A stretch of DNA of 64,000 nt from Candidatus Pampinifervens sinense (GTDB taxonomy: Bacteria; Aquificota; Aquificia; Aquificales; Aquificaceae): assembly GCA_037927135.1 (NCBI GenBank), contig JAXSPP010000004.1, positions 64,001 to 128,000 of the forward strand, written 5' to 3'. Positions within the stretch are counted from its first letter, which is position 1. The number at the start of each line of letters is the position of its first letter. The notes below the pieces were generated by a model that was given only the letters and a program-made list of their open reading frames with translations, was not told the origin of the DNA and ran no database searches. Positions 1 through 64,000 of the stretch are shown here, piece after piece. A program made the position numbers and the translations under genes.

Positions 1-70
1 GCTAAGGTTTGCCATAAGGGAAGGTGGAAAGACTGTTGGAGCGGGTGTAGTCACAAAAATTATTGAGTGA
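1..70 (+). CDS. tuf: elongation factor Tu, 3' end (partial)
   Basis: Frame from base 2 reads LRFAIREGGKTVGAGVVTKIIE*, the conserved EF-Tu C-terminus, immediately upstream of rpsJ. Confidence 0.95.
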   Translation, partial: LRFAIREGGKTVGAGVVTKIIE

Positions 71-80
71 GGTGTAAAAG

Positions 81-395
81 ATGGAGCAGGAGGTAATAAG
101 AATAAAGTTAAAGTCTTACGACCATAGGCTATTGGATCAGTATGTGAAACAGATAATAGATACTGTGAAGAGGACGGGGGGTGTGGTGAAAGGGCCCATC
201 CCCCTTCCCGTTCGCAGAAGAAGATGGGTGGTGCTAAGGTCTCCACATAAGTTTGATCAGTCTAGAGAGCATTTTGAAATAAGAGAACATAGAAGGATAA
301 TAGATATAACAAAGGCCACAGCTCAAACTATAGAATCTTTAAGAGACCTAACCCTACCAGCGGGTGTAGATGTAGAACTAATAATTGGGAGATAG
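81..395 (+). CDS. rpsJ: 30S ribosomal protein S10
   Basis: [30 protein letters not shown] motifs. Confidence 0.98.
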
Positions 396-397
396 CC

Positions 398-1120
398 ATG
401 GCTATAGGTCTTATAGGTAAAAAGGTAGGAATGTTAAGGGTTTTTCTTAAGGATGGCACGGCCATACCGGCAACACTGATAGAGATAAAGCCAAATTATG
501 TGACTGCTATAAGGACAAAGGAAAAGGATGGTTATACGGCCATACAGGTAGGAGCCTTTGAGGGCAAAGAGAAGCACCTTACCAAACCCGAACTGGGCCA
601 CCTTAGAAAATGTGGAAAGATACTGAGGAAGCTGAAGGAGTTTAGGGTAGATTCAGTAGAAGGCTTTGAGGTAGGGCAAGAGCTGAGGGTAGAGTCCGTC
701 TTCCAGCCTGGTGATCTTGTGGATGTGGTAGGGAAGAGTAAGGGAAGAGGTTTTGCTGGTGCTATGAAGAGATGGGATTTTGGAGGATTCCCTAAGTCCC
801 ACGGACACAGATATCACAGGGCTGTAGGTTCCATAGGAAACAGAACGGATCCAGGTAGGGTGTGGAAGGGTAAAAGGATGCCTGGACATTGGGGTAATGA
901 GACCATAAGGGTGCAAGCTCTACTGGTTTTGGATGTATTGCCAGAGCATAATGCCCTTTTGGTAAAAGGTTCTGTTCCTGGACCCAATGGCGGCATAGTC
1001 TTTGTTGAGAAGAGCAGAATAGCTAATAGAAAATCCCAAAGGCTTAAATTGAATAGAATGAAGCATATAATAGAGAACCTTATTAAAGTGCAAGAGGTGG
1101 CTCAAAATGAAGGTGCTTGA
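398..1120 (+). CDS. rplC: 50S ribosomal protein L3
   Basis: [32 protein letters not shown]10 operon order. Confidence 0.98.
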
Positions 1121-1706
1121 GGTAGAGCTCAAACCTGAGGTTTTTGATGTAAAGGTAAAAAGGCATGTGCTGTGGGAAGTGGTAAGGTGGCAGTTGGCCA
1201 AAAGGAGACAAGGAACCCACAGCACAAAAACGAGGGGTGAAGTAGCCTACAGCGGAAGGAAGATTTTGCCACAGAAGGGCACAGGTAATGCTAGACACGG
1301 TGATAGGGGTGCTAACATATTTGTAGGTGGTGGTGTGGCCCATGGTCCAAAGCCCAGAGATTATGAATATAACCTTCCCAAAAAAGTAAGAAGACTGGGT
1401 CTAAAGATGGCCTTGACCCTCAAGGCAAAGGAGAACAACCTTATAGTGGTGGATAACATTGAGCTGGGAGAGGTGCCAAAGACGAAGAAGGCTGTGGAAG
1501 TGCTCAAGACCTTAGGCATAGACCAGTATAAGGTTCTTATAGTCATTCCCCAAAAGGATGAGATTATATATAAATCTTTTAGGAACTTGCCCAACGTTAG
1601 CGTTTTGCCCGTAGAAGGCCTAAACGTATACTCCATACTTTGGGCCGATAAAATGGTCATAACGCAGGATGCCCTTGAAAAAGTTTACGAGAGGTTGGCA
1701 TCATGA
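1107..1706 (+). CDS. rplD: 50S ribosomal protein L4
   Basis: [33 protein letters not shown]. Confidence 0.98.
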
Positions 1707-1999
1707 GGAGGCCTGAGGAGATAATAATAAGACCTATCATAACGGAGAAGAGCACTAGGCTCATGGAAGATCATAAAAAATACACCTTTGAAGTGGCTTT
1801 GGATGCCACAAAGCATGAGATAAAGTATGCGGTGGAACAGCTCTTCGGTGTAAAGGTGCTTAAGGTGAATACGATGATAGTAAAGCCAAAAAAGAAGAGG
1901 GTTTTTGGTAAACCAGGAAGGTACGGCTATACAAGAAAGTATAAGAAGGCTATAGTTACAATAGCTCCAGATCAAGAGATAGACCTTACAGGAGTGTAA
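1703..1999 (+). CDS. rplW: 50S ribosomal protein L23
   Basis: PIITEKS, KYTFEV..DATK.EIK.AVE, KKAIVT. Confidence 0.97.
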
Positions 2000-2001
2000 A
2001 C

Positions 2002-2880
2002 ATGGGTGTAAGGAAACTTAAGCCAGTTACCAACGGTCAGAGGCATGCGGTCCTTTACGACTTTTCAGAGATAACTAAGAAGGAGCCGGAAAAGTCTCTC
2101 CTTGTGCACTATCACAGGGCAAAGGGTAGATCAAGACAGCAGGGTAAAATAACCGCAAGGGGTAGAGGTGGTGGACACAAAAGGCGCTACAGGCTTATAG
2201 ACTTCAAAAGGGACAAGAGCCTTGTGCCAGCAAAGGTAGTGGCCATAGAATACGATCCAAACAGAACGGCGCGTATAGCATTGCTTCACTACGCAGACGG
2301 AGAAAAGAGGTACATACTATGGCCGGAAGGTCTAAAGGTAGGTGATACGGTCATCTCCATCTCCTATGAGGATGCGGAGGCAGGAAAGGAGCTTCCAGAG
2401 ATAAAGGTGGGCAATGCCCTTCCTCTAAAGTACATACCTGTGGGAACCATAGTCCACAATGTGGAGCTACATCCTGGCAAGGGAGGACAGATAGCAAGGG
2501 CGGCCGGCATGTCAGCCCAGGTGCTTGGTAAGGTGGGAGACTATGTGCAACTTAGGATGCCCTCTGGAGAGATAAGGCTTGTTCATCAAAGGTGTATGGC
2601 TACTATAGGTGCAGTAGGTCTTGCAGAACACGAGCTTATAAAGTATGGAAAGGCTGGAAGGCGCAGATGGCTTGGCTGGAGACCTATAACTAGAGGTACG
2701 GCTATGAACGCCGTGGACCACCCTCACGGTGGTGGTGAAGGTAGGACAAGGGGTAAGCACCCAGAGTCTCCATGGGGTTGGAAGACTAAGGGTTATAAGA
2801 CCAGAAGGGGCAAAAAGTACTCCGATAAGTTCATTCTTGTCACCAGGAAGGGTAAGCCTCTGAAGGGAGGTGTGAAGTAA
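2002..2880 (+). CDS. rplB: 50S ribosomal protein L2
   Basis: [38 protein letters not shown]. Confidence 0.98.
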
Positions 2881-3335
2881 TGGGCTTTAGAGGAGCTTGG
2901 AACAAGAGAAATAAGCTAATAGAGGATTTGGATACCTTTTTGAAGCTCTATAAAAAGACTCAGAGGATATATAAGAAGGTGCGTGCCGTTCAACACATAC
3001 CAGAACTCTACCAGAAGGCCCTTGAAAAGTACCACCAAGTATGGGAAGAGTATAGGAAGATCGTCAACAAAAAGGCCTGGGTAGATCCTAAGCTTTGGGC
3101 TACCATAAGGAAGATGAACCAGACTGGAGAAAGAAAGGTGGTCAAAACCTACAGTAGAGACACCACCATTATACCAGAGTTTGTAGGCCATACGATAGCT
3201 GTACACAACGGTAAGACCTTTGTACCAGTATACATAACATCCGATATGGTGGGCCACAAGCTCGGTGAGTTTGCTCCTACCAGGACCTTTAGAGGACATC
3301 CAGATAAATCTGCAAAGGTTGCAAAGAAAAAGTGA
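2880..3335 (+). CDS. rpsS: 30S ribosomal protein S19 with N-terminal extension
   Basis: [37 protein letters not shown] in the C-terminal ~90 aa. Confidence 0.96.
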
Positions 3336-3345
3336 GGTGTAGGCC

Positions 3346-3687
3346 ATGGAGGCAAGGGCTATACTTAGGTATGCTAGGATATCTCCCACGAAGGCAAGGC
3401 AAGTGCTAAGGGTGATAAAAGGTATGAAGGCATCGGAAGCCTTCTACCAGCTCAAATTCATACCAAAGAAGGCTGCGCGTATAATAGAAGGTGTATTAAA
3501 GAGCGCTATAGCCAATGCGGAACAGAAGGGTATGGACATTGACAAGCTTTACATTAAAAAAGCGGTGGCGGACCAAGGTCCCATGTACAAAAAGTGGATG
3601 CCTAGAGCCCACGGTAGGGCTACCATGATAAGGAAGAGGACTTCCCACATAACCATAGTTCTTGAAGAAAAGCAGGAGGAAAGCTGA
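3346..3687 (+). CDS. rplV: 50S ribosomal protein L22
   Basis: [31 protein letters not shown]. Confidence 0.98.
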
Positions 3688-4382
3688 TGGGTCAGAAAAC
3701 ACATCCTATAGGCTTTAGGCTAGGTATTATTAAAGATTGGAATTCCAAGTGGTTTGCCAACAAGAAGGACTATACCCAGTTGCTCCATGAGGACCTGAGG
3801 ATAAAGAGCTACATAAAGCAGAGGTATGCAGCCGCTGGTATATCAAGGATAGTTGTGGAAAGGATGGCAGATAAGGTGAAGGTAAGGGTGTTTGCAGCAA
3901 GGCCAGGTATAATCATAGGTAGAAAGGGTGCAGAAGTAGAACAGCTTAAGAAGGATATAGAGTATATAACCGGTGGTAAGGATGTGGTAATTACTGTGGA
4001 GGAGGTGAGAGTTCCTGAGCTTGATGCTCAGCTTGTGGCCGAAGAAATAGCCATGCAGATAGAGAGGAGGGTTTCCCACAGAAGGGCTATGAAGAGGGCC
4101 ATAGACAATGCCATAAAGGCTGGAGCAAAAGGGATAAAGGTACAGGTAAAGGGTCGTATAGGTGGTGCGGAGCTGGCAAGGGCGGAATGGTTCTTGGTGG
4201 GTAGGATGCCACTCCAAACAATAAGGGCTGATATAGACTATGGCTTCGCTGTAGCCCAAACAAAATATGGTGTGCTTGGTGTAAAGGTTTGGATATACAA
4301 AGGTGATATACTTAAAGGTGGTAAGGAAGAAATTATTAAGAAGATAGAGGAAGATCTAAAGAAGGTGGAAAAGGAGGTGTAG
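3687..4382 (+). CDS. rpsC: 30S ribosomal protein S3
   Basis: [33 protein letters not shown]. Confidence 0.98.
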
Positions 4383-4384
4383 AG

Positions 4385-4810
4385 ATGTCTTTCCTTGCTC
4401 CTAGAAAGACAAAGTTTAGGAAGAGTCAAAGAGGCACTTTGAAAGGTAAGGCCTTTAGAGGCAATAAGGTATCCTTTGGAGAGTATGGCATACAAGCCTT
4501 GGAGGCATGTTGGCTCACACAAAGGCAGATAGAGGCTGGAAGGGTGGCCCTTGTGAGGGCCTTAAGAAAGGGTGCAAAGGTTTGGGTGCAGGTATTTCCT
4601 GACAAGCCATACACGAGGAAACCTAATGAGGTGAGGATGGGTGGAGGTAAGGGTGATCCCGAAGGCTTTGTAGCGGTGGTAAAACCTGGTAAAATATTAT
4701 ACGAATTCTCCGGTGTGCCTGAGGATGTGGCAAGGGAAGCTCACAAGCTGGTAGACTCTAAGCTTCCTATAAAGACGAGGCTTGTTAAGGCGGGAGGTAT
4801 TCAGGTATGA
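4385..4810 (+). CDS. rplP: 50S ribosomal protein L16
   Basis: [24 protein letters not shown]. Confidence 0.98.
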
Positions 4811-5007
4811 AGGCCAGCGAGCTTAGGAAGCTTAGCCTTCAGGATCTGTTAAAGAAGGAGGAAGAGCTAAGAAGGACACTACTGAGGCTGAGGTTTAAAA
4901 AGAAGCTTGAAGGCCTTCCTAACCCTATGGAGATAAGAAAGACCAGGAGAGAGTTGGCAAGGGTATTGACTATAATAAGAGAAAAACAGTTGAGAGGTGA
5001 GGTGTGA
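4807..5007 (+). CDS. rpmC: 50S ribosomal protein L29
   Basis: [20 protein letters not shown]; operon position. Confidence 0.96.
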
Positions 5008-5318
5008 TGGATAAGCCTTGGCATCTTAAAAGAAAGGAGTTTGTAGGAGTAGTTGTAAGCGATAAAATGGACAAAACTGTTGTGGTAAGGGTGGACAGGA
5101 AGGTGCAACATCCACTCTATAAAAAGCATATAGTGAAAAGTAAAAAATACCATGCCCATGATCCCAACAACGAGTGCAGGGTAGGAGACATAGTCGTAAT
5201 AAGGGAGACAAGACCACTTTCAAAGACAAAAAGGTGGGTAGTGGTAAAAATACTTCAGAGGGCCAAGTCTCCAGAGGAGGTGGTGGAAGTCCAAGAGCAA
5301 AAGCAGGAGCAACAGTAA
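5007..5318 (+). CDS. rpsQ: 30S ribosomal protein S17
   Basis: [34 protein letters not shown] 5007 overlaps rpmC stop (GTG 5004 alternative). Confidence 0.97.
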
Positions 5319-5327
5319 AATATCTTT

Positions 5328-7313
5328 ATGCTCCTGTTTTTGTTCCTAATCCTCCTTTACTCCCTTTCTTACTCTATTGAAATATTTTCACAAAGCCTTG
5401 AGAGGCTTCCAGATAACATATATAAAGCGGAGGGAGAGGTAGAAGCTTACTACAGGGATTATTATATAAAGGCAGATTTTATGACTTATGATCCCAAAAA
5501 CAGGGTGGTTTACGCTAAAGGAAATGTCTATATAAGGTCCCTCGATGGAAGGCTTGAAGTGAAAGGAAGTGAGGCCCTTTTGGACCTTGAAAGGGATGTA
5601 GGTTATTTTTTAGACGCAGAGGGTAAGTTTGAAAAGTTTAGCTTTACAGCAAAGAGAGTGGACAAGGAGGGGGAAGACTACATAGTTCAAGATGGTTCTA
5701 TAAGCACATGCCCTCCAGATAAGAGGGAGATGGTTTTGTGTTTTTCAAAGGCCCACATATCACAAAGGTATGTCTTTAGCCAAAATAATACGCTAAGGCT
5801 CTTTAATGTACCCTTTGTCTATCTTCCTATAGGTGTTTTCCCAAGAGGAGAGAGAAGATCAGGCCTTTTGCCGCCTATCATAGGATCAAATACTTACAAT
5901 ACCTTTATCTATCAACAACCTATCTATTGGGCAATATCTCCAGATAAGGATGCTACCTTGACCCTTGATATAAGGGATAAGCAAGCCAAGGGCATTGACC
6001 TTGAATACCGTCAATCCATAAGAAAAGAGCTTGACCTTATTGGATCCTTTTCTCTTTACAAGGAGCCTACACCCCCAAAGGAATGGTGGCAGGGTAGAAA
6101 CCTTGGATCCTTTAGAGAAAACCGCTATAGGATAAAGTGGAATATTGATCTAGGTAATCTAAAGGCAGGTGTAGACCTCCTTTCAGATCCATACTTTATG
6201 GAAGATGTTTATCTTACCGTAAAGGAAAGAACAGTCCCTTATTTGACCTCCTTTATAAACTATACAAAGGAATGGGACAAGTTCCTCTTTACCTTTGATT
6301 TGAGAAGGTTCTATGACACCACATCACCAAGCAATAAGAATGCGCTTCAAAGGCTTCCAGAAATTGGCTTTTATATAAAGGATCAAAAGGTTTTTGATTT
6401 TTTGTATTTTAATTTAAGCACCGCTTATACAAACTTTTACAGAGAGGAAGGTTTAAGTGCCCACAGAATTCTTATACTTCCTGAATTTTCCATACCAAAA
6501 AGGCTTTTCGGTTTTAACTTTTTATCTACTCTAACCTTAGAAAATCTTTTCTATATAAATTTAAAGGGCAATCATAAGGAGGATAAGGTTATTGGTTCTT
6601 TAAAATATGTGGAAAGGGTCCCTTACTTTTTTAATTTGAACTACAAAAACTTAAAAATGAACAACCTTGTAGAGATCTCTTATTCCTACAGGCCCAGAAG
6701 CTACTCAAATCCAAGCTTTGACCATCTTGATAATATAAGAAAGGAAAGCTTGCTTTCCTACACTTTTAGAAGCTATGGCTACTATGACAAAAGGCCTTTA
6801 TACACCCTATTCTTAGAAGGTGGATTTAACTATCTTGGAAAGTTTACATACCTTGGACAGGAAGTCAAGGGAAAGGCATTACCGCTAAGATCCTTGCTAC
6901 AGCTTTACCCTATAGAAAATGTAAGCCTTTCTACGGATAGCACTTATGACTTTGCACATGGAAGATTTCTCAGAACGGTGGGCAATATTACCTTTAGCTA
7001 CAAAAGTAATAGTTTAAGCTTTGGCAGAGTTCTTGAGAGGAACTATGATGGATTAAAATTGAACGATCAGTATAGTCTTTCAGCTCAAGGTGTTCACGGA
7101 CCTCTAAAGGTATCAATGAACCTAATAAGGGACAATAGGATAAATAAGGATCTTCAAAGGCAGTTAAACCTTGATTATAGGGGTGCATGCTGGAGCCTAG
7201 GCCTTATGCTTAGGGATACTTACGATGGAACAAAACAGAGGTACATAAAGGAAGTGTTTTTAACTTTTAACCTTTTTGACCTTCAGAGGTTTACAGTGCC
7301 TCTAAAGAGGTAA
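5328..7313 (+). CDS. lptD: LPS-assembly outer-membrane protein LptD (OstA family)
   Basis: Signal peptide, OstA-like N-terminus, STCP, ERRSGLLPP, PIYWAISP, QRLPE, aromatic-rich beta-barrel, late CW motif. Confidence 0.85.
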   Translation: MLLFLFLILLYSLSYSIEIFSQSLERLPDNIYKAEGEVEAYYRDYYIKADFMTYDPKNRVVYAKGNVYIRSLDGRLEVKGSEALLDLERDVGYFLDAEGKFEKFSFTAKRVDKEGEDYIVQDGSISTCPPDKREMVLCFSKAHISQRYVFSQNNTLRLFNVPFVYLPIGVFPRGERRSGLLPPIIGSNTYNTFIYQQPIYWAISPDKDATLTLDIRDKQAKGIDLEYRQSIRKELDLIGSFSLYKEPTPPKEWWQGRNLGSFRENRYRIKWNIDLGNLKAGVDLLSDPYFMEDVYLTVKERTVPYLTSFINYTKEWDKFLFTFDLRRFYDTTSPSNKNALQRLPEIGFYIKDQKVFDFLYFNLSTAYTNFYREEGLSAHRILILPEFSIPKRLFGFNFLSTLTLENLFYINLKGNHKEDKVIGSLKYVERVPYFFNLNYKNLKMNNLVEISYSYRPRSYSNPSFDHLDNIRKESLLSYTFRSYGYYDKRPLYTLFLEGGFNYLGKFTYLGQEVKGKALPLRSLLQLYPIENVSLSTDSTYDFAHGRFLRTVGNITFSYKSNSLSFGRVLERNYDGLKLNDQYSLSAQGVHGPLKVSMNLIRDNRINKDLQRQLNLDYRGACWSLGLMLRDTYDGTKQRYIKEVFLTFNLFDLQRFTVPLKR

Positions 7314-7959
7314 GCATATCCTTTAGCTTTTTAGTTTGAGCCCTTATATCCTTTGCCCCAAATATGCCAGATCCTACCACAAGTATGTCCGCACCGGCCC
7401 TTGCCACTTCCACTATATTCTCCTCCTTGATTCCTCCATCCACCTCTATAAGCACATTAGGGTTAATAGACTCTACCATGGCTTTAAGCCTCCTCAGTTT
7501 TACAAGTGATCTGTCTATAAACTTTTGACCACCAAAGCCAGGGTTTACGGACATAAGCAGGACAAAGTCCACATAGTAGAGGATCTCTTCAAGGGAAGAT
7601 AGGGGTGTGGCAGGGTTTATAACTACTCCAGCTTTTGCTCCAAGGTTTTTTATAAGGTCTACCGTTCTGTGAAGGTGGGGTGTGTTTTCCACATGTACGC
7701 TTACCATATCAGCACCAGCCTTTATAAAGTCTGGTATGTATCTATCTGGGTTTTCTATCATAAGATGTGCATCCAGTGGTAGAGGGCAATGCTTTTTTAT
7801 GCTTTCCAGCAATACAGGGCCAAAAGTTATGTTGGGTACAAAGTGTCCGTCCATAACATCAAAGTGTATAATATCAGCACCACCTTCTATACACTCTTGT
7901 ATCTGTTCTCCAAGCCTCCAAAAGTCTGCGGAGAGTATGGACGGAGCCAAAAGCTTCAT
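7291..7959 (-). CDS. rpe: ribulose-phosphate 3-epimerase
   Basis: APSILSADF, HFDVMDGHFVPN, MSVNPGFGGQ, EVDGG. Confidence 0.97.
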   Translation of the reverse strand: MKLLAPSILSADFWRLGEQIQECIEGGADIIHFDVMDGHFVPNITFGPVLLESIKKHCPLPLDAHLMIENPDRYIPDFIKAGADMVSVHVENTPHLHRTVDLIKNLGAKAGVVINPATPLSSLEEILYYVDFVLLMSVNPGFGGQKFIDRSLVKLRRLKAMVESINPNVLIEVDGGIKEENIVEVARAGADILVVGSGIFGAKDIRAQTKKLKDMLTSLEAL

Positions 7960-9260
7960 TCCGCCTCCTCCTCAACCCTAATGAGCACAGGCTTTCCTAC
8001 AACAACAGGAAGATTTTGAACCTCCTCCAAAGCCTTCCTCATGTTCTTCTCATAAGCCTTGTGTGTTAGTATAACAAGCGGTATTATATGTTCTCCTTCT
8101 CTGCCTGCAAGCTTACACACCTTTTCCTTCTGCAATACACTGGCTATGCTGATATGATGATCTGCCAAAACCTTTGCTATACTTGCCAGAACACCAGGCC
8201 TGTCTGGAACATCAAACCTAAGGTAATACCTACTGTAGAAGTCTTCTGTAAGAGTATATACCTCCTTCTCCCAGCTTATACTTTGTTTACAGCTTGTGCC
8301 ATAAATTATCTTTTGGGCTATGTCTACTATATCTGAAACTACGGCGGAAGCCGTAGGATGTGATCCTGCCCCCCTGCCATAGAACATGGTCTTACCCACA
8401 AAGTCTCCCTCTACCATTATGGCGTTGAAGACATCGGAAACTTTAGCAAGCGGGTCTTCCTCTGGCAGAAAGGTAGGATGAACCCTCACCTCAAGCTCCC
8501 CTTCCCTTCTTTTGGCTATAGCCAAAAGCTTAAGTGTATATCCCAACTCCTTTCCAAGCTCCACATCCAAAAGGTCTATATGCCTTATGCCCTCCACGTA
8601 GACCTTTGAAAAAGGAAAGAAAACACCAAAGGCTATAAAGGATAGAATGGCTATCTTGTGAGCAGAATCCCAACCATCAATGTCTAGGCTTGGGTCGGCC
8701 TCCGCATACCCTTTTTCTTGGGCCTCCTTTAAAGCTACATCAAAGGGCACATCTTCCTGAAGCATTCTGGTAAGTATATAATTGGTGGTTCCGTTAAGGA
8801 TACCATAGATAACCTTTATGTTGTTGCCTACCAAGGATTCTCTTATGGCTTTTATGATTGGTATACCACCCCCTACAGATGCCTCAAAGCCTATGCATAG
8901 CCCCTTTTCCTCTGCCATCTTAAAGATCTCTTGCCCTTCTTCTGCCAAAAGGTGTTTGTTGGCTGTAACCACATGCCTTCCCCTATTTAAAGCCTCCTTT
9001 ATAAGCTCTTTAGCAAAGCCTTTACCTCCCACAAGCTCCACCACGATATGCGATTCCTCTATAACCTCTTTATAGTCTGTGGTCCTTAAAACCTCAGGCA
9101 CGTTAAAAGACCTTGGCCTCTGCCAATCCTTGTCCGCAACCTTTGATATCTGTATCTCTATACCCGTCTTCTTCTTTATAGTCTCCTGGTTCTTTAAAAG
9201 AAGCTCTACTACACCAGTTCCCACCACACCACAACCCACTATACCTACCTTTACCTTCAA
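7956..9260 (-). CDS. hom: homoserine dehydrogenase with C-terminal ACT domain
   Basis: GCGVVG, VVTANK, EASVGGGIP, NGTTNYIL, GYAEADP, GRGAG; ACT DRPGVLA. Confidence 0.96.
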   Translation of the reverse strand: MKVKVGIVGCGVVGTGVVELLLKNQETIKKKTGIEIQISKVADKDWQRPRSFNVPEVLRTTDYKEVIEESHIVVELVGGKGFAKELIKEALNRGRHVVTANKHLLAEEGQEIFKMAEEKGLCIGFEASVGGGIPIIKAIRESLVGNNIKVIYGILNGTTNYILTRMLQEDVPFDVALKEAQEKGYAEADPSLDIDGWDSAHKIAILSFIAFGVFFPFSKVYVEGIRHIDLLDVELGKELGYTLKLLAIAKRREGELEVRVHPTFLPEEDPLAKVSDVFNAIMVEGDFVGKTMFYGRGAGSHPTASAVVSDIVDIAQKIIYGTSCKQSISWEKEVYTLTEDFYSRYYLRFDVPDRPGVLASIAKVLADHHISIASVLQKEKVCKLAGREGEHIIPLVILTHKAYEKNMRKALEEVQNLPVVVGKPVLIRVEEEAE

Positions 9261-10123
9261 TGCCTTCCTCCATGGTTTGTTCTGTAAGGAACGGGTATGT
9301 ATTGGACGGAAGGCACCTGTGATCCCATGGGCTGAGGGAAGAGCTCCATAAGTTCATAAACCTCCTCCGGGACGTCCGTATTCACGTTTAGTCCTAAACT
9401 TCTTAGATGCTCTACCGTTAAGGGATAGTCATGGGTATATTTGCCCGTTGCTAGCTCCTCCGCTATCCTTTCTGCCTTTTCCCTTTCCATACCGTTCTGA
9501 GTCAAAAGCCATATGAGATAAGCCTTCATTTGCTCTATGGCCTTTTTGGCCACATCGGCCAATATGAGGGTTTGATCTTCCACATCCTTTATATCCTTTT
9601 GTTCAAGCACCTTTAATATGGAAGCCGCTGGCATCTGACCTATCTGGGGGTCTACTGGACCGAGCACCGCATTTGGGTCCATAACTATCTCATCTGCGGC
9701 TAAGGCCAAAAGGGTTCCACCAGACATGGCATAGTGTGGCACTATAACCCTTACAGGACCCTTATGCCTTACCAAAGCGTTGGCTATCTGAGTGGCTGCT
9801 AGAGCCAGACCACCCGGTGTGTGCACTATAAGGTCTATAGGCATGTCCGGTGGTGTCATCCTTATGGCCCTCAATACCTGTTCCGAATCCTCTATGTTTA
9901 TGTACTTAAAGATGGGTATGCCGAAGAAACCTAAGGCCTCTTGTCTGTGTATGAGTGTTATCACCCTGCTACCCCGCTTCTCTTCTAGCTGTCTTATCAG
10001 GCTTTCCCTAGCCTTTGAGAGAAGATACCTTCTCCAAAAGGGTATGAACACAAGGAGAAAGAACAGAAGTATCCAAAGAAAGCTCAGAAAGCTATAGAAA
10101 GGATTGTAATAAACAGGTTCCAT
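9257..10123 (-). CDS. ClpP-class (SDH/DUF114) membrane-anchored serine protease
   Basis: N-terminal TM helix, HTPGG, HYAMSGGT, GPVDPQ, THDYP. Confidence 0.85.
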   Translation of the reverse strand: MEPVYYNPFYSFLSFLWILLFFLLVFIPFWRRYLLSKARESLIRQLEEKRGSRVITLIHRQEALGFFGIPIFKYINIEDSEQVLRAIRMTPPDMPIDLIVHTPGGLALAATQIANALVRHKGPVRVIVPHYAMSGGTLLALAADEIVMDPNAVLGPVDPQIGQMPAASILKVLEQKDIKDVEDQTLILADVAKKAIEQMKAYLIWLLTQNGMEREKAERIAEELATGKYTHDYPLTVEHLRSLGLNVNTDVPEEVYELMELFPQPMGSQVPSVQYIPVPYRTNHGGRH

Positions 10124-10167
10124 AATTTTTAGATTATAGCATAGCCCTTATTGTTTATAATTAAAGC

Positions 10168-10725
10168 ATGGTGAAAAGGATAAGCACACCGCTGACGGAT
10201 GAGGTGATAGAGGACCTAAGGGCCGGTGATAAGGTCCTGATCACAGGCTACATTTACACCGCTAGGGATGCGGCTCACAAGAGGATGGTGGAGGCTATAC
10301 AGAAGGGTGAGCCTCTACCCATTGACCTTAAAGGCCAGATCATATACTACGTTGGTCCAACACCTCCAAAGCCTGGACAGGTAATAGGTTCGGCAGGGCC
10401 CACCACATCTATAAGAATGGATAAATACGTGGAAGACTTGCTAAAACTTGGTCTTAAGGGTATGATAGGTAAGGGCTATAGGTCTCCCTATGTGAAGGAA
10501 CTCTTGAAGAAGTATAAGGCTGTATACTTTGCCGCTGTGGGTGGTGTGGCCGTACTTCTATCAAAGTGTATAAAGTCATCAGAATTGGTAGCTTACGAAG
10601 ACCTTGGGACGGAGGCAATAAGAAGGCTTTATGTAGAGGATTTTCCAGTCATAGTGGCCAACGATATATACGGTGGTGATATCTTTGAGGAAGGAAGGAA
10701 GAAGTATGCAAGGATAGATATATAA
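10168..10725 (+). CDS. class I fumarate hydratase (Fe-S hydro-lyase) beta subunit
   Basis: TARDAAHKR, YYVGP, GPTTS.RM, GMIGKG, LGTEA. Confidence 0.93.
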   Translation: MVKRISTPLTDEVIEDLRAGDKVLITGYIYTARDAAHKRMVEAIQKGEPLPIDLKGQIIYYVGPTPPKPGQVIGSAGPTTSIRMDKYVEDLLKLGLKGMIGKGYRSPYVKELLKKYKAVYFAAVGGVAVLLSKCIKSSELVAYEDLGTEAIRRLYVEDFPVIVANDIYGGDIFEEGRKKYARIDI

Positions 10726-11156
10726 TGTGGCAGGAGCTTATTGCCACTGGTTTCTACATAGGAAGGCTGAAGTATGCACCTGGCACCTTTGGCACCCTTT
10801 TAGGTATACCCCTTGTTTATCTTTTTGCCTACAAGTGGTGGTTAACCCTTTTAATAGGATTACTTCTTTATGCAATAGCCTTTTGGTCCACTCAATACAT
10901 GCTGGAGCTCACAAGAGAAGAAGATCCGGAGGAGGTGGTAATAGACGAAATAGTGGGCTACTTTTTTTCCTTCATCTTTTTAGAACCAACTTTGAAGGCG
11001 TTGATAGTAGGCTTTTTGATCTTTAGAGCCCTTGACATAATAAAGCCCTTCCCTGTAAGCCTTTTTGAAAGGCTCCCCGGTGCACACGGAGTGTTGGCGG
11101 ATGATGTGGCAGCAGGCTTGATGAACGCTGTCATACTTTACTTCCTACTGGGCTAG
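10725..11156 (+). CDS. pgpA: phosphatidylglycerophosphatase A
   Basis: APGTFGT, DP.EVVIDEIVG, FRALDIIKP, ADDVAAG. Confidence 0.95.
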   Translation: MWQELIATGFYIGRLKYAPGTFGTLLGIPLVYLFAYKWWLTLLIGLLLYAIAFWSTQYMLELTREEDPEEVVIDEIVGYFFSFIFLEPTLKALIVGFLIFRALDIIKPFPVSLFERLPGAHGVLADDVAAGLMNAVILYFLLG

Positions 11157-11169
11157 TATATTTTCTATC

Positions 11170-12039
11170 ATGGAGTTTTTCTTTAACTTTTTAAGAAGCT
11201 TCTACGATTACACATTGGACATACTGCCTTACTTTTTTGTTGCGGTGCTTATCACTTCTTTACTTCAAAGCTTTACACAGTTAAATTGGCTCAAGCGGCT
11301 CCTAAAGAAGAAAAAAACAGCCCCACTCTTTACCGGCATATTAGGAGGTCTCCTTCCCGTATGTTCCTGTTCTATGCTTCCTATAGCCAACCTAATAAAC
11401 AGCCTATCAAGAAGCTATTCCCCCGTGCTATCCTTCCTTATAGTAGCTCCAGTCATCTCGCCTGTAACCCTTTTGCTTACCTATGGCTACTTTGGGTTCA
11501 CCATGACTTTAGTAAGGCTCATAGGCACATTCCTTTTTGCTCTCACCTTTGCTCACCTTATGGACCTCTTCTTTAAAAAACCGAAAACTCTGCCACTTAT
11601 CATGGGAGGAAGTGATCAGGAGAGAAGATCAAGGCTTTTTTTATACTATCTAAAGGAGAATCTGATAGGTATAGGTAAGTATGTGCTTTTAGGCATACTC
11701 ATAGCCTCACTTATAAAGACGCTTATCCCCCAAAGCTTTGTAAGACCGATAGCTGGCACATTATCCTCATACCTTCTTCTGTCCTTCCTATCTGTACCCA
11801 TATATGTTTGCTCTGGTGAAGAGGTTCCCATTGGAAAGGCCCTTGTGGATATAGGTTTCACTTTGGGCAATGCCCTCACCTTTATGTTAGGTGGTACGGG
11901 CATATGCATGCCTACCATACTGGCTGTTATGAAGTTTTTACCAAAGGCTTTGGTCTTAGCCTATACGATCTTCTGGCTCTTCTTCTCAGTTATAATGGGT
12001 CTTCTTTATGATAGGATACTATGGGGATTAAATTTTTAG
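11170..12039 (+). CDS. predicted permease (DUF318/ArsP-like)
   Basis: Multi-TM protein with duplicated PVCSCS / YVCSGEEVP motifs. Confidence 0.8.
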   Translation: MEFFFNFLRSFYDYTLDILPYFFVAVLITSLLQSFTQLNWLKRLLKKKKTAPLFTGILGGLLPVCSCSMLPIANLINSLSRSYSPVLSFLIVAPVISPVTLLLTYGYFGFTMTLVRLIGTFLFALTFAHLMDLFFKKPKTLPLIMGGSDQERRSRLFLYYLKENLIGIGKYVLLGILIASLIKTLIPQSFVRPIAGTLSSYLLLSFLSVPIYVCSGEEVPIGKALVDIGFTLGNALTFMLGGTGICMPTILAVMKFLPKALVLAYTIFWLFFSVIMGLLYDRILWGLNF

Positions 12040-12045
12040 TATAAT
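12040..12045 (+). promoter_or_regulatory. -10 box (TATAAT) for the roadblock-DUF4388-GTPase unit
   Basis: Perfect TATAAT directly after the permease stop, followed by GGAGG SD before ATG 12079. Confidence 0.5.
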
Positions 12046-12078
12046 GTATACACAATAGGCATAAAAAAGGAGGGACAG

Positions 12079-12432
12079 ATGGACAGATACACACAGGTTT
12101 TGCAAGAACTTATAAGGAATACGGGGCTTGAGGGTGCCTCTTTAGTTTCAGCCGACGGCCTTCCTATAGCCTCTGTGTTAAAACCTGGAATGGAGGAAGA
12201 TAGGATAGCGGCTATGAGCGCAGCCATACTTTCCTTGGGTGAGAGGGTCTCTGAGGAGTTGGCAAAGGGCAATTTAGAACAGATAACCATTAAAGGGAAC
12301 GATGGCTATGTTATATTGACTGGGGTGGGGAAGGAGGCGGTGATGGTTGTGCTTGCGGACAACAATGCAAAGCTTGGACTTTTGCTTATGGAGATAAGAA
12401 AGGCCCAGGACAAGCTCAAGGGGATGTTGTAA
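12079..12432 (+). CDS. roadblock/LC7 domain protein (MglB-like)
   Basis: LVSADGLPIAS..DRIAAMSAAILSLGER..EL..G, LGLL..EI pattern. Confidence 0.9.
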   Translation: MDRYTQVLQELIRNTGLEGASLVSADGLPIASVLKPGMEEDRIAAMSAAILSLGERVSEELAKGNLEQITIKGNDGYVILTGVGKEAVMVVLADNNAKLGLLLMEIRKAQDKLKGML

Positions 12433-12438
12433 AGATAC

Positions 12439-13134
12439 ATGGCTTTAACGGGGGACCTTAAAACCTTTAACTTTGTGGACATATTTCAAGTGATAGCAAA
12501 AGATAAAAAGAGTGGTATTCTTTTGGTTGAATGGCCGGATATAACCGTTGCCTATTATATAAAGGATGGCCATGTTATCTTTGCAAGGCCTGTGGATAGG
12601 GTATTTAGAGTATATGTGGAAAGGGATTTTGATCTGCTAATAGAAAAGCTGCGTATCTCTAAGGAAAACCTTTTTAAAACCGTAGAAAGGTTTCTTATTG
12701 AGAGGTTAAATCTCAAAGATGGTGTCTTTTCCTTTACGCCAGGTTTTGTCAAATACGGCTCAAACAGCTATGGAGATGTGTATCCAATAGAGAAGATTAT
12801 AATGCTGGCTTCCCGAAACCTTCTTCAAGAGGAGGTGGAAAGAAAAATATCCGATGAACTGCTGGTTTTTGAACCTGTAGAAAATACTCAGGATGTTATA
12901 GAAAGGGCGGAGCTCACCCCAGAGGAACAGAAGGTGCTTTCCCTTGTGAACGGTGAAAGGACTGTTTATGACATAAGGAAGGATTCAGGCCTTGATAGCC
13001 TCACGGTAGACAGAGCTTTGTATGGCCTTTTGGCCTTAGGTGTGATAAAGAGGAAGAAGAAGGAAAGGAAGCAAAAGCCTTCTATCGCTTTAGATCTTCT
13101 TATGAAGATCATAGAAAGGATTAAAGAGCTATGA
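12439..13134 (+). CDS. DUF4388 (PATAN-like) domain protein with C-terminal winged-helix-like region
   Basis: MALTGDLKTF.FVDIFQ......KSG.L N-terminus; C-terminal VLSLVNGERTVYDI...LYGL. Confidence 0.75.
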   Translation: MALTGDLKTFNFVDIFQVIAKDKKSGILLVEWPDITVAYYIKDGHVIFARPVDRVFRVYVERDFDLLIEKLRISKENLFKTVERFLIERLNLKDGVFSFTPGFVKYGSNSYGDVYPIEKIIMLASRNLLQEEVERKISDELLVFEPVENTQDVIERAELTPEEQKVLSLVNGERTVYDIRKDSGLDSLTVDRALYGLLALGVIKRKKKERKQKPSIALDLLMKIIERIKEL

Positions 13135-13679
13135 AGAGGATAAAGAAGATTAAGATAGTTATAGCTGGACCCTTTGCGGCAGGTAAAACACAGTTTATAA
13201 ACACCGTTAGCGAGATAAAGACGGTGCAAACGGAAAGGAGGACAAGCACACCAGGGGAGAGGAGCGTAAAGGATTATACCACAGTTGCTATGGATTTTGG
13301 AAAGATACGCATAGACGATGAGCACGAGCTTTATCTTTTTGGAACTCCAGGCCAATCCAGGTTTGACTTCATGTGGGAGATCCTTGGAGAGGGTGCCCTC
13401 GGCATAATAATACTTGTGGACAGCACAGACCCTTCTACCTTTCACGAGGCAAGAAAGATAATAAACTTTTTTAGTTCTCGCTTTCCAGTTCCCATGGTGG
13501 TAGGGGCCAACAAACAGGATCTGCCAAATGCTTGGCCTCCGGAGGATGTGGCTACAGCCCTTGATATAAGCGAGGAAGAAGGCATACCGGTCGTTCCTGT
13601 ATCTGCCATAGATAAGGAGAGTGTAAAGAGGGTATTGCTTACACTCCTTGAGATGATAAAGGCTGAGCTAACCTCTTAA
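13131..13679 (+). CDS. small Ras-like GTPase (MglA/ATP_bind_1 family)
   Basis: G1 GPFAAGKT, G2 TTVAMDFG, G3 GTPGQSRF, G4 NKQD, G5 SA. Confidence 0.92.
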   Translation: MKRIKKIKIVIAGPFAAGKTQFINTVSEIKTVQTERRTSTPGERSVKDYTTVAMDFGKIRIDDEHELYLFGTPGQSRFDFMWEILGEGALGIIILVDSTDPSTFHEARKIINFFSSRFPVPMVVGANKQDLPNAWPPEDVATALDISEEEGIPVVPVSAIDKESVKRVLLTLLEMIKAELTS

Positions 13680-14698
13680 GGGTATAAGGGAAGGCTTTTG
13701 AGACACAAGGTTTCTTCCAAGTTTGTAAGTAGGTTGAAGTTCTGTATAGCTTGAGAGGATGCTCCTTTCCCAAGGTTATCAATAAGGCTTATAAGCTCAA
13801 GGATAGAATTCCTCTCATCGTAATGGATATATATACAGCAAAGGTTTGTTCCGATTACGTGTTTAACATGGGGTGGCTCCTCCATCAACACCACAAAGGG
13901 TTCCTTTCTATAGCTTTCTCCGTATAGCTCTTTGTAATCAAGCTTAGGAGCACTTGTATAGACTTTCACCATCATACCCCTTACCAATGGCACCACTTGC
14001 GGTGTGAACCTAATGCTAACACTTTTACCATAGACCTCCTTTATTACTTCTTCCATCTCTGGAGTATGCCTATGCTTTTCTACAGAGTAAGCAAAGGCAT
14101 TGCCTTCCATTTCTGGGTAATGAAATTTCTGGCTTGGCTTCCTTCCCGCACCAGATATGCCCGAAATGGCATCAACTACAATCCACTCTAGATCTACCTT
14201 TTCTTTCAAAAGGGGATAGAGGGCCAAAAGGGTGGCTGTAGGATAACAGCCTGGGTTTGCCACAAGATCCGCCTTTTTTATCCTTTCCCTGAAGACCTCT
14301 GGCAAGCCGTAAACTGCTTTGTTAAGAAGGTCTGGGTGTGTGTGTTCAAAGCCATAGTATTCTAAATAGCTTTGAGGGTTTTTTATTCTGTACGCACCAG
14401 AGAGGTCTATAACCTTTTTCCCCTTTTCTAAAAGCTGTGGGACAAGCTCCAAAGAGGTCTCATGAGGTAAACATAAAAAGGCCACATCAAAATCTTCTTC
14501 AGGCTCTTCTAGAAGGTATTTCTGGCCTATTTGGCTGTTGCTAAAGTGTGGGAAAACTTCAGACAGTTTTCTTCCAGCGTGTGTTTGAACTACAAGAGAG
14601 GAGATTTTTACATAAGGGTGAAAGGAGAGAAGCCTTAAGAGCTCAATTCCTGTATAGCCTGTAGCACCATAGACGCATACGCTTATCTCTTGCTCCAT
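13676..14698 (-). CDS. argC: N-acetyl-gamma-glutamyl-phosphate reductase
   Basis: [36 protein letters not shown]. Confidence 0.96.
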
Positions 14699-15123
14699 CT
14701 GTAGGCCTTTCTTGCCTTCATAAGGCCATACTTCTTCCTTTCCTTCTCCCTTGCGTCCCTTGTTAGTAGTCCTGCCTTTTTAAGCGTACTTCTCAGATCA
14801 GGATTGTATCTAACCAAGGCCTTTGCAACGCCGTACATTATGGCTTCCGCCTGGCCGCTTATACCACCACCGCTAACGGTAGCATATATACCAAACCTTC
14901 CTTCAAGGCCTGTTAGCTTTAAGGGATAAAGCACCTTGTTATAAAGGGTTTCCCTCTGAAGATATTGTCTCAAATCGTATTCTTTGCCTGTGTTTTTAAC
15001 CTTAACTATCTGCTTATCTGTGCCTTTCACTAGCCACACCCTTGCCACACTTTCCTTCCTTCTGCCAGTGGCATAGTAAGCGTTATCTGGACCTAGCTTA
15101 AAGTCCCTAAGCTTTACCGTCAT
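14683..15123 (-). CDS. rpsI: 30S ribosomal protein S9
   Basis: [37 protein letters not shown]. Confidence 0.97.
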
Positions 15124-15554
15124 GCTTCAACCTCCAAGACTTTGGGCTGTTGTGCTATATGAGGATGGTTGGGCCCTCTGTATATTTTGAGCCTTTTTAG
15201 CATCCTGTGACCCAGCTTGTTCTTAGGAAGCATCCTCTTTACGGCCAACCTTATCACCTCTTCAGGTTTGTGTTCAAGCATCCAAGCTAGTGTCCTCTCT
15301 TTTAATCCGCCCGGATAGTTGGTATGGAATTGATAGAGCTTTTGCTCAAGCTTTTTGCCTGTAACAGCTATCTTTTCCGCATTTACCACTATAACAAAAT
15401 CACCACAGTCCACATCAGGCTGGTAATAAGGCTTGTGTTTCCCTCTTAGAATCCTTGCAATCTGTGAAGCCAACCTTCCCAATATTTTCCCTTCTGCATC
15501 CACAACCCACCAATCCCTTACCACATCTTCCTTTCTAACATAATAGGTCTTCAT
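15120..15554 (-). CDS. rplM: 50S ribosomal protein L13
   Basis: WWVVDA, LGRLAS, GKHKP.Y.P.VDCGD, MLPKN. Confidence 0.98.
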
Positions 15555-15591
15555 CTTCCTTCTCCTTTCTGTAGGTTATTCAAGGCATTTT

Positions 15592-15600
15592 ATTATACCA
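15592..15600 (-). promoter_or_regulatory. extended -10 promoter (TGGTATAAT) for rplM-rpsI-argC
   Basis: Minus strand reads TGGTATAAT ~37 nt upstream of the rplM ATG, with AGGAG SD in between. Confidence 0.55.
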
Positions 15601-15604
15601 CAAC

Positions 15605-16033
15605 TTACCTTTCCGCCTGCAACTTATACCCACCTTCCATCCATCCCTCCGGGTAATACCAATCCCTGAAGTATCTGTATCCTAGCCTTTTGAGCTTTGA
15701 TCCAAGTCTTGTCTCTTCTGGAGGCATGCCAGCCTTTAGCTCTTCAAGCGTCCTTCTATCATCATAGTATTCCACAAAGACTCTTCTGAAGTATCTGGAG
15801 ATGATCTCATAGAGGGAGTCCTCTAAAGGGGAGTCAAAAAAGTCTGGGTCTATATGGAAGAGTTCTATCCATTCTTTCCAATAGGGCTTTCTGCCATAGA
15901 AGGCCTTCATATAAAGAAGTCTCTTACCCTTCCATCGGATTACAATATTCTCTTCCTCCAAAAACCTTCCCCCTTCTATCCTTTCTATTTCAAAGTATCT
16001 TTTAAGATCTTCCTTGAAGTTTTCCATTTTCAA
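15605..16033 (-). CDS. DUF1122 family protein
   Basis: [45 protein letters not shown]. Confidence 0.75.
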
Positions 16034-17613
16034 CTTGTTATCCTTTCCTCATCCTTATGAAGCTTATATATTAGACTGTCTGTAAGAGCTATCCAAGAGG
16101 CCTCTATTATGTTCTCCGATACACCTACAGTACCCCATTTCATGTGCCCATCTGTTGACTCAATGAGAACCCTCACCTTTGCGCTTGTGCCTTCAGACTC
16201 GTTAACTATTCTCACCTTATAGTCTATAAGCTGGACCTCCTTAAGGTTTGGATAGAACTCCTCTAATGCCTTCCTTAGAGCCCTGTCTAAAGCGCTCACC
16301 GGACCGTTCCCCAATGCGGCAGTATGCTGTTTTACATCACCCACAAAAAGCCTCACTGTAGCTTCAGAGACTGGGAGGTTATCGGTGCTTCTCTTTGCGA
16401 TAAGAACTCTGTAGGCGTCCAATGTAAAGTAATCCTTTACTAGGCCAAAGTGTCTTTTGCAGAGTAGTTCAAAGGATGCTTCCGCAGCCTCAAAATGATA
16501 CCCTTCCTTTTCCAGCTCCTTTATCTTTTCCAATAACCTTATGAGCTCTGGAGACTTTTCATCAATTTCAATGCCCATTTCTCTGAGTTTGTAGAGTATA
16601 TTGCTCTTGCCAGAAAGGTCTGAAACGGTTATCTTCCTCTTGTTGCCTACAAGAGCAGGATCAATATGTTCATAGGTGCTAGAGTGCCTCATAACAGCAG
16701 AGGCGTGAACGCCAGCCTTGTGAGCAAAGGCACTCTCACCCACATAGGGCATGTTCTTTGGTAAGGGCATGTTGGATAGCTCGGATACAAAGTGGCTAAG
16801 CTCTGTGAGTTTCTTTAGGCTTTCACTAGATACCACACTGTAGCCCATCTTCAGCTGCAAATTGGGAATTATGGAGCAAAGGTTTGCATTACCCGTCCTT
16901 TCTCCTATACCGTTGATAGTTCCATGAACCTGCCTTGCTCCCGCCAAAACGGCCATCAAAGAGTTGGCTACAGCCGTGTCTGAGTCGTTGTGAGCATGTA
17001 TACCTATCCTTGCCTCTGGAAAGACCTCTTTTACCTTTTTTGTTATCTCATAAACCTCATGGGGTAGGCTCCCACCGTTGGTATCGCATAGCACTATCCA
17101 GTCTGCACCACCTTCCAAGGCAGACCTTAAAACCTCAAGGGCATATTGGGGATTGTTTTTATAGCCATCAAAGAAGTGCTCCGCATCAAATATGACTTCT
17201 TCCACATGCTTTTTGAGATAGCTTACCGTTTCATAGACCATGGAGAGGTTCTCTTCCAAGGTGGTCTTTAGGGCTTCAAGCACATGAAAATCCCAGCTTT
17301 TGCCAAAGATGGTTATCACTTGAGCGCCAGACTTTATAAGGTTTGCCACCTGAGGGTCTTCTTCCACCTTCTTGCCTGGCCTCCTTGTTGATCCAAAGGC
17401 CACTATCTTGGCGTGAAGCGGTCTATACTTTCTTAACCTCTCAAAGAGTATAGTATCCTTTGGATTGGCACCAGGCCATCCACACTCTATGTAATCAATA
17501 CCAAACTCATCCAGCTTTTGGAGTATGCGTAGTTTGTCCTCAAGGGAAAAGTTCACACCTTCCGCTTGAGAGCCGTCTCTTAGTGTGGTGTCATAAATGA
17601 AAACCTTTTCCAT
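16030..17613 (-). CDS. cimA: citramalate synthase (alpha-IPM synthase family)
   Basis: [47 protein letters not shown]. Confidence 0.9.
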
Positions 17614-17626
17614 AATATAAAATATA

Positions 17627-19159
17627 TCACCTTATCCTTAGCTTCCTTGGTTGAGCTTTGCTTTTCTGCCTTAGCTCTTCAAAATCGGTAGGCTTTTCTA
17701 TGTCGGGCAGGCTAAGGGCCCTCAGGCTTTCTTGAAAGGCCCTCTCAAGGTTATACGCCTTAAAGTTCTTCACATAATCTGGTATAAGGTGGTATTCTTC
17801 CCTTTTCAATGCTTCAATGAGCTCCATAAGGTATGGTGATAGCTTTAACTTGTCCAGTTCAACACCTTCAAAGCCAAACCTGTAAAGCCCAGCCAAAAGC
17901 ACAGCTTCATGATAGCTAAGGGGGGGATGTTCCTTTTTCTCCTTTATGTCTACTTTAACCAGCCTCTCCTGGAGGCTTGTGATGGGGAGGGAAGTGGCCT
18001 TTGAAAGCTCCTTTAGTATCTCATACCTTTTTACACCATCGGGGATAAAACTGCAAAAGTATAGAAGGTCTTCAAAGGCCTCCCTATCTCCCTCTTTTAC
18101 CCTTTGAAGAAGGTGTTGATCTATAGCTTGGCTTGTTCTTATCAAGCTTTTTAGTCCTTGAGGGTCCTTCTTTACAAAGGAGTCTGGGTCTTCTCCCTCC
18201 GGCAGATAGACTACCCTCACCTGCATACCAGCCTTCAAAAGGTAAGGCACAGAGGACCTTACCGCCTTCCTTCCAGCCTTATCGCCATCGTAAAGTAAAA
18301 CAACTCTTTTTACCAACTTTGATAGCATAAGGGCATGCTCTTCCGTAAGAGCTGTGCCAAGGGGTGCTACGCAATTCCTTATTCCCTCCTGCCACAGGCT
18401 CATAAGGTCAAAGTAGCCTTCCACAATGATCACCTCTTCCTCTTCCCTTATGTGTTCCTTTGCCTCATATAGTCCAAAAAGGGTGGACCTCTTTTTAAAG
18501 ACCTCCGACTCGGGTGAGTTTATATACTTTGGCTGGCTTCCATCAATGCTTCTTCCCCCAAAGGCTATCACATCTCCTTTCATATCCCTTACTGGAATGA
18601 TAAGCCTGTTTTTAAAGAGGTCTCTGTAGAGGCCCTCCTCTATCTTTGTTATGTTTCCACTCTTTTCATAAACCTCTAATAGCCCCTCCTCAGAAAGTAG
18701 TCTTATAAGCTTTTCTGTATTTCCAGAAAAACCCAGAGTGAACTTGCTTATGGTTCTTGAGCTTATCCCTCTACTCTCAAGGTATTCTAAAGCCTGTTTG
18801 CTCTCCTTTAGTTGTTCATGGTAAAACTCTGCCACCTTTTGAAGGGCAACAAGGAGTTTGCTGTCTTTTTCTTTTCTTCTTAACCTTATGGAAATTCCAT
18901 ACCTTTTTGCAAGCTTTTCCACAGCCTCCCAGTAGTCTATATTCTCATAAAGGGAGACAAACTTTATGGCATCTCCACCCACACCACAACCAAAGCATTT
19001 GAATATGCCTTTTGAAGGTGAAACATAAAAGGAAGGTGTGTCGTCGGGATGAAAGGGACATCTGGCGGCGTAGTTGTTTCCCACCCTTTTTAACTCTATG
19101 TAAGAGGAGATCACATCCACTATGTCAATCTTTCCAAGAAGGTCCTTGAGGGAGGGCAT
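17627..19159 (-). CDS. dnaG: DNA primase
   Basis: CHC2 zinc finger CPFH..CFGC, FGGR, KYINSPE, EGYFD, YDGD.AG, DPD. Confidence 0.97.
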
Positions 19160-19168
19160 AGGGAATAA

Positions 19169-19363
19169 TTATAGGCCTATCTCCACCCTTGAGTTCTCAT
19201 CGTAAATGTATAGCTTTCCTTCTTCCTCATCTTTTGTCCTTTTATGAGAGCCATCACAAAAAGGAGGGTTTTTTGAAAGACCACATTGGCATATGTAAAA
19301 GGTCTCTTCCCCTACCTCAAGCTTATAAGGGCCTTTTTCTGTATGCTTTACAAGTCTTGCCAT
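19169..19363 (-). CDS. CDGSH iron-sulfur domain protein
   Basis: CQCGLSKNPPFCDGSH; start placed at ATG 19363 behind AGGAGG SD. Confidence 0.92.
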   Translation of the reverse strand: MARLVKHTEKGPYKLEVGEETFYICQCGLSKNPPFCDGSHKRTKDEEEGKLYIYDENSRVEIGL

Positions 19364-19412
19364 AGCAAACCTCCTTAAACGTATAGTATAATACCAATAG
19401 TAAAAGTTGGCT

Positions 19413-20435
19413 ATGATCGCTTTATACCTAAAAGATTCACCACAAAAGCTTTCCAATATACTGTCTTCCTTAGGAGTTTCCTTTTCTACCATTGGAAATG
19501 TTTTTATACTGGATATGGAAAAGCATGCCTTTTTTCTTATAGTAGAAGACCTTCCAAAGGAAATAACAAAAAAGTTAAAAATTTCCTTTGTAGAAAAAGA
19601 AGACCTTTCAAGCGCAGAAAAGTTAATTGAGATAGGTTTTAGATCTATATCCCTTGAAGAGTTTGCCGAAGAAAACTTGTTCTATGGTTTGTCTGAGGTG
19701 CTGAATAATGGGGATATCTATTTTCATTCCATCATAGATGTAAAAACAAAGAAGATATACGGCTTTGAAGCCTTGTGCAGACTACCTATTCCCATATATA
19801 AGCTCTTTAAAGTAAGCGATAGGATTGCCTTCTTTGCGGACAATTTCTGCAGAGAAAGGGCTTTGCTGGACTATACAAGGCGTTTTCCCATGCAAAATTA
19901 TCATCTGTTTTTAAACTTTCATCCCAAGTTTTTGAAAAACCCTTTGGAGAACGTGGGAGAGTTGATCACAAGCCTTATGAACAAGGAAGTGGATGCTTCA
20001 AAGATAGTTGTGGAAATAGATGAGTATGAGGGAATGGATTTAAAGAGTGTAAAGCTTATTAGAGACTTTTTAAAGGCGGAAGGTATACAGGTTGCCCTTG
20101 ATGATGTGGGGGCTGGCTACGCTGGGCTTTACCAGCTGACAGAAATACACCCAGACATCGCCAAGCTTGACATGGCCCTCGTTAGAGATGTTTATAAAAG
20201 CCCTGTTAAGCAGGCCGTTGTAAAGGGGCTAATATCTGCCTGCAAAGCCAGTAATATAAAGGTTTTGGCCGAAGGCATAGAAAAGGAAGAAGAGCTACTC
20301 TTCCTTTTGGAGGCTGGTGTGGACCTGCTTCAAGGCTTCCTCTTTTCCAAGCCAAGCCCATATCCAAACACAAGGGAAATAGAGAAGGTGGCTTATAATT
20401 TATTAGCTAAACACCCTTTAGGAGGTTTATTATGA
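19413..20435 (+). CDS. EAL-domain c-di-GMP phosphodiesterase
   Basis: FEALCR, LFLNF, VVEI, DDVGAGY, KLD, AEGIE, QGFLF. Confidence 0.88.
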
Positions 20436-22708
20436 AAACCTTAGCCTATGGCTTTCCTAAGCTGGGAGAAAAGAGGGAGTTCAAAAGCCTTCTGGAGGAC
20501 TTTTGGAGGGGCAAGATAAAAGAGGAGGATCTTATAAATGGTATGAACGCTCTAAAGGAGTGGATGGCAGGCATATACAGCACATATGTGGACCTCTTCC
20601 CTTCCGGTGAGGTCTCCTACTACGACTTTATGCTTGATATGGCCATAACGGTGGGAGCCATACCAAAGAGGTTTGGCCAATATATGGGTCTTGAGACCTA
20701 CTTCCAGATGGCAAGGGGTGCTCAGGCGCTGGAGATGACCAAATACTTCAACACCAACTACCACTACCTTGTGCCGGAATTGGAAGGAAAAGACTTTAAA
20801 CTCTTCAAAAATATCCCCCTTGAAGAGTACAGCTTTTTAAAGTCCAAGGGCTATGACCCCCTTCCAAGGCTTATAGCACCCTTTACCTTTTTAAAGCTTT
20901 CCAAGGTTTTAAAAAGGTCCGAATATTCAGAGTTGCCCCTTTATGAGCTTTCAAAGATAGAAGGCCAAAGGGAAATGGAAGACTACCTAAATGCCATCTT
21001 CCCCGTCTATGAAGAGCTTCTAAAGAGCCTCTCTCAAGCTGGCGCAAGGGCTGTTCTGATGGAGGACCCAGCCCTGTGCCTTGATATGGAAGATTGGGAG
21101 TGGGATCTTGTGCATGAAACCTACAGCTGTCTTAGCAAGTATGCAGACCTTTATGTGATAACCTACTACGATAGTGTGTCCGACTACAAGAGGTTTGTAG
21201 ACCTTCCCGTAAAGGCCTTGGGACTTGACCTTGTGTCCAATGGTGAAAACCTTGAGAATATAAGAAGGTATGGCTTTCCGGAGGATAAGGTCCTTATAGC
21301 GGGCATAATAAACGGAAGGAATGTGTGGAGGGCAAACTTAAAGGAAAAGCTAAGCCTTATAGAAGAGCTTTCCAAGCTTTCTAAGGACCTTATAATCTCC
21401 AACTCCTGCCCCCTTTTCCATCTTCCTGTGAGCGTAGAGCCAGAAGACAGCCTGCCGGAAGGCCTAAAAGAGAGGCTTTCCTTTGCCAAGGAGAAGCTCC
21501 GTGAGCTAAAGACCCTAAAGCTTGCCTTTGAGGGAGAAGAAATTGCCTTAAAAGAGGTGGAGGAGTCTGCAAGGCTATCAAAAGAAGGCTTTGGAGTAAG
21601 GGAAGAGGTAAGAAGAAGGATAGCCAGCCTCAGGCCAGAGGACTTTCAGAGGGAACTTCCTTACGCGGAAAGGATAAAAATACAGCAGGAGATTTTAAAC
21701 CTTCCCCTCTTGCCCACCACTACTATAGGCTCTTTTCCACAGACAGAGGAGGTGAGGAAGGCAAGGACTGCTTACAACTCTGGAAAGATGTCTGAGGAGG
21801 AGTACAAGGAGTTTATAAGAAAACAGATAGAGCATGTGATAAGGGTTCAAGAAGAGATAGGCTTGGATGTGCTTGTGCATGGTGAGTTTGAAAGAACAGA
21901 CATGGTAGAGTTCTTTGCCCAAAGGCTGGAGGGCATTGCCACCACCAAGCACGGATGGGTTCTCTCCTATGGCTCAAGAGTCTACAGGCCACCCATCATA
22001 TACGGAGACGTCTACAGGCCAAGGCCTATGACGGTGGAGGAGATAAGCTACGCTCAGTCTTTGACAAGTAAGCCCGTAAAAGGCATGCTCACAGGACCTG
22101 TCACCATCCTCAACTGGAGCTACTACAGGGAGGACATACCAAAGCATGAGATAGCTTACCAGATAGCCTTGGCCCTCTTAGAAGAGGTAAAAGACCTTGA
22201 GTCTGCGGGCATAAAGGTCATTCAGATAGATGAGCCAGCCTTTAGAGAAGGAGCTCCTCTAAAGAGGAGGGATTGGCCCTCTTACTTTGATTGGGCTGTA
22301 AAGGCCTTTAGGCTGTGCTCTAGGGCAAAGCCACAAACTCAGATACACACCCACATGTGCTACAGTGAGTTTAACGAAGTGATTGAGTACATCTATCAGA
22401 TGGACTTTGATGTCATATCCATAGAGGCCTCAAGGAGTAAAGGAGAGATCATATCGGCCTTTGAGAGCTTTAAGGGATGGGACAGACAGATAGGTATAGG
22501 TGTTTATGATATACACTCGCCCGCCGTGCCTACAAAGGCACAGATAAGGGCGGTGCTTGAGAGGGCCATGAAGGTGCTTCCTGTGGAGCTCCTTTGGGTA
22601 AATCCAGACTGTGGTCTAAAGACAAGAAGATGGGAAGAGGTAGTGCCATCTTTGAAGAATATGGTGGAAACAGCCAAAGAGCTAAGGGAGGAGCTTGTAA
22701 AGGCATGA
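20432..22708 (+). CDS. metE: cobalamin-independent methionine synthase
   Basis: [48 protein letters not shown]. Confidence 0.97.
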
Positions 22709-24687
22709 GTAGGGACCAGCTTCTTATAAACACCATAAGGTTTTTAAGCGTGGACCAGGTGGAAAGGGCAAAGTCTGGACATCCGGGCATGCCCCTGGGC
22801 GCAAGCCACATAGCCTACCTTATCTTTGATAGGTTTTTACGCTTTAATCCTAAAAACCCCAAGTGGATAAACAGGGACAGGTTTGTGCTCTCTGCGGGCC
22901 ATGCCAGCGCCATGCTCTATTCTCTCCTCTTTGTGATGGGCTATGATCTGGACCTTGAGGACCTCAAAAACTTCAGACAGCTTGGAAGCAGAACACCTGG
23001 ACATCCAGAAAGTTTTTTAACACCTGGAGTGGAAGCCACCACAGGGCCCCTTGGCCAAGGCATAGGCAATGCAGTAGGCATGGCCTTGGCAGAAAAGTAC
23101 CTTTCCTCTTACTTTAACAGGGAAGGCTTTCCCATCATAGACCACTACACCTTTGCCCTTGTGAGCGACGGAGACCTTATGGAAGGAGTCTCCTGCGAAG
23201 TGGCCCAGCTGGCGAGCCACTGGAAGCTAAATAAACTCATAGTAATATGGGACAACAACAAGGTTTCCATAGACGGCCCCACTTCCTTGGCATGGTCTGA
23301 GGATGTGTTGGGAAGGTTTTCAGCCTTTGGCTGGTATGTACAGCATATAGAGGATGGATACAACCTGGAAGAGATAGAAAGGGCCATAAAAAGGGCCATG
23401 GAGCAAAAAGATAGGCCTTCCTTTATATCAATAAGGACACATCTGGGCTATGGTTCTCCAAAGCAGGATGATGCTAGCGTGCATGGCGCACCCTTAGGAA
23501 GGGACCTTGCCCTGCAGACAAAGAGAAACTTTGGCTGGCCTGAAGAGGAGTTTTATGTGCCGGAGGAGGTGTGGAAGTACAGAGAAGAAAAGATAAAGAG
23601 AGGAAAGGAATTAGAAGAAGAGTGGAACAGGCTCTTTGAAGCCTACAGGGAAAAGTACCCTGATCTGGCGGACATGCTTTTGAAATACTTTAACAAGGAC
23701 TGGGGAGAGGAGTACAAAAAGCATATTCCTACCTTTAGTGAGCCTATGGCCACGCGCCAAGCCAGTGGAAAGGTGCTAAACGCCATAGCCAAGCACATAC
23801 CCGTCCTCTTTGGTGGCTCTGCCGACCTTTCTGAGTCCAACAACACCTACCTGCACGGTATGGGAGAATTTTCCGCAGAGAACCCCCTTGGAAGGAACAT
23901 ACACTTTGGAGTAAGAGAGCATGCCATGGGCACCATCCTAAACGGCATGGCCTACCATGGGGGCATACTTCCTTACGGTGGCACCTTCTTGGTTTTCTCC
24001 GACTATATGAGGCCTTCCATAAGGCTTGCCAGCATGGCAGGCCTTCAGGTCATATACGTCTTTACCCATGACTCCATAGGCCTTGGAGAGGATGGGCCAA
24101 CCCACCAGCCTGTGGAACAGCTAAGCTCTTTGAGGCTCATACCAAACCTTTGGGTCATAAGGCCGGCGGATGCCAACGAAACTGCCGTAGCCTGGCAGAT
24201 GGCCATAGAAAGAAAGGATGGTCCTACAGCCCTCATACTCACAAGGCAAAAGCTACCTCTCATAGACAGGTCTAAATACCCATCGGCGGAAGGCATAAGG
24301 AGAGGCGCTTATATACTTCTTGACTGCGAAGGAACACCAGACCTTATCATCCTTGCCAGCGGCTCTGAGGTACACCCTGCCCTAAAGGCCGGAGAGCTTT
24401 TAAAGGAGGAAGGTATAAGGGTAAGGGTGGTGAATATGGCAAGCTTTGAAGTCTTTGAAGGCCAAGAGGAAGGCTACAAAAGGCATGTGCTCCCGCCGGA
24501 GGTAAAAAGGAGGGTGGCTGTAGAGGCGGGAAGGGGCCTCTGTTGGTATAAATATGTAGGGCTTGAGGGCCTTGTTATAAGTTTGGAGACCTTTGGCAAG
24601 TCTGCACCGGGTGAAGTGCTCATGCAACATTTTGGCTTTAGCCCAGAGTCTATCGTTAAAAAGATAAAAGAACACTATTCCTTTTAA
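22705..24687 (+). CDS. tkt: transketolase
   Basis: [52 protein letters not shown] 22705 overlaps metE stop. Confidence 0.97.
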
Positions 24688-24708
24688 AAAAAGCCCCCGG
24701 CGGGGGCT
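24686..24708 (-). terminator. intrinsic terminator between convergent tkt and subtilase
   Basis: AGCCCCC-GGC-GGGGGCT hairpin with an A7 run on the + strand side, i.e. a U-tract for the minus-strand transcript. Confidence 0.8.
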
Positions 24709-24714
24709 AAAGGT

Positions 24715-26586
24715 TTATTTTTTGAAGGTCCTTCTAAGAGCTATAAGTATTGGTGGCAAGAGCCAGAGGAGGACATTGAAAGGATTGGAACCTGTAGCCA
24801 TAGAGCATCCACCACCTCCACCAGAGGAGGAGCTACTTACAGAGAAGTTGAAGATGGCATAACAGCTTTTGTCCGAATCCATACTTATGGTGCATTGGGA
24901 ACTCATTCCACAAGACTGACAATCACCGCCCCAACCGCCAAAGGTGGAGCCGGTGTCTGGTGTGGCAGTAAGGGTGACAGAAGTGTTTGGATCAAAGTTT
25001 GCAGAACATATGGTGCCACAGTTTATGCCAGCTGGATCGCTTGTTATAGTGCCAGTGCCGGTGCCAGATTTGCTAACAGTGAGCTTATACTGAAAGATGG
25101 CTACACAGGTTTTGTCTGCATTCATAACTACGTTGCATGTGGGATTATTTCCACAGCTTGAACAATCTCTGTCCCATCCTACAAAAGTAGAGCTTGGTTT
25201 GGCATTAAGAGTAGCAGTGCTATTGGTGTTGTAAACACCCACATTACCATCCACAGTGCCATTTCCGTTTATAAGCACGCGCAAAAAGTAAAAAGTTCCC
25301 GGCTGACAATCACTAATCGTTAAAGCCTTAGAGGCGTTTATCCTTCCACCAGTTATGGTCTTTCCATTGAGGGAAGAAAGAGGATCCACACCCTTCATTA
25401 TCCTACACTTTAGCTTTCTCCATGTATAATTTGGGTTTTGAGCCTTCAAAAGGGCTGCAAGGCCCGCCACATGAGGAGAGGCCATGGAGGTGCCATCAGA
25501 ATAATCATAAACATTTCCAGGCACAGTACTAAAAATATCCACTCCTGGCGCTCCCACATGGACAGAGTTCCTTCCATAATTGGAAAAGCTTGCCAAAAGG
25601 TCGTTTTTATCTGTTGCAGCAACGGAGATTATATTTTCCAAATCATAAGAAGCTGGATATAAAGGAATAAGGTCGTTGTCATTAGCTTCATTCCCAGCCG
25701 CAGCAACAAAGAGTATGCCTGCATTCTTTGCGCTTGCTATGGCATCCCTTAAAGCTTGGCTATAGCCGTAGCCTCCCCAGCTTGCGTTTATGATGTGAGC
25801 ACCCTTCTGTATGGCGTAGTTGATGCAGTCTATGGCATCTGAGGTGGTGCCTGAGCCATCGCCACCCATAAACTTAAGCGCCATTATTTTAACTTGCCAA
25901 TTTACACCCACTACACCAACGCCATTATTACCCACCGCACCGATGGTTCCAGCCACATGTGTCCCATGCCCGTTGTCATCCATAGGGTCGTTTGGATTGG
26001 GCGCACCTGTAATACAGTTTTTGCCATAATATCCAGTGGCAGGATCCTTCCACATATTATCCTTTAGATCCGGATGGTTATAGTCCACTCCAGTGTCTAT
26101 CACAGCCACCACCACACTTTGACTTCCTGTGGTAATGTCCCATGCCGATGGAGCCTGTATTTTTACAAGGCCCCAAAGGTTATTCCACAGTGGGTCGTTT
26201 GGTATTGTAGCTCTTATGGTGTATATGTAGTCTGGTTCTGCGTATTCTACATCGGGCCTTTTTCTTAGCTCCGCAATAGCTTCATGGGGAGTCTTATCTT
26301 TTGGCAACTTAAACACGTAAATGTTTAGGTTTTTAAACTCCTTTATGCTTTGAAGCCCATACTGACTTTTAACTTCTGAAAGGGCTTGCAATCTAAACTG
26401 ACATCCTTTGAACTTTACTATCACCCTATCTAAGGCATATCTTGGCGCTGGCGTGTATTGAGGTCCGAAAGATGTAGATCTATTAGTCTGCGCTTTGCTA
26501 ATTTGACTACCTTGAGAGCTAAAAAGTGTTCCCAAAATTACAGCAAAAAGCCATAATAAAAGTTTTGATGTGATTCTAATCTTCAT
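24715..26586 (-). CDS. S8 subtilisin-like serine protease with I9-like prodomain, two Cys-containing repeat domains and C-terminal sorting signal
   Basis: Triad VAVIDTG / HGTHVAG / GTSMASP; signal peptide; repeats with F.GW..DC; C-terminus SSSSSGGGGGCSM + hydrophobic helix + RR..KK. Confidence 0.92.
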   Translation of the reverse strand: MKIRITSKLLLWLFAVILGTLFSSQGSQISKAQTNRSTSFGPQYTPAPRYALDRVIVKFKGCQFRLQALSEVKSQYGLQSIKEFKNLNIYVFKLPKDKTPHEAIAELRKRPDVEYAEPDYIYTIRATIPNDPLWNNLWGLVKIQAPSAWDITTGSQSVVVAVIDTGVDYNHPDLKDNMWKDPATGYYGKNCITGAPNPNDPMDDNGHGTHVAGTIGAVGNNGVGVVGVNWQVKIMALKFMGGDGSGTTSDAIDCINYAIQKGAHIINASWGGYGYSQALRDAIASAKNAGILFVAAAGNEANDNDLIPLYPASYDLENIISVAATDKNDLLASFSNYGRNSVHVGAPGVDIFSTVPGNVYDYSDGTSMASPHVAGLAALLKAQNPNYTWRKLKCRIMKGVDPLSSLNGKTITGGRINASKALTISDCQPGTFYFLRVLINGNGTVDGNVGVYNTNSTATLNAKPSSTFVGWDRDCSSCGNNPTCNVVMNADKTCVAIFQYKLTVSKSGTGTGTITSDPAGINCGTICSANFDPNTSVTLTATPDTGSTFGGWGGDCQSCGMSSQCTISMDSDKSCYAIFNFSVSSSSSGGGGGCSMATGSNPFNVLLWLLPPILIALRRTFKK

Positions 26587-26597
26587 AACCTACTTCC

Positions 26598-26924
26598 CTA
26601 CTGTATTTTGTAAATTCTATCTGGTTCTACATACTCAATCTCTTTTCTTTCAGATAGTCTCTTTATCAGCTCTTCCTGCGATGCTCTTTTTGGTGCTTCC
26701 ACCACATACATGTTTAGGTCCTCAATAACCTTTACAAGCCTTAGTCCATACTGGTTTATTATTTCCTTCCTCTTTTCTTCTGGCACGTCCTTCTTAAACT
26801 TTATTATCAGCCTTTGAGAAGTCTTCATAGGTACTTCTTCGGTGTTTACAGGTCTGCTTGTGGCACAGCCTTGGTTAAAAAGGGCAAAGCCAAAAAAAAG
26901 GGCTAAAAGCAAGCTTTTAAACAT
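26598..26924 (-). CDS. predicted lipoprotein, stand-alone subtilase prodomain (I9/fervidolysin-prodomain-like)
   Basis: Signal peptide ending QGC; body RLIIKFK...QYGL...LNMYV...EYVEPD matches the prodomain of the downstream protease. Confidence 0.75.
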   Translation of the reverse strand: MFKSLLLALFFGFALFNQGCATSRPVNTEEVPMKTSQRLIIKFKKDVPEEKRKEIINQYGLRLVKVIEDLNMYVVEAPKRASQEELIKRLSERKEIEYVEPDRIYKIQ

Positions 26925-26926
26925 GA

Positions 26927-27445
26927 TCACCTCCTTCCATACCTTCCCATAGTTTGCCCTTGTCCTATTATATGTCCCTGCATCTTGCTTTCCACCTCCC
27001 TCCTTGTGGCACCGGGCTTTAGACCTAAGCTTTCCACATCAAGGGCATAAACCTTTATGTAATATCTATGAGTATGCCCACGAGGAGGACAAGGACCACC
27101 ATAGCCCACACGGCCAAAATCGTTAATACCTTGTTTTATACTTCCAACCTCACTCCTTTTGGGAAAGTTCTCCTGCAAACTTGTTTGGCTTGCTGGAATA
27201 TCATAAACTATCCAGTGGGTAAAGGTGCCAATGGGTGCATCTGGGTCATCCATGATAAGCACAAAGGACTTGGTATTGCTTGGCTGTCCAGACCATTTAA
27301 CTTGAGGAGAAACATCCTCCCCATCACAAGTATATTTGCGAGGTATATCTTGACCCTCTTTGAAAGGAGCTTCTACCTTCATGGCTTCCCTCCCAAGGCT
27401 GTAATTGATAAAAAGCAAAATAATAGCAAACAATACCTTTTTCAA
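26927..27445 (-). CDS. YbhB/YbcL family PEBP (Raf kinase inhibitor-like) protein, exported
   Basis: YTCDGEDVSP, DDPDAP, FTHW, GYGGPCPP, HRY; TTG start behind GGAGG. Confidence 0.9.
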   Translation of the reverse strand: MKKVLFAIILLFINYSLGREAMKVEAPFKEGQDIPRKYTCDGEDVSPQVKWSGQPSNTKSFVLIMDDPDAPIGTFTHWIVYDIPASQTSLQENFPKRSEVGSIKQGINDFGRVGYGGPCPPRGHTHRYYIKVYALDVESLGLKPGATRREVESKMQGHIIGQGQTMGRYGRR

Positions 27446-27520
27446 GACCCCACCCTCCAAGGTTTATTATACATCATAATGGTCCTTTACTTACTGTGGC
27501 TGTAGTATAATCCTTTCTTT

Positions 27521-30520
27521 ATGAAGGATATAGGCCAATACGACCACAAGAAGGTGGAAGAAAAATACGCAAAGCTATGGGTAGAAAGGGTTTTGTATTC
27601 TGTAAAGGATACATCTGGAGAGAAGTTTTCTGTGGTTATCCCACCCCCTAATGTGACGGGTTCATTGCATATGGGCCATGCTTTGAATGCTACCCTTCAG
27701 GACATAATCTGTAGATGGCAGAGGATGCTGGGCAAGGAAGTGGTTTGGGTGCCGGGCTTTGACCATGCAGGTATTGCCACCCAGTATGTGGTAGACAGAC
27801 AGCTTCAAGAAAAGGGTATAAACAGGCTGGACCTTGGAAGGGAGGAGTTTTTAAAGAAGGTTTGGGAGTGGGTGCCCATATCAAGGAATGCCATAAGGGA
27901 ACAGCTTGAGAGGTTGGGAGTTAGCGTGGATTGGAAGAGGGAAAGATTTACCCTTGATGAGGGCTTTTCAAGGGCTGTAAGGTATGCCTTCAGAAGGCTT
28001 TATGAAGAGGGTCTTATATACCGTGGAGAGTATATGGTTAGCTGGTGTCCAAAGGACCTCACCGCCCTTTCGGACCTTGAGGTAGAACATGAAGAAGAGG
28101 AGGGGAAGCTTTACTACATACGCTATCCCCTTGAGGATGGCTCTGGGTATATAACCGTTGCCACCACAAGGCCGGAGACCATGCTGGGAGACACGGCTGT
28201 AGCCGTGCATCCGGAGGATGAAAGGTATAAAAGCCTTGTGGGCAAAAGGGTAAGGCTTCCCCTTGTGGAGTGGAAAAGGAAGGCTATGGATGGTTCAGAA
28301 GTGGAGCCAATTATCCCCATAATAGCGGATGAGAGGGTGAAGCCAGAGTTTGGAACGGGTGCGGTAAAGATCACGCCAGCCCATGACCCATTGGATTTTG
28401 AGATAGGTAAAACCCATGGCCTTCCCTTTGTGCAGGTTATGGACCAGTTTGCCCGTATGAACCACAATGCAGGCCAGTTTGAAGGCCTTGACAGGTATGA
28501 GGCAAGGAAAAAGATAGTGGAAAGGCTTGAGGAGCTTGGCCTTCTTGAAAAGGTGGAAAGCCACAGGCATGCGGTAGGCAAATGCTACAGGTGTAAAACG
28601 GTGCTTGAGCCCTTTGTCTCTACCCAGTGGTTCCTAAAGGTTTCAGACCCGCGCATAAGGGACCAAGCCATAAGGGTGGTAAAGGAAGGCCTAATTAGGT
28701 TTATTCCAGAAAACTGGTCCAAGATATACCTTCAGTGGATGGAGAACCTAAAAGACTGGTGCATATCGCGCCAGATATGGTGGGGCCATAGAATACCCGT
28801 TTGGTACTGTGAAGACTGTGGCCACACAAATGTTTTTACCGATGAGGACTTTGATAGGGTCTATGACAAGCTAATCTTTAACCTTATAGCCGATGGCAAG
28901 ATAGGAGAGGAGTTCACTCCAGAGGAGGTGGCAGACCTTCTTAACTCTCCTTCCTTTGTGCATCCAGAGATGACCCTTCTGGACTTTTATAAGCACTTTG
29001 CCTTCCATAAATACCACTCTACGGAAGTGGATGCCAACTCTCTCAGGCTCTTCTTTACACAGGACTTAAACCCCATGGCCATACTCACAGAAAAGAAAAG
29101 TAGATACAGGTACAACCCGCAGAAGAAGACCTACCGCTTTGTCTTAAGGTGTAAAAAGTGTGGTTCAGAAAGGCTAAGGCAGGAGACGGATGTTTTGGAC
29201 ACTTGGTTCTCCTCTGCCCTTTGGCCCTTTGGAGTCTTTGGCTGGCCGGAGGCCACCCAAGACCTTCAAAAACTATATCCTACAGACCTTCTGGTTACAG
29301 GCTTTGACATCATCTTCTTCTGGGTTGCCCGTATGGTGATGATGGGCACCTTCTTTACAAAGGACATACCCTTTAAGGATGTCTATATCCATGCCCTCAT
29401 AAGGGATGAGAAGGGCCAAAAGATGTCAAAAACTAAGGGCAATGTGATAGACCCACTTGATATTGTGGAAAAGTATGGTGCGGACGCTTTGAGGTTTACC
29501 CTTGCCATACTCACACAGCAAGGAAGGGACATTAGACTATCGGAAAAACGCTTTGAGGGCTATAAGCACTTTGCCAACAAGCTTTGGAATGCGGGAAGGT
29601 TTATACTCCTTAACCTTGATGAGGACCTTCTTTACAACCTTCCCTATGGTGCCCCACCAAGGCCTGAGGACCTTTGGATAATAACAAAGCTAAACAGGAC
29701 CATAGAAAGGGTAAACAAGGCCCTTTCTGAGTATGAGTTTTCCGAGGCTGCAAGGGAGCTCTACGAGTTTATATGGAGTGAGTTCTGCGATTGGTATATA
29801 GAGTTTTCTAAGATAAGGCTCTATGCCAAGCCCCAATCGGAAGACCCAGAAGAGGAAAAGAGGATAAAGGCGGAGAGGATAAGCGCACAGGCTACCCTCC
29901 TTATGGTCTTTGAGAAAACCCTTAGGCTTTTGCACCCCTTTATGCCCTTTATAACAGAAGAGCTATGGCAAGCTTTGCCAACGGCCCATCAAGAGAGCAT
30001 TTCCTTAACTCAATACCCACAGTTTAATCCTCAAGAGATTTATGAAGAGGCGGAGAAGAAAGTGGAAAGGATAAAAGAGATCATTTCCTCCATCAGGTCC
30101 TTGAGGAGCGACCTTCGTATTGAGCCATCAAGGAGGATAAAGCTATACTACAGAGCGGAGGAGAGCAAAAGCCTTGTAGAAGAGTTTATGCCTCACATTC
30201 TCAGCCTTGCGAGGCTTGAAAGCCTTGAGGAAGTGGCAGAAAGGCCACCCAGATCTGTGGCGGGCTTTTCAAAGGACTTTGAGTTCTATGTGCTGGCAGA
30301 GGAAAACATAAACTTGGAAGAACTTATAAGCTCTTACTCAAGAAGGCTTGCAGAGGTGGAAAGGTCCATGGAGACCTTTGAGAAAAGGCTCAGCAATGAG
30401 AACTTCTTAAAGAAGGCACCGGAGGAGGAGGTCCAAAGGACAAAAGAAGCCCTTGAAGAACTAAAGGGAGAAAGGGAAAGGATTCAAAGGCTTTTGACCA
30501 TATTGCAAGAGGCAAGATAG
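27521..30520 (+). CDS. valS: valine--tRNA ligase
   Basis: PPPNVTGSLHMGH, ATTRPET, WCISRQIWWGH, KMSKT, C-terminal coiled coil. Confidence 0.98.
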   Translation: MKDIGQYDHKKVEEKYAKLWVERVLYSVKDTSGEKFSVVIPPPNVTGSLHMGHALNATLQDIICRWQRMLGKEVVWVPGFDHAGIATQYVVDRQLQEKGINRLDLGREEFLKKVWEWVPISRNAIREQLERLGVSVDWKRERFTLDEGFSRAVRYAFRRLYEEGLIYRGEYMVSWCPKDLTALSDLEVEHEEEEGKLYYIRYPLEDGSGYITVATTRPETMLGDTAVAVHPEDERYKSLVGKRVRLPLVEWKRKAMDGSEVEPIIPIIADERVKPEFGTGAVKITPAHDPLDFEIGKTHGLPFVQVMDQFARMNHNAGQFEGLDRYEARKKIVERLEELGLLEKVESHRHAVGKCYRCKTVLEPFVSTQWFLKVSDPRIRDQAIRVVKEGLIRFIPENWSKIYLQWMENLKDWCISRQIWWGHRIPVWYCEDCGHTNVFTDEDFDRVYDKLIFNLIADGKIGEEFTPEEVADLLNSPSFVHPEMTLLDFYKHFAFHKYHSTEVDANSLRLFFTQDLNPMAILTEKKSRYRYNPQKKTYRFVLRCKKCGSERLRQETDVLDTWFSSALWPFGVFGWPEATQDLQKLYPTDLLVTGFDIIFFWVARMVMMGTFFTKDIPFKDVYIHALIRDEKGQKMSKTKGNVIDPLDIVEKYGADALRFTLAILTQQGRDIRLSEKRFEGYKHFANKLWNAGRFILLNLDEDLLYNLPYGAPPRPEDLWIITKLNRTIERVNKALSEYEFSEAARELYEFIWSEFCDWYIEFSKIRLYAKPQSEDPEEEKRIKAERISAQATLLMVFEKTLRLLHPFMPFITEELWQALPTAHQESISLTQYPQFNPQEIYEEAEKKVERIKEIISSIRSLRSDLRIEPSRRIKLYYRAEESKSLVEEFMPHILSLARLESLEEVAERPPRSVAGFSKDFEFYVLAEENINLEELISSYSRRLAEVERSMETFEKRLSNENFLKKAPEEEVQRTKEALEELKGERERIQRLLTILQEAR

Positions 30521-30521
30521 A

Positions 30522-30971
30522 CTACCTTTTCAAATCCTTTAGCTCCCTTGCGGCAGCATAGAGTATGGCTGTGGCCACAATCTCCGAGTCTACCCTCGCC
30601 ACCCCCTTCATCTTTGAAAGGCTCTTCTTTAAAGAGATGACCTCCAGCTCCATTATGAGTTGGTCCCCCGGATAAACTGGCCTTTTGAACCTTGCCTCAT
30701 CAATGCCTGCAAAGACTATGGCATACTTTCCTATCTCAAGCCCAAGAGACTTTATCATGAGGATGCCACCCACTTGTGCCATGGCCTCAAGGATGTAAAC
30801 GCCGGGCATGAGAGGGAATCCAGGAAAGTGCCCTTGGAAGACAGGTTCATTTACAGAAACATTTTTTAGCCCCACTATCCTTTTGCCCTCCTCCATCTCA
30901 AGGATTTTGTCCACCAAAAGGATAGGATACCTATGTGGAAGTATTTCCATTATTTCCCTTGCATCCAGCAT
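30522..30971 (-). CDS. fabZ: 3-hydroxyacyl-ACP dehydratase
   Basis: LPHRYP.LLVD, FQGHFP..P.MPGV.ILEAMAQ. Confidence 0.97.
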
Positions 30972-31015
30972 AGCTTAAAATTATACAAGGATTTGTCTCA
31001 ATTATTTTTTGCAAG

Positions 31016-34000
31016 TCAGCTCTTCCTTCCGAACTTTTCATATACCAAAGGAAGTATCAGCAAGGTGAGGGCTGTGGAAGTAAAGATGCCCCCTATAACC
31101 ACCACCGCCAAAGGTTTTTGAACCTCCGACCCTATGCCTTTAGAGAATAACATGGGCAAAAGGCCCAAGGATGCTGCCGTGGCTGTTATAAGGATGGGCC
31201 TTAGCCTTCTTGAGGCACCCAAAAGCACAGCCTCTTTGAGGCTATATCCATTTTCCAGCAAGGACCTCACATAAGATATTAAAACCACTCCGTTGAGTGT
31301 GGCTATGCCAAAGAGGGCTATAAAGCCCACCGCAGAAGGGACAGAAAGGTTATAACCGGATATATACAAGGAAAGCACGCCACCTATGGTGGCAAAGGGA
31401 ACGTTCAGGATAACTATGAGGGCATCCCTAAGGGAGTTATAGTTTAGATAAAGGAGTAGCAATATAAGAAGAACAGACAAAGGCACCACTATGGAAAGCC
31501 TCTTCATTGCCCTCTCTTGGTTTTCAAACTGCCCGCCAAAGCTTATAAAGTAGCCAGGTGGAAGCTTAACCTCTTTTGCTATCCTTTCCTTTATTTCCTT
31601 TACAAAGCCTCCCAGATCTCTGCCTTGAAGGTTGGATTGCACAAGGGCAAACCTCATGCCGTTCTCCCTCCTTATCTTTAAAAAACCTTCAGTTATCTCC
31701 ACATCCGCCACCTGTGAGAGGGTCAATATGTTGCCATCCTTTGTGATAAGGGGTAAGTTCTTTATGCTCTCTAGGTCCTTCTTCTCTAGACCCAAGACCA
31801 AGGGGAAGAGTATGGTGTCTTGCTGTATGTAGCCTACTTCCCTTCCTCCCAAGGCATAGGCCACCAAGTTCATAAGCTCTGCGGTGGTCAGGTTGTACCT
31901 TTTTAACACCTCCATCTTTGGCACTATCCTTAGTTGTAGCTTTCCAGACTGGGCTTCCGTTTCCACATCCACAGCACCCTTTACACCCTTTACTATCTCC
32001 TCAATCTTATAGGCTATCTCGTTTATCTTTTTTAGGTCATCGCCAAAGACCTTTATGGCTACAGTGGATTTCACACCCGAAAGGAGTTCATCTATCCTCA
32101 TCTGTATGGGCTGTGTAAAGCTAAACTCCACACCCGGAATGCCTTCCAGCCTTTCCCTTAGTATGTTTTCAAACTCCTGCCTGCTTTTGAAGCTTTTCCA
32201 TTCCTCCGCAGGCCTAAGGATTATAAAGGTCTCAATGTAGCTAAGGTCCTCAGGCTCTCCCACCTCAGCCCTCCCTATGTTGGAAAAGGTCCTTACCACC
32301 TCTGGGTATTCAAGGGCAGTCTCCTCTACCACCCTTGCCACCCTTTTGGCCTCTTCCATGGAGACGTTTGGGTTCAAAAAGGACTTTACCAAAAGGGCTC
32401 CCTCCTCCAGTTGTGGGGCAAACTCTGTTCCTATGCGGGAAAGTAGGAAAAGGGAGAATAAGAAAAGGCCAAGGGTGGCCGTCAAAAGCAAGCTTCTAAT
32501 CTTAAAGGCACCTTCCAAAAGCTTTAGATAGAGTTCTCTTAGCCTTTTGAAAAAGTAAGTCTCTTCCCTTCCGGGCTTTATCACATAGTAGGAAAGCACG
32601 GGCATAAAGAGAAAGGCTACCACCAAGGAAGAAAAGAGGGCAAGGATGATGGTGAGGGCCAAGGGCTTGTAGTATTTTCCTTCCACAGATTCAAAGCTAA
32701 AGATGGGCAAAAAGACAAGCATGATAATGCCTACTGCAAAGCTAACGGGCCTTAGGACCTCGCTTACAGATTCAACTATTATGGAAAACTTGTTTGCCTG
32801 TGGCCTCTCAGAAAGATGTCTGTATATATTCTCCACCACCACCACGGTGGCGTCCGCAAAAAGGCCTATACCTATGGCAAGACCGCCAAGGGTCATGAGG
32901 TTTCCAGAGATGCCAAGGTTTTTGAGAAAGATAAAGGTGATAAGAAGGGTAAGTGGTACAGAGAGGGCCACCAAAAGGGCAACTCTAAGGTTCCACATAT
33001 AAAGGGCTATGGCCAGAGATACCAACAGTATGCCTTCTATAAGGGCCCTTTCTACGGTGGAGAGGGCCTTTTGAGTAAGGTAGGACTGGTCATAAAGGAC
33101 CTCCACCTTTAAGCCCTCTGGCAATATCTTTTGAACCTCTTCAAGCTTCTTTTTTAGCTCTTCTACAAGCTCCATGGTGTTTGTTTGAACCCTTTTCAAA
33201 ACTATGTTGCCTTGAACCTCTTGGCCGTTGAGGGTGAAGACGCCCCTCCTGTTTGGAAGCTCGGAGGGCAAGACCTCTGCCACATCTTTTATGGTAAGGC
33301 TTACTCCTCCCTCCTTCTTTATAGGTACATTCTCCACCTCTTCTATGCTTTTTAGCCTTCCAAGACCTCTTACCACAAGGTCTCCTTCTGGAGATTGCAA
33401 AAAGCCCCCACCCGCTATCTGGTTATAGTCTTCCAAGGCTTTTACCACATCCTCCAAGCTTATGCCGTATAAAACCATCTTTTCTGGCTTTAGCCTTATG
33501 AGGTATGCCCTTTCTGGCCCCCATTGGGATATGTCTTCCACGCCATCGGTGGCCTTTATAATGGGCCTTATCTTCCACATCTGGATGGTCTTTAGGTCCT
33601 CAAGGGAGTAGTTTCCCTTTTCATCCAAAAGGGCATAAAAAAGCACGTTGCCAAGGCCGGAGGTGTTTGGACCCATCCTTGGCACATAGCCCTGTGGTAT
33701 TTGGGCTTGGGCCTCTGGAAGCTTTTGGGCCACAAGGTTTCTGGCAAAGTATATGTCTGTGCCATCTTTAAAAAAGACGCTCACATAGGAGAGACCCGGA
33801 AGACTTACAGACCTTACAAGCTCCACATCCTTTATACCAGACAAAACAAACTCTATGGGCTTGGTGACCAAAAGCTCCGTTTCCTCCGCAGAGAGGCCCG
33901 GCGTTTCTGTGTATATGATCACCTGAACGGGTGTGGGATCTGGGAAGGTATCTATGGGTAGCTTTTTGAAGGACCAAAGGCCAAGGGCCACCACTCCAAA

Positions 34001-34045
34001 AAGAAGCAAAAGCACCAAAAGCCTGTACTTTAAGACCTTCCTCAT
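31016..34045 (-). CDS. CusA/CzcA family heavy-metal efflux RND permease
   Basis: LPIDTFPD, NLMTLGGLAIGIG.FADATVVVVEN, GGQFENQ.RA, RLRPILIT. Confidence 0.92.
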   Translation of the reverse strand: MRKVLKYRLLVLLLLFGVVALGLWSFKKLPIDTFPDPTPVQVIIYTETPGLSAEETELLVTKPIEFVLSGIKDVELVRSVSLPGLSYVSVFFKDGTDIYFARNLVAQKLPEAQAQIPQGYVPRMGPNTSGLGNVLFYALLDEKGNYSLEDLKTIQMWKIRPIIKATDGVEDISQWGPERAYLIRLKPEKMVLYGISLEDVVKALEDYNQIAGGGFLQSPEGDLVVRGLGRLKSIEEVENVPIKKEGGVSLTIKDVAEVLPSELPNRRGVFTLNGQEVQGNIVLKRVQTNTMELVEELKKKLEEVQKILPEGLKVEVLYDQSYLTQKALSTVERALIEGILLVSLAIALYMWNLRVALLVALSVPLTLLITFIFLKNLGISGNLMTLGGLAIGIGLFADATVVVVENIYRHLSERPQANKFSIIVESVSEVLRPVSFAVGIIMLVFLPIFSFESVEGKYYKPLALTIILALFSSLVVAFLFMPVLSYYVIKPGREETYFFKRLRELYLKLLEGAFKIRSLLLTATLGLFLFSLFLLSRIGTEFAPQLEEGALLVKSFLNPNVSMEEAKRVARVVEETALEYPEVVRTFSNIGRAEVGEPEDLSYIETFIILRPAEEWKSFKSRQEFENILRERLEGIPGVEFSFTQPIQMRIDELLSGVKSTVAIKVFGDDLKKINEIAYKIEEIVKGVKGAVDVETEAQSGKLQLRIVPKMEVLKRYNLTTAELMNLVAYALGGREVGYIQQDTILFPLVLGLEKKDLESIKNLPLITKDGNILTLSQVADVEITEGFLKIRRENGMRFALVQSNLQGRDLGGFVKEIKERIAKEVKLPPGYFISFGGQFENQERAMKRLSIVVPLSVLLILLLLYLNYNSLRDALIVILNVPFATIGGVLSLYISGYNLSVPSAVGFIALFGIATLNGVVLISYVRSLLENGYSLKEAVLLGASRRLRPILITATAASLGLLPMLFSKGIGSEVQKPLAVVVIGGIFTSTALTLLILPLVYEKFGRKS

Positions 34046-34049
34046 CTCT

Positions 34050-35078
34050 CTACCTCTCTACCTGAGATTTAAGGAATACAAGACCGCTCATGGCCACCCT
34101 TTCACCTTTTCTTATGCTCCCCTCCACAAGCACCTTGTCCCCCACCTCCTTTACCTTCCTTACCCTTCTTACCTCAAAACCTTCCTTAGTTTTCACAAAG
34201 ACCACATAATCCTCTCCAAGCCTTTGAAGGCTCTGGGCAGGAAGCCAAAGGCCCCTTATATTCCCAAGCTGAAGGTAGACATCCACCATAAGGCCTGGCC
34301 TCAAAAGCTCTTCCCTGTTTTCCACCAAAAGCCTTATGGGAACCCTCTTTGTGTTCTTATCCACCTCCCCCGATATATAATCCACAGTCCCCCAAAGCCT
34401 TTTATCCTTCCAAAGCACATAACCTTTTGTCCCCTTTTTTATCCTATCCACATCCCTTGGGTCCGCATAGGCATATACCCAAAGCCTCTCATAAGACTGG
34501 ATTTTAAACATCTCCTTAGAAGGGTCCACACCGGACCCAACAAAAACACTTTGTTCCACCACATAACCGCTTATGGGGGACCTAACAAATACCTCGTTTT
34601 CCCTTACCTCACCAAAGGACCTAAGGGCCATCAAAAGAGCCTCATACTCCCCCTTTGCCTTCTCATACTCTATCTTTGCACCGTAATACCTGGCATAGGG
34701 AATGACCTCTTCCTTGTATAGCATCTCCTCCCTCCTTAGCGTTTCCTCCGCCGTCTTTAGCCTCACCTTTGCCATCCTTATCTGGGCCTGAAGCTCTGCC
34801 ACCTGTGGAGAGTAGACAGAGGCCAAGGCTTGACCCCTTTTCACAAAATCACCCTGCTTTACAAAAAGCCTTTTCACTATACCAGAGACTGGAGAATGGA
34901 CTTGAGCCACAGAGTTTGAATAATTGCTAACCTGTGCGGGAAGCCTTAGCTCCTCCACCACCTCTTCCTCCTTTACCTCCCAAAGTTTTATGCCAAGCTT
35001 TTTCTCCTTTTCTGGGTCCAGCCTTATAACCTGGGAGAAGGAAAGAATAGGCAAAAGCAAAAGAACCCAAAGCCTCAT
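34050..35078 (-). CDS. RND efflux periplasmic adaptor (CzcB-like)
   Basis: SPVSGIV...V..GD.V, RSPISG.V, LRPGL; between TolC and RND genes. Confidence 0.9.
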   Translation of the reverse strand: MRLWVLLLLPILSFSQVIRLDPEKEKKLGIKLWEVKEEEVVEELRLPAQVSNYSNSVAQVHSPVSGIVKRLFVKQGDFVKRGQALASVYSPQVAELQAQIRMAKVRLKTAEETLRREEMLYKEEVIPYARYYGAKIEYEKAKGEYEALLMALRSFGEVRENEVFVRSPISGYVVEQSVFVGSGVDPSKEMFKIQSYERLWVYAYADPRDVDRIKKGTKGYVLWKDKRLWGTVDYISGEVDKNTKRVPIRLLVENREELLRPGLMVDVYLQLGNIRGLWLPAQSLQRLGEDYVVFVKTKEGFEVRRVRKVKEVGDKVLVEGSIRKGERVAMSGLVFLKSQVER

Positions 35079-36244
35079 AGCTCACCCCCAAGGCTTAAAT
35101 ATTTGGCATACTCCTCGTGTGCCTGCCTTATTAGTTCCAGCCTATACTTTAAAAGCTCCACATACCTTCTCTTTGTCTCTGTAAGCTCCAAAAGGGTTAT
35201 GGTCCTCAGCTTATAGCTCTTTATGGCAAGGCTAAGCTCCTCCTTTGCCCTTGGTATGGTCTGCTTTTCTATCCTTTCTATCTCTTCCAAAAGCTTTTCA
35301 TACCTTGACCTGACAAGCTCATAATCCCTTTTTAAGCTTAGCTCCTCCAGACTTTTCCTAAGCTCCATGCTCCTCCTTTCTGCCAAAAGTTGTAATATTT
35401 CTCCCTCCCTTCTGTAGAATAGTGGAAGAGTGGCAGAAATACCAACTCTGAAGCCATACTCTTGGGAAGAAACCTTTTCTCCAAGCACTGTAAGGCTAAA
35501 CTGGGGCTTGGAAAGTATTCTTTCTACCTCTATGCCCGCCTCCAAGCCCTTTATGGCATATTGGTACTGCCTTAGCCTTGGTGAATTTTCAAAGTTTATC
35601 TCCTTTATGCTGTGTAGCCTGTCAAAGCTTTCTTCCAAGTCCTCCACCCTCTGGCCGATAAGGTAAGAGAGATTTTTTAAGGCGTTCTCATAGTCCCTTT
35701 GGGCCATCTCCAACTCAACCCTTGCCAAATCAAGCTCCCTTTCGGACCTAAAGACCTCCAGCTTGGTGGTCTCTCCAAGTTCAAAAAGCCTTTTTATAAA
35801 ACTGTGAAGCTCTTGGCTTATCTTGTAGTTTTCCTGTGCCACTTTTAATAGTTCTTTCCTGTATAGGGCCATATAGTAGGCCAGATAGACCTCGCTTATC
35901 AAAAGGCTTTTTTCCTGCTCCATCTTTTCAAGGAAGGCCTTCTCTTCGTAATCTACCATCTTTTTGAAGCTTTTCCCAATGGGATAAATACTAAGAGGTT
36001 GAGAGTAAGAAAGGCTGTATATAGGATTTGTTTTGACGCTTTCCTTTGATGTGCCAAAGTTTCCCACTTCTACCTCAAGGCTTGGGTTTAGGTAGGACCT
36101 GTAGGTCATGGCCTTGCCCTTGAACTTGACGCTTTCTTCCTTTAGCGCCTTTAAGGATGGATAGTGCTCCAAAGCCCTATCAATGGCACCCCTTAGGTCT
36201 ATGGCGTAGCACACTTGGATAAGCAAAAGTAGGGCTATTATCAT
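35075..36244 (-). CDS. TolC/CzcC family outer-membrane efflux protein
   Basis: Signal peptide, A...YPSL, helical repeats with ELGETTKLE and YKL..ITLLEL; operon context. Confidence 0.85.
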   Translation of the reverse strand: MIIALLLLIQVCYAIDLRGAIDRALEHYPSLKALKEESVKFKGKAMTYRSYLNPSLEVEVGNFGTSKESVKTNPIYSLSYSQPLSIYPIGKSFKKMVDYEEKAFLEKMEQEKSLLISEVYLAYYMALYRKELLKVAQENYKISQELHSFIKRLFELGETTKLEVFRSERELDLARVELEMAQRDYENALKNLSYLIGQRVEDLEESFDRLHSIKEINFENSPRLRQYQYAIKGLEAGIEVERILSKPQFSLTVLGEKVSSQEYGFRVGISATLPLFYRREGEILQLLAERRSMELRKSLEELSLKRDYELVRSRYEKLLEEIERIEKQTIPRAKEELSLAIKSYKLRTITLLELTETKRRYVELLKYRLELIRQAHEEYAKYLSLGGEL

Positions 36245-36642
36245 GGCGTTTTAATAAGGTGTTCATATACCACAACCCCACCCATCCATCCCTGCAAAAA
36301 TAAAAGCAATACACCAATCAAAAGCATGATTGTAAAAAGGTTCCTCTTCTTATAAAACCTGACAAGGCCAAGGGCCAAAAAGTACAAAGCCAAAAATAGG
36401 CCTAAGGCCTCATGATACTTGAAGATAGATATGCTTTCCAAAAGCTTTTCAACAGGCTCGTGGGCTATTATACCCGATATGCTTCCTCCCACTACCGCCA
36501 AGACAGATAAATAGGTCAAAAGGGCATGCAAGCCATCAAGCTCCCTTTTTGTAATCCTATAATACATATCAACCACAAGCAGAAATGCTGGAAAGGCAAT
36601 GGCAAAATGCACCACTGGTGGATGTAGCTTAATAAGTTCCAT
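36241..36642 (-). CDS. DUF2231 family membrane protein
   Basis: LHPPVVHFAIA, second conserved His (YHE), GWMGG.VVY. Confidence 0.8.
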   Translation of the reverse strand: MELIKLHPPVVHFAIAFPAFLLVVDMYYRITKRELDGLHALLTYLSVLAVVGGSISGIIAHEPVEKLLESISIFKYHEALGLFLALYFLALGLVRFYKKRNLFTIMLLIGVLLLFLQGWMGGVVVYEHLIKTP

Positions 36643-36665
36643 GTTTTAATTTTAACTTACCAAGC

Positions 36666-36681
36666 TTAACATAAACTTAAC
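36666..36681 (-). promoter_or_regulatory. candidate OmpR-family operator GTTAA-N6-GTTAA upstream of the efflux operon
   Basis: TTAAC at 36666 and 36677 (11-nt period), 11 nt from -10 TAAAAT (36649-36654). Confidence 0.6.
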
Positions 36682-37913
36682 CGCAACTTCAAGGAAGCCT
36701 CCACCCTATAGCCTTCTTCTACCCTCTCTTGTCCTATTTTTAAATCACAGCCCATCATCTTACACAGGTTATAAGCCACATAAAGGCCTATGCCCGTATG
36801 CCTTCCCTCAAAGGGCTTAAAAAGAACCCTCTCTTCTACAGGCTTTTCCGAAAGGTTGCTCACCTTTACATAAACATATTCTCCATCCTTTTCCACCCTT
36901 ATATCCACCTTACCATCTTCAATGCCATGCCTTATGGCGTTATCCACAAGCACGCCAAGCACCTCCAAAAGCACATCCCTATCACAATAAGCACAAAGAG
37001 GTTCTTCCCAAAGGTTTAGCCTTATCCTTTTGCCCTCTGGGTCATACAGCCTTACTATGCCTTTTAAAACCTCCTCCAGATTGCACCTTTCCTTCTTTAT
37101 AAGGTCCTGCTGGCTTTCCATTTTGGCCATCCTAAGGAATGTGCTTAGGCTTCTTTCTAGCCTCCACAGCTCTTCATGGATAGTCTTTAGCCTATCATCT
37201 TTATGGGACCTCATGAGGTCTTCCAAAAGAAGAAGGGCAGTAGAGAGGGGAGTTTTTACAGAGTGGCTGAGGGCCAAAAGGATGTTCCTATGCCTTTCTG
37301 CACTCTCCCTTATTTTCTTTATCCCCTCATACACCTTTTCCATAAAGGGCTTTAGCTCTTCATATACCTTTTCATCAAATCTCTGTTCAAAAAGGCTATC
37401 ACTTGCCCTCTTTATAGAATTTAGCAAAGACCTTACGGTAAAAAGGTATATGCCAGCCAAGATGAGAAGGAATGAAAGCCATGATAGGAACAAAAAGACC
37501 TTTAACCTTTCTAAAAACTCCTTTTCTGATGTGAAGTTTACCGCATACTGCACATAAAAGCCGTCCTTCCTTTGGTAGGTTAGCATCCTGTAAAACCTGT
37601 CTCCTACCTTTACAAGTCGTAAATCTGGCATTGTCCAGTCTTTACTAAAGGGTAAAGAGATGTCTTCCGAAACTTCCAAAAGAGTCCCATCGGGCGTCCT
37701 TATGGCATAAAGCTCATAGCCTGGGTGAGGCTCAAAGTCTTTTCCCAAAAAGTAAGATTGTTCAAAGATCCTCGCATCATCCGCTATGTGCCTGTCCACC
37801 GATGCAAGAAGGGCCTTTTCCACCACCATATAAAGCACAAGGCTATAGAAAGCAAAGAGAAGAAGGAGAATTGCAAAAAACAAATTTAGATGAAGCTTTA
37901 TGGACCTTTTCAT
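36666..37913 (-). CDS. sensor histidine kinase
   Basis: Two TM helices, H-box SHSVKTPL, N-box DNAIRHG, G-box GIGL. Confidence 0.9.
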   Translation of the reverse strand: MKRSIKLHLNLFFAILLLLFAFYSLVLYMVVEKALLASVDRHIADDARIFEQSYFLGKDFEPHPGYELYAIRTPDGTLLEVSEDISLPFSKDWTMPDLRLVKVGDRFYRMLTYQRKDGFYVQYAVNFTSEKEFLERLKVFLFLSWLSFLLILAGIYLFTVRSLLNSIKRASDSLFEQRFDEKVYEELKPFMEKVYEGIKKIRESAERHRNILLALSHSVKTPLSTALLLLEDLMRSHKDDRLKTIHEELWRLERSLSTFLRMAKMESQQDLIKKERCNLEEVLKGIVRLYDPEGKRIRLNLWEEPLCAYCDRDVLLEVLGVLVDNAIRHGIEDGKVDIRVEKDGEYVYVKVSNLSEKPVEERVLFKPFEGRHTGIGLYVAYNLCKMMGCDLKIGQERVEEGYRVEASLKLRLSLC

Positions 37914-38560
37914 TCCACCATATACCCCAATCCTTTTACAGATTTTATGATATGCTTTGACCCAAGCTTCTTCCTTATCCTTGAGATAAGCACCTCCAAG
38001 CTGTTGCTATCGGAGTGGTAGTAAAAGACCTTTTCCCTTAGCTCCTCCTTGCTTACATACCTTCCCCTGTTTAGACACAGGTATTCAAGGATGGCATACT
38101 CTCCATGGGTAAGCTTTATCTCCTCCCCTTTCACAAAGACCTTTTTCCTTCCCATATCCAGTCTCAAATCCTCTATCTGTATCACATCGGAAGATCCTCC
38201 ATACCTCCTCCTTATCAAGGCCCTCACCCTTGCCAAAAGCTCTTCAAGATGAAAAGGCTTAGTAAGATAGTCATCCGCACCCAAAGTGAAAAGCTTGACC
38301 TTTTGAGATATATCTCCCATAACAGTTAGCATAAGAATAGGTGTATTGACCCCCTCTTCCCTTAGCCTTTTTACTATCTTATCCCCCTCCAAAGTGGGAA
38401 GAAGAAGGTCCAGAATAATGAGATCAAAGCCTCCACTTAAAGCCAGCTCAAGCCCCCTTTTACCATCCGAAGCCAAGCTGACCCTGTAGCCTTCCCTCTC
38501 AAGGATGCTCTTTAAAGACCTTGCCAGAGAAAGGTCATCCTCTATGAGGAGCACCCTCAA
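37910..38560 (-). CDS. OmpR/PhoB family response regulator
   Basis: IEDD, LDLLLP, GADDYLTKPF, wHTH with LEVLISRIRKKL, VKGLGY. Confidence 0.95.
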   Translation of the reverse strand: MRVLLIEDDLSLARSLKSILEREGYRVSLASDGKRGLELALSGGFDLIILDLLLPTLEGDKIVKRLREEGVNTPILMLTVMGDISQKVKLFTLGADDYLTKPFHLEELLARVRALIRRRYGGSSDVIQIEDLRLDMGRKKVFVKGEEIKLTHGEYAILEYLCLNRGRYVSKEELREKVFYYHSDSNSLEVLISRIRKKLGSKHIIKSVKGLGYMVE

Positions 38561-38847
38561 GGTCTTGGCGTTGCCTCCATTAGCATCTTTTTACGTATTT
38601 CATAATGTTCCCTTCTTTTTTGTTCTTTTACATCCATCATACAAAGCTTCATATCCCTATAGCTTTTTGCCTTCTCCACACACTCTCTTTCCTTGGGAAG
38701 ATACTTCTCCTTTAGCTTTATCTTTTCCAGCATATACACTTTACACTTTTCCCAGTTTTGTTCACACCACTCTTTGTGCATCTTTCCATCCATGGGATGG
38801 GCAAGGCTTACGCTTGTAAGAACCATCAAAAGTAGAAGTTTCTTCAT
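38557..38847 (-). CDS. small exported helical protein (Cys/His/Met-rich)
   Basis: Signal peptide ending SLA, AGGAGG SD, four Cys, overlaps RR start. Confidence 0.75.
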   Translation of the reverse strand: MKKLLLLMVLTSVSLAHPMDGKMHKEWCEQNWEKCKVYMLEKIKLKEKYLPKERECVEKAKSYRDMKLCMMDVKEQKRREHYEIRKKMLMEATPRP

Positions 38848-38884
38848 GGCTTTACCTCCTTAAGTTTAATCTAGAGCCTTTTCC

Positions 38885-38901
38885 TTAACCAAAGATTAAC
38901 C
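38885..38901 (-). promoter_or_regulatory. candidate OmpR-family operator GGTTAA-N5-GGTTAA upstream of the TCS operon
   Basis: TTAACC at 38885 and 38896 (11-nt period), 11 nt from -10-like TAGATT (38868-38873). Confidence 0.6.
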
Positions 38902-38978
38902 ACAAAGGCTGAGCCATATCACTAAAAGAGTGGCTTTTAAGGATTAAAATTTCTCTTTAATTAAATAAGGAGGCAATC

Positions 38979-41156
38979 ATGTGGAGAGTGATATATACTG
39001 GCCAGAGGCCACACTATGAGAACATAGCCCTTGATAGGATCATGCTAGACCTTATGGCAGAGAATAAAATCCCACCAACAATAAGGTTTCTGCAGTTCAA
39101 GCCAGAATGTGTTCTTATAGGCTTCCACCAGGCGGTAGAACAAGAGGTAAGGCTTGAATATACTCAAAGGGAAGGTATAGAGGTGGGAAGGCGTATAACG
39201 GGCGGTGGTGCCATATACTTTGATGAAACCCAGATAGGCTGGGAGGTGATAGCCACAAAGGACCATCTTGGGGACCTAAACTACGAAGAGCTTACAAGGA
39301 AGATATGCACTGGCGTGGCAAAGGGGCTTCAAAAGCTTGGAATAAAGGCGGAGTTCAGGCCAAGGAATGACATAGAGGTGGAGGGAAGGAAGATTTCTGG
39401 CACCGGCGGAGTTTTTGAGGGCAAGGCCTTTTTATACCAAGGCACTGTGCTTATGGATTTTAACGTAGAGAGGATGTTAAAGTCCTTGCAGATACCCGTG
39501 GAAAAGCTAACCTCTAAGGGGATAAAATCTGCAGAGGACAGGGTAGAGTGGGTAAAGAGGGCTTTGGGCTATCTTCCGGAGAAGGAAAAGGTCTTTGAGG
39601 CCATACTCCAAGGGTTAAAGGAGGAGCTAAACATTGACTTCCAATGGGGAGAGCTGACCGATGAGGAGCTGAGGCTCCTTGAAGAAAAGAAGGACTACTT
39701 TAGAAGTGAGGAATGGATATACCATGTAAAGAAGGCTCCCACCGACAGCGAGATGCTCTTTGGTATATACAGGTGTCCAGGTGGAACCTTTAGGGTCTCC
39801 GCCAAGGTGGACCTTCAAAGCAAAGTCTTACAACAGATTATCATAAACGGAGACTTCTTTGTAAGGCCCCAAAGGCTCATATACGACCTTGAGGCCTATC
39901 TAAAGCATACGCCCATAAAAGATGTGGAAAAAAGGATAAGGGAGTTTTTCTCTCAAAGAGAATGGGAAGGTCTAAACCTAAGGGTAGAAGACTTTGTAGA
40001 AGCTGTCTTGTTTCCCCTTAGAAAGATAGAAGGTGTGGAACTTGGCATAGAAAAAAAAAGATTGAATAACATAATAGCCTCTATAGGAGGAGGCCTAATA
40101 GAAAACCTTCAAAAGGCAAAGGTTATGCTCCTTCCTTACTGTGCCAAGCCAAGATGGTGTGATTACAGACACCTTGACGACTGTGGTGAATGTGGTGGAT
40201 GCACCGTGGGCGATGCCTACAGGCTTGCCTACCAAAAGGGTATGATACCCATAACTATAACTTCTTTTGAACTTCTTAGAGACACCCTTCTCTGGTGTGC
40301 CCAAAATGGCTACACCTATGTAGGCCACTGCTGTTATGAGTTTTATGAAAAGAGGTATGAGATATTCAAAAGGGCTGCGGAAGAAGGTGCCAAGGGTGTG
40401 CTTTTTGACATAGTGGGAACCACATGCTACAGCCTTGGAGTGGAAGAGGAGGAAAAAGCCTATCATGGAGAGTTCACTGTGGAGCTGGATCTAATAAAAG
40501 AGGATTTATACAAGAGTCTTTCCGTTAAAGAGGATGTGGAAAAGGTAGAAAGACAAAGGGTTGACTTTGACTTCTCGCCATATCTCTTGGAATTCAAGCC
40601 TAGCTACTACAAAAAGCCAAAGGCTGTGCCTACACCAAAGGAGGATATGACGAGAACTTCTATGCAAAGGGAGGTCTTCTTAGGGGAGGCCACCATTGAG
40701 GAGAAAGCGGTAAGCTATAAAGAGGCTTTGGAGCTTCTTGCCAAATGGATAAAAGAGTCGGAAAGGCCTACCATAGTGCTTGGACCTCTTGTCTTTTGGG
40801 ACTTTGGAGAAAGAGATCTTCAAGAAAAGGCAAAGGCTGTGAGAGACCTTATAGAAAAGGTAGGAAGGTTCAACGTTAAAGTCCTTCCAGATTATAGGCC
40901 AAAGCTGAAAAAGTATGACCCTTCTGTGGAGATGGACCCACCAAACCCCCATCATGCCATCTTACATGGCAAGCATGACCTCACCATCCTTGTGGGAGTC
41001 CATTGCTACAGGACAGACTTTGTTATAAGACTTTTGAGAAAACACACGGATACAAAGATAGCAACCTTGTGTGGCCTATACGGCCATCCTACAGCCCATC
41101 TTTCCACTGCCTTTACCGATGCGCAAAAGATTGAAGACCTGATAAAGCTACTTTAG
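38979..41156 (+). CDS. lipoate--protein ligase fused to Cys-rich DUF116-like and PorD/ForD(CO_dh)-like domains
   Basis: RRITGGGAIY, RNDIEVEGRKISG (LplA core), GDFF (LplB domain), LLPYCAKP..C...CGECGGC..GHCC, C-terminal GPLVFW..PDYRPK..VGVHC..LC..GH. Confidence 0.82.
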   Translation: MWRVIYTGQRPHYENIALDRIMLDLMAENKIPPTIRFLQFKPECVLIGFHQAVEQEVRLEYTQREGIEVGRRITGGGAIYFDETQIGWEVIATKDHLGDLNYEELTRKICTGVAKGLQKLGIKAEFRPRNDIEVEGRKISGTGGVFEGKAFLYQGTVLMDFNVERMLKSLQIPVEKLTSKGIKSAEDRVEWVKRALGYLPEKEKVFEAILQGLKEELNIDFQWGELTDEELRLLEEKKDYFRSEEWIYHVKKAPTDSEMLFGIYRCPGGTFRVSAKVDLQSKVLQQIIINGDFFVRPQRLIYDLEAYLKHTPIKDVEKRIREFFSQREWEGLNLRVEDFVEAVLFPLRKIEGVELGIEKKRLNNIIASIGGGLIENLQKAKVMLLPYCAKPRWCDYRHLDDCGECGGCTVGDAYRLAYQKGMIPITITSFELLRDTLLWCAQNGYTYVGHCCYEFYEKRYEIFKRAAEEGAKGVLFDIVGTTCYSLGVEEEEKAYHGEFTVELDLIKEDLYKSLSVKEDVEKVERQRVDFDFSPYLLEFKPSYYKKPKAVPTPKEDMTRTSMQREVFLGEATIEEKAVSYKEALELLAKWIKESERPTIVLGPLVFWDFGERDLQEKAKAVRDLIEKVGRFNVKVLPDYRPKLKKYDPSVEMDPPNPHHAILHGKHDLTILVGVHCYRTDFVIRLLRKHTDTKIATLCGLYGHPTAHLSTAFTDAQKIEDLIKLL

Positions 41157-41235
41157 AGTTTTTTCCAAAGGCTTGACAGAAAAGCTTATTGGCCTTGCAA
41201 CTTTGCAAAAGCATAAGGCTTATATTAGATAACCC

Positions 41236-42294
41236 ATGATAAGGATCATTGAGCCAAGGTTTTCGGAAGAGGAAAAAGAGATTGTCTTGGAAATTTTAAA
41301 TAGCGGGCACATAACAAGAGGCAAGTGGACAGCCCTATTCCAAGAGGAGTTTGCCAAATACATCGGCGTAAAGCATGTCTTTACCGTGTGTTCTGGAACT
41401 GTGGCCCTCTTTATAGCCCTAAAGGCTTTGAATGTGGAAGGAAGGCATGTGATTGTTCCTGCCATGAGCTTTATGGCCACCATAGATGCGGTCTATTTGG
41501 CGGGAGGCATTCCTGTGGTGGTGGACGTGGATGAATACTACACCATGGATCCAAACCAGCTGGAAGATGCGGTAAAAAGATGCAACCCTAAGGTGGTTAT
41601 CCCCGTTCACCTTTATGGGCAGACGGCGGATATGGATTCAATCATGTGGCTTTCAGAGAAGTATGGCTTTTATGTGCTTGAGGACTCTGCCCAGGCCCAT
41701 GGTGCCCTGTGGAAAGGCAAAAGGGCAGGGTCTTTGGGTCATCTTTCGGCCTTTAGCTTTTACGCCTCTAAAAACATTCCCATGGGAGAAGGTGGTGCCA
41801 TAGCTACCAACGATGATGGGCTTGCCCAAGAGATAAAAAAATGGATAGACTTTGGAGATCATCCTGCCTTCAATGTAAGGATTACGGAATTTCAAGCGGG
41901 AATTGGCTATGTGCAACTCAAAAAAGTAGAAGAAAACAACAGAAGGAGAAGGGAGATAGCTTCAAAGTATAGGCAATGTTTAAATGGGGGCTTTATTCAT
42001 CCGGAAGAGAGGGAAGGAGCTTACCATGTTTATCATCTTTATACCCTCAGGCATCCAGATAGGGATAAGATAGTTAGAGGTCTAAAGGAGAGGGGGATAG
42101 ACGCAAGGGTATATTATCCCTATCTACTTCATGAGCTAAGAGATGCAAAGCACTTGCCTACTCCAAGGGCGGAAAGCTTTAAAAAGGAAGTTTTTTCCAT
42201 ACCAGTCCATCCATACCTTACAGAGGAGGAGGTAAATTTTGTTATTGATTCTCTTCTCTCTTTGGCACAGTTAGCTCCGCACCCCTTATGTTGA
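41236..42294 (+). CDS. DegT/DnrJ/EryC1/StrS family PLP aminotransferase
   Basis: SGTVAL, PVHLYG, EDSAQAHG, FSFYASKN..GEGG. Confidence 0.92.
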   Translation: MIRIIEPRFSEEEKEIVLEILNSGHITRGKWTALFQEEFAKYIGVKHVFTVCSGTVALFIALKALNVEGRHVIVPAMSFMATIDAVYLAGGIPVVVDVDEYYTMDPNQLEDAVKRCNPKVVIPVHLYGQTADMDSIMWLSEKYGFYVLEDSAQAHGALWKGKRAGSLGHLSAFSFYASKNIPMGEGGAIATNDDGLAQEIKKWIDFGDHPAFNVRITEFQAGIGYVQLKKVEENNRRRREIASKYRQCLNGGFIHPEEREGAYHVYHLYTLRHPDRDKIVRGLKERGIDARVYYPYLLHELRDAKHLPTPRAESFKKEVFSIPVHPYLTEEEVNFVIDSLLSLAQLAPHPLC

Positions 42295-42982
42295 GTATAA
42301 CTATCTCCACCCTTCTGTTTTGAGCCCTACCCTCTGGTGTAGCATTGGAAACCAAAGGTCTCGTATCCGCATAGCCAGAAGCCTTTAACCTTTCTGAGTT
42401 TATACCTCTTGATATGAAGTATCTCACTATTGAGCTTGCCCTTGCAGTAGAAAGCTCCCAGTTGGAGGGAAACCTTTCGGTAGATATGGGTATGTTGTCT
42501 GTGTGTCCTTCCACCTCCACAGGGTTTGGAAGGTCCTTGATTATCTCATAAATCTTGTCCAATATAGGTCTCATCTCCGGCTTTATGTCCGCACTTCCCG
42601 AATCAAAAAGAAGTTTTTCTTGAAGTATAAGCCTAATGCCTATGGCCTCATAGGCTATCTTAAACTCACCTTCTAGACCAAGCTTTTTAAGCATCTCTTG
42701 GAGCTCTTGAAGTTGTCTAAGTATCCTTCTTCCCCTCTCCGTTGGTTCAGCCTTTTTTAACACTGGCTCTGGCAATATCTGTTTTGGAAGCGTCTCTTGA
42801 AAGGGCACAAACCTCATACCAAAAGCCCTCGCAAAGGCTTGAGCATACTCTAAGGCTGCTTGCTTGCCCGCTTGAGCCATGGCAAAGAGGGCGATAAAGA
42901 GACAAAGAAGTAATGTAAGAAAGTCTGCATAGGGTATGGCCCACCTTTCGGAAACCTCTTCTGGACACTTTTTCTTCTTCAT
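42242..42982 (-). CDS. motB: flagellar stator protein MotB
   Basis: WAIPYADFLTLLLCLFIALFA, OmpA-like EGHTD, NWELS.ARA, NRRVEI. Confidence 0.95.
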   Translation of the reverse strand: MKKKKCPEEVSERWAIPYADFLTLLLCLFIALFAMAQAGKQAALEYAQAFARAFGMRFVPFQETLPKQILPEPVLKKAEPTERGRRILRQLQELQEMLKKLGLEGEFKIAYEAIGIRLILQEKLLFDSGSADIKPEMRPILDKIYEIIKDLPNPVEVEGHTDNIPISTERFPSNWELSTARASSIVRYFISRGINSERLKASGYADTRPLVSNATPEGRAQNRRVEIVILNIRGAELTVPKREENQ

Positions 42983-43731
42983 TATCCCTTCACCTCAATG
43001 TAGGAACTTAGCCTCTCTTCTATAAGCCTTGGGTTTTCACCCCTTACCATCATCCTACATGCATCCAAAACCATGTACATTTTGAGTATTTCCTCCTTAG
43101 ATTTTATTTTTATCTTCTTTGCAATAGGTCCAAAGATAAGATAAGAGAAGGTTATGCCGTAAACTGTAGCCACAAAGGCCGAAGATATGCCGTAAGCAAG
43201 CTCTTGAGCGTTATCAAGGCTTTTTAGGGCTTTCATAAGGCCAAAGACAGCACCCACAAGGCCAAAGGTTGGAGCACTTTCCGCAGAGTTCTTCCAATAC
43301 TCTACGGCTATTTCAAAGTCTTCTTCCTTTTTTGCTATCTCTGCCTCAAGGCTTTCAGCCAAAACGTTTTCATCCACACCAAGCACCATAAGGTCTATAG
43401 CCCTTCTAAGAAAGGGATCTTCTATCTCTTCAGCTTTCGTCTCAAGGGCAAGCATACCTTCCTTTCTTACAAGGTTTGCAAGCTCTATAAGCCTATTTTT
43501 CATCTCGATCATCTCATTGCTTCCCCCTTTGAAGGCCAATTTAAGACCTTCTATTATCAAAGAAAATTTATGAATAGGCATGACTACAAGGCTTGCAAAA
43601 AGTGTGGTAGGAACCACTATTACAAAGGCTGCAGGCTGGATTAAAAAGAGGATGCTCGCTCCTTTGAGAACTGCTCCCACAAGAAGTGCGATAAGTCCTC
43701 CAACTATGCCAATGATTGTAAGAAGGTCCAT
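42982..43731 (-). CDS. motA: flagellar stator protein MotA
   Basis: RKEGMLALE, APTFGLVGAVFGL, AFVATVYG, GENP; start placed at ATG 43731. Confidence 0.95.
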   Translation of the reverse strand: MDLLTIIGIVGGLIALLVGAVLKGASILFLIQPAAFVIVVPTTLFASLVVMPIHKFSLIIEGLKLAFKGGSNEMIEMKNRLIELANLVRKEGMLALETKAEEIEDPFLRRAIDLMVLGVDENVLAESLEAEIAKKEEDFEIAVEYWKNSAESAPTFGLVGAVFGLMKALKSLDNAQELAYGISSAFVATVYGITFSYLIFGPIAKKIKIKSKEEILKMYMVLDACRMMVRGENPRLIEERLSSYIEVKG

Positions 43732-43773
43732 GGTTATAATTATAATCGCCTCTTGTGGTTTAATATTTAAGCC

Positions 43774-44958
43774 ATGAGAGTTTTGAGCGGTATGAGACCA
43801 ACTGGAAAGCTTCATCTTGGACACTATTTTGGTGTTATAAAAAACTGGATAAAGCTACAGGAAGAACATCAAACCTTTTATATGATCGCAGACTGGCATG
43901 CTCTCACCACGGGCTACAAAAAAGTTCAGGAGATACCACAGAACATAGAGGAGATGCTTATAGACTGGATTACCCTTGGTATAGACCCTAAAAAGAGTGT
44001 CCTTTTTAAACAATCGGACATAAAAGAACATGCGGAGCTTTTTCTTATATTTTCCATGATAACACCCAAGAGTTGGCTTGAATGGAACCCAACCTACAAG
44101 GATACAAAATACAACCTTTTGAGGATAGCAGACCTCAGCCTTATGTTCAAAGGTGGCATAAGGGACCTTGTGAGGACCTTTATAGCCTCTTTGCCTTATA
44201 AGGTAGAAGACTTTGAGGCCCTTGAAGAAATGCTTTTGGACAACCTTTCAGATGCCCTTATTGAGGCCCTCTTTGAAGGCCACTTGGACAAGGAAATCCT
44301 AAAAGAGCTAAATGTTTCAAAAAGAGAGTTTTACGATACGGATACTTATGGCTTTCTTGGATATCCTGTTTTGCAAGCTGTGGATATTCTCATATACAAG
44401 GCGGAGGCTGTGCCTGTAGGAGAGGATCAATTGCCACACATAGAGCTGGCAAGGGAGATAGCAAGGAGGTTCAACAGCCTATACGGTGAAACCTTTCCAG
44501 AGCCACAGGCTATGCTTACAGAAACACCAAAGCTTCCCGGCACCGATGGGAGAAAGATGAGCAAATCTTACAACAACGCCATCTATTTTGCAGACAGCAA
44601 AGAAGAAGTCCAAAGGAAGGTGATGAGCTTTTTCACAGACCCTCAAAAGCTCCGTAAAGGGGACCCAGGAAGGCCTGAAATCTGTCCTGTCTTCTTCTAT
44701 CATAAGCTCTTTAGTCCATCACAAAAGGTAGAGGAAATAGAAAGGGACTGCAGAAGCGGTAAACTTGGCTGTGTTGACTGTAAAAGGCTTATGTTTGAAG
44801 GCCTTGAGGCCTTCCTTGAGCCTATAAGAGAAAGAAGAAAGGAGGTGGAAAAGGATAAGGAGATGTTAAAAGAGGTGTTAAAGGAAGGTGCTAAAAAAGC
44901 CAGAGTTATAGCGATCAAGACTATGGAAGAGGTAAGGGAGAAGATTAGGGTGGGATGA
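43774..44958 (+). CDS. trpS: tryptophan--tRNA ligase
   Basis: SGMRPTGKLHLGH, YPVLQAVDIL, VPVGEDQ, KMSKS. Confidence 0.97.
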   Translation: MRVLSGMRPTGKLHLGHYFGVIKNWIKLQEEHQTFYMIADWHALTTGYKKVQEIPQNIEEMLIDWITLGIDPKKSVLFKQSDIKEHAELFLIFSMITPKSWLEWNPTYKDTKYNLLRIADLSLMFKGGIRDLVRTFIASLPYKVEDFEALEEMLLDNLSDALIEALFEGHLDKEILKELNVSKREFYDTDTYGFLGYPVLQAVDILIYKAEAVPVGEDQLPHIELAREIARRFNSLYGETFPEPQAMLTETPKLPGTDGRKMSKSYNNAIYFADSKEEVQRKVMSFFTDPQKLRKGDPGRPEICPVFFYHKLFSPSQKVEEIERDCRSGKLGCVDCKRLMFEGLEAFLEPIRERRKEVEKDKEMLKEVLKEGAKKARVIAIKTMEEVREKIRVG

Positions 44959-46046
44959 TCCTTTTTTTGACAGTCTTATTCTTATTGCTTATCTACATTG
45001 TCTTTTTAGAGTTATACCCTACAAAGAGGATAAAAGCCAAGAACATCAACCTTTTCCCCTCTAAGCTACCCAGCCTTTACCTCTATTCTTTTGAGATACA
45101 CCTTCATAGCCAGTTCTCCTATGATTCTTTGGGAAAGCCAGAGGACATAACAGACTCTGCAAAGTTGGAGGATATAGACTATGTGATAGTCACGGACCAC
45201 GACAAGGACCACATAAAATACTTTGCGGACCACAGGCTTATAGCCGGCGTAGAAAAGAAGGTGCTAGGAGAGGATGGTAGCATACTTGGAGACCTTCTCC
45301 TCGTAGAGGATATAAGGGTGGTGGCCCATCCCTTCAAAGAAAAGTATAGATGGAGGATGGACCTTCCAGAGGACTACCTTTTTGAGCTTATAGACCTAAA
45401 GGATGCCCTTTTTGAAAGAAAAGGTTTGGTGTTTTTCTTCCTTCCTTATATCCTAATAAGGGGCCTCTTTTCTGTAAACTGGGCCCTTGAAGCCATTAAA
45501 AAGTTAATACCTGTGGAAAGGTATGCCCTACAGTATCTTTCTATGGGTATAGAAAACCCTATAGTGGGAGGGCTTGACCATCATGTAAAGGTGTATGTCA
45601 GAGAGGTAAAAATACGGTTCCTTTTTCCACACTATAGACACAGCTTCAGGCTCATGAGGAACTTCCTTATCTCAGAAGAAAGGGTAGAGGGTAAAGAGGA
45701 TTTTCTAAAACAGCTCAAAAATGGCCATACGGTAATATCCTTCAGCAAAAAGCCCACGCTATACTGGAAGGAAGAAGGAAGGGTTAAGATATACCCTCCT
45801 GAAAGGTGTTTGTTAATTAGGTGCAGTAAAGATGGTTCAGAAGCCTACATAGGGTCTTACTTTGAGATGGAACAGGTTGGCACAAGCCTTTTTATTGCAT
45901 ATACTTATAAATTCCGATGGTCAAACTTCTACTTTGGTCTAAAGCCCCTTTTTATCTTTTTATACAAGGAGGAAAAGGGTGATGATAGTGGAAGAGATGC
46001 CTTTGCCGGAGGAGATAAAGGAGAAGATTCTTCAAAAGGTTTCTAA
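44955..46046 (+). CDS. membrane-anchored PHP-domain metallophosphoesterase-like protein
   Basis: HLHSQFSYD, VTDH, AHP, GGLDHH motifs; N-terminal TM. Confidence 0.7.
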   Translation: MILFLTVLFLLLIYIVFLELYPTKRIKAKNINLFPSKLPSLYLYSFEIHLHSQFSYDSLGKPEDITDSAKLEDIDYVIVTDHDKDHIKYFADHRLIAGVEKKVLGEDGSILGDLLLVEDIRVVAHPFKEKYRWRMDLPEDYLFELIDLKDALFERKGLVFFFLPYILIRGLFSVNWALEAIKKLIPVERYALQYLSMGIENPIVGGLDHHVKVYVREVKIRFLFPHYRHSFRLMRNFLISEERVEGKEDFLKQLKNGHTVISFSKKPTLYWKEEGRVKIYPPERCLLIRCSKDGSEAYIGSYFEMEQVGTSLFIAYTYKFRWSNFYFGLKPLFIFLYKEEKGDDSGRDAFAGGDKGEDSSKGF

Positions 46047-46218
46047 TAAGGCCTTAGCCCTCAAGGCCTTTGAATATATAAAGCTTGTCAGAAGGGAGGA
46101 TGGAACTCTTTGGGTTAAAGAAGAGTTTGAAGACATAAACAACCATGCCCTTTGGTTTATGGTGCTTGCCTGTGTAAACTATGCTCAAAGAATATTGAGA
46201 GGAGAGGATATAGACTGA
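45979..46218 (+). CDS. hypothetical protein
   Basis: 79-aa ORF with AGGAGG upstream and TGATG coupling to the next gene. Confidence 0.7.
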   Translation: MMIVEEMPLPEEIKEKILQKVSNKALALKAFEYIKLVRREDGTLWVKEEFEDINNHALWFMVLACVNYAQRILRGEDID

Positions 46219-46565
46219 TGCCTTGGAATGTGATCGTCAAAAAAAAGTTTAGCTGGGCCCATTTTTTGACAGATTACCATGGTGCGCCAGAACCTGTGCA
46301 TGGCCACACATGGATTGTAGAGGTGCATATAAGGGTGGACAAGGTGGATGCGGGTGGGATGGGTATTGACTTTTTAGAGATAGAAGAGTTTTTAAAGAAG
46401 CTCCTTCCAGACTATGTGCTTTTAAATGATATTGTGGATTTTTCTCCAAGTGCAGAAAATATGGCAAAATGGATATACGAAAGGGTAAAAGAAAGGTTCC
46501 CCACAGTCTCCAAAGTTTTAGTTTGGGAAAAGGAAGACTGTGGGGCTGAGTATTGGGAAGATTAA
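46218..46565 (+). CDS. 6-pyruvoyl-tetrahydropterin synthase family (QueD/PTPS fold; ExxHGH type)
   Basis: FSWAH, EPVHGH, IDF, SAENMA, VWE. Confidence 0.88.
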   Translation: MPWNVIVKKKFSWAHFLTDYHGAPEPVHGHTWIVEVHIRVDKVDAGGMGIDFLEIEEFLKKLLPDYVLLNDIVDFSPSAENMAKWIYERVKERFPTVSKVLVWEKEDCGAEYWED

Positions 46566-47017
46566 CAGCTTACACAGTTCTTTTCTTTTGCTTCCCTTGC
46601 CTTCTTTGCCATTTCTGGGTCATAGGCCTTGCCTTGCCAAAGCATTTGATAGACTACTTCGTAAGTGCTTTCTGCAAGCTCTGTCAGCTCTTTGAAGAGC
46701 TTTTTAAACCCTTCGCTTTTGTGAGACTCTTCATGATCTTCCAAACTTCTCCAAAAGGTGATTATAAGCACTTCCCTATTCTTTAAAGGATGCTCTGTAG
46801 TCTGCCCTGCAGTGGAACCTTCCAAAGAAACACCGCCAGTATTGAGAGCCACAAATCCACCATAAAAGCCTGTGTCTGAGTGGTAGGTCTTTACATACTC
46901 ACAAAGGTAAGCCACCTTTTCCGCCACATCGTCCAAGGTGACCCCTTCTTTTAACACCACGTAGTTTATGTTAACTATGGCATCTTCTGGCACATCCACT
47001 ATATAGTTTCCATACAT
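46562..47017 (-). CDS. sulfur oxygenase reductase (SOR)-like single-domain protein, dimeric alpha/beta barrel
   Basis: TFWRSLEDHEESH motif, upstream Cys..H..GF.G, downstream YEVVY; strong AGGAGGT SD before ATG 47017. Confidence 0.65.
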   Translation of the reverse strand: MYGNYIVDVPEDAIVNINYVVLKEGVTLDDVAEKVAYLCEYVKTYHSDTGFYGGFVALNTGGVSLEGSTAGQTTEHPLKNREVLIITFWRSLEDHEESHKSEGFKKLFKELTELAESTYEVVYQMLWQGKAYDPEMAKKAREAKEKNCVSC

Positions 47018-47114
47018 GGTAGCACCTCCTTTTAAGATCATTCCGATATTCTAATATACTTAAAGCTTAGAAAATAAACCATGTTCTAAATCACAGAGTA
47101 AAAGAGGCCTTCAA

Positions 47115-48275
47115 TCAATAGCCCTCGTAGGCTCTCTCGTAAAGTTTGTATATATCCTCCATGGTAGGTTCTACTGGATTTATGGGAAAGAGGCCCCTTG
47201 AAAGCATGTAGGTATCCTCTGTAAGCCTCTCTATCTTTTCCCTCTCCACTCCAAGCTCCTTTAGGCTTAGCCTCAGGCCTACTTTTTCAAGGAACTTTTC
47301 AAGGGCCTTCACCGCCATATGCGGCTTTGGCTCATAGCCCATAAGCTCTGCAAAGAGGGCATATTTTTCTGGATTGCCTTTATAGTTGAAGTCTGTAACA
47401 GCTACACCAAGGGCAGCAAGGCCTTCTGCATGGGCTATGTGCGGATAGTGGGCAGATACGGGATGTTCCATGCCGTGTATAAGGGCAACCCTTTTCCTGT
47501 CTATGGCTATGCCTGCCAGCATGGCAGCGTAGCTCATGTAGGACCTTGCCTCTAAGTTCTCCGGATCTTCTATGGCCACTGGTAGCCACCTTCTTATAAT
47601 CTGTATGGCCCTTATGGCCAGTTCTTCCGCAAAGAAGTTTGAAAGCCTGTTGGTAAGGGATTCAAGGGCGTGCATGAGTGCATCTATGCCCGTTAGGGCT
47701 GTGAGCCTTCTGTCCATACTTACTGTGAGGGAAGGGTCTATTATGGCTACCCTAGGATAGTTCAAGGAGTGGGATATGACCATCTTTTCCTTTCTTATGG
47801 GGTTTGACAGGACAGAATACCTATTTACCTCGCTTCCCGTTCCGGCGGTGGTAGGAATGCATATGACAGGCCTGTTTAAAAAGGGTATGAGTCTTGGCCC
47901 TTCTGGATAGTTCACATAGTCCCACGCATAGCCTTCATTGGAGGATACTATGGATATGGCCTTGGCAGAGTCCAAGCTACTCCCACCACCGAGGCCTACA
48001 ATGTAGTCTATCTTCTCTCTTACCACCATTTCACTGGCAAGGTTTACAGCCTTGTCTGTGGGATTGGGTTCTATCTGGTCAAAGACTAAAACCTCTTCTG
48101 CGCCGTTTTTCTTTAGAGACTCTATCACCCTGTAAAGGGCACCGTTTTCCTTAGTGCTCCTTCTGCCTGTAACTACAAGCACCCTGTAGCCAAAGCGTCT
48201 TCCTACTTCACCAACCCTATCTACGGAACCGATTCCAAAGATAACTTCTACAGGCAAATAAAAGTCAAAGTTCAT
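47115..48275 (-). CDS. iron-containing alcohol dehydrogenase
   Basis: GGGSSLD, PTTAGTGSE, DALMHALE, HGMEH..H. Confidence 0.93.
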   Translation of the reverse strand: MNFDFYLPVEVIFGIGSVDRVGEVGRRFGYRVLVVTGRRSTKENGALYRVIESLKKNGAEEVLVFDQIEPNPTDKAVNLASEMVVREKIDYIVGLGGGSSLDSAKAISIVSSNEGYAWDYVNYPEGPRLIPFLNRPVICIPTTAGTGSEVNRYSVLSNPIRKEKMVISHSLNYPRVAIIDPSLTVSMDRRLTALTGIDALMHALESLTNRLSNFFAEELAIRAIQIIRRWLPVAIEDPENLEARSYMSYAAMLAGIAIDRKRVALIHGMEHPVSAHYPHIAHAEGLAALGVAVTDFNYKGNPEKYALFAELMGYEPKPHMAVKALEKFLEKVGLRLSLKELGVEREKIERLTEDTYMLSRGLFPINPVEPTMEDIYKLYERAYEGY

Positions 48276-48715
48276 GCTTCTGTTATATCTTCTCGCTGGA
48301 TTTCCACGTCCTCTGGAATGGTTGCTTCAAAGGTAAAGGCTTGGTACGTGGGCACTATACCCTCTTCTTCTGCCTTTTCTGCGCAGTGGGCATGATACCT
48401 TGTCCAAGGTATAGCCATAAGTCTTTCAATAGGGATCTCTTCTCCACAGTATTCACAGATACCGTAAGTGCCAGCTTGCATTTTGCTAAGAGCATGGTCA
48501 ATTTCCTTGATGATGAATATCTCTCTGGTGGATAGACTATCAAGGAGCTCTTGAGTGTAGGTCATTTGGCTCACATCTTCCAAGTCTCTTGGTTCCTTTA
48601 CCTCTTCTTCAATGCGGGCCTGTGTGTCTTCCTTTTTCCTGTAGCGTTCAAGGAGTTTAGCCTTTTCCTCAAGGAGCTTATTTCTCAAAAGTTCAAGCTG
48701 TTCCTTGCTTAGCAT
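48272..48715 (-). CDS. dksA: DksA/TraR family zinc-finger protein
   Basis: Coiled coil with DLED, GTYGICEYCGEEIP.ERL.AIP; start at ATG 48715 behind GGAGG. Confidence 0.8.
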   Translation of the reverse strand: MLSKEQLELLRNKLLEEKAKLLERYRKKEDTQARIEEEVKEPRDLEDVSQMTYTQELLDSLSTREIFIIKEIDHALSKMQAGTYGICEYCGEEIPIERLMAIPWTRYHAHCAEKAEEEGIVPTYQAFTFEATIPEDVEIQREDITEA

Positions 48716-48770
48716 CCCTAACCTCCTTCTTCCTAGAATGTCAAAATAATATATGCTAAAATTTTCCCTA

Positions 48771-50108
48771 ATGTATTCCCTAATACACAGGTATAAGGGT
48801 ATTACTGTAGCTATTATAGCTGTTGCTACAGGTGGTTTTCTCCTCTGGCTCTTCTTCACTGGAGGGCTGACAGACATCACCTCCCCATCAAAGAGATGTG
48901 TAGTGAAGGTAAACTCTGGATGTATCACGCTTAAAGATTATAGAAGGGAGATGCTTAGGTTTTCCAGTCTTCTTCAAAATCCACAAATGGAAAAGCTTGT
49001 AAGAGATCAAGTACTATCAAACCTTATAGCTCAAGAACTTCTTTATCAAAAGGCAAAGGATCTTTCCTTGATAGCCAGCGATGAAGAGGTTATAGAGGTA
49101 ATAAAGTCAGACCCTACTTTTCATGAAGGTGGTCTCTTTTCTTCTTCTAAGTACAGGGAGGTTCTTTCAAGGAATGGCTTAACACCAGAGGAGTATGAGG
49201 AATATCTAAGAAGGACCCTTAGTATACAAAAGCTTTTGAGGTTTTTGACCAACGGAGTTTACATAACAGAAGAGGAGCTAAATATGAACCTCTTGGTAGA
49301 TTCTGTTCTTCTGAGCGGAAGTCTCTTCCTTATTACCCCTTCGGACATAAAAGAAAAGTATGTGCCTACAGAACAGGAGCTATTGGAATACTATCAGAAG
49401 AACAAGGAAGCTTTTAAAAGGCCAGAAAGAAGGGTACTATGGATATGGAAGGAAGGAGATAAAGGAAGGGCCCTTTCCATATATAGAGAACTGAAGGATG
49501 GAAAGGAGCCTGGTGGCTACCAACAGTTCAATTTGCCGGAAGAAGAGCAAAAATTGGAAGAGGTTGTAAAGAGGGAAGCACAAAGGCTAACACCCCAAGA
49601 TAGGGTCAGTATTCTTAAAGTTGAAGGAAAGGGGTATGTGGTGGTATATTTGAAAGAGGTTGTGCCAGCTGGCTATGAAGACTTTGAGAAGGTGAAGGAA
49701 AAAGTTAAAGAGAAGCTTTTGGAGGAGAAAGGTCAAGCTTTAGCTCTTGAAAAGGCAAGGGAGATAGCAAAGGCTTTAAAGGAAGGTAAAAAGGTGGAAG
49801 TGAAAGCCCTCAACTTCTCAGATACACCAACCATACAGCTGAGCGCTGTGGTAAATATAGATCAAAAGGACCTCATACGCGTAGCTATTTCCCAGGAGAG
49901 GGTTTTTGGTCCTTATTCCCTCAGGCAAGGCTATGGAGTGCTTTGGATAGAAAGGAGGTCTAAAAGAGAGGTCAAGGAGGAAGAAAAGAGAGAGATATTA
50001 AAGGATCTTTTGAGCTTAAAAACTCAAGCTTTGCTATCAAGGTACATAGAACACCTTGAAAAGAATTCAAAGATTAAGATAAACAAAGAACTTCTTGGAG
50101 GTAGCTAG
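48771..50108 (+). CDS. SurA-N / PpiD-like membrane-anchored periplasmic chaperone
   Basis: N-terminal TM, VKVN...IT, LI.QELLYQKA..L....SD.EV...I...P.F...G.F...Y. Confidence 0.8.
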   Translation: MYSLIHRYKGITVAIIAVATGGFLLWLFFTGGLTDITSPSKRCVVKVNSGCITLKDYRREMLRFSSLLQNPQMEKLVRDQVLSNLIAQELLYQKAKDLSLIASDEEVIEVIKSDPTFHEGGLFSSSKYREVLSRNGLTPEEYEEYLRRTLSIQKLLRFLTNGVYITEEELNMNLLVDSVLLSGSLFLITPSDIKEKYVPTEQELLEYYQKNKEAFKRPERRVLWIWKEGDKGRALSIYRELKDGKEPGGYQQFNLPEEEQKLEEVVKREAQRLTPQDRVSILKVEGKGYVVVYLKEVVPAGYEDFEKVKEKVKEKLLEEKGQALALEKAREIAKALKEGKKVEVKALNFSDTPTIQLSAVVNIDQKDLIRVAISQERVFGPYSLRQGYGVLWIERRSKREVKEEEKREILKDLLSLKTQALLSRYIEHLEKNSKIKINKELLGGS

Positions 50109-50109
50109 G

Positions 50110-50889
50110 ATGGAAAAGAAGTGGAGAACAGCCATAACTCAGCATGTAGGTCATGAAACCTACATAAGAGGCTACAGGCTTTTGGACCTTGTAGGCAATC
50201 TAAGCTTTGCCCAGGCTATCTACCTTGTCCTTAAGGGCGAGCTTCCAAATGAAAAGGAGTCTAAGATGATGGAGGCCATATTTGTCTCCGTTATAGACCA
50301 CGGCATTGCTCCACCTTCTGTGATAGCTGCTAGGGCTGTAGCTTCCGGTGGAAACTCTTTAAATGTAGGTGTAGCTGCAGGCATACTTGCCTTTGGCTCA
50401 GCCCATGGTGGAGCCTTAGAGGATGCTATGAAGTTTATTCAAGAGGGTGTGGCAAGTCAAAGGCCCGTAGCGGATATTGTTAAAGAATACCTAGAGGCGA
50501 AAAGGCCCATACCAGGCTATGGGCACAGATATTACAAGGACTTTGATCCAAGGACAAAAAGGCTTATGGATATAGCCAAAGAACTTGGTTTTTATGGTAA
50601 ACATTGTAAGTTTGCAGAGGAGGTGCAAGAGGAGATAGAAAGACAGAAGGGTAAAAGGCTTGTGCTTAACGTAGATGGAGCCATAGCGGCCATAGTTTCA
50701 GAGATGGGCTTTGACTGGAGGCTTGGAAAGGGCTTTTTCATCATAGGAAGGGTGCCAGGCCTTGTGGCCCATGTGTATGAGGAGCTAACCATGGAAAAGC
50801 CCTTCTCCAAGAGATTGGATGAGGAGACGGAGACAGAGTATATAGGCGTTCCCCCAAGGGAGTTGCCAAGCGAGTTCAAAAAGATATGA
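50110..50889 (+). CDS. ccl: citryl-CoA lyase (reductive TCA cycle)
   Basis: WRTAIT, IRGY, DHG..PPS, HGGA, PGYGHR, NVDGAIA; citrate-synthase small-domain size. Confidence 0.88.
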   Translation: MEKKWRTAITQHVGHETYIRGYRLLDLVGNLSFAQAIYLVLKGELPNEKESKMMEAIFVSVIDHGIAPPSVIAARAVASGGNSLNVGVAAGILAFGSAHGGALEDAMKFIQEGVASQRPVADIVKEYLEAKRPIPGYGHRYYKDFDPRTKRLMDIAKELGFYGKHCKFAEEVQEEIERQKGKRLVLNVDGAIAAIVSEMGFDWRLGKGFFIIGRVPGLVAHVYEELTMEKPFSKRLDEETETEYIGVPPRELPSEFKKI

Positions 50890-51302
50890 GCCTTCAGGAA
50901 AGGATACTTAGGGTATATAAGTTCTTTACAGGTCTTGCCTTTAACATAGCCATAATCATCCTTCTCTTTTCCCTTTCTGTGGGTATAACAAGGACTATGC
51001 TTGAGATCGGCCTCCTCTTTACGGAAGCCACTGTGAGACTCAGCATAAAGGAGCTGGTTACAAACGTGCTTTCCATTGTTATTATTCTTGAACTCATAAG
51101 GGCCTTTGTAGATTATTTTGAACACGAAAGAGTAAGGATGGAGATACTCATTGAGGTAGCTGTAGCCTTTATGATAAGAGAGTTTATGATATACATATTT
51201 GCGGGAAATCTGAAGGGTCTGGACGTGGTCCTTTGGATACTTGGCATATTCCTACTTGTAGGTGCAAGGACCCTAACGGTTGTATTCAAACCTACTAAGT
51301 AG
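50886..51302 (+). CDS. PsiE-family membrane protein
   Basis: 4 TM, IILELIR..VDY, EVA..F.IRE. Confidence 0.75.
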   Translation: MSLQERILRVYKFFTGLAFNIAIIILLFSLSVGITRTMLEIGLLFTEATVRLSIKELVTNVLSIVIILELIRAFVDYFEHERVRMEILIEVAVAFMIREFMIYIFAGNLKGLDVVLWILGIFLLVGARTLTVVFKPTK

Positions 51303-51684
51303 TGTCTTGTTCTTCTTTGCGTAGGACCCTTTCTAATTTTAAAAGTAGCTGGAAAAGCTCTGTAGACTTATTCTTAACCATGTTTAAGATTTTTAGCTTC
51401 TCCTCTTCCGAGCTTACCCTTTCAATCTCAAAAGCAATCTCATGAAATTCACGATGGGTTTTTTCTATTTCTTCAATCAACTCCCTTATGTGTGGTGGAT
51501 ACTCTTCCAATCTGGCATATACTTCTGGATAAAACCTTTTACCAAAAGAGCAATCCTTGTGCGATTTGTGTTCAAAGGGTTGGTTGTTCTTTATGCTTTT
51601 TTCAAGCTTGGATATATATGTAGCATGGCTTGCCATGATTAAGTCTATATCCTTAGCCATTAATAATAGTTCTTGCAACATCAT
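51295..51684 (-). CDS. stand-alone CZB (chemoreceptor zinc-binding) domain protein
   Basis: H..Y, SHKDCSFGKRFY, H.EFH: 3His/1Cys CZB signature. Confidence 0.82.
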   Translation of the reverse strand: MMLQELLLMAKDIDLIMASHATYISKLEKSIKNNQPFEHKSHKDCSFGKRFYPEVYARLEEYPPHIRELIEEIEKTHREFHEIAFEIERVSSEEEKLKILNMVKNKSTELFQLLLKLERVLRKEEQDTT

Positions 51685-51767
51685 ACCTTCCTCCTAAAAT
51701 AAGTTTTTTTAAGATGGAAATTATTATAAAAGAAAAAACATGAAAAACAAATGAAAAACTTTTACAT

Positions 51768-52013
51768 TTATACGCCGTATATTATATCCAAAAGTTCCTT
51801 TGCCTTTTCCTTATCTATCTCCCTTAACTTTTTATAGATTTCCCTTGCCTCCTCCACCTTTCCAGCCCTGCTGTAGGCAACGCCAAGCTTAAAAAGAAGG
51901 TCTGGGTCTTCTGGCCTTTCTTGTAGTTCCTTTTTAAGGTCCTCTATGAACTTCTCAAGCAGGCCTTCGCCCATCTTGCTAAAAATTCCTTTATAACCCT
52001 TATCCATCATCAT
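51768..52013 (-). CDS. small tetratricopeptide repeat protein
   Basis: PEDPDLLFKLGVAY..AG..EEA..IY TPR consensus. Confidence 0.8.
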   Translation of the reverse strand: MMMDKGYKGIFSKMGEGLLEKFIEDLKKELQERPEDPDLLFKLGVAYSRAGKVEEAREIYKKLREIDKEKAKELLDIIYGV

Positions 52014-52516
52014 TTTGCCCCGTAGAATTTATAATTTAAGCCTTTTATCCTTTCAAGGTTTTCTATAAGCAGGTCTTCCAAGTAAGGGTTATAAGATAAG
52101 ACCACTACTTGGAGGCCAAAGCCACCCTCCTCCAAAATCTTCCTTGATGTCTTTAAAAATTCCCTTAGCACTTCATCCTGTTCTATCTCAAAGGGTGCGC
52201 CCAAAAAGTGATGGCTTATTCCCAAAAAGCTTCCGGGCTTTACCCTCACCGAAAGCCTTATGGGGTTTAGGTTTTCTATCAGCCTTTCCTTTTCAATTGC
52301 ATACTCAAGACCAAACATGAGCATGGCATCGGTAATAAGGTGCATGGAAGACAAAGAAACAAACTGTCTAAAACCACTTTCTTTAAAGTCCAGCTTTAGA
52401 TTGTCTCTTACCGTCTCTACCCAATGGGGGTGTGGATGTTCCAAAAGCCAAAGTATTTTCTCCGGATAAAAGCTTTGGCCCTCCTGTCTTCCCCAAAACA
52501 TACTGACAAGTGGCAT
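52010..52516 (-). CDS. hypothetical protein
   Basis: 168-aa ORF coupled to the TPR gene by ATGA overlap; no family recognised. Confidence 0.7.
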   Translation of the reverse strand: MPLVSMFWGRQEGQSFYPEKILWLLEHPHPHWVETVRDNLKLDFKESGFRQFVSLSSMHLITDAMLMFGLEYAIEKERLIENLNPIRLSVRVKPGSFLGISHHFLGAPFEIEQDEVLREFLKTSRKILEEGGFGLQVVVLSYNPYLEDLLIENLERIKGLNYKFYGAK

Positions 52517-52552
52517 TGTTATAAATATAGGCAGGGTTTATATTTTTATGCT

Positions 52553-53944
52553 ATGCTTGGCATACTAAAAAGGAAACCAGTAGATAAGCTTATAGAAGTT
52601 CTTGGAAAGGATAAGGTAAACACATCCATTGTGGAAAGAAAGCTCTACTCTTACGATGCCACACCTATACCCATAGAAAGGGCCATTCCTTCAGCGGTGG
52701 TTTTTCCAGAGAGCCATGAGGATGTGGTAAAGATTGTAAGGGTGTGCTATGAGGAAAACATTCCTATCTTTCCAAGGGGTGCTGGCTCGGGCCTGACCGG
52801 TGGAGCGGTGCCTACCTTAGAGAAGGGTATAGTGGTTTCCTTTGAGAGGATGAACAGGTTTGAAGTCAATGTGGACAATGCTACTGCAGAGGTCCAACCT
52901 GGTGTTATAATCTCGCAGTTCCAAGAGTATGTGGAAAGGCTTGGGCTATTTTATCCGCCTGACCCTTCCTCTTTTAAATACTCTACCATTGGTGGAAACA
53001 TTGCAGAAAACGCCGGTGGCCCAAGATGTCTAAAGTATGGAGTGACCCGTGAGTATGTGCTTGGCCTTACTGCGGTCATAAAGGAAGGTCATACGCTAAA
53101 GACGGGAAATCCCATCATAAAGGATGTGGCAGGCTATGATATAACTAAGCTATTTGTGGGATCTGAAGGTACTTTGGGCCTTATAACCTCTGCCACTCTA
53201 AAGCTTATACCAAAGCCAAAGGCAAGGGCTACCGCATTGGCCCTCTTTAATAACCTTGAAGATGTAGGCAAGGCAGTCACTAAAATCTTTACTTCCGGTA
53301 TATTCCCTTCTGCTCTGGAGTTCATGGATTCGGATGCCATAAGAGCCGTGGAAGATTACAAGCCTGTAGGCCTACCCAAAGTGGAAGCACTGTTGCTTAT
53401 AGAGGTGGATGGCTCTCCCCAAAGCGTTGTAGAGGACCTAAAACAGATAGAAGAGCTGTTAAGGCCAATGGAAGTAGAAGTTTTGGTGGCAAAAAGCAAA
53501 GAAGAGGAAGAAAAACTGTGGTCTGCTCGCAAGAGCCTTGGCCCAGCCCTTGGAAATTTGCGCACAGGCAAGATTAACGAGGATATAGTCATACCAAGGA
53601 TATACCTATCGGAGGCCATACCAGAGCTAAGGAAGATAGCTCAAAAGTATGGCCTTCTTATGGTGATATTTGGCCACATAGGAGATGGGAACTTGCATGT
53701 GAACCTGCTTTATGATAAGGCAAATAAAGAGGAAGAAGAGAGGGCAGAGAGGGCTGTGGATGAAGTCTTTGAATTGGCTTTAAGGTACAACGGTTCTATA
53801 ACAGGAGAGCATGGAGTAGGACTAACGAAGAAGAAGTTTTTAAGATGGCAATTTGGAGATGTGGGCTATGAACTTCTAAAGGGCATAAAGCTCCTCTTTG
53901 ATCCAAAAAATCTGTTTAACCCCGGAAAGGTGGTGGAGGTGTAA
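52553..53944 (+). CDS. FAD-linked 2-hydroxyacid oxidase/dehydrogenase (GlcD/Dld family)
   Basis: PRGAGSGLTGG, YPPDPSS, ENAGG...KYG, GSEGTLG, GHIGDGNLH, GEHGVG, NPGK. Confidence 0.92.
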   Translation: MLGILKRKPVDKLIEVLGKDKVNTSIVERKLYSYDATPIPIERAIPSAVVFPESHEDVVKIVRVCYEENIPIFPRGAGSGLTGGAVPTLEKGIVVSFERMNRFEVNVDNATAEVQPGVIISQFQEYVERLGLFYPPDPSSFKYSTIGGNIAENAGGPRCLKYGVTREYVLGLTAVIKEGHTLKTGNPIIKDVAGYDITKLFVGSEGTLGLITSATLKLIPKPKARATALALFNNLEDVGKAVTKIFTSGIFPSALEFMDSDAIRAVEDYKPVGLPKVEALLLIEVDGSPQSVVEDLKQIEELLRPMEVEVLVAKSKEEEEKLWSARKSLGPALGNLRTGKINEDIVIPRIYLSEAIPELRKIAQKYGLLMVIFGHIGDGNLHVNLLYDKANKEEEERAERAVDEVFELALRYNGSITGEHGVGLTKKKFLRWQFGDVGYELLKGIKLLFDPKNLFNPGKVVEV

Positions 53945-53969
53945 ATTATAAAACTGGGGAGGTGTAAAG

Positions 53970-54854
53970 ATGAAGGGGTTTTTTATAGCTCTTCTTTTTA
54001 TGGTAAGTTTTAGCTTTGCTACCGATGAGTTTGTAAGGGGTTTGATTGATAAGCTTATGGAAAAGGGGCCAAATGCCTGGTGGTGGGACAAAAGATGGTG
54101 GGAGGAGGGCTATATAGAGAACTTGCCAAACTATAAGGTGCGCACAGAGACAGTGGTAGTGAAGAAAAAGGATGTGGAGATCCCAGTCTATGTGTACAGG
54201 CCCGACGATGATAAGGCCTATCCTGGAGTTCTCTTTATCCATGGAAGGAGGGGCCTTGATGAACTTTTCCAGCTTCATGCAAAAAGGCTGGCAAGCAAAG
54301 GCTTTGTTGTGGTGGCACCAGACCTATACACAGGCAGGCTCATACCTCAGTTCCCCATAGAACATGATCCTATTGTAGAGGAAGACCTTGATGCGGTGCT
54401 TTTGTATGCGGTAAACAGGAAGGATATTAAGAACGGAAAGTTGTGTGCCTATGGTCTTACAAGGGGAGGCTACTATGGTATAAGGCTTTTAGTGACATAC
54501 AAAAGGCAAGAAAAAGAAATAGTGTGTTTTGTTGCTTATTATCCACATATGCAAAATCCTAACGCTCCAGAACCGGAGCAGGTTTACAGATATGCCCCAG
54601 AATGGGAAAGCTTGAAGATACCTACATTGATACTGGTGGGTGAAAACGAACAGTATCAAAGGATAAGGCCCGCTTTAGTTGCGGTTGATCATCTCAAAGC
54701 CAAAGGCGTGCCCATATGGATAGTAGTATACCCTGGTGTGGGCAGAGGCTTTGACTTCAGACTTGACAGAAGAACCTTTGCCGATGACCTTGCCGCAAAG
54801 GATGCCCTAATAAGGGCTTCCCTCTTTATGAAGAGGTATCTTGAGGGGAAATAG
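53970..54854 (+). CDS. exported dienelactone-hydrolase-like alpha/beta hydrolase fold protein
   Basis: Signal peptide, PGVLFIHG..GL, LASKGFVVVAPDLY, VAYYP, YPGVGRGF. Confidence 0.8.
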   Translation: MKGFFIALLFMVSFSFATDEFVRGLIDKLMEKGPNAWWWDKRWWEEGYIENLPNYKVRTETVVVKKKDVEIPVYVYRPDDDKAYPGVLFIHGRRGLDELFQLHAKRLASKGFVVVAPDLYTGRLIPQFPIEHDPIVEEDLDAVLLYAVNRKDIKNGKLCAYGLTRGGYYGIRLLVTYKRQEKEIVCFVAYYPHMQNPNAPEPEQVYRYAPEWESLKIPTLILVGENEQYQRIRPALVAVDHLKAKGVPIWIVVYPGVGRGFDFRLDRRTFADDLAAKDALIRASLFMKRYLEGK

Positions 54855-55259
54855 GGTACTTTTTTCAGAGTAAAGCATCTCCAAAGCCCTTTTAAATATC
54901 TCCTTGTCTCCCTTGTATTTTAAAAGCCTCTTTGCCTCCTCCAGGGGGAAAAACTTGGCCTCCTTTACTTCCCAGGAGGGCCTTGGCTCACCCTCCAGGT
55001 ACTCCATAAGATAAAAAAGCACCTTTTTCCTTATCCTTTCTCCCTCCCTCATATACCAGTATCTTATCTCGCCAATAGGTGCAATTATTTTCCCTTTCAC
55101 CCCCGTCTCCTCAAACACCTCCCTTATGGCCGTCTCTTCTGGTTTTTCTCCAGCCTCCACAAGCCCTTTGGGAAAGGTCCAAACGTCCGATGGATTCTTT
55201 ATAAGAAGGACCTCTCCATTTTTCAAAAGCACACCACCTGCCGAAAACTCCTCCCTCAT
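54807..55259 (-). CDS. NUDIX hydrolase (Ap4A hydrolase-like)
   Basis: SAGGV, WTFPKG, Nudix box GLVEAGEKPEETAIREVFEETG. Confidence 0.92.
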   Translation of the reverse strand: MREEFSAGGVLLKNGEVLLIKNPSDVWTFPKGLVEAGEKPEETAIREVFEETGVKGKIIAPIGEIRYWYMREGERIRKKVLFYLMEYLEGEPRPSWEVKEAKFFPLEEAKRLLKYKGDKEIFKRALEMLYSEKSTLFPLKIPLHKEGSPY

Positions 55260-55873
55260 GGCACCACCTCTACCTTACCCCTTGATATCACCTTACCTCT
55301 CAATATCTTCTCATCCCTTTTAATCCTTATTACCTTTCCAACAGTACCTGTATCTACAGCTATAGCCTGAAAGCTTATCTCTATAGCACCGCTTTTGAAG
55401 ATGGCTTCCACCACATCCCCCGCCCTGACCGCCGGCAACTCTCTTAGCAAGGACCTTCTCAGCATGGTCCCTTTCACTATCCTTGTGGAGGCAACAAAGT
55501 TTTCCAACTCTTCTTGGCTTAGCCTCAGGTCCGATGGGACGCTTCTCATAAACCTCTCTTCCACTCTAAAAAGATCTGGGTTTATAGGCGTGCCTTTCTC
55601 TATGTCTTCCTTTGCCACAAAGACCCTAACCTTCCACAAAGCATCTATAATGGCTTGATACTTCTCATCCCCAGAATAGATATAAGCAACCATCCTGCTT
55701 TTACCATACTCCATATCCAGCTCAATCTTATCAACCTTTTCTACCTTACCGATGATCTTTACCTTGTTGACTTTAACCAAGTCTCCAAACCTTTTATAGA
55801 CCTCTTCCTCCACAAGCTTTTCTACTTTCCCAAAGCAAAGGCTTGCAAGCAAAAAGAGGCTAAGTAGCCACAT
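55256..55873 (-). CDS. flgA: flagellar P-ring formation chaperone FlgA
   Basis: Signal peptide, SAF-like VAKEDIEKG..I, V.AGD.V, A...G.VG..IRI. Confidence 0.8.
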   Translation of the reverse strand: MWLLSLFLLASLCFGKVEKLVEEEVYKRFGDLVKVNKVKIIGKVEKVDKIELDMEYGKSRMVAYIYSGDEKYQAIIDALWKVRVFVAKEDIEKGTPINPDLFRVEERFMRSVPSDLRLSQEELENFVASTRIVKGTMLRRSLLRELPAVRAGDVVEAIFKSGAIEISFQAIAVDTGTVGKVIRIKRDEKILRGKVISRGKVEVVP

Positions 55874-56543
55874 CCATAGCCTTCATAAGCTCCCTTATCA
55901 GCGTGGCCGGCTCTACCTCCTTTGGACACACAAGGTTGCATTTATTACAAGAAAGGCAGTGGTAAAGATTTCCTTCCTTTATGGCCTGAAGGGCTCTCAG
56001 ATCCTTTTCTTCTTCCCTTGGATCCTCATAAAACCTGTAAAGCTTGGCAAAGAAGAGAGGTCCAGCATACTTTTCTTCCAGAACCTGTGGACAGTAAGCC
56101 TGACAGGAAAGGCATAAAATACAGTCGGCGGAACTTTCTATCCTTTTGCTCACCTCTGGTGGTATGCGTGGGTCCTTGGACTTTTCCTTTATCCAAAGGC
56201 GCATATCCTTCATCTTTCTGATGACCTTTTCGTTGTCCACCACAAGGTCCCTTATGACTTCAAAGTTCTTGAGGGGTTCTACGGTAATCTCCTCACCAAA
56301 AAGCACATAGGGCAATACTTGTTCTTTGCAGGCAAGCTTTGGAAAGCCGTTCACCATAAGGGCACAAGTTCCGCATATACCGGCCCTGCAAAAGTGTCTA
56401 AAGCTCAAGGTTGGGTCCATTTCTTCCTTTATCCTCTGTAGGGCCATAAGAAGGGTCATGCCCTCTTCATAAGGAACTTGAAAGCTCTGGTAGTATGGTT
56501 TTCCCTTTTCTTCCTGCCTTCTAATTTTCAGCCTTAGAACCAT
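55860..56543 (-). CDS. frdB: fumarate reductase/succinate dehydrogenase iron-sulfur subunit
   Basis: CRAGICGTC..LAC, VIRDLVVD, CILCLSCQAYCP, CLSCNKCNLVCP. Confidence 0.88.
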   Translation of the reverse strand: MVLRLKIRRQEEKGKPYYQSFQVPYEEGMTLLMALQRIKEEMDPTLSFRHFCRAGICGTCALMVNGFPKLACKEQVLPYVLFGEEITVEPLKNFEVIRDLVVDNEKVIRKMKDMRLWIKEKSKDPRIPPEVSKRIESSADCILCLSCQAYCPQVLEEKYAGPLFFAKLYRFYEDPREEEKDLRALQAIKEGNLYHCLSCNKCNLVCPKEVEPATLIRELMKAMDVAT

Positions 56544-56568
56544 GAGTAAATAATGTATGCTATTCTAT

Positions 56569-57747
56569 ATGATGGTCAAGCACTTTGAAAGTAGGGATGC
56601 CTTTTACAGATTTCTTAAGGAAAAAGTAGGAATATTCTTTAGAGAAGCTTACGATAGGGCTTTTGAAGGTGTTTTTCATGTTATATATCTAAAAAATGTA
56701 AAGCCAGAAATGCTTTTCCCTTTGGCAAAGCAGGCTTGCCTTCATGCTTTTTATGGAGAGGGTGGCTTTGTGCTTTGTGGCTCTGAGGCAAAGATAAGGG
56801 ATTTTTGCTCCCTTCTCGTAAAAGAGGATAAGGCCCTTGCCTTTGAAATACTTCAAAGGCTTCAAAACTACCGAAAAAGGTCCTTTAAGATACAGTATAA
56901 CCAAAAGATATTACCACTGGGAATAAAAACGGCCATAATGGGCGTGCTTAACGTTACACCGGACTCTTTTTCCGATGGAGGGCTGTATTTGAAGCCTTCT
57001 GAGGCGGTAAAAAGGGCTGTGCAGATGGCAGAGGAGGGAGCTGATATAATAGATATTGGAGGGGAGTCTACAAGGCCGGGCTCCCAAAGGATAGGAGTGC
57101 AAGAGGAGCTAGAAAGGGTTTTACCCGTTTTAAGGGAAGTAAGAAAAGAGCTTCCAAAGGTTTGGATATCTATAGATACCTATAAGGCTCAGGTGGCAGA
57201 AGCTTGCCTTCAAGAGGGTGCGGACATGATAAACGATATTAGCGGTGGAACCTTTGACCCTAATATGTATAACGTGGTGGCCAAATACAACTGCCCTTAT
57301 GTGATAACACACATTAAAGGTAGGCCAGAAACATGGAAGGAGATGCCTATAGTTTATGAGGATGTGATGGAGGAGATCATCCTTTGGTTTGAAGAAAGGT
57401 TAAGGGCCCTTAAGGAATCAGGCTATAAGGGTCAAGCCATCCTTGATCCAGGTATAGGTTTTGGAAAGCTTCCAGAACATAATGTAGAAATATTAAAGAG
57501 GTTTGATGAACTCCGACTCTTTGGCCTTCCTTTGCTTGTAGGGGTTTCAAGAAAGTCCTTTATAGGTCTTATTATAGAGGGACTATTAAAGAGGAAAACG
57601 GAGCCAAAAGAGAGGCTTTATGGAAGCCTTGGAGCTTTAGCGCCAGCGGTGATAAAAGGTGCCCACATAGTGAGGGTTCATGATGTTAAAGAGACCCGTG
57701 AGTTTTTGGCCTTGCTTGATACGGTGAGGACCTATGGTGAATTTTGA
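56569..57747 (+). CDS. folP: dihydropteroate synthase with ~120-aa N-terminal domain
   Basis: MGVLNVTPDSFSDGG, GGESTRPG, SIDT, DPGIGFGK, SRKS, RVHDV (ATG 56557 is an alternative start). Confidence 0.95.
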   Translation: MMVKHFESRDAFYRFLKEKVGIFFREAYDRAFEGVFHVIYLKNVKPEMLFPLAKQACLHAFYGEGGFVLCGSEAKIRDFCSLLVKEDKALAFEILQRLQNYRKRSFKIQYNQKILPLGIKTAIMGVLNVTPDSFSDGGLYLKPSEAVKRAVQMAEEGADIIDIGGESTRPGSQRIGVQEELERVLPVLREVRKELPKVWISIDTYKAQVAEACLQEGADMINDISGGTFDPNMYNVVAKYNCPYVITHIKGRPETWKEMPIVYEDVMEEIILWFEERLRALKESGYKGQAILDPGIGFGKLPEHNVEILKRFDELRLFGLPLLVGVSRKSFIGLIIEGLLKRKTEPKERLYGSLGALAPAVIKGAHIVRVHDVKETREFLALLDTVRTYGEF

Positions 57748-58498
57748 TCTTTTTAGGATCATATCTTGGAAAGACCTTGTGGATATACTAGCGGTCTCTT
57801 TGTTCTTTTATAGCATACTATACTTTCTGAGGATAACGAGGGGCTTTCAAATATTCAAAGGTCTGGGTGTGCTTGCAGTTTTTTGGCTCCTTGCCGAGCT
57901 TTTAGAGCTTAACACCCTCTCTTGGATATTTGAGAAACTTTGGACTATAGGCCTTTTCTCCCTTGTGGTCATCTTTCAACCGGAGATAAGAAAAGCCCTA
58001 AGTAGGCTAGGTCAGAGGACTGGTGTTTCCATGATAAAGCCTGTAGGAGAAAGGGTTGTGGACAGGGTTGTAAGGGCTTGTTCTTTTCTTTCCGAAAGGC
58101 AGATAGGCGGGCTGATAGTTATAGAAAGGGGGCAAAGTGTGGATGGATTGGTGGAAGGCTGTGTTCTCATTGACAGCCTTGTTTCCGTTGAACTTCTTAT
58201 CACCATATTCAATCCTCTGTCCCCTCTCCACGATGGAGCTGTGGTGATAAGAGGAGACAGAATTGTCTATGCTTCCTGTATACTTCCCCTTTCTAGGTCT
58301 GCTAAACTTCCAAAAAAATATGGAACAAGGCATAGGGCAGCTCTTGGCATATCTGAAGAGAGTGATGCTTTGTGCGTGGTAGTTTCCGAAGAGACGGGAG
58401 AGATCTCACTGGCTGTAGACGGCAAACTTCAGAGGAATTTAGATCCAGAGATGTTAAGAACATTGCTTATGAAGGAGCTGAGGTTGGAAAATGCTTAA
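57734..58498 (+). CDS. cdaA: diadenylate cyclase CdaA/DacA
   Basis: 3 TM, FQPEIR.AL, LHDGA, GTRHRAA, VSEETG. Confidence 0.93.
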   Translation: MVNFDLFRIISWKDLVDILAVSLFFYSILYFLRITRGFQIFKGLGVLAVFWLLAELLELNTLSWIFEKLWTIGLFSLVVIFQPEIRKALSRLGQRTGVSMIKPVGERVVDRVVRACSFLSERQIGGLIVIERGQSVDGLVEGCVLIDSLVSVELLITIFNPLSPLHDGAVVIRGDRIVYASCILPLSRSAKLPKKYGTRHRAALGISEESDALCVVVSEETGEISLAVDGKLQRNLDPEMLRTLLMKELRLENA

Positions 58499-58877
58499 GG
58501 ATCTTCTTTTAAAGGACTGGCAATATAAGCTTTTAGCTCTTTTCATGGGCTTTAGTCTGTGGTTCATCCTAAACTTTGGTGGAAAGGTCCCTATAAGCTT
58601 AGAAAAAAGCGTAGAGATTTTCAATCCTAGAGATGGCTATACATACAGGTTAGAAAGAAGAAAGATAAAGCTAAAGCTGAAGGTTATGGAAAGGTTTGCC
58701 TCCGAGGAGATGTTGGAGAAGATTACTGTTGGTGTAGATGTGGGAGGACTTAGTGAAGGTGAGTATGTGCTTAAGGTGGAAGTAAGAAATATGCCAAAGT
58801 TTATAGTATCTATGGAAAAGTTAGAACCAGAATATGTAAAGGTGAAGGTTATAAAAGCCCCCAACAGGGGGCCATAA
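58491..58877 (+). CDS. short CdaR/YbbR-like protein
   Basis: N-terminal W.YKLLAL....LW anchor, VDV.GL.EG.Y, directly downstream of cdaA. Confidence 0.7.
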   Translation: MLKDLLLKDWQYKLLALFMGFSLWFILNFGGKVPISLEKSVEIFNPRDGYTYRLERRKIKLKLKVMERFASEEMLEKITVGVDVGGLSEGEYVLKVEVRNMPKFIVSMEKLEPEYVKVKVIKAPNRGP

Positions 58878-58880
58878 GGC

Positions 58881-59225
58881 TTATCCGCAAGAGAAGGAGC
58901 TACCGCAACCGCACGTACCTGTAACGTTAGGATTCCTTATGGTAAAGCCACCACCCATAAAGTCCATTACATAGTCAAGCTCTGCGTTGTTCACATAGGG
59001 CATAGAAAACTGATCTATGACTATCTTTAGATTACCAAATTCAAAAACGTTATCTCCCTCTTCTATAGTATCATCAAAGCCCATAGCATATTGAAAGCCA
59101 GAGCATCCTCCAGGCACAACCCTTATCCTAAGTATAGGGTCTGTTATATTGTTCTCCTGGGCTATTCTAAGCACCTCTTGAACAGCCTTTTCTGTAGCAT
59201 AAAAGTTAAAACCCACCTTTTGCAT
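58881..59225 (-). CDS. HesB/IscA family Fe-S cluster assembly protein
   Basis: GGCSGFQY, NPN..TCGCGSSF; start at ATG 59225 behind AGGAGG. Confidence 0.93.
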   Translation of the reverse strand: MQKVGFNFYATEKAVQEVLRIAQENNITDPILRIRVVPGGCSGFQYAMGFDDTIEEGDNVFEFGNLKIVIDQFSMPYVNNAELDYVMDFMGGGFTIRNPNVTGTCGCGSSFSCG

Positions 59226-59296
59226 AATCATCACCTCCTTACGCAAATTTTGGTTTAATAATAATTCCAGGATAATTTTTTTCAATATGACCAGGC

Positions 59297-59728
59297 TCAT
59301 GGAGCTTTTGCTTCTACATTGTGTATTATCCAGTATATCAAGCCTAAGGCGATAAGGACAGCGGATAAAGAAAGTAGCTCCATGAATTTCTCTGGAGATA
59401 AAGATAGTATCAAAACCTTTCTTATTACTGCTGCAAGAGCTACCCCTACGAAAACCTTAATGCTTACCGGACTACCTCTTATATGTTTGACTTCCTCAGC
59501 AAGTAGTTCAGATATAGCGTATAGGATAAGCACAGATCCAAGTATGCTTAGGCCTCCTTTTTCCAGAGGCAACAAGCCTTTTATAACTAGATAGAACTCA
59601 TAAACTATCCATACTACTAGGAAAAAGCCTACGATGGATAAAGTGGCTACGATAAAGATATCAAAGAGCTATGATACAATTTTTATGATGTTCAGCAGTA
59701 ATCTTTGCTTCTCTCCTAAGCCTTCCAT
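59297..59728 (-). pseudogene. PsiE-family membrane protein gene interrupted by an in-frame TAG at codon 20
   Basis: ATG 59728 [22 protein letters not shown](59671-59669)-LFDIFIVATLSIVGFFLVVW... continues in frame into ILYAISELL..VFVGVALAAVIRKVL. Confidence 0.75.
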
Positions 59729-59743
59729 GAATATAATATTAGC

Positions 59744-60304
59744 ATGCCCATAGACAAAGAAAAGATAAAGCAGGCCATTAGGCTTTTTTTGGAAGGAATA
59801 GGAGAGGATCCGGATAGGGAAGGCCTCAGAGAAACACCCGATAGGGTAGCCCGTATGTGGGAAGAGTTTGAAAGGCAAAGGGAATTTGACTTTAAGCTCT
59901 TTGAAGAGTTTGGCTCTTACAACGAAATGATACTTGTAAAGGATATAAACATATACTCTTTATGCGAGCACCACCTTCTACCCTTTTTTGGTAAAGCTCA
60001 TATTGCCTATATACCAGATGGTATTATCTGTGGACTTTCCAAGCTTGTAAGAACTGTGCGGGCCTTTGCTCTGAGGCCTCAGGTGCAAGAGAGGCTTACA
60101 AACCAAATTGCAGACTTTCTTATGGAACAGCTAAAGCCAAAAGGTGTGGCTGTAGTTTTGGAGATGGAGCATCTTTGTATGTCCATGAGGGGGGTGATGT
60201 CTCCGGGCCATCTAACGGTTACATCAGCCCTCAGGGGTGTTTTTCTCAGCGACCTTAGGACAAGGGAAGAGTTCCTCAAGCTTATAGGAAAACAGGTATT
60301 ATGA
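59744..60304 (+). CDS. folE: GTP cyclohydrolase I
   Basis: [39 protein letters not shown]. Confidence 0.97.
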
Positions 60305-61083
60305 AGGTCTGTCTAGTGGCAGGTGCTGGAGAACTTCCTAGGGTTTTTTTAAGAAAAGCAAAGGAAAAGGGCTCTGAAGTCTATGTAATAGGTGTAAAGG
60401 GCATAACAGATATTCCCGCCGATGAATACATACCTTTAGGAAAGGTGGGAAGGCTCATAAGAATCCTTGAAAGACAGGGGATTAATAAGATAGTTATGCT
60501 GGGCAAGTTTGAGCACAGCTTGATCTTTTCACACCTTTTGACCCTTGATGAGGTAGCACTTAAGATATTTCAAAAAGCCAAAGACAGGAAGCCTCAGACC
60601 CTTATAAAGGTGCTTATAGAGGAGTTAGAATCTATGGGCTTTGAATTTCCAGATCCAAGGCCCTTTCTAGAAGATCTTTTGGCACCAGCGGGCAGGATAT
60701 CTTCCGTTGACCCTTCTCCCTCAGCCATGGAGGATGGCCTTTGGGGCTTTCCAATAGCAAAGGAGATAGCAAGCCTTGATATAGGTCAGACTATTGTGGT
60801 AAAGGATAAGGCGGTGGTAAGTGTGGAGGCTATGGAGGGCACGCAGAAGGCTATAGAAAGGGCGGGTCAGGTGGCAGGAAAGGGTTGCAGAGTTATAAAG
60901 GTGGCAAGAAAAAGTCAAGATTTTAGGATAGATGTGCCGACGGTGGGACCTAAAACCATTGAAATAATAAGGAAGATAAAAGGAGATGCCCTTTTTTTGG
61001 AAGCTGGAAAGGTTTATGTGCTTGAGAGAGAAAGGCTCCAAAAGCTTGCAGATAGATACGGCATAGCCGTCTATGGACTTTGA
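60301..61083 (+). CDS. lpxI: UDP-2,3-diacylglucosamine diphosphatase LpxI
   Basis: [33 protein letters not shown]. Confidence 0.9.
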
Positions 61084-62720
61084 AGGAAAAAGTCAATAGC
61101 TTCCCTTGGACTTCCCTCAAAGACCATCCTACCCTCTTTGAAGACAACCACTCTGTCGCACCTTAAAAGGTTTGAAAACCTGTGTGCTACTATAACAAAG
61201 GTTTTATCTCGGAAGTGCTCAAAGAGGTTGTTTAAAACCTCCTCTTCTTTCTTTGCATCAAGGGCCGATGTGGCTTCATCAAGGAGTATTATCTCTGGAG
61301 ATTTTAAAAAAAGTCTTGCAATAGCAAGCCTTTGTTTTTCTCCTCCGGAGAGACTTTTAGGATCAATACGTTGATCAAGGCTTTTTACAAAATCGCATCC
61401 TGCTAACCTTAAAGCCTTCCAAAGATCTTCTTCTCCTTTTTCTACAATGAGATTCTCCCTTACCGTTCCAGGGAATATGAAGGGCTCCTGAGAGAGGAAA
61501 AGTATGATTTCCCTTAAGTCTTCTTTCTTTATTTTGCTTAACTCAACGCCGTCTATCTTTAAGCTCCCTTCATAGGGTAAAAGTCCCGCAAGCACCCTAA
61601 GAAAGGTGCTTTTTCCAGAGCCCGTATCGCCCATTATACCAAGCTTTTCCCCTTTCAATATAGAAAGGTTCACATCCCTCAAAAGCTCCTTTCCGTTTAT
61701 TTGAACATATAACCTTTCTGCCCTAATACCTTCCTTTATACCTTTCAGAGGAACTTCTCCTTCCTTCTCTTCCTCAAGGTTTAGAAGGTCCCTTATCCTT
61801 TTTATTACAGGCAGAGAGGACTTTAGCTCCATAAAGCCCTTTTGCATCTCCACAAGAGGATTTTGTAAGAAGACAAGGGCTGTTATGTACGATATGAAAT
61901 CTCCCGGTGTTAGTCCACCCTCCGCTATCCTATAACTACCATAGAGTATAACAAGGGCCGCCACCAGGTATCCAAAGGTGTAGTTGAATACAGAATTGAG
62001 GGCAAAATAGGCCTCAGACTTTAAACTGGATCTAAAAAGAATACTGTTTAATTGAGTAAACAAACCTTCAAAGAGCTTTGTAGCCTTCAGACCCCTTATG
62101 GTTTCAAAGCCAGAAAAGGAGCTAAAAAGTCTGTCTGCCACGCCTGCATAACTTTCCTGCGTCCTTTTGATATGCTTTCCTCTCTTTCTTCCAAAGTACC
62201 TGATGGCAAATATAAGTATAGGTATGAGAAGGGCGAGGTTTAGTGTAAGAAGCCAATCTCTGTAAAAGAGAACGCCTACTAAGAAGATGACGGTGATGGG
62301 ATCCCTTATCACCTTGGGTGCGTAGAACCCAATTAGGTTTCTATAGAGGTTCATGTCGGATATTATCCTTGAAGCAAGCTCACCTGGAGAGAGTCCAAGG
62401 AAGGTAGAATACTCTGCCTTAAGAAGCTTTCTAAAAGCTTCTTCTCTTAGCCTTTTGAGTTCAAGCTCCGTATACAAGGCCGAGAAAAAGGATGTGGTAA
62501 AATTGCCTACCTGTGAAAGTATGACAAAGGACATAAGACCGATGACTATCTTAAGTATCTCTTCCTTTTCTTTAAGAAGAAAAACTCTATCTACCAAGGA
62601 TTTTATCAAGAAGCTTACCCCCGCCGTACCGCTAGCTTCTAACAGAGATCCTATAAGGCTGAGCAGTAAAAAAGGCCAATAGGTTTTAAGCCGAAAAAAA
62701 ACCCACTTGATATGCTCCAT
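61071..62720 (-). CDS. ABC exporter ATP-binding/permease (MsbA-like)
   Basis: TM domain plus GDTGSGKS, LSGGEKQR, LLDEATSALD, AHR. Confidence 0.9.
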   Translation of the reverse strand: MEHIKWVFFRLKTYWPFLLLSLIGSLLEASGTAGVSFLIKSLVDRVFLLKEKEEILKIVIGLMSFVILSQVGNFTTSFFSALYTELELKRLREEAFRKLLKAEYSTFLGLSPGELASRIISDMNLYRNLIGFYAPKVIRDPITVIFLVGVLFYRDWLLTLNLALLIPILIFAIRYFGRKRGKHIKRTQESYAGVADRLFSSFSGFETIRGLKATKLFEGLFTQLNSILFRSSLKSEAYFALNSVFNYTFGYLVAALVILYGSYRIAEGGLTPGDFISYITALVFLQNPLVEMQKGFMELKSSLPVIKRIRDLLNLEEEKEGEVPLKGIKEGIRAERLYVQINGKELLRDVNLSILKGEKLGIMGDTGSGKSTFLRVLAGLLPYEGSLKIDGVELSKIKKEDLREIILFLSQEPFIFPGTVRENLIVEKGEEDLWKALRLAGCDFVKSLDQRIDPKSLSGGEKQRLAIARLFLKSPEIILLDEATSALDAKKEEEVLNNLFEHFRDKTFVIVAHRFSNLLRCDRVVVFKEGRMVFEGSPREAIDFFLQSP

Positions 62721-62747
62721 TGAAAAGACTATTTTATTAGAAAAACC

Positions 62748-62987
62748 ATGATAAGATGGCTAGTAGGCATAACTGTGGCCTTTTTGATCATAGACCACCT
62801 TTGGGTGCACTATGGTGGACCTATTATAGAGAAGTGGAGGGGGGAGTATAGGGAGGAGTTAAAAAAGGGTGGCGGTGAGGAGGTTCAAGTGCCCTTAGAG
62901 CAAGCCTACAGAAAGAGTATTTTGGATAGTCTTTGGGAAAGGATAAGAGAAGTTATAAGGAAGGATGATAAAAAGGAAGGAGGTTAG
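62748..62987 (+). CDS. small hypothetical membrane-anchored protein
   Basis: 79-aa ORF with N-terminal hydrophobic helix, ending 3 nt before ribBA. Confidence 0.65.
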   Translation: MIRWLVGITVAFLIIDHLWVHYGGPIIEKWRGEYREELKKGGGEEVQVPLEQAYRKSILDSLWERIREVIRKDDKKEGG

Positions 62988-62990
62988 AAG

Positions 62991-64000
62991 ATGGAGTTCA
63001 AGTTCAACACTATTGAAGAGGCCCTAGAAGACATAGCACAGGGTAAGATGGTCATAGTGGTGGATGACCCCGACAGAGAAAACGAAGGTGATCTTGTTAT
63101 GGCTGCCGAAAAGGTAACTCCAGAGGCTATAAACTTTATGGCAAAGTACGCAAGGGGCTTGATATGCCTTACCTTAACACCCCAAAGGTGCGAGGAGCTT
63201 GATCTGTACCCTATGGCCATAAGGAACACAGACCCTAAGGGTACCTACTTTTGCGTTTCCATAGATGCTCACCCCAGGTTTGGGACCACCACAGGTATAT
63301 CGGCCTACGATAGGGCTATAACCATAAAGCTAGCTGTAAGTCCAGATGCAAAGCCTAGCGATTTCATAAGGCCAGGGCATGTTTTTCCCCTTAAGGCTAG
63401 GCCAGGTGGAGTTCTAGAGAGGGCTGGCCACACAGAGGCAAGCGTAGATCTGGCAAGGCTTGCTGGACTTTATCCTGCTGGTGTCATATGTGAGATAATG
63501 AAGGATGATGGTACTATGGCCAGGCTTCCCGATCTTATGGAGTTTGCCAAGAGGTTTAATCTCAAGATAATAACCATAGCGGACCTGATAAGATACAGGC
63601 TAAGAAGGGAAAGGCTTGTGGTAAGGGAGGCAAGCGCCAACCTGCCTACAAAGTATGGCTTCTTTAGAATACACGCCTACAGGCATGTGCTTACAGGTGA
63701 AGAGCAGGTAGCCCTTACCATGGGTGAATGGAAGGAGGAAGAGCCTGTGCTTGTAAGGGTTCATTCTGAGTGCTTGACTGGTGATGTTTTCAAGTCTTTA
63801 AGGTGTGATTGTAGATCACAGTTGGAGTCTGCTATGGAAGCCATTGCTAAAGAGGGTAAAGGTGTGCTCGTGTATATACGCGGGCATGAGGGAAGAGGTA
63901 TAGGAATAGTCAATAAGATAAAGGCATATCAGTTGCAGGATATGGGTTATGATACGGTGGAGGCAAACGAGAAGATAGGCTATCCACCAGACCTTAGGGA
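62991..64000 (+). CDS. ribBA: bifunctional DHBP synthase / GTP cyclohydrolase II (partial, runs off window)
   Basis: Translated from ATG 62991: [56 protein letters not shown]. Confidence 0.96.

Follow-up and report, generated by a model that had tools for sequence, protein, structure and literature searches.

An sLpl(AB)-like lipoate ligase joined to DUF116 and a delta-like CO_dh domain in the Aquificaceae, with a run of nine A conserved between ligase and DUF116

Lipoate assembly by sLpl(AB) together with LipS1/LipS2 (and LipT) has been described recently (Cao et al., 2018, PMC6067878; Tanabe et al., 2023, PMC10332631; bioRxiv 10.64898/2026.10.01.755906), and the available parts of these three sources make no mention of an extra domain on sLpl(AB). 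DUF116 is known as a stand-alone protein (arCOG02078, COG1852), which is Cys-rich and carries a CxxCxxC motif, and for which the part of the work available to us proposes a role in electron transfer (Makarova et al., 2015, PMC5898192). The "delta" subunit of the five-subunit Por/For enzymes takes its name from the Aquificaceae literature (PMC10052474, available in part). In dnaX of Thermus thermophilus, slippage at an A9 run gives a shorter product, which accounts for about half of the total (Larsen et al., 2000, via the part of PMC1088944 available to us).

Here we describe a gene that resembles each of these systems in one part. It lies in the window, the 64,000-nt stretch of a contig of Candidatus Pampinifervens sinense that was analysed. 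Its LplA and LplB domains are 46–49 % identical to ligases found in a lipS/lipT context, namely the DUF116-less ligases of Thioalkalivibrio- and Ectothiorhodospira-type loci. The window protein differs in that it adds DUF116 and a delta-like CO_dh domain, whereas the DUF116-less ligases from the genera of the characterised enzymes have about 355–390 aa in most loci.

Architecture of the fusion and its ligase module

The earlier note on this DNA had described LplA and LplB, a Cys-rich block and a delta-like domain within one 725-aa ORF. Both the ORF and the motifs were confirmed in the translation of the window (Table 1), where YCAKPRWC, DDCGECGGC, GHCC, TTC, PTIVLGPLVFW, PDYRPK, VGVHC and LCGLYGH were all found, and after a scan against Pfam and NCBIfam all four domain assignments stand, that of DUF116 with a borderline profile match. 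The AlphaFold2 model of the full-length protein had a mean pLDDT of 86.9 and a pTM of 0.73.

Table 1. Positions of the features of the ligase–DUF116–delta gene in the window
Feature	Residues	Position	Strand	Basis
Whole ORF, ATG to stop: LplA-LplB ligase, DUF116 and delta-like CO_dh domain	1–725	38979..41156	+	ORF, Pfam, NCBIfam
LplA catalytic domain; RRITGGGAIYFD and GRKISGTGG intact	12–213	39012..39617	+	Pfam PF21948 (LplA-B_cat), E 7.8e-45; Foldseek
LplB-like accessory domain	262–345	39762..40013	+	NCBIfam NF053749; Pfam PF10437 (weak); 3r07_C
DUF116-type domain	358–520	40050..40538	+	Pfam, Cys conservation, domain model
A9 homopolymer, GAA AAA AAA AGA = E358 K359 K360 R361; candidate slippage site		40051..40059	+	Sequence, conservation
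Out-of-frame stops after the run: TGA 40063–40065 (after loss of one A), TAA 40067–40069 (after gain)		40063..40069	+	Read from sequence
Linker, YYKKPKAVPTP..ED.TR	521–569	40539..40685	+	Conservation limited to Aquificaceae; lower pLDDT in full-length model
CO_dh domain, paralog of Por/For delta	570–717	40686..41129	+	Pfam PF02552, 115.2 bits, cut-off 21

The fusion is a real gene. End-to-end matches, covering residues 1–725 or nearly so, turned up in numerous genomes belonging to the same family, including several single-contig ones, and also in named Hydrogenobacter, Thermocrinis, Hydrogenivirga and Aquifex records; the three-domain gene was present in most of the Aquificaceae genomes searched. 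An assembly artefact, which the earlier note had linked to a fusion missing from related genomes, is ruled out by these full-length matches. A two-domain ligase–DUF116 form is widespread in phyla beyond the Aquificota. The literature search found no paper combining DUF116 with lipoate, consistent with the earlier statement that this architecture has no described function.

The catalytic domain is a clear LplA. In Foldseek it matched Listeria LplA1 (8cri_A) with E 1.7e-22 and a target-normalised TM of 0.84, the target-normalised values for LplA structures reaching 0.84–0.85, and in a PDB profile search the ligase part matched 1vqz with E 1.8e-39. The family models for the ligase gave scores below their cut-offs: TIGR00545 175.6 bits (cut-off 280), NF053749 for LplB 45.1 bits over residues 262–343 (cut-off 65), and PF10437 (Lip_prot_lig_C) 17.3 bits over residues 265–341 (cut-off 24). 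The PDB chain 3r07_C (LplA subunit 2) aligned to residues 262–344 with E 2.2e-13. The two ligase motifs, the second of which contains the lysine that we take to be the lipoyl-AMP site, are identical or nearly so in protein P0001 and in the two-domain relatives compared. They are gone from a Hydrogenobaculum-like form of the protein, in which the ligase domains are only 27–41 % identical to those of the window; the Hydrogenobaculum-like genomes have a separate Lpl(AB) paralog of 343–347 aa.

In a ligase tree whose rows include no experimentally characterised sequence, the window protein fell inside a clade of 36 rows (SH-aLRT 98), among them 10 DUF116-less proteobacterial ligases. Most members of the recovered clade bear DUF116, and the best tree, and only that tree, suggests that the domain was lost in the Proteobacteria. 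This loss is not established, because a tree uniting all DUF116-bearing ligases as one clade was not rejected by the AU test (p-AU 0.152).

Lipoate-assembly partners and the DUF116 domain

We surveyed the neighbourhoods of the ligase genes, counting neighbours within 5 kb. The target ORF was located in 69 of the 80 recovered loci, and 39 of these were of the two-domain type. Near the two-domain genes we found a LipT-like FAD/GGR gene in 29 loci, the two radical-SAM genes in 24 and 22, CCG/Fer4 genes in 12 and GcvH/LbpA genes in 9, as well as DsrE, DsrH and TusA; in 25 of the 39, lipT followed the ligase gene directly on the same strand. The neighbours of 12 DUF116-less ligases (Thioalkalivibrio, Ectothiorhodospira and similar) were much the same, lipT directly following the ligase gene in 7 of these 12 clusters as well. 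The earlier suggestion of a link to lipoylation of LbpA in sHdr sulfur oxidation is supported in that the closest company of the window ligase in the tree has lipS1/lipT/lipS2, lbpA, Hdr-like CCG, DsrE/H and TusA as neighbouring genes. Because the two-domain relatives adjoin lipS1, lipS2, lipT, lbpA and sHdr genes, it seems likely that the window protein is the Aquificaceae version of sLpl(AB), the octanoate/lipoate:protein ligase with which LipS1/LipS2 assembly of lipoate on the LbpA carriers of sHdr sulfur oxidation begins.

The genome of the window also has genes of these kinds: a LipT-like gene, both LipS-type genes, five GcvH-like genes and sHdr-like genes, one of the LipS genes adjoining two lbpA-like genes and an HdrB-like gene. 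They differ from the described systems in their location, as the lipS/lipT partners are on contigs other than that of the ligase. The lipS1-slpl-lipT-lipS2 cluster present in relatives from other phyla was not found around the three-domain gene in Aquificaceae, and no conserved neighbour was common to more than two of seven three-domain loci (the window and six other genera). When 151 Aquificota genomes were compared, the LipS gene occurred in the same genera of one family (f1) as the three-domain gene. In genus g8, LipS was found in none of four genomes and the ligase search gave only weak LplA matches of 29–30 %; in the remaining Aquificota families, LipS was found in 0 of 78 genomes and the three-domain gene was not found. 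A scan for promoters and terminators gave nothing above chance level. The possibility that Aquificaceae use the delta-like domain in place of LipT was rejected, as a LipT-like gene (41 % identity over 350 aa) is present.

The DUF116 assignment of the central domain is borderline in Pfam: PF01976 matched residues 355–427 with 23.6 bits against a cut-off of 25, and with 26.2 bits in a six-frame search of the genome. Close as well as distant relatives exceed the cut-off, and a search of the ESM Atlas, used as a lead only, pointed toward DUF116 clusters with a best score of 0.79. In 37 sequences C388, C394, C402, C405, C408, C452 and C483 are invariant and C451 nearly so. The domain model (pLDDT 91.2, pTM 0.87) has an alpha/beta fold with the conserved cysteines after the beta strands. 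Among 48161 chains searched with VIA-align the highest Z was 6.7 and no chain reached 8, the matches being to generic Rossmann, flavodoxin, CheY and P-type-ATPase folds, and Foldseek found no match in the PDB at E ≤ 0.001. As modelled, the fold is a generic flavodoxin/Rossmann-like alpha/beta fold without a specific solved relative. A diverged HdrB CCG domain (PF02754) was rejected: there was no Pfam CCG match, and hhalign against eight HdrB-like proteins gave a probability of 0.9 %.

With stand-alone DUF116 the domain shares a globular, Cys-rich character, the CxxCxxC motif and, as far as the available part of PMC5898192 goes, a predicted flavodoxin-like fold; in the same source arCOG02078 has two N-terminal transmembrane helices, whereas the window domain has none and is internal, directly behind LplB. 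This position was constant. A single-sequence search of 1.84 billion representatives returned 160 relatives at E ≤ 0.001, and most of the relatives listed that are longer than about 480 aa (two of them scanned with Pfam) match from about residue 345, as ligase fusions do. DUF116 was always at the LplB end of the ligase, including in the LplB–DUF116 proteins P0264, P0259 and P0227, and a word-index search for stand-alone relatives of either C-terminal domain found nothing other than fragments and Aquificaceae forms that are split or truncated.

From the cysteines and the model we infer that DUF116 may bind a metal or Fe-S centre; a cluster is suggested because CxxCxxC tops a flavodoxin-like fold (PMC5898192, available part). 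Such a centre could serve the radical-SAM sulfur-insertion enzymes LipS1 and LipS2 in one of two ways. Electrons might pass from NAD(P)H through the LipT flavin and DUF116 to LipS1/LipS2, or DUF116 might re-supply the sacrificial clusters of these enzymes; in both variants DUF116 would act on octanoyl-LbpA bound to the ligase. The seven or eight conserved cysteines would, however, suit Zn sites or redox thiols equally well. DUF116 might then be a structural Zn domain, holding LbpA or serving ligase oligomerisation, or a thiol, disulfide or sulfur relay acting on the dithiolane of lipoyl-LbpA. The abundance of DsrE, DsrH and TusA in the neighbourhoods and the constant tie to the LplB end speak for this reading, which we still consider rather unlikely. 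Among the genomic partners, the two radical-SAM enzymes and LipT recur most strongly and constantly, ahead of the sulfur-relay genes, and the fold topped by CxxCxxC suggests a cluster. Natural ligase–DUF116–LipT fusions are also known (L065, 893 aa; P0212, 825 aa), although these may reflect gene order rather than a DUF116–LipT link, because lipT trails DUF116-less ligases too. In addition, the domain is retained on the decayed ligase of the Hydrogenobaculum-like proteins, where DUF116 is 74–88 % identical to that of the window protein and the delta-like domain 49–70 %; these identities indicate that DUF116 is selected independently of ligase catalysis.

The A9 run at the domain boundary

At the exact boundary between ligase and DUF116 lies a run of nine A, a new observation here. 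As in dnaX, the run is on the sense strand and is closely followed by out-of-frame stops; in 31 in-frame orthologs both alternative frames stop within 7 codons (medians 3 and 2). It was found that the run is exactly A9 in 42 of 44 orthologous loci, with 34 distinct 33-nt contexts and codon registers 1, 2 and 3, although its flanks are only about 69–71 % identical and the encoded residues differ (EKKR, DKKKL, LKKKE, VKKK). The genome avoids such runs: it has five A/T 9-runs where about 23 are expected, prefers AAG for lysine (15654 vs 8570 AAA), and encodes none of its 84 KKK triplets as AAAAAAAAA. The run is the sole sense-strand A9 among the 673 ORFs of at least 300 aa. No homopolymer of nine or more was found in 38 non-Aquificae ligase–DUF116 genes, and a lineage with two separate genes (g6) has lost the run from the ligase/DUF116 site.

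In nine loci the downstream part is in the −1 frame and the ligase frame ends at a stop 10–20 nt past the start of the run. On the ligase tree this requires at least five changes of layout, four of which are forced by starred branches. The difference of one nucleotide sits beside the run, not inside it, and its contexts differ. In seven of the nine loci there is no −1-frame start codon ahead of xLLPYC, and yet the peptide encoded there is identical to the window protein at 31–39 of 42 positions. An RNA-library contig of a relative has A10 at the run; this is a single contig with a depth of about 8 and 78 mismatches in 1255 nt, and RNA libraries can contain DNA.

The conservation of A9, the nine −1-frame loci and the standing of the run as the only sense-strand A9 inside a long ORF together suggest dnaX-like slippage, and the run probably yields a short and a long protein form from one gene. 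RNA polymerase slippage on A9 would give a free ligase of about 361–363 aa beside the 725-aa ligase–DUF116–delta protein. In the window gene the long form is predicted from standard decoding and the short form from slippage; in Shigella mxiE, slippage is required for the longer product. As in dnaX and mxiE, orthologs are predicted to reach the two products from differing frame layouts. The gene family is another than that of dnaX, and the site is known from sequence, together with the one A10 contig of a relative. Ribosomal −1 frameshifting on A AAA AAA/G is a less likely mechanism. No conserved RNA structure was seen downstream (alifold −1.86 vs −0.37, sd 0.69, for shuffled columns; median MFE z −0.73), and an Rfam scan of the region after the run gave one match at E 0.7, nothing real; this absence fits slippage better than ribosomal frameshifting. 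Our literature search found no paper in which "programmed frameshift" and "lipoate-protein ligase" occur together, and among the papers listed none joined "transcriptional slippage" with an Aquificae term.

The run could also be kept without any recoding, for the lysine-rich linker that it encodes, or be a mutational hotspot in the DNA or a site of phase variation. The −1 genes would then be pseudogenes, assembly errors, or true gene fissions in which translation starts internally. Each of the nine −1 loci is from a draft (multi-contig) assembly or a MAG, and the single-contig genomes examined were all in-frame. Gene callers begin the downstream piece at an internal Met, giving 344–354 aa (for example P0128 and P0137), two of the nine loci have possible GTG or TTG start codons in the −1 frame, and homopolymers are hypermutable at replication (PMC1088944, available part). 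We regard this account as unlikely in view of the constant length of the run amid varying flanks and residues, its avoidance elsewhere in the genome, the independent layout changes caused by a nucleotide beside it, the protein-level conservation of a stretch that has no start codon, and its loss where the two parts are separate genes.

The delta-like domain and the proposed scheme

The resemblance to PorD/ForD described in the earlier note holds at the level of the family, as the C-terminal domain belongs to the CO_dh family of Por/For delta and is 35 % identical to the For-delta-type protein of the same genome over 150 aa (E 3e-30). The two true deltas of this genome are 65 % identical to each other, against 35 % for the fused domain. 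DYRPK, G-x-HC and C-x3-GH are kept without exception in each of the three CO_dh paralog groups, Por-delta and For-delta (PMC10052474, PMC13768988, available parts) included. The genome has two stand-alone CO_dh proteins, the longer with PDYRPK and GVHC and the shorter with DYRPK and GVHC, whose genes are upstream of OFOR alpha-subunit genes. Por-delta and For-delta genes adjoin the alpha-subunit gene, whereas the window domain is encoded at the 3' end of a ligase gene that is flanked by unrelated genes. When six genomes were aligned, the fused domain formed a third, distinct and divergent group beside Por-delta and For-delta; many positions that are near-identical in both true deltas carry another, itself conserved, pattern in it, which suggests a partner surface unlike that of the true deltas.

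Tentatively, the delta-like domain could shield the DUF116 centre or serve as its adaptor, or it could offer a low-potential ferredoxin a place to dock; that it docks onto Por/For itself seems less likely. The idea that the domain docks the ligase–DUF116 part onto the Por/For core, coupling lipoylation or the redox state of the lipoyl carrier to ferredoxin-dependent CO2 fixation, draws on membership of the CO_dh family with its motifs kept, on the restriction of the fusion to a family having five-subunit enzymes with delta, and on a delta that has no assigned role in the available parts of PMC10052474 and PMC13768988, but it is very unlikely given the different conserved pattern, the distance from por/for genes, the family f2 genomes that have CO_dh matches and no fusion, and the A. 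aeolicus OGOR/PFOR pull-down, which in the available part of PMC10052474 yielded the five subunits, Aq_1163 and reverse gyrase 2 and no ligase.

An sLpl(AB) identity, a DUF116 that helps LipS1/LipS2 and slippage on A9 jointly form the best explanation of the gene, and we consider this combination reasonably probable. A more detailed scheme, in which slippage sets the ratio of free sLpl(AB) to sLpl(AB) tethered to an Fe-S DUF116, the module feeds LipS1/LipS2 and the delta-like domain acts as oxygen shield or ferredoxin adaptor, is decidedly doubtful.

The LipS1/LipS2 route has been studied with DUF116-less proteobacterial ligases, although most of the recovered clade carries DUF116. If DUF116 is indeed the missing redox or cluster partner of LipS1/LipS2, in vitro reconstitutions would need it. 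The delta-like domain may offer a second, independent context for a family known from O2-tolerant carbon-fixation enzymes (PMC10052474, PMC13768988, available parts). Candidates for programmed slippage in metabolic genes of cells are rare, and the A9 run is one of them; the Aquificaceae supply natural controls for it, in the form of both frame layouts and a lineage with two genes instead of the run.

Architecture and distribution of the fusion protein

The earlier note had described 38979-41156 as a lipoate ligase fused to a Cys-rich domain and a delta-like domain. This fused architecture was confirmed: the gene is a single ORF, profile scans gave all four parts, and the motifs quoted in the note were all found in the translation. 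The AlphaFold2 model of the full-length protein was confident (mean pLDDT 86.9, pTM 0.73), and its N-terminal half resembled solved lipoate ligases, e.g. 8cri_A (E 1.7e-22, TM 0.84 normalised to the target).

Features of the three-domain ligase gene and its product
Feature	Position	Strand	Evidence
Three-domain ligase gene, one 725-aa ORF	38979-41156	+	ORF translation
LplA catalytic domain	residues 12-213		profile scan, E 7.8e-45
LplB-like accessory domain	residues 262-345		weak match: Pfam 17.3 bits, NCBIfam NF053749 45.1 bits, each below cut-off
DUF116			Pfam 23.6 bits in the window protein, cut-off 25; 26.2 bits in six-frame genome search
CO_dh PF02552	residues 570-717		115.2 bits
A9 run	40051-40059	+	GAA AAA AAA AGA, codons of E358-K359-K360-R361

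A protein search with 8000 candidates scored gave 1253 relatives at E <= 0.001. Three-domain proteins of ~726 aa occurred in named records from Hydrogenobacter, Thermocrinis, Hydrogenivirga and Aquifex, the named Hydrogenobaculum relatives measured 663-671 aa, and ligase-DUF116 proteins of ~517 aa (44-48% identity) came from Nitrospirota, Actinomycetota, Thermoplasmatota, Asgard archaea and others. We also surveyed 151 Aquificota genomes. In the family holding the three-domain gene (f1), 70 of 72 genomes had some match to the window protein, and residues 1-725 were matched in most genera. Several of these genomes are single-contig, and with full-length matches in most genera the fusion is not the assembly artefact that the earlier note had allowed for. 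The sole match in the four genomes of genus g8 covered residues 43-343 at 29-30% identity. Family f2 had matches in 16 of 44 genomes, at best E 1e-19 to 1e-24, and the one row among the matches listed covered residues 569-714, the CO_dh part; in families f3 to f5 no genome matched the window protein (0/34).

In the 1117-aa relative P0058, DUF116 and CO_dh came after two stretches of LplA catalytic domain. This protein may represent an intermediate of the duplication behind the two-gene state in the Hydrogenobaculum-like lineage, or a mis-assembly. At locus L141 (G099:C28:31800-34000) the ortholog was in pieces, with residues ~352-415 missing, no A-run and a further break near residue 238, which probably reflects a pseudogene or faulty assembly.

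The minus-strand block at 31016-38560, which runs divergently from the ligase gene, had its genes named by eye from their translations. It comprises the pump (1009 aa), membrane-fusion protein (342 aa) and outer-membrane factor (389 aa) of an RND efflux system, a membrane protein of 133 aa and, after these, a histidine kinase of 415 aa and a response regulator of 216 aa. A 96-aa ORF (38557-38847, minus strand) with a signal-peptide-like start and several Cys, His and Met residues separates the regulator gene from the ligase gene.

The ligase and its probable lipoate-assembly partners

A two-domain profile, applied to one genome per species, gave 80 loci, and a script located the target ORF in 69 of them. 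Two-domain loci numbered 39, including four truncated or split Aquificaceae genes, and their neighbours were counted within 5 kb. An FAD/geranylgeranyl-reductase-like gene (LipT-like) was near 29 of the 39 loci, and in 25 it followed the ligase gene directly in the same orientation. Radical-SAM genes of ~382 aa and ~303 aa were near 24 and 22 loci, respectively, a CCG/Fer4 (Hdr-like) gene near 12, and a gene for the GcvH-like lipoyl carrier LbpA near nine; DsrE, DsrH and TusA were each near seven at most. The same neighbours were found around 12 DUF116-less ligases from Thioalkalivibrio, Ectothiorhodospira, Sulfuricellaceae and similar organisms, which were 46-49% identical to the ligase part of the window protein. 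For both kinds of ligase this neighbourhood is the arrangement lipS1-slpl(AB)-lipT-lipS2, published, in the sections cited here, for the sLpl(AB)-LipS1/LipS2 pathway acting on the LbpA proteins of sHdr sulfur oxidation (PMC10332631, PMC6067878). At five loci (L071, L076, L097, L059 and L098) the ligase-DUF116 gene had a second, distant Lpl(AB) gene nearby.

The ligase-part tree placed the window protein inside a 36-row clade (SH-aLRT 98), within which the ten proteobacterial ligases without DUF116 grouped as a sub-clade of their own (SH-aLRT 99). Because of this nesting, the best tree reads as a loss of DUF116 in Proteobacteria; in the AU test the alternative tree, with all DUF116-bearing ligases as one clade, was not rejected (p-AU 0.152).

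The partners were dispersed rather than clustered in the window's own genome (G000). The LipT-like gene was on contig C7 (41% identity), one LipS-type gene on C6 (47%) and the other on C5 (42%), where it adjoins two lbpA-like genes and an HdrB-like gene; GcvH-like genes numbered five in total. Two canonical LipA homologs also scored over the family cut-off: C2:160416-161240, with one TAA within the match, and C4:35009-35800, on the window's contig ~29 kb upstream of the window start. The LipS-type gene had the same distribution as the three-domain gene (f1 61/72, g8 0/4, other families 0/78); since the genomes are related, this co-distribution amounts to few independent events.

The nine-adenine run at the domain junction

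At the boundary between the ligase and DUF116, exactly nine A's were present in 42 of 44 Aquificaceae loci, in 34 distinct 33-nt contexts; the 44 include the window's own genome and count some genomes twice, through their presence in two collections. Around the run identity fell to ~69-71%, the encoded residues varied, and the run began at codon position 1, 2 or 3 depending on the locus. The DUF116-delta part was in frame with the ligase in 33 loci and in the -1 frame in nine. In these nine the ligase frame stopped 10-20 nt past the run start and the -1 frame opened 11-41 nt before the run, and seven had no ATG, GTG or TTG in the -1 frame upstream of the xLLPYC motif. The peptide of this start-less stretch was identical to the window protein at 31-39 of 42 positions; being conserved as peptide, it must be entered from the ligase frame. 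On the ligase tree, which holds seven of the nine -1 loci (two were too short), the layout changed at least five times, four of the changes being forced by well-supported branches. Both alternative frames stopped within seven codons of the run in 31 of the 33 in-frame loci, the other two having been dropped by a filter.

Runs of this length were also counted elsewhere. G000 holds five A/T runs of nine and none longer, against ~23 expected, and the A9 run is the only sense-strand A9 among its 673 ORFs of at least 300 aa. The remaining four are intergenic, except for a sense-strand T9 at G000:C12:6275 that falls on residue 494 within a minus-strand ORF of 507 aa, the only other 9-run in a long ORF. 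Lys is encoded by AAG 15654 times vs AAA 8570 times, and none of the 84 KKK triplets is written as AAAAAAAAA. No homopolymer of nine or more was found in 38 non-Aquificae ligase-DUF116 genes, and the lineage with two separate genes was without a run at the site.

This pattern matches the A9 of Thermus dnaX, where RNA polymerase slippage yields a shorter product and nine A's is given as the run length that many genomes avoid (PMC1088944). One RNA-library contig from a hot spring (1255 nt, 78 mismatches relative to the window) reads across the junction with an additional A at the run; as a sign of slippage this is suggestive only. Downstream of the run there was no conserved RNA structure and no Rfam family match; -1 ribosomal frameshifting on A AAA AAA/G seems less likely than slippage. 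With slippage, translation of an A10 transcript is predicted to terminate after residue 363 and that of an A8 transcript after residue 361, and either would give a ligase-only protein similar in length to the majority of stand-alone sLpl(AB)-like ligases recovered here.

The DUF116 and delta-like domains

In DUF116, seven Cys residues (C388, C394, C402, C405, C408, C452 and C483) were invariant in 37 aligned sequences, and C451 was nearly so. The domain model showed an alpha/beta fold (pLDDT 91.2, pTM 0.87) with Cys placed after beta strands. Foldseek against the PDB gave nothing at E <= 0.001, and an exhaustive structural comparison gave generic Rossmann, flavodoxin or CheY-like folds alone (best Z 6.7). 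This is consistent with the flavodoxin-like fold proposed, together with an electron-transfer role, for stand-alone DUF116 proteins in the cited part of PMC5898192. A CCG domain was rejected, there being no detectable similarity.

With DUF116 alone as query, 160 relatives were found at E <= 0.001 among 1.84 billion representatives. Among the matches listed, most proteins above ~480 aa matched from about residue 345 on, like ligase fusions, and two of these were Pfam-scanned. Pfam scans of 16 relatives gave LplB-DUF116 proteins and a ligase-DUF116-LipT fusion, P0212; the first such fusion was L065, a single 893-aa ORF (8001-10682) in a Sumerlaeota MAG. In the Hydrogenobaculum-like form, the ligase domains were 27-41% identical to the window protein with both ligase motifs gone, DUF116 was 74-88% and the delta-like domain 49-70% identical, and these genomes also encode a 343-347-aa Lpl(AB) paralog as a gene of its own. 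Conservation of DUF116-delta on a motif-less ligase beside such a paralog argues that the module is under selection on its own. We infer, as the best-supported reading, that DUF116 assists LipS1/LipS2 through a metal or Fe-S centre; it may relay electrons from LipT to them or, alternatively, re-supply their clusters.

The likeness of the C-terminal domain to PorD/ForD proposed in the earlier note held as to family (CO_dh); by gene context and sequence grouping the domain is not a Por/For subunit. G000 holds two further CO_dh proteins (189 and 237 aa). One of their genes is directly upstream of an OFOR alpha-subunit gene, and the other is separated from the alpha gene by a 179-aa Uma2-like ORF. 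The same three paralogs occurred in each of five Aquificaceae genomes; across 18 aligned sequences, DYRPK, G-x-HC and C-x3-GH were invariant throughout the three groups, and the fused domain formed its own group, 35% identical to the For-delta type, whereas the two true deltas share 65% identity. The 179-aa ORF (L001 944-1483, G000:C2), which separates the Por-delta-type gene from that of the alpha subunit, has its counterpart in the Uma2-domain gene aq_1194 inside the A. aeolicus PFOR cluster, as described in part of PMC10052474. Weak CO_dh matches (19-21 bits, profile positions 23-72) were also seen inside 585-614-aa ORFs, at G000:C8:22941-23087 and likewise in G011, G014, G024 and G033.

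The extra OFOR subunit, named delta and similar to the CODH/ACS epsilon subunit, is given an unknown role in the cited part of PMC10052474, and a 2026 review, in the portion used here, describes delta as without a structure and its position and role as unknown (PMC13768988). Five-subunit enzymes with delta have been linked to O2 tolerance, in the sections cited (PMC8115632; bioRxiv 10.64898/2026.09.02.748891), which prompts the idea that, by analogy, the delta-like domain may protect or serve a low-potential centre. The window gene is a genuine and conserved version of a known ligase, with two accessory domains as yet unstudied and with a site that is a strong candidate for recoding.

Follow-up and report, generated by a model that had tools for sequence, protein, structure and literature searches.

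On its minus strand, the window, by which we mean the whole 64,000-nt stretch of DNA analyzed here, carries a gene for a 151-aa single-domain protein that resembles sulfur oxygenase reductase (SOR); the features of the locus are collected in Table 1. An earlier, sequence-only reading had described a SOR-like open reading frame of this size, and translation of the frame confirmed that description: the quoted strings VNINYVVLKE, LC39EYVKTYHSDTGFYG, TFWRSLEDH95EESH99, YE120VVY and the terminal CVSC were each found, and the codon positions of C39, H95, H99 and E120 were confirmed by hand on the window sequence. A longer, 159-aa reading that starts at 47041 is disfavored, because the N-termini of homologs align at M1 of the 151-aa protein. 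The gene product, cytoplasmic and ~17 kDa in mass, has a single ferredoxin-like (ABM/DABB) domain. Its neighbors in the window encode an iron-type alcohol dehydrogenase, DksA and QueD, and a simple scan for promoters and terminators around the gene gave results no better than those from shuffled sequences.

Table 1. Positions in the window of the half-size gene, its putative ribosome-binding site and its key residues. Counts over 121 refer to close homologs of the 151-aa protein.
Feature	Position	Strand	Remarks
Shine-Dalgarno-like GGAGGTG	47023..47029	-	5 nt ahead of the start codon (ATG, 47017); read from the sequence
CDS, 151-aa SOR-like single-domain protein	46562..47017	-	stop codon included
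Cys39 codon	46901..46903	-	aligned with the essential SOR Cys31 (exactly in hhalign, one column off in hmmsearch); Cys in 121/121
H95-E-E-S-H99	46721..46735	-	H95 at 46733-46735, H99 at 46721-46723; aligned with the SOR iron ligands His86-x3-His90 (phmmer, hhalign, hmmsearch); both His in 121/121
Ala115 codon	46673..46675	-	Cys in most family members, aligned with SOR Cys101 (hhalign)
Glu120 codon	46658..46660	-	aligned with the SOR iron ligand Glu114 (phmmer, hhalign); Glu in 119/121, one Asp, one gap
C-terminal C148-V-S-C151, lineage-specific CxxC	46565..46576	-	kept in 5/121 close homologs

RNA evidence for the gene is weak. A 991-nt contig from the hot-spring metatranscriptome X1 spans positions 46361-47351, with 61 differences from the window; it represents the sequence of a relative in an RNA library, not transcription. 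Among the raw reads of three further runs, none matched in two runs and 5 matched in the third.

Sequence relationship to SOR and conservation of its active-site residues

SOR is the best match of the protein in both Pfam (PF07682; E 7.4e-5, 22.2 bits, under the gathering cut-off of 25) and NCBIfam (NF047630; 20.8 against a cut-off of 400). The Pfam ABM model (PF03992) matched with E 1e-3 and 19.5 bits, also under its cut-off (23.1). When PDB sequences were searched with the single protein (phmmer), SOR 6m35 was retrieved at E 4.6e-4. A profile built from 47 family members (hmmsearch) gave a best E-value of 1.1e-4 and found eight distinct SOR sequences at E<0.01, with nothing but SORs in that range; no ABM or IsdG chain appeared at E<=1 in this search. 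As judged from these searches, the solved relatives that can be detected by sequence are SORs only.

Alignment of the two families placed the resemblance in the catalytic N-terminal half of SOR. In hhalign, the 47 family members matched the N-terminal half of 24 SORs with a probability of 87.2% (E 3.9e-6, 112 columns), which does not exceed 95%; an uninformative 11% was obtained against a single SOR sequence. The family alignment pairs C39, H95, H99 and E120 with C36, H104, H108 and E132 (Aquifex numbering), which are invariant in SOR and correspond to Cys31, His86, His90 and Glu114, and the GF, T-x-W and H-E motifs line up in it as well. About 10 of the 26 invariant residues of the SOR N-terminal half (C, GF, T, W, H, E, H, C, E) lie on near-invariant columns of the half-size family. 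These results bear out the single-domain kinship with SOR and the equivalents of its Cys and His-His-Glu set that the sequence-only reading had proposed; the SOR contexts that it had quoted, KVCMVTARHPGFVG, TFWKDWKDHEEMH and WEPIYE, were each seen in the phmmer and hmmsearch alignments.

The four residues are also conserved where the earlier reading had suggested looking, in the orthologs: each is kept in 119-121 of the 121 close homologs, and across the wider family, counting the sequences that cover each column, C is found in 66/78, the two H in 81/93 and 84/95, and E in 76/87. A paper on SOR (PMC7398979) reports that activity was undetectable in the H86A, H90A, E114A and C31A mutants, and that the C101A and C104A mutants lost activity ~10-fold. 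The second pair of positions is only partly represented in the half-size family. At column 115, 108 of the 120 sequences covering it have C, and the 12 from the Aquificaceae clade all have A; the Cys101-x2-Cys104 pair of the SOR active-site pocket is absent from the 151-aa protein, with its Ala115, and from all 120 close homologs (0/120). The C-terminal CxxC had been offered as a substitute for this internal pair, an idea that found no support: the motif is a lineage quirk, missing even from 7 of the 12 Aquificaceae-clade sequences among the 121. Although the scores are all modest, the resemblance to SOR points to significant but remote homology, and we regard homology to SOR with a retained site as quite probable.

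Predicted fold and pairing of the protein

The AF2 model (pLDDT 89) forms a single unit of beta-alpha-beta-beta-alpha-beta topology, in which helix 28-49 holds Cys39, helix 92-100 holds His95 and His99, and strand 115-124 holds Glu120. In a VIA fold search, the ABM protein SnoaB (Z 14.0) was the best match, and RslO4 along with further ABM proteins also reached Z 12-14; in Foldseek, where the fold was matched with a probability of 1.00, IsdG (1xbw) came first (E 5e-6, 20% identity). SOR 6qpa ranked 24th; its alignment (Z 11.2) spans 128 residues, more than that of any other match listed. The structural comparison suggested by the sequence-only reading found SOR, yet its top matches were ordinary ABM proteins and IsdG, one half of the outcome which that reading had named as counting against it. 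The modeled fold is generic ABM/DABB and does not single out SOR.

A homodimer, also part of the earlier reading, was predicted with a score of 0.86 (runs 0.85-0.87) against 0.00 for the best of 3 controls; contact agreement among the runs was at least 85% and partner pLDDT at least 84. In calibration, the dimer score came up to the mark for 20 of 30 proteins whose solved structures are pairs and for 1 of 23 whose solved structures are single chains. Strand 120-126 pairs with residues 56-64 of the second copy in this model. Since solved structures include many ABM dimers, this pass may stem from the predictor's memory of them. In the complex model, residues 39-40, 95-96 and 99-100 touch other chains, which may be iron or the second copy; because the output merges these two kinds of contact, we draw nothing from them on the metal site.

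The same folds, together with the canonical ABM dimer predicted, are what would be expected of an ordinary ABM enzyme unrelated to sulfur, either a cofactor-free aromatic or quinol monooxygenase or a heme oxygenase of the IsdG/HmoA type with His99 as ligand. The Pfam ABM match and the source names 'HmoA', 'YgiN' and 'ABM family' agree with such an identity, as does the presence of N18, Trp89 and His99, whose Trp-to-His spacing of 10 equals that in Asn6/Trp66/His76, the heme-degrading triad of IsdG according to an excerpt from PMC4835899. However, SOR itself shows the Asn/Trp/His pattern, as seen in the SOR alignment, so that the pattern probably does not discriminate, and the family profile finds eight SOR sequences but no ABM or IsdG chain. 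Furthermore, C39, H95 and E120 are invariant and are not known to have a role in IsdG or cofactor-free ABMs; the holders are mostly sulfur oxidizers, and rhodanese fusions exist. We consider an ordinary ABM enzyme unlikely.

Distribution and genomic context of the family

A sequence search yielded 292 close homologs of the 151-aa protein, and the family is present in no fewer than 578 species genomes. It is tightly conserved, with identity across phyla of ~60%, and uncharacterized. Besides the ABM-type names given above, members are labeled 'ligand-binding protein SH3' or hypothetical in databases; matches in the ESM Atlas were the family's own clusters only, auto-named 'putative ligand-binding protein SH3', and a literature search covering main texts in open journals found no description of a half-size SOR homolog. 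Members occur in the Aquificaceae and in sulfur-oxidizing Pseudomonadota (Thioalkalivibrio, Thiohalophilus, Thiohalobacter, Sedimenticola, Thiobacter and Sulfurisoma), a range confined largely to sulfur oxidizers. The gene is single-copy in the genomes searched. Distant members in Thermoplasmatales metagenome bins bear an N-terminal rhodanese domain; relatives that are longer or fused (266 aa or more) were sought at E<=0.001 and not found, which is weak evidence.

We found the family in 47 of 81 Aquificaceae genomes, the other 34 having no match at E<=1e-5, and in 40 of 55 genomes of the Thioalkalivibrio order. Full SOR is encoded in one of the 81 and in 14 of the 55, respectively. Mutual exclusion between the two proteins was rejected, as both are present in 12 of the 14 SOR-bearing genomes of the Thioalkalivibrio order; the half-size protein is thus not a simple stand-in for SOR. 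The sole SOR-bearing Aquificaceae genome has a frameshifted copy of the half-size gene, a single case. Co-occurrence with sox genes, another check named in the sequence-only reading, was found in that the window's own genome encodes SoxB, but it is non-discriminating among the Aquificaceae because SoxB is present in 72 of the 81 genomes.

The neighborhoods of family loci vary, and no conserved operon, whether for sulfur or another fixed metabolic function, was found around them. Sulfur links are scattered: a divergent ArsR-rhodanese regulator gene adjoins the gene upstream in 8 Thioalkalivibrio loci, and ATP sulfurylase lies directly downstream on the same strand in 5 loci. Molybdoenzyme genes near a few loci were considered as SoeABC, an identity that no NCBIfam cut-off supports. 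A response regulator lies upstream in 8 loci, in part of them with a PAS histidine kinase, and DegP immediately precedes the gene in 9 proteobacterial loci, part of which also have Hsp20 and DnaJ-type genes.

Regulators and stress genes of this kind would suit a non-catalytic sensor, carrier or stress protein, in which the Cys and the metal site report or buffer reactive sulfur species or iron without turnover. A small, single-copy gene that lacks a fixed metabolic operon and that accompanies full SOR in most SOR-bearing genomes of the Thioalkalivibrio order would fit such a role as well. Nevertheless, Pfam detects no DNA-binding or signaling domain in the protein, its conserved residues are exactly the catalytically essential ones of SOR, and the inter-phylum identity suits an enzyme active site at least equally well. 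A non-catalytic role, too, seems unlikely to us.

Proposed function and comparison with known systems

Our preferred, though tentative, reading is that the 151-aa protein is distantly homologous to the catalytic N-terminal half of SOR and works on sulfane sulfur as a dimeric enzyme with non-heme iron; on balance we place it slightly short of probable. Two copies would pair via their beta-sheets and so close the alpha+beta barrel that SOR makes from two fused halves, and the dimer would thereby have two active sites. His95, His99 and Glu120 of each subunit would hold one non-heme iron, as do His86, His90 and Glu114 in SOR, and Cys39 would carry the substrate in persulfide or polysulfide form, the part proposed for Cys31 in SOR. 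The iron would activate O2, and the bound sulfane sulfur would be oxidized, probably to sulfite (and thiosulfate). The binding of iron, the part played by Cys39, the use of O2, the substrate and the products are what we infer here. Iron binding by the protein is somewhat probable; oxidation of sulfane sulfur is slightly less likely than not.

The kinship itself might be deceptive if shared DABB ancestry were combined with convergent or chance placement of the four residues in a family whose role is unrelated, but we think this very unlikely: the sequence scores are all marginal (20-25 bits, hhalign 87%), a conserved sulfur operon was not found and 34 of 81 Aquificaceae genomes have no match though SoxB is so widespread there, whereas four independent methods pick SOR and nothing else, and so many SOR-invariant residues coincide with near-invariant family columns. 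The interpretation given in the sequence-only reading is, as a whole, partly supported.

A broader form of the preferred reading would make the protein a free-standing minimal SOR catalytic module, a cage-less dimeric non-heme-iron sulfur oxygenase that converts sulfane sulfur to sulfite with O2 in the cytoplasm of hundreds of bacterial sulfur oxidizers, and that could resemble the single-domain ancestor that was duplicated and fused into SOR. This broader form is somewhat unlikely. SOR has so far been regarded as a rare, always cage-forming enzyme, and a half-size relative with its active-site residues is far commoner, as the genome and species counts above indicate; the half-size family has had no correct annotation so far. 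An excerpt from a survey of 75 Thioalkalivibrio genomes (PMC6382920) reports SOR in three strains and a complete sulfide-to-sulfate pathway that could be reconstructed in only six, and gives thresholds for the SOR query of identity above 30% and query coverage above 50%, which the half-size protein would escape. If it does bind iron and oxidize sulfane sulfur, it would supply an enzyme that models of how bacteria oxidize sulfur now lack, offer a small and tractable system in which to study the SOR mechanism, and bear on SOR evolution. Heat-loving and soda-lake sulfur-oxidizing bacteria may have, in the half-size protein, an iron enzyme for handling sulfur that has not been described before.

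Among known systems, SOR (PF07682; PDB 2cb2, 6m35, 6qpa) is the closest family by sequence, via its N-terminal ferredoxin-like half. The half-size family keeps the equivalents of Cys31, His86, His90 and Glu114 and, in most members, a Cys at the position of Cys101, and both families are cytoplasmic and hosted by sulfur oxidizers. In contrast, the protein has 151 aa instead of ~310 and no second domain, scores below the Pfam and NCBIfam cut-offs and has no internal Cys pair; it possesses a long conserved loop, 59-81, with an S-x-EGS motif, and a C-terminal helix, neither of which is in SOR. It is predicted to form a dimer, the only assembly modeled, whereas SOR forms a 24-subunit hollow sphere, which disproportionates sulfur in an O2-dependent reaction. 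With one domain, sub-cut-off scores, no internal cysteine pair and a terminal CxxC kept in only 5/121 homologs, the 151-aa protein is therefore not a SOR.

ABM/DABB proteins (PF03992; SnoaB 3kg0, ActVA-Orf6 1lq9, YgiN 1tuv) share with it the fold (Z 10-14, rmsd 1.8-2.8 A over 94-106 residues), the size class and the predicted sheet-to-sheet homodimer. Enzymes such as SnoaB, ActVA-Orf6 and YgiN are cofactor-free, whereas the half-size family keeps the His-His-Glu set and the Cys; its Pfam ABM score is below the cut-off, and its profile search returned no ABM chain. The likeness to IsdG, IsdI and HmoA lies in the first Foldseek match (1xbw), in an Asn, a Trp and a His, with a Trp-to-His spacing of 10, that may or may not answer to the IsdG triad, and in the name 'HmoA' given to some members; the differences are the absence of a sequence-profile match, the extra invariant Cys39, His95 and Glu120, and the distribution among sulfur oxidizers. 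Persulfide dioxygenases of the ETHE1/PDO type have an unrelated, metallo-beta-lactamase fold and are not known to share sequence with the half-size family; for the reaction proposed here they would be a functional analogue, not a relative. An excerpt from PMC6060420 describes persulfide dioxygenase as a mononuclear non-heme iron enzyme that produces sulfite from sulfur and glutathione.

Relation of the small protein to sulfur oxygenase reductase

The small SOR-like gene carries a Shine-Dalgarno-type GGAGGTG upstream of its start codon (see table). An alternative start at ATG 47041, which would give a 159-aa product, is disfavoured because the N-termini of homologs begin at the M1 position of the 151-aa form. 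All strings quoted in the sequence-only reading were found in the 151-aa translation, and its numbering of C39, H95, H99, E120, C148 and C151 is right. The N-terminus shows no hydrophobic, signal-like stretch, and the protein is thus probably cytoplasmic.

We found that the top Pfam match was SOR (sulfur oxygenase reductase; E 7.4e-5, 22.2 bits, residues 42-125 on profile positions 31-117), a score under the cut-off of 25. The second match, ABM (antibiotic biosynthesis monooxygenase; E 1e-3, 19.5 bits), also fell below its cut-off of 23.1, and the sole NCBIfam match was the SOR equivalog, at 20.8 bits versus a cut-off of 400. When all PDB sequences were searched, the single protein matched Sulfurisphaera tokodaii SOR (E 4.6e-4), and a 47-member family profile (hmmsearch) matched eight distinct SOR sequences at E<0.01, with residues 14-127 aligned to SOR 6-122. 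The only non-SOR matches of this profile were triosephosphate isomerases (best E 0.015), taken as spurious; it recovered no ABM or IsdG chain even at E<=1. We also built an SOR profile seeded with the sole true SOR found in Aquificaceae, whose sequence shows 100% identity with the protein bearing the name Aquifex aeolicus SOR (37 relatives gathered, 24 aligned). The family aligned with this profile at a probability of 87.2% (E 3.9e-6, 112 columns, family 8-127 on SOR 4-139); with a single SOR sequence in place of the profile, it dropped to 11%. The proposed likeness to SOR is thus recovered by Pfam, NCBIfam, PDB and profile-profile comparison; the Pfam and NCBIfam scores lie under the curated cut-offs.

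In the profile alignment, C39 lies opposite the SOR-invariant Cys (Cys31, Acidianus ambivalens numbering), H95 and H99 opposite His86 and His90, E120 opposite Glu114, and the Cys that most members carry at family position 115 opposite Cys101; the hmmsearch alignment gave the same His-His-Glu pairing with the Cys shifted by one column. The predicted equivalents of the Cys and His-His-Glu residues are thus present. According to PMC7398979, His86, His90 and Glu114 are the SOR iron ligands; no activity is detectable in alanine mutants of these residues or of Cys31, and activity falls about ten-fold in C101A and C104A.

Within a close set (the query plus 120 close homologs among the matches listed), C39, H46, W89, H95, E96 and H99 were each present in 121/121 sequences and E120 in 119/121, the remainder being one Asp and one gap. 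Among the 125 sequences of a wider set, which includes many fragments and was counted per column over covering sequences only, we found C39 in 66/78, H95 in 81/93, H99 in 84/95, E120 in 76/87 and Cys at position 115 in 73/89. In the close set, position 115 is Cys in 108/120 but Ala in 12/12 Aquificaceae-clade sequences, including the window's protein; by this alignment, the second cysteine would evidently be dispensable in that clade. The suggestion that a C-terminal CxxC replaces the internal CxxC of SOR is not supported: because just 5/121 close-set sequences have it (another one ends in a lone Cys, and six Aquificaceae-clade sequences have neither), it is a local feature rather than a family-wide one.

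Coordinates of the small gene, its modelled secondary structure and other features
Feature	Position	Strand	Detail
Small SOR-like CDS	46562-47017	-	open frame, 151 codons + stop
GGAGGTG	5 nt upstream of ATG at 47017	-	read from sequence
AlphaFold2 strands	residues 14-22, 51-58, 82-89, 115-124		
AlphaFold2 helices	residues 28-49, 92-100, 102-112		
AlphaFold2 extra C-terminal helix	residues 134-147		
X1 contig	46361-47351		991 nt, 61 differences
X1 short-contig stack	47742-47796		31-60-nt contigs, word depth up to 2600, within alcohol dehydrogenase gene
Fervidolysin-like subtilase and preceding ORF	24715-26930	-	623 aa; preceded by separate 110-aa ORF
Lipoate-protein ligase fusion	38979-41156	+	725 aa; LplA/LplB-like catalytic part (Pfam E 7.8e-45), C-terminal 'CO dehydrogenase beta / acetyl-CoA synthase epsilon' domain (E 3.5e-33)
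363-aa ORF	44955-46046	+	between TrpRS-type tRNA synthetase gene and QueD; hydrophobic N-terminus
Frameshifted small gene (genome G015)	L091 1486-1952	-	88-aa + 66-aa pieces

Predicted fold and dimer

The AlphaFold2 model (47 sequences) had a mean pLDDT of 89 and a pTM of 0.79, and placed C39 in the middle of helix 1, H95 and H99 on helix 2 at a distance of one turn, and E120 on the last strand. The top Foldseek match was IsdG 1xbw (E 5e-6, 20% identity), and numerous ABM proteins came next. In a fold search of 48,161 chain representatives, the first rank went to SnoaB (Z 14.0, rmsd 1.8 A, 97 residues), and IsdG scored Z 10.2; SOR 6qpa ranked 24 (Z 11.2, rmsd 3.1 A), and its 128 aligned residues were the most among the alignments listed. 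Because these searches return the ABM/DABB (dimeric alpha+beta barrel) fold, with IsdG first in one and SnoaB first in the other, the modelled fold alone does not single out SOR: SOR is matched, but the best matches are ABM proteins and IsdG.

The homodimer proposed earlier was recovered by prediction. Two copies with two iron ions scored 0.86 (runs 0.85, 0.87, 0.86) versus 0.00 for the best control, with at least 85% of contacts in agreement and a partner pLDDT of at least 84; in calibration, run without small molecules and with different alignments, this mark was reached by 20/30 proteins solved as pairs and 1/23 solved as single chains. Strand 120-126 is paired to 56-64 of the second copy, as in the usual ABM dimer. 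As many ABM dimers have been solved, the pass may reflect likeness to them rather than evidence for this protein.

Family, neighbourhoods and distribution

A word-seeded search (E<=0.001) returned 292 relatives of 83-265 aa, which split into an Aquificaceae group (80-89% identity to the query) and a large group from sulfur-oxidising Pseudomonadota (57-65%), with Thioalkalivibrio, Thiohalobacter, Thiobacter, Thioalkalispiraceae, Thiotrichales and Chromatiales among the named sources. Database names include 'ligand-binding protein SH3', 'antibiotic biosynthesis monooxygenase family protein', 'heme-degrading monooxygenase HmoA', 'quinol monooxygenase YgiN' and 'hypothetical'. An exhaustive search of 50%-identity representatives gave 125 proteins at E<=0.001 (45 at 1e-10), none of them a full-length SOR; these take in shorter, more distant members (27-45% identity) and a cluster containing a Sulfurisoma sediminicola protein. 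A rhodanese domain sits at the N-terminus of forms of 196-199 aa (Pfam E 8e-12 and 4e-11), those with a named source coming from Thermoplasmatales metagenome bins. Scanning for the family pattern in one genome per species gave at least 578 loci.

A quick maximum-likelihood tree of 87 rows, excluding loci whose target was missed by the simple ORF caller or sized outside 120-230 aa and with one long outgroup branch misplaced, set Aquificaceae (17 rows, support 94) apart from the proteobacterial sequences (62 rows, support 92). The closest relative of the window's protein comes from a Hydrogenobacter sp. record (93% identity). Copies at six loci labelled Acidobacteria, Halobacteria archaeon, Spirochaetia or Jiangellales (L004, L022, L039, L063, L067, L068) nest within the two groups; contig mis-binning or bin mislabelling is a more probable cause than gene transfer.

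In X1, a hot-spring metatranscriptome, one contig spans the gene; by a hand count of the ORF differences listed, 22/27 fall at third codon positions of the minus-strand frame, with 70 further differences outside that count. Other RNA runs gave 0 reads (two runs) and 5 reads (one run). The contig fits a conserved coding gene of a related strain and is not proof of transcription. The X1 pile-up in the alcohol dehydrogenase gene probably reflects a conserved or repeated word common to other organisms.

We clustered the neighbours at 80 fetched loci (simple ORF caller, target found in 77), naming all clusters present in at least two loci and leaving singletons unannotated, and found no single shared operon. 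Among Aquificaceae, nine loci match the window in having an iron-type alcohol dehydrogenase upstream on the same strand, and one proteobacterial locus also has it nearby; QueD is convergent downstream in nine. In eight Thioalkalivibrio loci, a divergent ArsR-type regulator-rhodanese fusion adjoins the gene and an Mrp antiporter lies downstream. Five loci carry ATP sulfurylase on the same strand, about 0.5 kb downstream of the small gene. A response regulator lies upstream in eight loci (in part with a PAS histidine kinase), and DegP/HtrA directly upstream in nine (some of them also with Hsp20 and DnaJ-type genes). In a few loci, a DMSO-reductase-family molybdoenzyme lies nearby with its FeS and DmsC-type partners; NCBIfam gave it no finer identity. 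Links to sulfur genes thus exist in this survey but are dispersed, and stress genes adjoin the small gene at least as often.

Elsewhere in the window, every NCBIfam ligase model scored under its cut-off for the lipoate-protein ligase fusion; special lipoate ligases go with the sulfur-oxidising Hdr-like system. The 363-aa ORF had no Pfam or NCBIfam match. The 110-aa ORF preceding the subtilase comprises the fervidolysin N-terminal prodomain only, and may be a stand-alone propeptide or inhibitor.

The window's genome (1.55 Mb, 99.96% complete) contains no SOR, its only PF07682 match being the small gene (20.9 bits). Among 81 Aquificaceae genomes, SOR exceeded the cut-off in 1, and the family profile found the small protein in 47 (37/57 of good quality; 8/12 genera, with 0/8 genomes of one genus). 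As for co-occurrence with sox genes, SoxB is present in the window's genome, but it is non-discriminating because 72/81 Aquificaceae genomes have it. In the sole SOR-bearing genome (G015), the small gene is frameshifted, a single case for which a sequencing error or pseudogene formation could account. Five proteobacterial holders of the small protein had no SOR. Among 55 genomes of the order of Thioalkalivibrio sp. ALE10, 40 had the small protein and 14 SOR (both 12, small protein only 28, SOR only 2, neither 13); since 12 carry both, the two are not alternatives. Six genomes of this order (G100, G102, G115, G118, G122, G124) each hold two SOR-family genes, at about 415 and 215 bits, which suggests a second, divergent SOR paralog group.

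Interpretation and comparison with SOR

These data are best read as a single-domain protein that forms homodimers and is related to the catalytic half of SOR. It would retain the substrate cysteine along with a putative His-His-Glu iron site, and the homodimer would act on sulfane sulfur with O2. A rival is that the protein is a non-catalytic sulfur or metal sensor, or a stress protein. Another makes it an ordinary ABM or IsdG-type oxygenase: the protein shows an Asn/Trp/His pattern in which Trp and His are spaced as in IsdG, but SOR shows it equally. Remote ancestry with an unrelated role is the last rival.

Searches of the open-access literature, with passages of PMC7398979, PMC4835899, PMC6382920 and PMC6335251, yielded no description of a half-size SOR homolog. 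The Thioalkalivibrio survey searched for SOR at >30% identity and >50% query coverage (PMC6382920), thresholds at which the small protein would go undetected.

SOR has a two-domain architecture and a Cys pair (Cys101, Cys104), whereas the small protein is single-domain and lacks the pair. As it falls outside SOR on three counts (cut-offs, two-domain architecture, Cys pair), it ought not to carry the SOR annotation; a fair label would be 'SOR-like single-domain protein'. The SOR counterparts of C39, H95, H99 and E120 lie in the same secondary-structure elements, and these follow one another in matching order from N- to C-terminus.
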